NCBI GenBank assembly: GCA_964549615.1
Contig: CAZJVP010000058.1
Coordinates: forward strand, 1-22,162
Length of the DNA: 22,162 nucleotides
Direction of reading: 5' to 3'
DNA from: an uncultured Thermococci archaeon
Lineage (GTDB): Archaea; CAYQAE01; CAYVLA01
The notes beneath the pieces were generated by a model. The model worked only from the letters and a program-made list of their open reading frames with translations. It was not told where the DNA came from and did not search any database. This document shows, in pieces, positions 1 to 22,162 of the stretch; positions within the stretch are counted from its first letter, which is position 1, and every line of letters begins with the position of its first letter. A program made the position numbers and the translations under genes.

Positions 1-1
1 G

Positions 2-169
2 TATCCGGTATCTGTCGAGAACGCCCAAGACCTCCCCCACATTCCAGACCGAGAATGCGATCCGGAGGCTGCCAGTCTCGGCCTTTGAGTATATCCGATC
101 GACGAGGTCGGATCCCTTCTCCTCAACATACCTTTTTGCCATCGCGCTTGAGTCCAGATATGCGATCAA
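2..169 (-). CDS. vapC: PIN-domain (VapC-type) toxin, N-terminal part; continues beyond the window start
   Basis: Not in the ORF track. Manual translation from TTG at 169 gives (M)IAYLDSSAMAKRYVEEKGSDLVDRIYSKAETGSLRIAFSVWNVGEVLGVLDRYRI. This has the PIN 'YLDSSA..KRY..E.GS' start and the 'S.W...E' motif, and it overlaps the 3' end of the upstream small gene. Confidence 0.88.
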   Translation of the reverse strand, partial: MIAYLDSSAMAKRYVEEKGSDLVDRIYSKAETGSLRIAFSVWNVGEVLGVLDRYRI

Positions 170-443
170 CTCGGTCAGCCCTCATCTCCCTGATGGTTCT
201 TCCCGCCGACAGGTCCACTTTGGGACGGCTGGCAATGACCTCGGCGGAAGATGGATAGTCCCGGGGCTCCGCCCCCATGGCCGACAGCAGGGCTGTCAGA
301 GCCCCTTCAGCATCGAATATTCTGACCGACTCCGCGACGGTTTCGCCCAGCTTCCTGTAACTGCCATATCTTCTAAGCATCGTTTCCCGTAGCCTCCTCC
401 ACAGCTGCTCGTCGATCATTATGGTAGTCTTCACGACGCCCAT
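123..443 (-). CDS. Antitoxin (VapB-like, probable ribbon-helix-helix N-terminus)
   Basis: Likely start ATG 443 (MGVVKTTIMIDEQLWRRLRE...). It has a KTTI.IDE.LW strand-helix start and a '...IREMR' C-terminal motif typical of archaeal antitoxins, and lies directly upstream of and overlapping the PIN gene. Confidence 0.8.
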   Translation of the reverse strand: MGVVKTTIMIDEQLWRRLRETMLRRYGSYRKLGETVAESVRIFDAEGALTALLSAMGAEPRDYPSSAEVIASRPKVDLSAGRTIREMRADRVDRISGLKRDGKKVC

Positions 444-450
444 AGCCTCG

Positions 451-485
451 CCATATTTATGGTTTACCGTATAGCCATATAAATG
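451..485 (-). promoter_or_regulatory. Toxin-antitoxin promoter (TATA box) with probable antitoxin operator
   Basis: Minus-strand TTTATAT at ~483-477. CCATA-TT-TATGG palindrome at 451-462, plus CCGTAT (467) and CCATAT (475) repeats. Confidence 0.55.
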
Positions 486-719
486 TTGGCCGGCGATGAT
501 CGCCATCACCGAAGAAAGGAGGCACGATCGAACCATCCGTCAATCAACGCGGATTCAAGGCTGGGGTTATACGCACAGATCTCCTCTCCCCGACGACCTC
601 ATCTGGGTTGGCATGGATGGTAGCAGAGTATAGAGGCGCACGGGAGGATGGCTAGGGCGGGCCGGATGCGTAGCCTGGCTACTGGCTAGTTCTTCATTGT
701 TAAGGCCGGATCGGCGATT

Positions 720-1000
720 GGAGACTAGCGTGCACTCGACCGCCGGGACCGATGGCCTAACCCTTCGCTCAATTTCCCTGATGATTTGGTTGCCGATCTG
801 GATCGAGATTCCGACATCGACATCGACCTCGAGCTCCGCAAAGAGGTGGTTCCCGGCTGCGCCGGCCGCTTCACGCGGTAGTCCTTGACCACCTGGGTGG
901 ACTCCGCGGCATCGATCGCCTTCGGCATGACGTTGTCGTCCGGGCTCCTGTCCATCAACACGTCAGCCGCTTCGCGCCGAGCCTTATGCCGGTCAGAAGG
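720..1000 (-). pseudogene. Frameshifted C-terminal remnant of a cation diffusion facilitator (CDF/FieF-like) transporter
   Basis: Joined across two frameshifts: LLTGIRLG / REAADVLMDRSPDDNVMPKAIDAAESTQVVKDYRVKR / AGNHLFAELEVDVDVGISIQIGNQIIREIERRVRPSVPAVECTLV. This matches the end of CDF TM6 plus the cytoplasmic dimerisation domain. No N-terminal membrane domain is recognisable. Confidence 0.65.
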
Positions 1001-1113
1001 TCAGAAGGCCAGCTAGCCTTCCCATTTCCGCCTGCTGGCCCGCCCCGACCCATCATGTGGCCAACAACATGCTAAGCCGTTCCCCAGACTGGCGGCCTTC
1101 AGACAGTCGGATC

Positions 1114-1153
1114 TTTAGGCGAGGCAAAAATTCTTAAGTTTAGGGGTACCTAA
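1114..1153 (+). promoter_or_regulatory. Promoter of the dtxR-feoB operon with DtxR-family operator(s)
   Basis: Perfect inverted repeat TTAGG-GGTA-CCTAA at 1140-1153 and a degenerate TTAGG-CGAG-GCAAA at 1115-1128. They flank an A-rich BRE/TTCTTAAG TATA-like element ~25 nt before GTG 1161. Confidence 0.8.
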
Positions 1154-1160
1154 TCCAAGC

Positions 1161-1868
1161 GTGGAAGAGGCGCCCGAGGAGTACTTGGAAGCGCTGTACA
1201 AGCTGACCCGGGACGGAAATCCAATCAAGACAACCGAGCTTGCCAAACAACTCGGGGTCACGGCAGCGAGCGCAACCCAGATGTTGCAGAAGCTCGCCAA
1301 GAGGGGTTGCGTCGAGTACATCCCCTACAGAGGGGCCCGCCTTACACAGGAAGGAAAGAGCGAGGGCGCCAAGATGACGAGGAAGCATCGGCTGCTCGAG
1401 ACCTTCCTAGTTTCGGTCCTAAAGATGCGCGGCGACAAGGCCCACGCGCAGGCCTGCGAACTCGAACACCATCTCTCAGATGAGGCCGAGGAGGCCCTCT
1501 GTCGCATCCTCAAACACCCGGAGTTCTGCGCGGATGACAAGATGCCCATACCGCCCTGCGACAGCCCGTTCACGAGCTGCGCAGAATGCATGGCCGCCGG
1601 TACTCACTACGAGTCAAAAAGGGAGAAACCGATCAAAGCCCTCACCTTCCTCAAGAGGGGTGAATCCGCCAAGATCGCCTTCATCCGGGCTGGAAGGGGG
1701 GCCGTCCAGAGACTGTGCGACATGGGCCTCACGCCGGGGGCCCAGGTCAGGATGGTGACATCCGCTCCGTTGAAGGGTCCCGTTGAGATCGAGGTGAGAG
1801 GCTCGAAGCTCGCAATCGGCTGGGGGATTGCCTCAAGAATCTTCGTTGAGGCTGAGTCCCTTGTCTGA
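1161..1868 (+). CDS. DtxR/MntR-family metal-dependent repressor with C-terminal FeoA domain
   Basis: EEYLEALY winged [13 protein letters not shown] and ACELEHHLS metal-binding motifs; C-terminal '[10 protein letters not shown]...[15 protein letters not shown]' FeoA domain. Confidence 0.95.
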
Positions 1869-3810
1869 CGCCCAGGATGAGCTTCGCATTGCCCTAGCCG
1901 GCAATGCAAACGTGGGCAAGAGCGTCATCTTCAACGAGCTGACCGGACTGAGCCAAGTCATAGGGAACTGGCCCGGGAAGACCGTGAAGAAGGCCACGGG
2001 CACCCTCTTCTTCGAAGGCCGAAGGCTGAGCATAATCGACCTGCCCGGGATATACTCGTTTTCGACTTTCTCGGAGGAGGAACTCGTCTCCCGCCAGTAC
2101 ATCGCGGAGGAGAGGCCGGACGTCATAGTCAACGTCGTGGATGCCACGGTCCTGGAGCGCAACCTCTTCTTCACCCTTCAGCTCATGGAGCTGGAGGTCC
2201 CGTTCGTCGTCGCCCTCAACATGTACGACATCGCCAAGAGGACAGGAATCGACATAGACGTCCAGCGGCTCTCGGCTGAGCTGGGAGTCCCCGTCATCCC
2301 AACGGTGGCCGTCAAGCGGGTCGGACTGACCGAGATGCTGCGAGCTGCGATCCAAGTGGCGCTTCAGCGCCCACCGCCCAGACCGAGGAGGCTGAGCTAC
2401 GGGCCTGAGATCGAGTCCCGGGTGATGCTCCTGACCCAGATGATCAAAAGCAAGGGAAGGTCAGGAAGCTACCCCCCACGCTGGACCGCGATAAAGCTGC
2501 TCGAGCGGGACTCCGAGGTTGAGACCATGGTTTCCGATCGGGCGATCCTGGACGAGGCCGCGAGGCTGCGCTCCGAGATCGAGTCCATCCATGGTGAACC
2601 CATCGGGACGGTCATCACCTCTGAACGCTACACCCTGGCCCACCGGATCTGCTCGACCTCCCTAACTTTCAGGGAAAAGCCTCGCCCGACCCTCTCCGGC
2701 CGCATCGACTCGCTGACCACGCACGGGCTCTGGGGCTACGTATTGATGGCTCTCATAACGATTGGGATGTTCTATGCCGTCTTCTCCTTCGGCAAGTGGG
2801 CCTCGGGCATCTTGGAATCGGCTTTGGACCTGTTTCGCCCCCTCCTACAAAACCTGCTGGGCCCAGGCCCCGTTGGCAAGATCTTGGTGGAAGGCCTCGT
2901 GGAAGGGCTTTTCGCCGGGATAGCCATCGCCATCCCCTTCATTCTTCCCTTCTACCTCATGCTCTCCGTCTTGGAGGATTCGGGCTACCTCGCCAGGATC
3001 GCGTTCCTGATGGATGCCGCGATGCACAGGATGGGCCTACACGGCAAGGCCTTCATACCGATGCTCCTCGGCTTCGGGTGCAACGTTCCTGCCGTGCTGG
3101 GGTGCAGGATCATGGAGACGCGCAGGGAGCGGCTGATAGCCGCCTTCGTCTCCACGCTGGTTCCCTGCACCGCCAGGACCATCGTGATACTGGCCTTGGT
3201 CGGAAAGTACCTCGGGGTGACTTACGCCCTCTCCCTCTACGTCATCGACATCGGGATCATCTTCGCGCTTGGCCGGGTCGCCTACAAGACGCTTCCGGGA
3301 GAACCGATCGGGTTGATCATGGAGATGCCGTCCTACAAGAAGCCGTCCGGAAGGGTCATTGCTAGGCAGACATGGTTCAGAGTCAGTGGCTTCGTCAAAC
3401 TCGCGTTCCCGATCATCGCCTTTGCAGGCGCCGCAATAAAGGCGGCGGAGATCGCGGGCGTGCTCAACATCCTGTCCGACGCGATATCGCCCATCACCGT
3501 CGGCCTACTGGGCCTTCCCTCCGTCGTGGGGGTCCTTCTCATAGTTGGGATCCTCCGCAAGGAGCTCACCGTGTTGATGCTAGCAACGCTGCTGGGCACT
3601 CCACACTTCGACGCCGTTCTGAGCCCCCTGCAGATGTACATCTTCGCCTTCGTCGTCATGCTATACATCCCGTGCGTAGCCACCATCGCCGCCCTCGTCG
3701 AGGAGTTCAACTGGAAGGACGCTGCCTACGTGACCATATTCGAGATCGTCTTTGCGACAGCGGCCGGAGGACTCCTTTACCGAATCCTCCTGGCGCTCGG
3801 ATGGCACTAG
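1861..3810 (+). CDS. feoB: Ferrous iron transporter B
   Basis: G1 [17 protein letters not shown]3 DLPG, G4 NMYD; gate motifs [30 protein letters not shown]. Likely start TTG 1861, overlapping the regulator stop. Confidence 0.97.
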
Positions 3811-6140
3811 GAGCGGCGCCCGGCCGGCGGGGGAAATCATTACAAGACTGGGACGGACCGTGGCCGCAGAGAGCCTTGCGCCGCGCCATCCACGCTGCCC
3901 TTCCTGTCATGGGGTTCACCTCCACGGTGGTGCAGGTCGTCCTCCTAAGGGAACTTCTCGTCGGCTTCCTTGGCAATGAGCTGTCCATCGGGGTGATGTT
4001 GGGCGAGTGGCTTCTGTTCGAGGCGTTGGGAAGCTGGGGGCTTGGCAGGTTCTCGCGGGACACCGAGCCGTCCGTTGGACATTACATCGCGCTCCAAGCC
4101 CTCGTCGCCCTGCTCCTGCCCTTGGCCGTGGCCCAATCAAGGATCGTGAGAAGCCTCGGGGGCTTCGTGCCCGGACAGGGTGCGGGCCTTCCATCGATCG
4201 CCTTTTTCTCCTTTGTGGTCCTAGCTCCACTGGCGCTGTGCGGCGGGGCCCAGTTCACGCTGGGCTGCAAGATCCTTTCGACGACCCGTGGCGCCCACGT
4301 GACGATAGGCTGGGCATACGTCTTGGAATCCGCAGGGGCCGTCACAGGCGGCATGGCCGCCACATTCCTTTTCGTCCCCCGGGTAAGCCCCGTGATCTCA
4401 GCCCTCACGATCGGTGCGCTGAACCTCCTTTCGGGACTGCTTCTAGTCATCGGAGAGGGCCCTCCGACTAGGCTCTACAGGATCGGGCGCCCCGCCCTCA
4501 TCGCCATGGCCCTCGTGGGCACCGCGTTCCTGCTCGTTTCTCCCACAGCGAGGATCATCGACGCCGCGACGCTGAAGGCCCGATGGAAGGGCTATCAGCT
4601 GATCGTTTCGGAGAACTCCGTCTACGGGAACATCGCGGTCATCGAACAGGCCGGCGAGGTCACCTTTTTCGTGGACGGCGTGGCGACGGTCACCTCGCCC
4701 CCGGATTTTGACGCCGCTAGGACGCTGGTCCACGTTGCGTTCCTTGCGAAAGGTGATCCAAAGAGGGTCTTGGTCATCGGCGGCGGAGCGGGGGGAGTTC
4801 TGTCTGAGATCCTGAGGTACGACGTGGACGAGGTCGTCTACGTCGAACAGGATCCCCTCCTGATCCAGCTTCTGCGGGATCATCCAACCGACACGACCAG
4901 GTACGAGTTCTCCGATCCCAGAGTCAAGATCGAGGGCACCGACGGCAGGCGGTTCCTGACGAACACCGGCGAGGCGTTCGACGTCATCCTGATGAACCTC
5001 CCCTACCCCTCATCGCTCAACCTGAACCGATTCTACACGGTCGAATTCCTGAGTTTGGCGGGGTCCAAGCTGGCCAGTGGCGGCGTCTTGGCATTCCCGG
5101 TTCCGGGCGCAACCGGATACCTTTCGATGGAAGAGCGCAAGATGAACGGCTGCATGCTCCAGAGCTTGGAACGGTCCTTCGCCCACGTCAGGGCAGTGCC
5201 CGGCGCACCCAGCATCTTCCTCGCCTCAAACGACCTCGACCTCTCGAGGGTCAGCCCTGAGGTGCTGTGCGAGAGATCGAGGTCAAGGGGGTTGGACCTG
5301 ATCGTTCCGTGCCAGCTCTTCACCGACCTGCTCAATCCCGCCCGTGAGGAGTGGTACCACGACTCCCTAGAAGCAGTCAGCGCCCGGACGAACCGTGACC
5401 TAAGACCATGCGCCGTGTTCTACTCGCTGGCATACTGGACGTCGATTTTCTCGCCGCGCCTCCTTTGGGCCGTGAACGCCATCGAGGCCGCAGGAGCTCT
5501 CCCGGTGCTAGCGTCCATCTGCGCCTTCGCGCTCATCTGCATCTGCCTCCAAACGCGGCTGCGGGCCAGGGGGCTTCTGCCCATACCGTTTCTCGTCGCA
5601 TCAACCGGCTTCTTCGGGATGGGGATCAGCGTCGCCGTGATCCTCGCGTTCCAGTCGTTCTTCGGCTACCTTTACCAGGAGATCGGACTGGTTCTGACCG
5701 CCTTCATGCTTGGCCTCTCGTTGGGCGGCAGCGCCATGAACAGGCTGATCGCCGATGGGAGATCTCCCGGACTCGCATGGGTGGAGGGTACGATCATCAT
5801 CTTCTGCCCGATCTTCGTCCTCGTGGTGCTTCCCCTCGGGGGCGTCGCCGGGCTCAGGGGCTACTCGGCCCTCGCCAAGATCCTGATGCTGGGGATGAAC
5901 GCGGTCTCAGGCCTTCTGGTCGGGGCCGAGTTCTCCCTCTCCAGCCGGGCGAGGTTGGTTGAAGAAAGGAGGCTATCCAGGGCTGCCGGGGCCGTCTACG
6001 CCTGGGACCTCATCGGGGCGGTGATCGGATCCCTGGCCCTCTCGATCATGCTCATCCCGCTCGTAGGCGTCGCCACCGCCTGCCTGTCCATCATGGCGCT
6101 GAAGCTCCTCAGCCTAGCGCTCCTTGTGACATCGCATTGA
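3801..6140 (+). CDS. Polytopic membrane protein with central spermidine-synthase-like SAM-binding domain (type A)
   Basis: N-terminal TM block (QVVLLRELL...GNELSIG), central S.YGNI / VLVIGGGAGG / VEQDP / DGRRFL / FYTVEF motifs, C-terminal TM block ending YAWDLIGA. The start is uncertain (3801-3909); the ORF-track extension to 3372 overlaps feoB. Confidence 0.85.
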   Translation: MALGAAPGRRGKSLQDWDGPWPQRALRRAIHAALPVMGFTSTVVQVVLLRELLVGFLGNELSIGVMLGEWLLFEALGSWGLGRFSRDTEPSVGHYIALQALVALLLPLAVAQSRIVRSLGGFVPGQGAGLPSIAFFSFVVLAPLALCGGAQFTLGCKILSTTRGAHVTIGWAYVLESAGAVTGGMAATFLFVPRVSPVISALTIGALNLLSGLLLVIGEGPPTRLYRIGRPALIAMALVGTAFLLVSPTARIIDAATLKARWKGYQLIVSENSVYGNIAVIEQAGEVTFFVDGVATVTSPPDFDAARTLVHVAFLAKGDPKRVLVIGGGAGGVLSEILRYDVDEVVYVEQDPLLIQLLRDHPTDTTRYEFSDPRVKIEGTDGRRFLTNTGEAFDVILMNLPYPSSLNLNRFYTVEFLSLAGSKLASGGVLAFPVPGATGYLSMEERKMNGCMLQSLERSFAHVRAVPGAPSIFLASNDLDLSRVSPEVLCERSRSRGLDLIVPCQLFTDLLNPAREEWYHDSLEAVSARTNRDLRPCAVFYSLAYWTSIFSPRLLWAVNAIEAAGALPVLASICAFALICICLQTRLRARGLLPIPFLVASTGFFGMGISVAVILAFQSFFGYLYQEIGLVLTAFMLGLSLGGSAMNRLIADGRSPGLAWVEGTIIIFCPIFVLVVLPLGGVAGLRGYSALAKILMLGMNAVSGLLVGAEFSLSSRARLVEERRLSRAAGAVYAWDLIGAVIGSLALSIMLIPLVGVATACLSIMALKLLSLALLVTSH

Positions 6141-7583
6141 GACGGCGGCCAACCACAACGACGAGAGCGAGAGCGCCCACGGCAGCCCCTTTTCCCGAAT
6201 GGGAATGGTGGGGTCGCCCTCCAGCTCCAGCAGCCTGCCCCGTCCCGGCTCGAGATCGTAGCTGAAGGACAGCGTGTCCCCATCGTCCCTAAATCCAACC
6301 GGACTGTTGGTGAGGCAGTCCAGAATCCTGTCGACCGTGTAGCCAACTCCAGCCTTTGACAGCGTGATGTAGGCGGTGTCCTTCTTCGTCACGTCCTTGC
6401 TGGCAATGAACAAGTACTTCCGGCCACTATCGGAGTGAAGGAAGGTGTTCACCGTGCCGGCACTGAACCTGCCCCCGCATCCTTTGATGGTAGCCGCGTT
6501 CTGGACCTTGGTCAGCTTCATCAACGTCGGGCCGATGATCTCAAGGTCCTGGTTTATTTCCCGTATCTCATCGAAGGTGTAGTTGCCGATGCCCTCGAGG
6601 GTCTCAAACCGGAACCAGTTGATCCCCTTGCACCCCGCCGCCAAGGCAAGATAGGCCTGCGCCCGCAGTTCGTTTGGAGCAGGCCGTTGGTTTATCTTGA
6701 ACGCCTGGGGGACGACGATCACCGGCACCCCGTACTGGTCCCCAATCTTCACCCACTGGTTGGCGTACGTCTCGTACTCGGAAAATCCGCTCCCGACCGC
6801 GTAGGCGAGTACATAGCAGTCATACATCAGGACGGGCGGCTTCGGGGCGGGCGGATTGCCGTACCCCGTCGCCTTGGCCATGTACTGCTTGGCCGCCGCC
6901 TGGCCTTCCTCTCCCCATATGAAGATCCCGGTGATGGTCGGCGGCAGGAAGGACGAGTTCACCGACGAGCCGAGCCTGCAGAATGCGGCATGCACCCTCG
7001 CAATCCTATCGATCACCCCCGGGGCATTCGCCTCCGGCTCATCGAAGGCGTAGTAGCCAACGAGAGACGGGTGGTAGGTCCCCAGCTCCTGGATCGTCTG
7101 TTTCACCTGCTCGTCCAGCTCCTCGTCGGTCAACGGCTTCGTGCCATCTGGACCTTGGTTGAAGGGCGCGGGCACATCTGGCCAGACATAGCCGTAGAGC
7201 TTGAGCCACTCCAAGATGTTGTCCCACCTGAGCGCGATGTCCCCGACCTTGGCGTACGGCGGATCCCCGAACCTGATCCAACAGATGAGCGGGATGGACG
7301 GGATGCACTTCATCCCGGCCTGATCTGCGATGTCCAGGAAGATCCGGCTGTTTGAGGTCTTCCCGTGGAAGCTGTTAAGAAGGTTGACCCCCATACCCGC
7401 AATCGTCGAAATCTCGCTGGGGTAGGACGCCGGATCGCCCTGCGGGGTCACGCAGATCATCCCGCGCACCGTCATCGTCGACAGCTCATACACTCGATCC
7501 TCAGCTCGAGAGACGTGGATGGTCAAGCCGGTCACCGTAAGGAGCAGGCCCAAAACGATAGCCCTTCTCTTGGCGCTCCGCAT
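6114..7583 (-). CDS. Secreted/surface glycoside-hydrolase-like (TIM-barrel) protein
   Basis: Signal peptide from ATG 7583 (MRSAKRRAIVLGLLLTVTGL...). GYYAFDEP acid/base-like motif, 'ELRAQAYLALAAGCKGINWF', C-terminal beta domain (LEPGRGRLLEL) and a hydrophobic tail. Substrate cannot be determined. Confidence 0.65.
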   Translation of the reverse strand: MRSAKRRAIVLGLLLTVTGLTIHVSRAEDRVYELSTMTVRGMICVTPQGDPASYPSEISTIAGMGVNLLNSFHGKTSNSRIFLDIADQAGMKCIPSIPLICWIRFGDPPYAKVGDIALRWDNILEWLKLYGYVWPDVPAPFNQGPDGTKPLTDEELDEQVKQTIQELGTYHPSLVGYYAFDEPEANAPGVIDRIARVHAAFCRLGSSVNSSFLPPTITGIFIWGEEGQAAAKQYMAKATGYGNPPAPKPPVLMYDCYVLAYAVGSGFSEYETYANQWVKIGDQYGVPVIVVPQAFKINQRPAPNELRAQAYLALAAGCKGINWFRFETLEGIGNYTFDEIREINQDLEIIGPTLMKLTKVQNAATIKGCGGRFSAGTVNTFLHSDSGRKYLFIASKDVTKKDTAYITLSKAGVGYTVDRILDCLTNSPVGFRDDGDTLSFSYDLEPGRGRLLELEGDPTIPIREKGLPWALSLSSLWLAAVSMRCHKER

Positions 7584-7883
7584 GGACCCCCGACCCCGAG
7601 CCGAATCTATTAGTGTTTCGGTGGGGAGGGAGGAGGATTGCAGGCATTGAGGTCGAGGAAAAGATAAATGCCGCTTCACACGTTCTTGATTAGGTCGCCG
7701 AGGACGCGTCCGTTCCCAGGAGCATAATGAGAGCTGCGAAGGAAGCCCGCGACTGGCTCGAGGGTGTCCGTGCAAGCTCTGCTGCCAATCTCCTGTACGA
7801 GATCGGGGCTTGCCGCATGCCGCCCCTGAAGATCGATCCGCGTTGGGCACATAACTGTGCCCCCTCGCGTCTCCGCGTGGAAT

Positions 7884-9158
7884 TCAGCCGGCTTCCTCTT
7901 TGCCTCGCGTGGTGACGACCTCCCGGTAGAGCCTTCGCCTAACCATGAGGCTCCAGAGAACGAATCCTGATATCAAACAGGCACCGGTAACCACTAGCCA
8001 TTCCGCGAGGTAGACCCAGAACAAAGCCCTGTCCTTGATCTCCACTGCTTTTGTGCTGATCCTGTCCAGAGCCGAATGCACCTCTTGCAGAAGCCGTCCA
8101 GTTTCCTCGTATTCATTCATCCGATAATGGTTCTCGGCCGTCTTCTTCACTGAACCAATCTGCTCCAGCTCGGCGCGCAGCGCTACGGTGTTGGCGCCGA
8201 ACTTCTCTGCAAAATCGAGAACAGAAACCGCCAAGCCCACTTTCGCGATGTAACCGTTTACATCCTCTCTGAGTCTGTGCACAAGATAGATGTCGGATGG
8301 CAGTGGCTTGTCTGCTGCCAAGTAAGCCAGATAGATCAAGAAGTCTTGATACCAGCCCCACATAATCCACGGCCTGAGCACAAAATCGTTTTCCCACGCA
8401 CCCGCAGCCTCGCCCAACACCTTGCCTTTCCCTGTTCTCCACCATGCTATCCAAGGGTAGGTCGCGCCTCCTATTCCAACCTCGACCGTTCGAGCTATCT
8501 CCGTTGCTCCTAGCTTGGGTCTCACCTTCTTCATCTCTTCAAGGAGGAGATCCGGCTCCCAGGGCAGACGTGCAAGTGGATGTTCTGAGTCAAGGAACTG
8601 TGGGCGGAACCGGCCGTACCAGGTTGCCTGCTCTCCGCCGAAGCATTCAAACGGAAGGATCTGGTCGAGCATGGTCTCTCCCCACGACCCATACAGCCAA
8701 GGGCCTTCCAATCCTGCCCCCCAGGAGGCGTCTCCGTGCCACATGGTCAGGGATCTTCCCTCGTCTACTACGGCCCTCACGAACCAGGACATCCACTTGG
8801 TGTCGAACCGGATCTCTGGGATCTGAGCTAGGCTGACCGGTGCCTCGTGCAAGATCACTAGGTCGTAATGTCCCACCAGGTCCTCGTAGGATCTCGGCAT
8901 ATACATCCTCATCCACCTGTTCAACATGCTAGCGTCCATACCGAGGTCGTGAACCGTGTAGTGTCCGGGCATAGGGACAAAATGTATCGATACGCAAGGA
9001 TCCGCGTCAAGATGGTTGCGGTGAAGGGAGCCGAGAGCGCGGCTAATATACAAGGCGTCGATGACCAATGGGGTAGCAACGTCTCCCAATGCCGGGCACA
9101 TGAGAAAAGCGGTGACCAACAGCGGTGCGAACAGAACTGCCTTCCTCGTTTTCCTCAC
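7884..9158 (-). CDS. Membrane-anchored hypothetical protein: signal peptide, class I glutamine-amidotransferase-like fold, helical stalk, C-terminal TM
   Basis: Likely GTG 9158 (RKTRKAVLFAPLLVTAFL...), with a TATA-like AAAAGCTTAAG ~35 nt upstream. Contains YDLVILHE, 'W..T.LDQILP' and 'W..GKGKV' segments resembling GATase1-like domains; ends ALFWVYLAEWLVVTG...VRRRLYREV. Confidence 0.7.
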   Translation of the reverse strand: MRKTRKAVLFAPLLVTAFLMCPALGDVATPLVIDALYISRALGSLHRNHLDADPCVSIHFVPMPGHYTVHDLGMDASMLNRWMRMYMPRSYEDLVGHYDLVILHEAPVSLAQIPEIRFDTKWMSWFVRAVVDEGRSLTMWHGDASWGAGLEGPWLYGSWGETMLDQILPFECFGGEQATWYGRFRPQFLDSEHPLARLPWEPDLLLEEMKKVRPKLGATEIARTVEVGIGGATYPWIAWWRTGKGKVLGEAAGAWENDFVLRPWIMWGWYQDFLIYLAYLAADKPLPSDIYLVHRLREDVNGYIAKVGLAVSVLDFAEKFGANTVALRAELEQIGSVKKTAENHYRMNEYEETGRLLQEVHSALDRISTKAVEIKDRALFWVYLAEWLVVTGACLISGFVLWSLMVRRRLYREVVTTRGKEEAG

Positions 9159-9359
9159 CCCAAACCGGTTTTTTCCTGCCCCACTCGTACTTAAGCTTTT
9201 CCCGGATCGAGAGATGCGGCGCAGAGCCTTATCTTGAAGCTTTCGCTCGACACGAGAGGCCGGGTTGGTTCCATGGGGAGATGAGGTGAGTTTCAAGAAA
9301 CAAAAAGAGAATTTTGGCATGGCAAACCGTGAATGAATTCAAGGAGTCTCGGGCATTTG

Positions 9360-10100
9360 TCAGGAGTCTCTTAGGCGTTGGAAAGGCCGGGTGAACTCTG
9401 CCGCAGGTACAAGCACCTTGCCCGGAACGCGTTGGAAGAGGAGTGCGCCAAGCATCATGCTGGCTAAGACCCACAAGTTCTAGAGGCATACCGATCGTAG
9501 GAAGCGGAAGAGCCTGACGACGTAGCTCTCGATGTGGTTCTCGGCGCGAAGGAGTTCGTCACCGTCCTATACCCGGCCTCGATTCCCCACCTCTTCCCGT
9601 ACAAATCAAAGAGTGCACCCCGCCCCAGGTTTGGAGATTCGTGGCGAACGCTCTCCTCACGCCCTCCTATTTCTTGACCACGGCAGGGTTGCACTTGACC
9701 GTACTCGACCCTCCCGCCATGGTACTCGATGACCGTTCGCCCGACAGCACCCGAAACAACAGCCTTCACCTTCCTGTCCATGGCGGCGAGCATGCGGAAC
9801 CTGAGCTTCCTCACCCGTAGCTCCCGGATTACGCCGGCAGCGCAGAACCCCCAGTCCAGGCAGCAGAACCCCCAGTCCAGATAGACGATGTGGATCCGCA
9901 CCTGCCTGCCGGCAAGGTCCACCACCCTCCCGAGCAGTTTCTACTTGCGAGAGAGTTTATGTACTGGGATCGAACCTAGCGCGAACCTCCTGCCGGCCTC
10001 GACAACGCTGCAGGTCATGAATCTATAGAAGTGCCAGTACCGTTTAGGTGCTTGCCCTCCACGACCGTAGGATCGTTTTGCCGGGACGAACAGGTGATGA
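9360..10100 (-). mobile_element. Decayed DDE transposase (ISH3/IS4-superfamily-like) pseudogene
   Basis: Fragments HFYRFMTCSVVEAGRRFALG, VYLDWGF, AFATNL, LYGKRWGIEAGYR, TTS, VRLFRFL...NLWVL are spread over different frames. In-frame TAG at 9943-9941, further stops and frameshifts, N-terminus missing. Confidence 0.82.
9842..9880. repeat. Tandem duplication, 18-nt unit with 21-nt period
   Basis: GCAGAACCCCCAGTCCAG at 9842-9859 and 9863-9880, giving LDWGFC twice in the transposase. Confidence 0.9.
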
Positions 10101-10105
10101 CGGTC

Positions 10106-11422
10106 TCACCCAGCCTCGACGCCCGTGTTTTGCGCGGCCAGCCTAGCTGCCCTCGAGGCAAGCTCCGACAGCCTGCACTCCTGGTAGCCCCTGACGTGGC
10201 TCTCGACCCTGTCATGGAGAGGCTGCTTCCATGCATTGGGGATCTTCGAGGCACCTATTGCAGCCCCAACTATCGAGCCGGCCGTTGCGCCGTTGCAGTC
10301 GGTGTCCCATCCTCCCATCACGGCGATCCCAACGGTCCTAGTGAAATCGAGCTCGCCGTAGATCAGGGCAAGAACCACATTAAGGGCATTGTTGATGGTG
10401 TGGACCGGCGAATAGTGGCCGTAGTTCTGCTTGACAAGCGACCAGCAGTCCTGCCATGAATCTTCCCTTCGCGACCACTCCACCACGTTTCGGACGGCCT
10501 CCGACAGCCTGCTTCTGGCCGGGATGACGGAGAGGCCGGCATCAATGATCTTCTCGGGCTCTTCCAGACAGAAAGCTGCTGCGACCATGGCGGATGCCAT
10601 CATCTCCCCGTAGATGCCGTTCTTGACGTGGCTGATCCTAGCGTCCCGGAATGCAAGCTCCGCCGCAGATGACGGCCTGCCCGCCATGGCATAGCCCCAG
10701 GCGTCAGCCCGGATCTGGGCGCCGATCCACTCCCTGTACGGATTGAGATGGATCGCGGTCTGGGGTATCGGGATTTGGTTCACAAGGTTGCGATAGGCTA
10801 CCCTCTCCGCCGTGTATACGGAGCCGTACTGCAGCCGGGCAAGCCACTCGCCCGCAATCTGCTCGCTCGTCACATTCGGCCCAAAGGATTCAAGCACGTG
10901 TAGCCCCAGGATGGTGTAGTCCACGTCGTCATCCCTCGGCATGTGGTCGATCTCCCCCCGATACAATCCCTGGGGCTTCCGCTTTTCCTGGGTACGGGAC
11001 GGTCGGGGGAAGTAATCATCCAAAGGATATGCGCCCTCTGACAGCAGGCATTCCTCAATGCGCTCCTTGGTCCATCCCTCCACCGGCTTGCCCAGCAGAC
11101 ACCCTGCGCAGCGTCCGAGCCACGCGCCAAGCATCCGGTCCAGGAGGTTCTCGATCTTGACCTCTGAAGGCCTAGTCCACCCGCCGGGGCTAGCCGCCTT
11201 GATTTCATCAAGATCGGATGGCTCCGAGTATCGCCACCCAGGCCGGGGCGGCAAGGCGTAGAGCTCGTGCCAAAGGGACTCGAGCTCCTGGACGCTTGCG
11301 TGATCCCTTCTTGCCTTGAACTTCGCCTCCAAGGGCGAGGGATCGCATCCCTCCTCTCTCTTCTGGACGATCTCGCCCGCAACTATCTCGGCCAACCACC
11401 TCGTCCGATCGTCCATGCTCAC
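10106..11422 (-). CDS. ADP-ribosylglycohydrolase (DraG/ARH) family protein, long form
   Basis: GAWLGRCAGCLLGKPVEG, RDDDVDYT, WIGAQIRAD, SHVKNGIYG and WDTDCNGATAGS motifs. Start is GTG 11422 or ATG 11416. Confidence 0.92.
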   Translation of the reverse strand: MSMDDRTRWLAEIVAGEIVQKREEGCDPSPLEAKFKARRDHASVQELESLWHELYALPPRPGWRYSEPSDLDEIKAASPGGWTRPSEVKIENLLDRMLGAWLGRCAGCLLGKPVEGWTKERIEECLLSEGAYPLDDYFPRPSRTQEKRKPQGLYRGEIDHMPRDDDVDYTILGLHVLESFGPNVTSEQIAGEWLARLQYGSVYTAERVAYRNLVNQIPIPQTAIHLNPYREWIGAQIRADAWGYAMAGRPSSAAELAFRDARISHVKNGIYGEMMASAMVAAAFCLEEPEKIIDAGLSVIPARSRLSEAVRNVVEWSRREDSWQDCWSLVKQNYGHYSPVHTINNALNVVLALIYGELDFTRTVGIAVMGGWDTDCNGATAGSIVGAAIGASKIPNAWKQPLHDRVESHVRGYQECRLSELASRAARLAAQNTGVEAG

Positions 11423-11516
11423 GCCCAGGCCCTTTCCCAAGCGACCTAGAAAACGGTTTTGCCACCGCATCCCCGCATGTACTCCATCTATTAACCCGCG
11501 ACCCTCCGCTTCCCGC

Positions 11517-12263
11517 ATGGACGAGAGGTTCACGGTCCTGAACAAGGGCATGAAGATCGTTGGGATCCGGAACATTCCCCGCGACCGGCCCAGACCCACG
11601 GCCATCCTGCTACACGGCTTCACCGGCTCCAAGAACGAGGCCCACGACCTCTTCCTCAAGGCCTCCAACCACCTGGTCTCCCGCGGGTTCAGCACGGTAA
11701 GGTTCGACTTCCGGTATGGAAAGGCCGGGACAAACCTCAACGAGAGCGAGGGAGAGATCGCCGACATGACCCCCTCCGAATGGATCAGCGATGCTAGGAG
11801 GATGGTGAGCCTCGTCTCCAGGGATCCTGGAGTCGACGCGTCCAGGATCGCCCTCATCGGAATCAGCATGGGCGGATTGACGGCCATCTGCGAGGCCGCC
11901 AACGACGAAAGGGTAGCCGCGGTTGTCGCGTGGTCAGCGCCGTCGGACCTATCTCAAGACGAGGCCCGACTCAGGAGGTTGGAGTCGATCGTGTCCCGAA
12001 GATCCGATGCCTTCAGGCGCAGCGTCGAGAGGAATGTCCCCAGAAGGAGCGTTTCCGGGATATCGCCCAGGCCGGTCCTCATCGTCCACGGCTCGGCCGA
12101 TGACGTCGTGTCGATCAGGGAGGCTCACGAGCTCTTCGAGAACGCGAAGGATCCCCGGTCGCTCTACGTTATCGGCGGAGCAGACCACACCTTCAGCAGA
12201 AACGAGGCCGAGGTCATCGAGACGACCGCATCCTGGCTTGGTTGGGCCCTGCGGTCGGGCTAG
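11517..12263 (+). CDS. Alpha/beta-fold serine hydrolase
   Basis: LLHGFTG oxyanion loop, GISMGG nucleophile elbow, HGSADDVV Asp and GADHTF His. Start ATG 11517. Confidence 0.92.
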   Translation: MDERFTVLNKGMKIVGIRNIPRDRPRPTAILLHGFTGSKNEAHDLFLKASNHLVSRGFSTVRFDFRYGKAGTNLNESEGEIADMTPSEWISDARRMVSLVSRDPGVDASRIALIGISMGGLTAICEAANDERVAAVVAWSAPSDLSQDEARLRRLESIVSRRSDAFRRSVERNVPRRSVSGISPRPVLIVHGSADDVVSIREAHELFENAKDPRSLYVIGGADHTFSRNEAEVIETTASWLGWALRSG

Positions 12264-12326
12264 TGCCGCCACCTTCCAACCGCTCCTTCCTGCAAGGCCT
12301 ACACCCGCGAATCCAGGCTTTACTTC

Positions 12327-13625
12327 TCAGCTCCCCTTCACTATGGTCGCATCGCGATCCTGCCCCAGGGAAATGATGTCCACGTTCGTCCTGAGGGACC
12401 GTTGGACGTAGGCGATGTACTCCCGCAGAGCCATCGGCAGCTCCTCATAACCCCGCCCGGCCACTTCCTTCCACACAGCCGCCGGAAGGTCTGGCCATCC
12501 GGGCAACGTCTCGTAGACCGGGCGGCACGCGGACAGAACCCGCATGTTCGCCGGGAACTCGGTGATCTCCTCACCATCGTGCTCATAGGCAACCGCGACC
12601 TTGACCTCGCGCAGGCCTCCCAGCACATCCAGCTTCGTCATCGCAAGGCTCGATATCCCGTTGACGCGCAGCGCATACCGCACCATGACGAGGTCAAGCC
12701 AGCCGCAACGCCTAGGCCTCCTTGTCACCGTCCCGTACTCGCCGCCCTTCTCGCGGATGCGAGATGCCATCGGCTCGTCGAGCTCGGTCGGGAAGGGTCC
12801 CTCCCCCACCCTGCTCGTGTAGGCCTTGACGATTCCGACCACCTGGTCGATTCTCGTGGGGGAGATTCCCGTTCCGGTGCATGCACCGCCGGCGATCGTG
12901 TTGGACGACGTCCCGTAAGGGTAGATCCCGTGATCGATGTCGAGGTGCGTTCCCTGGGCACCCTCCAGAAGAACGTTCTTGCCCTCGTCGATCGCCCGGT
13001 TCAGCAGAAGCGAGGTGTCAGCGACATACCTCTTCAGCATGGTTCCCTTCTCAAGGCACCACTTCACCAGCTCCTCCTTGGACAGTCCGAGTTTCAGGCC
13101 GTACGCGCCGAGTAGCTTTTCCCTGAGCGGGTAGTACACATCCAACTTGGCTCTGAGGCTTTCCTCGTCAAGCAGGTCACAGATCCTGATCCCCGTCCTG
13201 GTGACCTTGTCGCCGTAGCAGGGGCCGATCCCCCTGCCCGTGCTGCCCGAGCTTAGCTTGCCGACCAAGGATTTCTCCGCCTCGTCAAGGATTTTGTGAT
13301 AGGGCATGACCACGTGAGCCCTATCGCTCAGCCAGAGCCTCACCTCCCTTCCAGTCCTCTCCTCTATGTCGGCTATCTCGCCGAGCAGCTGCTCCGCGTC
13401 CACCACAACCCCGTTGCAGATTGCCGTCTGCTTCTGTCTGACAGCTCCGGACGGCAGAAGCCTGAACGCAAAACGCTGGCCCTCGGCGACCACGGTGTGC
13501 CCCGCGTTGGCGCCGCCGTTGAAACGCGCGATTACGTCGAAGCTCGACGCGAGGAGATCCACTATCTTGCCCTTGCCCTCATCGCCGAACTGGGTCCCGA
13601 CGACGACCTTGACCGTCAAGTCCAC
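12327..13625 (-). CDS. purA: Adenylosuccinate synthetase
   Basis: QFGDEGKGK, GGANAGHT, EGAQG, EYGTVTRRPRRCGWLD and TKLDVL motifs. Confidence 0.99.
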   Translation of the reverse strand: MDLTVKVVVGTQFGDEGKGKIVDLLASSFDVIARFNGGANAGHTVVAEGQRFAFRLLPSGAVRQKQTAICNGVVVDAEQLLGEIADIEERTGREVRLWLSDRAHVVMPYHKILDEAEKSLVGKLSSGSTGRGIGPCYGDKVTRTGIRICDLLDEESLRAKLDVYYPLREKLLGAYGLKLGLSKEELVKWCLEKGTMLKRYVADTSLLLNRAIDEGKNVLLEGAQGTHLDIDHGIYPYGTSSNTIAGGACTGTGISPTRIDQVVGIVKAYTSRVGEGPFPTELDEPMASRIREKGGEYGTVTRRPRRCGWLDLVMVRYALRVNGISSLAMTKLDVLGGLREVKVAVAYEHDGEEITEFPANMRVLSACRPVYETLPGWPDLPAAVWKEVAGRGYEELPMALREYIAYVQRSLRTNVDIISLGQDRDATIVKGS

Positions 13626-13743
13626 AACTCCGACCCCGTTCCTGAGTTGTGGCTCTTATAGATCTAATCCGTGCAGGAATCCCGACCCGGCTGCGGCGGA
13701 CCGTCAGCCGGAATGTAGCCCCTTGCCAGGAGCCGAACGGCCA

Positions 13744-14079
13744 TCATCGGGCGCTTCTCGAGCGAGCCGGCTTGTGCGGCGCCGGTCGCTGGCGGGCCAC
13801 ATCGTGTGCGATCGCCGGCACGGGCTTGGGCTGAAGCCGCGCCGGGGACGGGGCGACGATCTCAGCCGGGTCTGCGACGGGTCCAACGAAGACCCGTTGC
13901 ATCGGCTTCTGGGAGATGCAATACTCGCACAGCATGTAGGACGGTCTCTTGTTCTTCAGCTTAACTCTCCGGAGGCATGCGCTGTGGAAGAGCCTCAGAC
14001 ATCCTATGCATTCCGTTGCGGTCCCGTTTATCCTCTTCCCACATCGTGCGCATTTCTGCTCGATTGCCCTTCTGCCCAT
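13744..14079 (-). CDS. Small zinc-finger protein with PHD-like C4-H-C3 pattern and a Pro/Arg-rich tail
   Basis: CARC-x10-CIGC-x4-H-x2-C-x15-CEYC; GGTGGAGG upstream of ATG 14079. Confidence 0.7.
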   Translation of the reverse strand: MGRRAIEQKCARCGKRINGTATECIGCLRLFHSACLRRVKLKNKRPSYMLCEYCISQKPMQRVFVGPVADPAEIVAPSPARLQPKPVPAIAHDVARQRPAPHKPARSRSAR

Positions 14080-14536
14080 ATTCTGCCCAACCCTCCACCT
14101 TCATCCGTGCTGAAACTGAAACTTCGTAGCCTTCAGGCAAGCCACCTCATCGGACGGATTTCCGAACCTGAACCCCCTTCTGGTCACGGATAACGATTAG
14201 CTGCAGCCTAGAAAAAGCTTGCATCGCTACCGTGTCTGGCGGTTTGAAGCCCTAACCAAGAGATGTGCTGTGGAGCCGGGCGGGAGCAATCCTCTGCCGT
14301 GCCGTACGTCGGGATCGGGGACGGGGACATCATCGCGCCTGATTCCACATCGGCGGCCCAACCCGCGTCCGGGTCCATCCTTGACCGGAAGCGCCCCACG
14401 CAAAACCTGAGTCTCCGGCATCCAAGCGATCCTTCCAACCTCTTGGATGGCGTTCCCTTTGGGCCCCGACCGTATGCGCCAGCCTTTTAAGACCTTGCGG
14501 AGCTCCCGTCAATGGCCGATGTTCCGACGCGCCCGC

Positions 14537-15847
14537 CTAGGGCTTGAACGGTTCGAACCCCAGCCTGAAGAACTCGTTGGGGTTGTTGAAGAGCCAGTCG
14601 GCGGCCACCTGCTCCACATCGCTCCTCTCGAGCCAGCCCCTTGACACCGATCGCGCTAGGGCACCTGCAATGACGTCCCTCGCGATCTCTAGGTGGCAGG
14701 CCGCGTACTCCACACAATCGCCATAGTCGGCCCCGAAGCCGTGGATCTTGGAATGGGGAACCGTCACGATGGAGTTGGCCATCAGCTGCTCGGTGTAGAA
14801 GGGATCGATGATGTTCACCCAGCAGCAGTCGATGGATGCGTTGGGGTAGTTCTTCGCCAGGTAGAGAAGCTCGCCCAAGTAGGGCCAGTTCCCGTGGAAG
14901 AGGTCGAAGTTGACGTTCCTGTGCAGCTCAAGCACGGAGGTGAAGTTCGCGGCGTTCGTCTTCACGATATCGTTCCTCCAACCCGCCATGTGGCCGGTGT
15001 GGATCTGCACGGGCAGACCAAGCTTTCGCGCCATCCTCATGAAAGCATGGAAGAGGTAGTCGTCCAGAGGCTTGGCCTCCGGCCAGCCGAGGCTCCTCCT
15101 AGGGTCCTCCATGATGAAGTTGAAGAGCTTCTCGGCCGCCTCCCGGGGCACATTATCGTACCTGATCGTCCTGCTGTACGCAGACTGGTCCTTGAATCCG
15201 ACCGCGCCCGCGTCCTTCATCCCGGAGAAGATCTGCATGCACACGTCCAAATACTCGTCCAGATCCGAGACCGATCCGTCCACGATCCTAGCAATCCCTT
15301 CCACTCCCGGCTGGCTCCTGACCGAATGGAACCCCGGAAGGGGGATCAGAAGCCGATCCAGACGGTACATCTTATGCTTTCCCGAGATGAATTCCTTCAG
15401 GTCCGGGTTGACGTTGACTAACCTGCACTTGATGTGCGCCTTGTCCAGAATTTCTGCATAGACCTTCTCGTCCCTGAGCTCGAGCAGCTTTTTGCCGACC
15501 CGCTTGACCGCCTCAAGGCTCATCTCTTGCTCCCCGTAGAAATCGCGGAGGACGAGCTTGGTCACCCTTGCGTAGGCGGTGTGCTTGGTGCGGTTCCAAA
15601 GCTTCTCGAATATCGGCCATTTCTCCTCCGTGGGGATGGTCTGATCGTTCAGCTTTCCCAGCGCGGCCTCCCCGCCGGCCGAGACCAGGTCGCTTTGGAA
15701 GTAGCCCTGGATCAGGGCCGTGATCGGTTCCTTGTAGTCCGGGGCCGTCTTAGGGCCCATGGTATGGTCGTGGCAGTCGATGACCGGAAAGTCCTTTATC
15801 GATTCCAGTATCTCGGAGCGAAGCTCGTCCACGTCCATGATAGACAC
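14537..15847 (-). CDS. Amidohydrolase-superfamily metallohydrolase (amidohydro_2/uronate-isomerase-like)
   Basis: IDCHDH, GFKDQSAY, VQIHTG, LFHGNWPY, FGADY and NPNEFF motifs. Confidence 0.9.
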   Translation of the reverse strand: MSIMDVDELRSEILESIKDFPVIDCHDHTMGPKTAPDYKEPITALIQGYFQSDLVSAGGEAALGKLNDQTIPTEEKWPIFEKLWNRTKHTAYARVTKLVLRDFYGEQEMSLEAVKRVGKKLLELRDEKVYAEILDKAHIKCRLVNVNPDLKEFISGKHKMYRLDRLLIPLPGFHSVRSQPGVEGIARIVDGSVSDLDEYLDVCMQIFSGMKDAGAVGFKDQSAYSRTIRYDNVPREAAEKLFNFIMEDPRRSLGWPEAKPLDDYLFHAFMRMARKLGLPVQIHTGHMAGWRNDIVKTNAANFTSVLELHRNVNFDLFHGNWPYLGELLYLAKNYPNASIDCCWVNIIDPFYTEQLMANSIVTVPHSKIHGFGADYGDCVEYAACHLEIARDVIAGALARSVSRGWLERSDVEQVAADWLFNNPNEFFRLGFEPFKP

Positions 15848-15900
15848 CGGGGCCCGAGGACTTCGGGTCGCTCTTAATTGTAACCCAGCGCCCCGCAGGC

Positions 15901-16350
15901 TCAGACCTGGCTCTGCGTGTACCTGAGCTCCTCCTGGCTTGTGATCTTCTTTGCGCCGGCGATCTGGTCCGGAGGCCAGGGGACGCTCGCCCTCAGGCCT
16001 TCGATGCCACCCTTCCCTGGCGGCGGCTGCACATACTCTACGGCGTAGTGGAAGTTCTCGTCGTCGAAGAAGATGAAATAGCTACTCGACCTGATGTCAA
16101 TCGGCTTCTTGGTTATGGAGAACGGGCTGGTATCCTTCAGGGCGCCGTATGGTATGTACAAAAGCGGCTTCAATTCCAGTCCGCGTGGCAAAAGAAGTTG
16201 TAAAGTCTTTCCTCGCGACAGTCCAGGTAAGTGAACCCGACAGTGTTGTAAAAAGCATTCTTGCCGCGGTCCATCTCTGCTATCAGCGATCAAAGATGAT
16301 GAAGGCCGACGCCGCAGCCACAGGTACAGCCGGAAGGGTGTCGCCCTTTG
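15901..16350 (-). pseudogene. Possible frameshifted hypothetical gene
   Basis: Protein-like segments in three successive frames (..AVPVAAASAFIIF / SLIAEMDRGKNAFYNTVGFTYLDC.. / LLYIPYGALKD...YFIFFDDENFHYAVEY..). No family recognised. Confidence 0.3.
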
Positions 16351-16536
16351 ATCTCGGAGGGCTCACCGCGAGGTGCTGGGAACCATCCTTGCTCACGTTT
16401 CCCTTATGGGAAGCCTGCGCACACAGGTCTTGGCGCGGCGCCAAGAAATGTATCCCATCTTGGCCGCTGCGCACTGCGCGCAGTAGCATCCGCATGCGGT
16501 TAGTGGGAAGGCGATACCGGTTCAAAGCGGGGTGCC

Positions 16537-16818
16537 TCACCACATGGGCATCGTCAGATTCGCGACCTCGGCCAACCTCGGAACTATCACGATGAGAATG
16601 ACCCAGACCGCGGCAACGACGCCGATCACGATCAGGTCCATGCCCTCATCCGCCACGATCCCGCGCCTCGGACCGTCCCTGTATGGCAGACGACCTCTCT
16701 CCCAATACTCCACATAGTGCCTTGAATGTATGGGGTAGCACTCCCCCTCGCAGAGGACGTACCTCCTGCCTATCAGCGATCTGAACTCTTCGCCGCAGTA
16801 CCGACACCAATCGCCCAA
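16537..16818 (-). CDS. Small protein with CxxC/C..H putative zinc site and C-terminal TM helix
   Basis: From TTG 16818: (M)GDWCRYCGEEF...LCEGECYPIHSRH...MDLIVIGVVAAVWVILIVIVPR. The upstream extension in the ORF track overlaps the radical SAM gene. Confidence 0.55.
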   Translation of the reverse strand: MGDWCRYCGEEFRSLIGRRYVLCEGECYPIHSRHYVEYWERGRLPYRDGPRRGIVADEGMDLIVIGVVAAVWVILIVIVPRLAEVANLTMPMW

Positions 16819-16955
16819 CTTCCGCGTCCCCCGATTGCTTGCAGCAGCTGCCCCGAATAACCGCTGCTGCCTATCAAATCTTTCCCCGCCGTGCAGACTA
16901 ACCCCAGCTAAGCGAGGAAAGCTCTTAAGAGGCAAGCAGGACACACCAGCCCTGC

Positions 16956-17789
16956 TTGAAAGCCTACCCCAGATACCTGACCCCAGGCTTTGAGCCGTTC
17001 GATCCCCTCGAACTTGCAAGGGAAACGGAGGCGATCGTGTGCAAGGGAGACCAGAGAAAGTATACTGACTTCTACTCAACCGGAGTCTACGGCGGGATAG
17101 CAACGGGTTATGCATGTGGATGCTGCCTCCGCTGCGTCTTCTGCTGGGTGGGTTGGAGCCGCGACTTCCCTGAGCGCTTCGGGCGGTTCTACTCGGCAAG
17201 CGAAGTCTTCGCGAAGCTCAAAGAGGCTGCAAGGAAGGCCGGCGTCAGCCAGCTTAGGATATCCGGGGCCGAGCCAACCCTTGGCAAGCAGCATCTGTTA
17301 TCGTTGCTCGAAAGCGTCGAAAGATCCGAGTTCAACCGCTTCATCCTAGAGACGAACGGCATCGTCCTCGGGGCGGATCCAGACTTCGTGCAGTCCATCG
17401 GGGAGTTCAACAAGCTGCATGTGAGAATCTCGCTGAAAGCCGGGACGCCAGAAGCCTTCACGAGAAAGACGGGGGCAAGGCCCGAAAGCTTCGAACTTCC
17501 GTTCAAAGCGATCAAGGCCCTGCTTGACTCGGGCGTCAGCTTTCACGTGGCCGCCATGACGGCCGACCCAAGGGTCACAAGCTGGCAGGAAAGGCAGGCT
17601 CTGGTCCAGAGATTGGCAGAGATAGAGCCCGCTCTGGGCTACAAGCTGGAGGAGGAAGTCGTCGACCCCTACGAAACCACCCTCGCCAGGCTCAGATATG
17701 CCGGCTGCGAGCTCGAATGGCCCCTGAAGGCGGTGTACCCGCGCCTCCGGCCCACAATGCCCCAAATTTCGAGCCGGCGGAGGGGCTAA
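16956..17789 (+). CDS. Radical SAM protein (archaeal COG5014-like)
   Basis: YGGIATG..CGCCLRCVFCW contains the CxxxCxxC motif; also RISGAEPT, ILETNG and VRISLK. TATA-like CTCTTAAGAG ~30 nt upstream. Confidence 0.92.
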   Translation: MKAYPRYLTPGFEPFDPLELARETEAIVCKGDQRKYTDFYSTGVYGGIATGYACGCCLRCVFCWVGWSRDFPERFGRFYSASEVFAKLKEAARKAGVSQLRISGAEPTLGKQHLLSLLESVERSEFNRFILETNGIVLGADPDFVQSIGEFNKLHVRISLKAGTPEAFTRKTGARPESFELPFKAIKALLDSGVSFHVAAMTADPRVTSWQERQALVQRLAEIEPALGYKLEEEVVDPYETTLARLRYAGCELEWPLKAVYPRLRPTMPQISSRRRG

Positions 17790-17987
17790 GTCCGGACTGC
17801 TGGGAAGCCGCGGGCCATCCGCACAGCCGTCTCTCGGACGAGATCCGCGGGCAGATTTGAAAGACCGAGATGGTCTGAAGAAGCGCAGGCCTTTCCCTAG
17901 GGGTTGAGCGAATCGCCAACTTTCATCTCATGAGGCTCTCTCATCAATTCGCGGAGTGGAAGACCCCATTGCGTGTGAGAGGGCATA

Positions 17988-18085
17988 TGGGCCCGTCGGG
18001 ACTTGAACCCAAGAACTTCGCCTGTTTGAAACGGGGAACCCCGCTCACGTCAAGGCGACGTCATAACCAACTAGACCACGGGCCC
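17988..18085 (-). tRNA. tRNA-Val(GAC) with 24-nt intron at position 37/38 (18024-18047); CCA not encoded
   Basis: GGGCCCG/CGGGCCC acceptor stem, D-loop AGTTGGTT, TCGCC/GGCGA anticodon stem, GAC at 18051-18049, TTCAAGT T-loop; mature length 74 nt. BHB motif: TTGA/TCAA helix with CG|T and AC|A bulges. Confidence 0.96.
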
Positions 18086-18107
18086 CATGCCCACGGCCGG
18101 AAAAACG

Positions 18108-18122
18108 GATTTAAATCTTACC
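18108..18122 (-). promoter_or_regulatory. tRNA promoter TATA box
   Basis: GATTTAAATC with TTTAAA at 18110-18115, 25-30 nt upstream of the tRNA 5' end. Confidence 0.7.
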
Positions 18123-18218
18123 GCAAGCGCGGGCTTGCACGCCTCCGCACACCCACCGATCCCTTCAAGCCTAAGCCTAGGGAGAAAGCGATTTCAGGCC
18201 CGGACACCATCTTGATCC

Positions 18219-19055
18219 GTGGCAGACCGCCCTTCCACACTCAAGGCACGAGTCCTGCTAGTCTGCTTGCTCATCCTCGCTGTTGCGGGCCTATATGCCG
18301 GACTCCGCTGGGCCAACCCCAGGAAAGGCCCGCCGGGCGGGTCCGTCCCAACCGACAACGACTCTTCCTCCGCGCCAGGCGGAGGAACGGGCGACAAGTA
18401 CTCCCAGATGAGGGAGCAGATGGTTCGAACCCAGATAGAGGCGCGCGGCATAAAGGATGCCGCAGTCCTCGCCGCGATGAGGGAGGTCCCCAGGCACGAG
18501 TTCGTTCCCGACTACCAGGTCCCTAACGCGTATGATGATCGTCCCCTATCGATCGGCTATGGGCAAACGATCTCCCAGCCCTACATAGTCGCTCTAATGA
18601 CCGAGCTCCTAGCGCTGAAGCCCGGCAAATCCAAGGCCCTTGAGATCGGCACCGGATCGGGCTACCAAGCAGCGGTCCTAGCCAAGATCTGCTCGGAGGT
18701 CTACTCGGTCGAGATCGTGGAGCCTCTGGCCCAGAGAGCCTCCCTCACCCTCGACCGGCTCGGTTTCACGAACGTTCACGTCAGGAACGCGGACGGCTAC
18801 TACGGTTGGAAGGAACATGCACCCTACGACGCAATTGTGGTCACCTGCGCGGCGACCCACATCCCCCCCGATCTCGTGAGCCAACTCGCCGACGGCGGCA
18901 GGCTGGTGCTGCCTCTCGGATCTCCGTATAGGTGGCAGACCCTGACGGTGGTGGAGAAGAAAGGTGGCGAGACGACTGTGCAGTACTTCGGCGAGGTCAT
19001 ATTCGTGCCCATGACGGGCGCGATCGAGAAGGAGCAACCTACGGAGGGGACCTAG
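18219..19055 (+). CDS. pcm: Protein-L-isoaspartate O-methyltransferase with N-terminal TM/signal segment
   Basis: VPRHEFVP, AYDDRPLSIGYGQTISQPYIVA, LEIGTGSGYQAAVL, APYDAIVVT and VIFVPM motifs. N-terminus VLLVCLLILAVAGLYAGL followed by a Pro/Gly/Ser linker. Confidence 0.96.
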   Translation: MADRPSTLKARVLLVCLLILAVAGLYAGLRWANPRKGPPGGSVPTDNDSSSAPGGGTGDKYSQMREQMVRTQIEARGIKDAAVLAAMREVPRHEFVPDYQVPNAYDDRPLSIGYGQTISQPYIVALMTELLALKPGKSKALEIGTGSGYQAAVLAKICSEVYSVEIVEPLAQRASLTLDRLGFTNVHVRNADGYYGWKEHAPYDAIVVTCAATHIPPDLVSQLADGGRLVLPLGSPYRWQTLTVVEKKGGETTVQYFGEVIFVPMTGAIEKEQPTEGT

Positions 19056-21483
19056 AAGCGGGCAGGACGACGTAGGCGGCCAGGTAAACCACCGCGCCGA
19101 TGACGAGAACGTTGGAAAAACCAACCAGGCTCGCAAGCACGATTGTGCCTGCCGAACCCACGACCGACGAGCATCCGTTCGCACAGTAGGCCAGAGGGAC
19201 CGCCGCGGGCTGCCTCTTGCCAAGCATCCTCAGACCCGTCGGAAAGGGAATGCCCATGGCAAATGCAGGGGGCGCCATGAGCCCGACCGCGATGCCGAAT
19301 CTGGCCCACACGTGCCAGCCAAGAAGGGTCCGAAAGACGGACCCCAAGCAGAATGCCTCGGCCAGCACAAGGAGCGACACAGCCGTAACCGCCGCGAAGA
19401 TCGCCCTCGGGGCCGGCTGCCACCTCCTGCTCCAAACGCTACCCAGGCCCGAGAACACGAGCATTGAGAAAAGGACAGCCGACATCGCATAGGCGGGCTG
19501 GCCTAGGAAGAGGATGAACTTCTGAAGGTACGTGACCTCAACCAGCATGTAGCCTGCTCCCAGAAGCATGAAGTAGGCGACCCACCTCCAGATCCCCGTC
19601 GGCCTTTCCCTCTTCCTAGACGCTACGGCCACTGGGAGGCCCACGAGCAGCACGGATGCGATGCACGCCTGCATGAGTACCGCCACAACAAGGAGCCCTC
19701 CCTCCAGGAACGGGTTCCAAAGCTTCCCCAGAGTCCGCCGCAGCTCAAGCAACCTAGTCCATTTCATGAAATCGAAGAAGAAAGGCCTCTCATCGGTCGG
19801 CGGCGTGAGGTCGAAGAGGTATGCGCGATAGAACTTGTCTCTCTCCTGCGGGTCGACTATCCTTCGGAACGCCTCGTAGTACTCCTCGGCCTGGAACTTG
19901 TTGAACCTGTTCGTCTCGCCCGCCGAGAGTCCAGGCAGATACACCAGGTCGTAACGCCTTTCCTCGCAGATCTCCCTTATGCGGGCAAGCTCCTCGTCCG
20001 CATACGGGGTCCTTTTCACCATTGTGGTCACGGTAAGATAGGTCCGAAACGACGCAAGATGAACCGACGGGTCGCTGACCCCTTCCGCCTCCAAGGCCGC
20101 AACCATGATCGAGGCGATCCTCGGCGACTGCCGCGGAGGAGGGGACAACCACCTCGTCACCACAAGCACCCCGTCGGGGGAGAGGTGGCGCAGCAGCTCC
20201 CGAAAGCTCTCCACGGTGAACAGATAGCTCTCCGAGAGGCTGTAGAGCCCTACCGAGGCGGTGACCGGATCCTGCTTGAGCGATATCTCCACAAGGTCGA
20301 AAACCTCCTTCGACGACGCAAGATAGCACCTCGGATCCACTACGTGGACCTGGACCTCGCTACGGGAGTACAGGAAGCCCGAGAATGCAGCAAACTTCGT
20401 CCTGACCGCTTTCACTATGCTCGGATTCCTCTCCAGCGCGACGATCTCGGAGGCGCCGTTCCAAAGGGCAGACAGGACATCCAGTCCACCTCCGGAGTCA
20501 ACGACGAGAACCTTGCCTCTCGGGGCGATCGCGTACGGAACCCTCGACGGGAGAGTCTCGAGGAAGCCAAGATTCGAGAGGTTGCCATCGAAACTCGTCA
20601 CGGGCTCGAGATTGTCCCCGTCCACCGTCAAGCCGATCTGTTCCGGCACCCGCTCCGCTGAGTCAAAGGCCATCCCGGGCGCATAATGTATCAGCCTACT
20701 GCTTACGGCATCGACGCGCGAGACCGAGTTCCAATCGCTCCATACTAGGCTGGCGTCGGGGTACCTCAGGGCACAACTCAGAGCCTTGTACTCAGAGATG
20801 GTCGGGTTGAATCCGGGTTGACCTAGCATTAGCAGGCCCAAGCCCAGGGCGCCTGCGAACGCCAGACGGCTTTGCGCAATGAATCCCTCCGATCGTGAGA
20901 AGAGCCCGCAGGCCAACCCGGAGAATGCGGCCGATCCGAGGATTGCCAAATGTGGCCCTCCGAAGGGCATCACGGCTAGGGCGAACACACAACCCACGCC
21001 CGCCCCAACGAGGTCCGCGAAGTACACGAGATTAGCCCGGGATGGATTCCGTGTGACGACGCATGCGAGGCAGATCCCGGTGAAGAAGAAGGGCAGTCCA
21101 AGGGCAAGGTACTGCAGTATGATCACCCAAGCGTGGAGGGGCCTGGCATTTGCCCTGATCGGATCGAACCTCAAGGCGACGGCGAAGAAGACCGAGAAGA
21201 TGGTGGACAGGCAGGCACCGGCGCAGGCTGCCGGCACGACCTTGCGGCTCCTAACAAGGGAGGGAGTGAGGTAAAGTACCGATCCGCCGACCGCGTAGCC
21301 GAAGAGGGCAATGCTCACGACCATGAACGCGAAGTGGTACCACTGAACCAGCGAAAGTATCCTGGTCAGCGCGATCTCAGATGAGAGTGCCCCTGCGGAA
21401 AGGACAGCTATTGCAACGAGTTCCTTGCGAAAGCTTCGACCGCCCGAGCTTCCTCGAATGCCCCTGTACTGGCCCACGGCCAT
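19039..21483 (-). CDS. Polytopic membrane protein with central spermidine-synthase-like SAM-binding domain (type B)
   Basis: EIALTRILS..QWYHFAFMVVSIALFG TM block; WNSVSRVD, VLVVDSGGGLDV, ESYLFTVE and PTDERPFF in the soluble domain; C-terminal TM block (YFMLLGAGYMLVE...MGIPFPTG...NGCSSVVG). Confidence 0.88.
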   Translation of the reverse strand: MAVGQYRGIRGSSGGRSFRKELVAIAVLSAGALSSEIALTRILSLVQWYHFAFMVVSIALFGYAVGGSVLYLTPSLVRSRKVVPAACAGACLSTIFSVFFAVALRFDPIRANARPLHAWVIILQYLALGLPFFFTGICLACVVTRNPSRANLVYFADLVGAGVGCVFALAVMPFGGPHLAILGSAAFSGLACGLFSRSEGFIAQSRLAFAGALGLGLLMLGQPGFNPTISEYKALSCALRYPDASLVWSDWNSVSRVDAVSSRLIHYAPGMAFDSAERVPEQIGLTVDGDNLEPVTSFDGNLSNLGFLETLPSRVPYAIAPRGKVLVVDSGGGLDVLSALWNGASEIVALERNPSIVKAVRTKFAAFSGFLYSRSEVQVHVVDPRCYLASSKEVFDLVEISLKQDPVTASVGLYSLSESYLFTVESFRELLRHLSPDGVLVVTRWLSPPPRQSPRIASIMVAALEAEGVSDPSVHLASFRTYLTVTTMVKRTPYADEELARIREICEERRYDLVYLPGLSAGETNRFNKFQAEEYYEAFRRIVDPQERDKFYRAYLFDLTPPTDERPFFFDFMKWTRLLELRRTLGKLWNPFLEGGLLVVAVLMQACIASVLLVGLPVAVASRKRERPTGIWRWVAYFMLLGAGYMLVEVTYLQKFILFLGQPAYAMSAVLFSMLVFSGLGSVWSRRWQPAPRAIFAAVTAVSLLVLAEAFCLGSVFRTLLGWHVWARFGIAVGLMAPPAFAMGIPFPTGLRMLGKRQPAAVPLAYCANGCSSVVGSAGTIVLASLVGFSNVLVIGAVVYLAAYVVLPASRSPP

Positions 21484-21521
21484 ACGACTGGGGCGACGAA
21501 CTTATTGGTTTCGGGTTATAG

Positions 21522-21613
21522 GGGCCACCTGAACGGAATAGAAAGCGCACAATTCGGGGAAATAGGGGGTTCTTTTGGGGGTTTAGGGGGTTGAGCTTCC
21601 ACTCAGGTGACCC
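21522..21613 (-). ncRNA. Putative structured small RNA or 5' leader: 17-bp terminal stem closing a C-rich loop
   Basis: GGGUCACCUGAGUGGAA (21613-21597) pairs fully with UUCCGUUCAGGUGGCCC (21538-21522), using three G-U pairs that work only on the minus strand. It begins at the expected distance from a strong TATA box. Confidence 0.6.
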
Positions 21614-21636
21614 TCCGAAAAGAGGCCACGGCCTCC

Positions 21637-21650
21637 TTATAAAGTTTTTG
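21637..21650 (-). promoter_or_regulatory. BRE-TATA promoter
   Basis: Minus strand CAAAAAC-TTTATAA; the first T (21643) lies 30 nt upstream of the GGG at 21613. Confidence 0.7.
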
Positions 21651-21875
21651 GATTCGCCGGACAATCTTGACATATTTTGCACGCGCCGCGCAAGGAGGCG
21701 GCTCAACCCACTTCCACTCAACTTGACGGATCCAGCCTCATCCTGCCGAATGTGGGAACCGATGCTAGTCTATTGCGAAGCCCGCGACATCGCCCGTAGG
21801 ACTTAGAGCAAACCACGACTGCTGCTTATTCAGGTTGGGCAAGATCCAGCCCCGCCGCCTTGTATGCACCGCAGG

Positions 21876-22160
21876 TTACCCTTCGCCGAAGGCTGTCCTG
21901 GACAAGGCTTCCGTCTTCTCGCCGAACGTGTCCAGGCACTGCACCCTCAGGCCCAGTTCGATCGCCCTCGGCAGTATCTGGAATCCATCCAGCACCGCGA
22001 TCAGCCCATGGACCGCGCGGCCCTCATCATGAAAGGGCGGATAGAACGTGGCTAAGACATCGAGAGCATCAACAACGTCGTCCAGGATGCTTCCCAGCCT
22101 CTCCAACGTCTCGGCCCAACTCTTGATATCCTCCTGCTTTCTCAGCGCCCTCCACGCCGA
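21876..22160 (-). CDS. 3' part of a hypothetical helical protein entering from beyond the window
   Basis: Frame is open from the window end: SAWRALRKQEDIKSWAETLERLGSILDDVVDALDVL...; no family recognised. Confidence 0.45.
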   Translation of the reverse strand, partial: SAWRALRKQEDIKSWAETLERLGSILDDVVDALDVLATFYPPFHDEGRAVHGLIAVLDGFQILPRAIELGLRVQCLDTFGEKTEALSRTAFGEG

Positions 22161-22162
22161 TT

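Follow-up and report, generated by a model that had tools for sequence, protein, structure and literature searches.

What does the short intergenic stretch at positions 21522 to 21650 encode in the 22,162-nucleotide piece of archaeal DNA analysed here (the window)? The earlier note had proposed that the minus strand encodes an RNA of about 92 nt, so far unannotated and driven by its own promoter, and the conservation edges and promoter of the locus behave as expected of such a gene. The putative C-tract RNA occupies 21522 to 21613 (minus strand; about 92 nt, 88 to 97 nt in homologues), both ends being predicted. Read on the minus strand, the elements follow one another in the order GTGCAAAATATGT (a conserved box), CAAAAAC, TTTATAAG, a spacer, GGGUCACCUGAGUGGAA (the 5' arm of a terminal helix), a 58-nt interior, and UUCCGUUCAGGUGGCCC (the 3' arm). 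The interior agreed with its first description as nearly G-free, with 6 G counted among the 58 nt and four C-tracts at 21590-21586, 21581-21577, 21569-21565, and 21559-21556. These tracts belong to three AACCCCC units and one UUUCCCC unit, with short A/U spacers in between.

The element is a single-copy sequence. A 161-nt BLAST query against its own genome (3.21 Mb in 104 contigs, 99.46% complete) returned only the self match, the other nine hits being 14 to 22 nt long with E values of at least 0.13, and a covariance model found one copy per genome; a MITE, which the earlier note had named as an outcome against its proposal, can therefore be set aside. Among 40 relatives, clear BLAST matches came only from the three other genomes of the same family, with E values of 2e-34 to 6e-25 and identities of 80 to 85%. 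The GTDB phylum comprises five species, of which four carried exactly one copy each by the covariance model and the fifth, an AT-rich genome from another family, carried none. At the syntenic place in a second-family genome (G004), a cluster of LSM, L37e, and tRNA genes was followed by AT-rich DNA with no comparable element. One exact-word scan of a metagenome collection with a 20-mer from the interior yielded six metagenome contigs, and a 20-mer scan of all GTDB species genomes yielded only the three known relatives. All 10 loci, representing 8 distinct sequences, scored 95 to 117 bits against the covariance model. Contigs of four further public DNA runs, which are near-identical copies covering only about 21498-21686, showed 0 or 1 difference inside the RNA and 4 or 5 in the upstream spacer.

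Searches beyond the family gave no further candidates. When the covariance model R2 was run on the genome itself and 150 other archaeal genomes, only the three other family genomes matched; nothing credible was found in the remaining 147 genomes outside the family, where the best E value was 0.026 per genome, and that best match (L052) reads like coding sequence. Viral contigs contained no match for the 20-mer and four for an 18-mer with one N, none of which fitted the model at E < 0.3. The looser pattern AACCCC..AACCCC..AACCCC occurred in 17 of 401 genomes. Outside the family, the matched strings looked like tandem or coding repeats, a judgement made from the string alone except for L074, which on inspection had neither stem nor promoter.

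The distribution of conservation around the locus was sharply bounded. In the long alignment, identity of the RNA to the window was 83 to 99%, and it was about 46 to 60% in the more distant flanks; the protein encoded downstream was about 51% identical in the same genomes. Conservation set in at the first G of the RNA and ended at its last C. On this comparative evidence, the conserved stretch is very probably a real small noncoding RNA gene of one uncultured archaeal family.

The core promoter consists of a BRE-like CAAAAAC (21650-21644, minus strand) followed by the TATA box TTTATAAG (21643-21636), and the combined AAAACTTTATAAG was identical in all eight rows of the long alignment. As described previously, this BRE-TATA element precedes the helix-opening GGG at 21613 by 30 nt, counted from the first T of the TATA box to the first G; ATAAG begins 27 nt upstream of the same G. 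The spacer between TATA box and RNA, about 22 to 23 nt, varied, with 56 to 78% identity to the window. Archaeal TATA boxes are centred near -26/-27, which predicts that transcription starts where the helix begins, at 21613 +/- 2. Among tRNA genes of the same genome with a recognisable A/T-rich box (six, scored by eye), the box lay 31 to 36 nt before the mature 5' end, a distance consistent with transcription that begins a few bases ahead of the processed tRNA end.

Further upstream, a second conserved box, GTGCAAAATATGT (21670 to 21682, minus strand), lies at a near-fixed spacing, its first G being 39 nt away from the TATA box. Its core, GYRCAAAAY, aligned in 8 of 8 rows of the long alignment, and the interval to the TATA box was free of indels in 6 of the 8 (L011 had 3 nt more and L044 1 nt less). 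The box was also present in loose contig ends from two other public runs. It is possibly a transcription factor site or a distal promoter element. No second occurrence of the box combined with a TATA box was found in the genome, and the idea of a regulon of loci sharing this arrangement was dropped.

From these features we infer a 5' end at G21613 and a 3' end at C21522 or just after it. The absence of a U-tract terminator, part of the original description, was borne out: neither the window nor the aligned loci had an oligo-T or oligo-U terminator after the helix. The tRNA genes of the genome are also mostly without obvious oligo-T trailers, so the missing terminator says little, and the 3' end of the RNA may arise by processing.

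The two ends of the RNA are predicted to pair in a terminal helix, P1, whose 5' arm GGGUCACCUGAGUGGAA (21597 to 21613, minus strand) and 3' arm UUCCGUUCAGGUGGCCC (21522 to 21538, minus strand) face each other across the interior; RNAalifold recovered the same helix from the homologues. Reading of the sequence confirmed the 17-bp helix proposed for the window, with three non-Watson-Crick pairs (U4-G, G12-U, and U13-G), all of which are G-U on the minus strand. Over a 15-bp core in the 8 distinct sequences, 99.2% of the 120 cells were paired, versus 33 to 51% in slid controls. Three pairs showed double changes (AU/GC; CG/UG/AU; and GC/GU/AU), and five more pairs changed on one side only. Each of the three compensatory pairs is one sequence's evidence in a sample of 8 distinct sequences from close relatives; 3 of 500 shuffles scored as high in the covariation test, a figure to be read in the light of that kinship, which alone can beat such shuffles. 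With this qualification, the stem and the C-tracts are conserved with covariation in the relatives, in line with the proposal of the earlier note. No bulge interrupted the helix in any of the 8 sequences, and its bases had pairing probabilities of 0.88 to 1.00 at both 37 and 65 C.

The helix also discriminated between the strands. Summed over the alignment, G-U pairs filled 20 of the 120 P1 cells, about one in six, each of which would be an A-C mismatch if the plus strand were the product; this share fits the minus strand only. Folded as RNA, the minus strand had a minimum free energy of -25.6 kcal/mol with z = -3.0, and 1 of 200 shuffles was as good, whereas for the plus strand z was -0.66 and 54 of 200 shuffles folded equally well. 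The proposal that selection acts on an RNA rather than on a DNA palindrome was supported by the proportion of G-U cells in the helix and by a fold beyond chance on the minus strand only.

Between the arms, the most conserved sequence carries the C-tracts. Module 1, CUCAACCCCCUAAACCCCC (21577 to 21595, minus strand), contains tracts 1 and 2, is nearly invariant and is predicted to be unpaired; the C-tracts of this module are 3 to 5 C long in homologues. Module 2, CCCCCUAUUUCCCCGAAUUGUG (21548 to 21569, minus strand), contains tracts 3 and 4 and is invariant in the four species genomes. Between the modules lies a purine linker, AAAAGAA (21570 to 21576, minus strand; 6 to 12 nt in homologues), and AAAGAA together with module 2 forms a 28-nt block that was identical in the four species genomes, which were found by BLAST; in the six metagenome contigs, 20 nt of this block are invariant by construction because these contigs were retrieved with that 20-mer. 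The exposure of the C-tracts that had been proposed agrees with the folding model, in which their mean predicted pairing probability was 0.05 to 0.19 in each of the 8 sequences, whether folded at 37 or at 65 C. Indels of 1, 2, 4, and 5 nt among the homologues exclude a coding frame in the interior.

Two inner helices were considered. A U-rich pyrimidine tract, CUUUCUAUU (21537 to 21545, minus strand), lies just 5' of the 3' arm and runs into it; it is present in every homologue, although its sequence varies, and it is a possible 3' strand of an inner helix P2, with the purine linker as the possible 5' strand, or a possible site for a protein of the Sm-like type. For P2, 90.9% of 55 cells were paired versus 64 to 82% in slid controls, and 22 of 500 shuffles scored as high; its one double change (AU/GC) is common to two sequences that are probably sisters. 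The predicted duplex has 4 bp and -1.5 kcal/mol in the clade of the window and 6 to 9 bp in the other five sequences. P2 is tentatively retained as a weak candidate; if real, it would divide the 58-nt loop into a 5' bulge with tracts 1 and 2 and an apical loop with tracts 3 and 4. The closing helix GCUCAA/UUGUGC suggested earlier was not supported: 77% of its cells were paired, a U-U mismatch was present in 8 of 8 sequences, three of the eight did not form its only variable pair, and its score was equalled by 175 of 500 shuffles.

No known RNA family accounted for the locus. Against Rfam 15 (4227 models), the whole window gave a single match at the gathering threshold, a tRNA at 17988-18085; the interval 21400-21750, searched with permissive filters and E up to 10, gave one meaningless match at E = 4.5, and eight related loci gave only tRNAs. 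The earlier exclusion of tRNA, C/D, H/ACA, SRP, and RNase P RNAs is therefore supported, and a reduced RNase P or SRP RNA was rejected as well, since the genome has standard copies of both elsewhere (archaeal RNase P RNA, 174.5 bits; SRP RNA, 186.1 bits). C/D box sRNAs carry box C (RUGAUGA) and box D (CUGA) near their ends; the 92 nt contain no UGAUGA, and their single CUGA lies inside the 5' arm. Bulge-helix-bulge substrates have two 3-nt bulges with a 4-bp helix between them, and a substrate of this kind, or a circular RNA derived from one, was rejected because the helix is continuous and bulge-free in 8 of 8 sequences. A C-rich site resembling those of Rho utilisation (rut) was also rejected, as the Rho RNA-binding domain PF07497 had no match in the genome, and 9 of 14 control genomes matched. 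The template-like RNA that had been listed among the options found no support: the genome has no telomere-like G-rich repeat arrays and no shared contig ends, and the neighbours scanned with Pfam and NCBIfam included no reverse-transcriptase match.

Y RNAs have a similar outline. They are about 100 nt long, their 5' and 3' ends meet in a long terminal stem, and their internal loop is rich in pyrimidines; the C-tract RNA shares all three properties. It differs in that the genome lacks a TROVE gene, the stem lacks a conserved bulge, and no Rfam Y RNA model matched. The TROVE/Ro domain PF05731 had no match in the genome, and the Deinococcus and Bacteroides control genomes did match; a Y-RNA-like assignment in the strict sense, one of those first suggested, is accordingly not supported.

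The explanation that best covers these observations as a whole, with a probability of roughly 0.4, is an independent RNA gene that acts in trans by pairing through its C-tracts. Under this explanation, a single-copy gene that spans about 92 nt and is restricted to a single uncultured family of archaea would be transcribed on its own from a strong BRE/TATA promoter, with the upstream box about 39 nt further away, and transcription would start at the first G or one to two bases from it. P1 would tie the 5' end to the 3' end, most likely shielding both and helping to set the 3' end, and would display a G-poor interior of about 58 nt as a single strand with four C-tracts in two sequence-invariant modules. 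The exposed tracts could then pair with G-rich RNA, for example with G-run variants of Shine-Dalgarno sites, in a mode likened to that of C-rich-motif sRNAs of Firmicutes and of anti-RBS sRNAs of Methanosarcina.

Sites of this kind exist in the genome. The 16S 3' end is GGAUCACCUCCU, and the organism uses Shine-Dalgarno sites: GGAGG peaked at -15 to -11 (182 of 2292 crude gene starts), and GGGGG was present at the same place in 47 of the 2292 versus a background of about 14, so that G-run sites suited to a C5 tract are available. Searches for individual targets gave no signal. Duplex energies of the interior with the 2292 start regions, computed on crude gene calls with accessibility ignored, were no better than those of 12 shuffled interiors; GGGGGTT, the exact complement of the repeated unit, stood at the Shine-Dalgarno position in only three genes; the longest perfect complement in the genome was a 14-mer, which is at chance level; recurring GGAAATAGGG sites had no common context except in a two-copy repeat; and the first 6 kb of contig C46 (16S 3' end, 23S, and downstream sequence) offered 11 to 12 bp with G-U, about as expected by chance. 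Base-pairing through the C-tracts, taken as a separate claim, is put forward tentatively.

The analogy is with RsaE, which we take to be Rfam family RF01820, and with RoxS; IsrR and FsrA are of the same kind. Unpaired UCCC motifs of RsaE bind Shine-Dalgarno sites and block initiation (PMC2790875); PMC5419742 and PMC9410917 are further papers on the subject. The resemblance lies in small size, an own promoter, high conservation, and several unpaired C-rich motifs in the most conserved part. The differences are the host group (Firmicutes versus archaea), the lack of any sequence or covariance-model match, C5 tracts here in place of UCCC, and one end-to-end helix with a large loop in place of C-rich apical hairpin loops and a Rho-independent terminator, a 3' hairpin of that intrinsic type being absent here. 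Within the archaea, sRNA41 and sRNA154 of Methanosarcina mazei are also intergenic and, according to a review, act in trans through single-stranded loops that mask ribosome-binding sites, including those of polycistronic mRNAs (PMC5867862). No homology to them emerged from the searches described above; their regulation and targets, unlike those considered here, are known experimentally, and architectures were compared from the review text only.

The strongest competitor is a scaffold or sponge for a protein, in which the C-tracts, and perhaps the U-rich tract, would bind a KH-type poly(C) binder or an Sm-like protein, the helix would serve only for stability, and the RNA would titrate or deliver the protein as CsrB/RsmZ or Y RNA does. 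We consider protein capture of this kind nearly as likely as base-pairing, though less likely than not. The four similar units (three AACCCCC and one UUUCCCC) with short A/U spacers suit it, as does the 28-nt block, in which non-C bases too are invariant across four species that share about 51% identity in the neighbouring protein. An invariant single-stranded block of this length, linker bases among them, exceeds the usual multi-target seed, and recognition by a protein or by a single fixed partner would explain it no less well. The searches of complements, of 16S and 23S sequence, and of start regions, with their lack of an RNA target signal, point the same way, and in 6 of the 8 distinct loci the RNA lies 0.5 to 0.8 kb from genes for LSM-domain, L37e, and PUA-domain proteins. 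Poly(C)-binding proteins recognise C-rich tetrads through their KH domains. Against a scaffold stand the absence from the genome of a TROVE/Ro gene and of a Rho RNA-binding domain, the broken LSM linkage in the genome of the window, where LSM is on another contig, and in L045, and the variable sequence of the U-tract, which may pair with the purine linker; moreover, archaeal Sm proteins prefer oligo-U rather than C. CsrB and RsmZ sponges carry a GGA motif in up to about 20 copies. The C-tract RNA resembles them in showing a short repeated motif several times in unpaired RNA, with an invariance that fits protein recognition, and differs in using a C-run in four copies rather than GGA in up to about 20. 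That the RNA forms the core of an archaeal RNP, a C-tract platform for a C-specific protein of the KH or Sm-like type and a counterpart of CsrB, Y RNA, and 7SK, is a form of the same idea to which we give about the same odds; we know of no sponge- or chaperone-type regulator RNA in archaea.

A role in cis on the downstream membrane gene, either as a structured leader on read-through or as an upstream unit that occludes the gene's promoter, is improbable. The product of the gene, 814 aa as listed, has multi-pass membrane regions on either side of a core in which the resemblance to spermidine synthase is very weak (E = 0.015 in Pfam and 1e-4 in NCBIfam, each falling far short of the cut-off). 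It lies downstream of the RNA and in the same direction in 10 of 10 loci, and in 8 of these (6 of the 8 distinct sequences) the end of the RNA is 12 to 21 nt from the gene's conserved CCAATAAG-type motif. In the window, a promoter-like element of this neighbour, GAAACCAATAAGT, occupies 21512-21500 (minus strand), at the boundary and outside the RNA, and is followed by a probable leaderless GTG start at 21477-21475. With no terminator and the next promoter 10 nt downstream, there is room for read-through and a cis effect. The membrane protein likewise had no match in the one member of the phylum that lacks the RNA, a co-absence that rests on a single genome, and the lack of an oligo-T terminator after the helix, which suits a leader, is shared with tRNA genes.

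The arrangement in other lineages argues against a cis role and for an independent RNA. In G001, 1.67 kb with two opposite-strand genes, one having HTH/AbiEi-like domains, separates the RNA from the membrane gene; in L045, the separation is 710 nt with one glyoxalase-family gene. In both, the RNA is kept unchanged, and GAAACCAATAAGT stays beside the membrane gene rather than the RNA. The 5' leader proposed as an alternative in the earlier note, which implied contiguity and co-inheritance with the gene, is mostly refuted by these 2 of 8 distinct lineages, in which RNA and gene are apart and the gene retains its own element. Furthermore, an in-frame GTG or ATG was seen by eye 27 to 30 nt after ATAAG in seven loci, a spacing by which the membrane gene looks leaderless with a promoter of its own; if so, its start in the window would be GTG 21477 and not ATG 21483. 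The difference between 83 to 99% nucleotide identity in the RNA and about 51% amino acid identity in the gene is also at odds with a cis element. On the upstream side, 6 of the 8 distinct loci have a divergent PUA-domain gene, an LSM-domain gene, rpL37e, and an intron-bearing tRNA. This PUA/LSM/L37e synteny is missing in the lineage of the window, whose own LSM gene is on another contig, and in L045. The RNA thus outlasts rearrangement on either side, as expected of a unit of its own, and on this comparison of loci it probably acts in trans rather than as a leader of its neighbour.

There is little to recommend the view that the stretch has no function and is a conserved intergenic sequence among close relatives that folds by accident. 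The sample does come from one family with 8 distinct sequences, and some of the metagenome copies hardly differ from the window, but the flanks have diverged in the very genomes in which the element is conserved, the conservation edges are sharp, compensatory changes are present in the helix, and an invariant promoter stands at a fixed distance. Least credible of all is a DNA element, a plus-strand G-quadruplex (or minus-strand i-motif) within an inverted repeat serving replication, recombination, or transcription. In its favour, G4-N5-G5-N7-G5-N3-G5 on the plus strand has the form of a canonical quadruplex motif, and such motifs are rare here (the 3.2-Mb genome has only five places, this locus and both strands counted, where four runs of at least 4 G or C are separated by gaps of 1 to 8 nt); four tracts of at least 3 G/C with short loops are kept in 8 of 8 homologues, and genes have been inserted or replaced directly beside the RNA locus in three lineages. 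Against it, the G-U cells would be A-C mismatches in a DNA cruciform, the tracts differ in length and the bases of the loops do not change, although a quadruplex would require the reverse, the minus-strand promoter is invariant at the right distance, and the G-rich strand would be the template, on which a quadruplex would presumably hinder transcription. The strand-specific G-U pairs, the invariant loops, and the promoter together argue that the RNA is the selected product.

The C-tract RNA is rated as a new RNA family, in which the parts (promoter, end-to-end helix, and C-rich unpaired motifs) are familiar and the arrangement fits no described class. A literature search on Hadarchaeota noncoding RNA gave no account of a C-tract RNA among the matches listed, at the level of titles and abstracts, and a search on archaeal C-rich sRNAs returned mainly bacterial work and, by title, nothing on an archaeal C-rich sRNA.

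Functions are known for only a few small RNAs of archaea, and hardly any of them come from uncultured lineages. The C-tract RNA is confined to four known species of one uncultured family and is known from DNA sequence alone, and the comparative evidence for it is unusually clean, comprising a promoter without variation, sharply bounded conservation, covariation in the end-to-end helix, and a single-stranded block of 28 nt that is invariant. The resulting covariance model is ready for use in annotating genomes of the uncultured family. If the C-tracts bind a protein, this would be, to our knowledge, the first sponge-type RNA in archaea; if their partners are ribosome-binding sites rich in G, archaea would share the C-rich-seed principle of Firmicute sRNAs, on a different scaffold.

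The 5′ arm of the C-tract RNA, the predicted minus-strand RNA of about 92 nt at window positions 21613 to 21522, contains the word UCACCU (21605–21610, minus strand), which is the same as the core of the 16S rRNA 3′ tail GGAUCACCUCCU (contig C46 of the window's own genome, near position 700), and the terminal helix therefore resembles an SD/anti-SD duplex. In the relative genome G002, the A of this word is replaced by G and the partner base has changed to compensate; this argues for selection on pairing rather than on mimicry of the 16S tail. The match to the 16S tail is probably a coincidence.

In six related loci, the region upstream of the C-tract RNA contained a conserved cluster (L009, positions 278–1470, with the corresponding site in L010, L011, L041, L042, and L044), consisting of a divergent PUA-domain gene, an LSM-domain gene, rpL37e with the Shine-Dalgarno site GAGGTGA, and then a tRNA gene. 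By eye, this tRNA was read as a tRNA-Ala (GGC) that carries G3:U70 and seems to contain two inserts; it was detected by Rfam in two of the six loci and called by ARAGORN in none. In the window's lineage, the place of the LSM/L37e/tRNA cluster is occupied by a minus-strand gene (window 21876–22160; L046, 7894–9914), whose product, at least 673 aa long, had no match in Pfam or NCBIfam. In G001, two opposite-strand genes were inserted immediately 3′ of the C-tract RNA (L009, 1667–3060). One encodes a 205-aa protein with HTH and AbiEi_2 domains, and the other encodes a 259-aa protein for which a Pfam search gave no match; the two genes have the look of a toxin-antitoxin pair of the AbiE type. Genes for stable RNAs are often hot spots of insertion.

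The window itself contains an intron-bearing tRNA gene of 98 nt (17988–18085, minus strand; Rfam, 53 bits), which ARAGORN called tRNA-His (GTG). With the intron search, ARAGORN called a 98-nt tRNA on contig C58, the sole C58 tRNA among those listed, tRNA-Leu (CAA); presumably, the two are the same gene.

Elsewhere in the window's genome, two copies of an intergenic-looking repeat of about 90 nt (C39, near 385, minus strand; C87, near 25504, plus strand) shared GGAAATAGGGGA and its flanks; this 12-mer was the sole link to the otherwise unrelated C-tract RNA. The 5′ region of a gene on C51 (near 13964, plus strand) contained GGTGCAAAATATTTATAT, in which words of the conserved box upstream of the C-tract RNA (21670–21682, minus strand) are fused to a TATA box; a hairpin with 9 bp and a C5 tract come next. 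This arrangement is a hint that GTGCAAAAT could function as a BRE-like promoter word in its own right.

Downstream of the C-tract RNA, the promoter-like element GAAACCAATAAGT and the start of the 814-aa membrane gene lie at 21475–21512 on the minus strand. The start codon is probably the GTG at 21477 rather than the ATG at 21483, and the mRNA is probably leaderless and driven by the gene's own GAAACCAATAAGT element. The RNase P RNA gene is preceded at the same spacing by GATAAGT, 32 nt upstream, which suggests that the organism commonly uses ATAAG as a variant of the TATA box.
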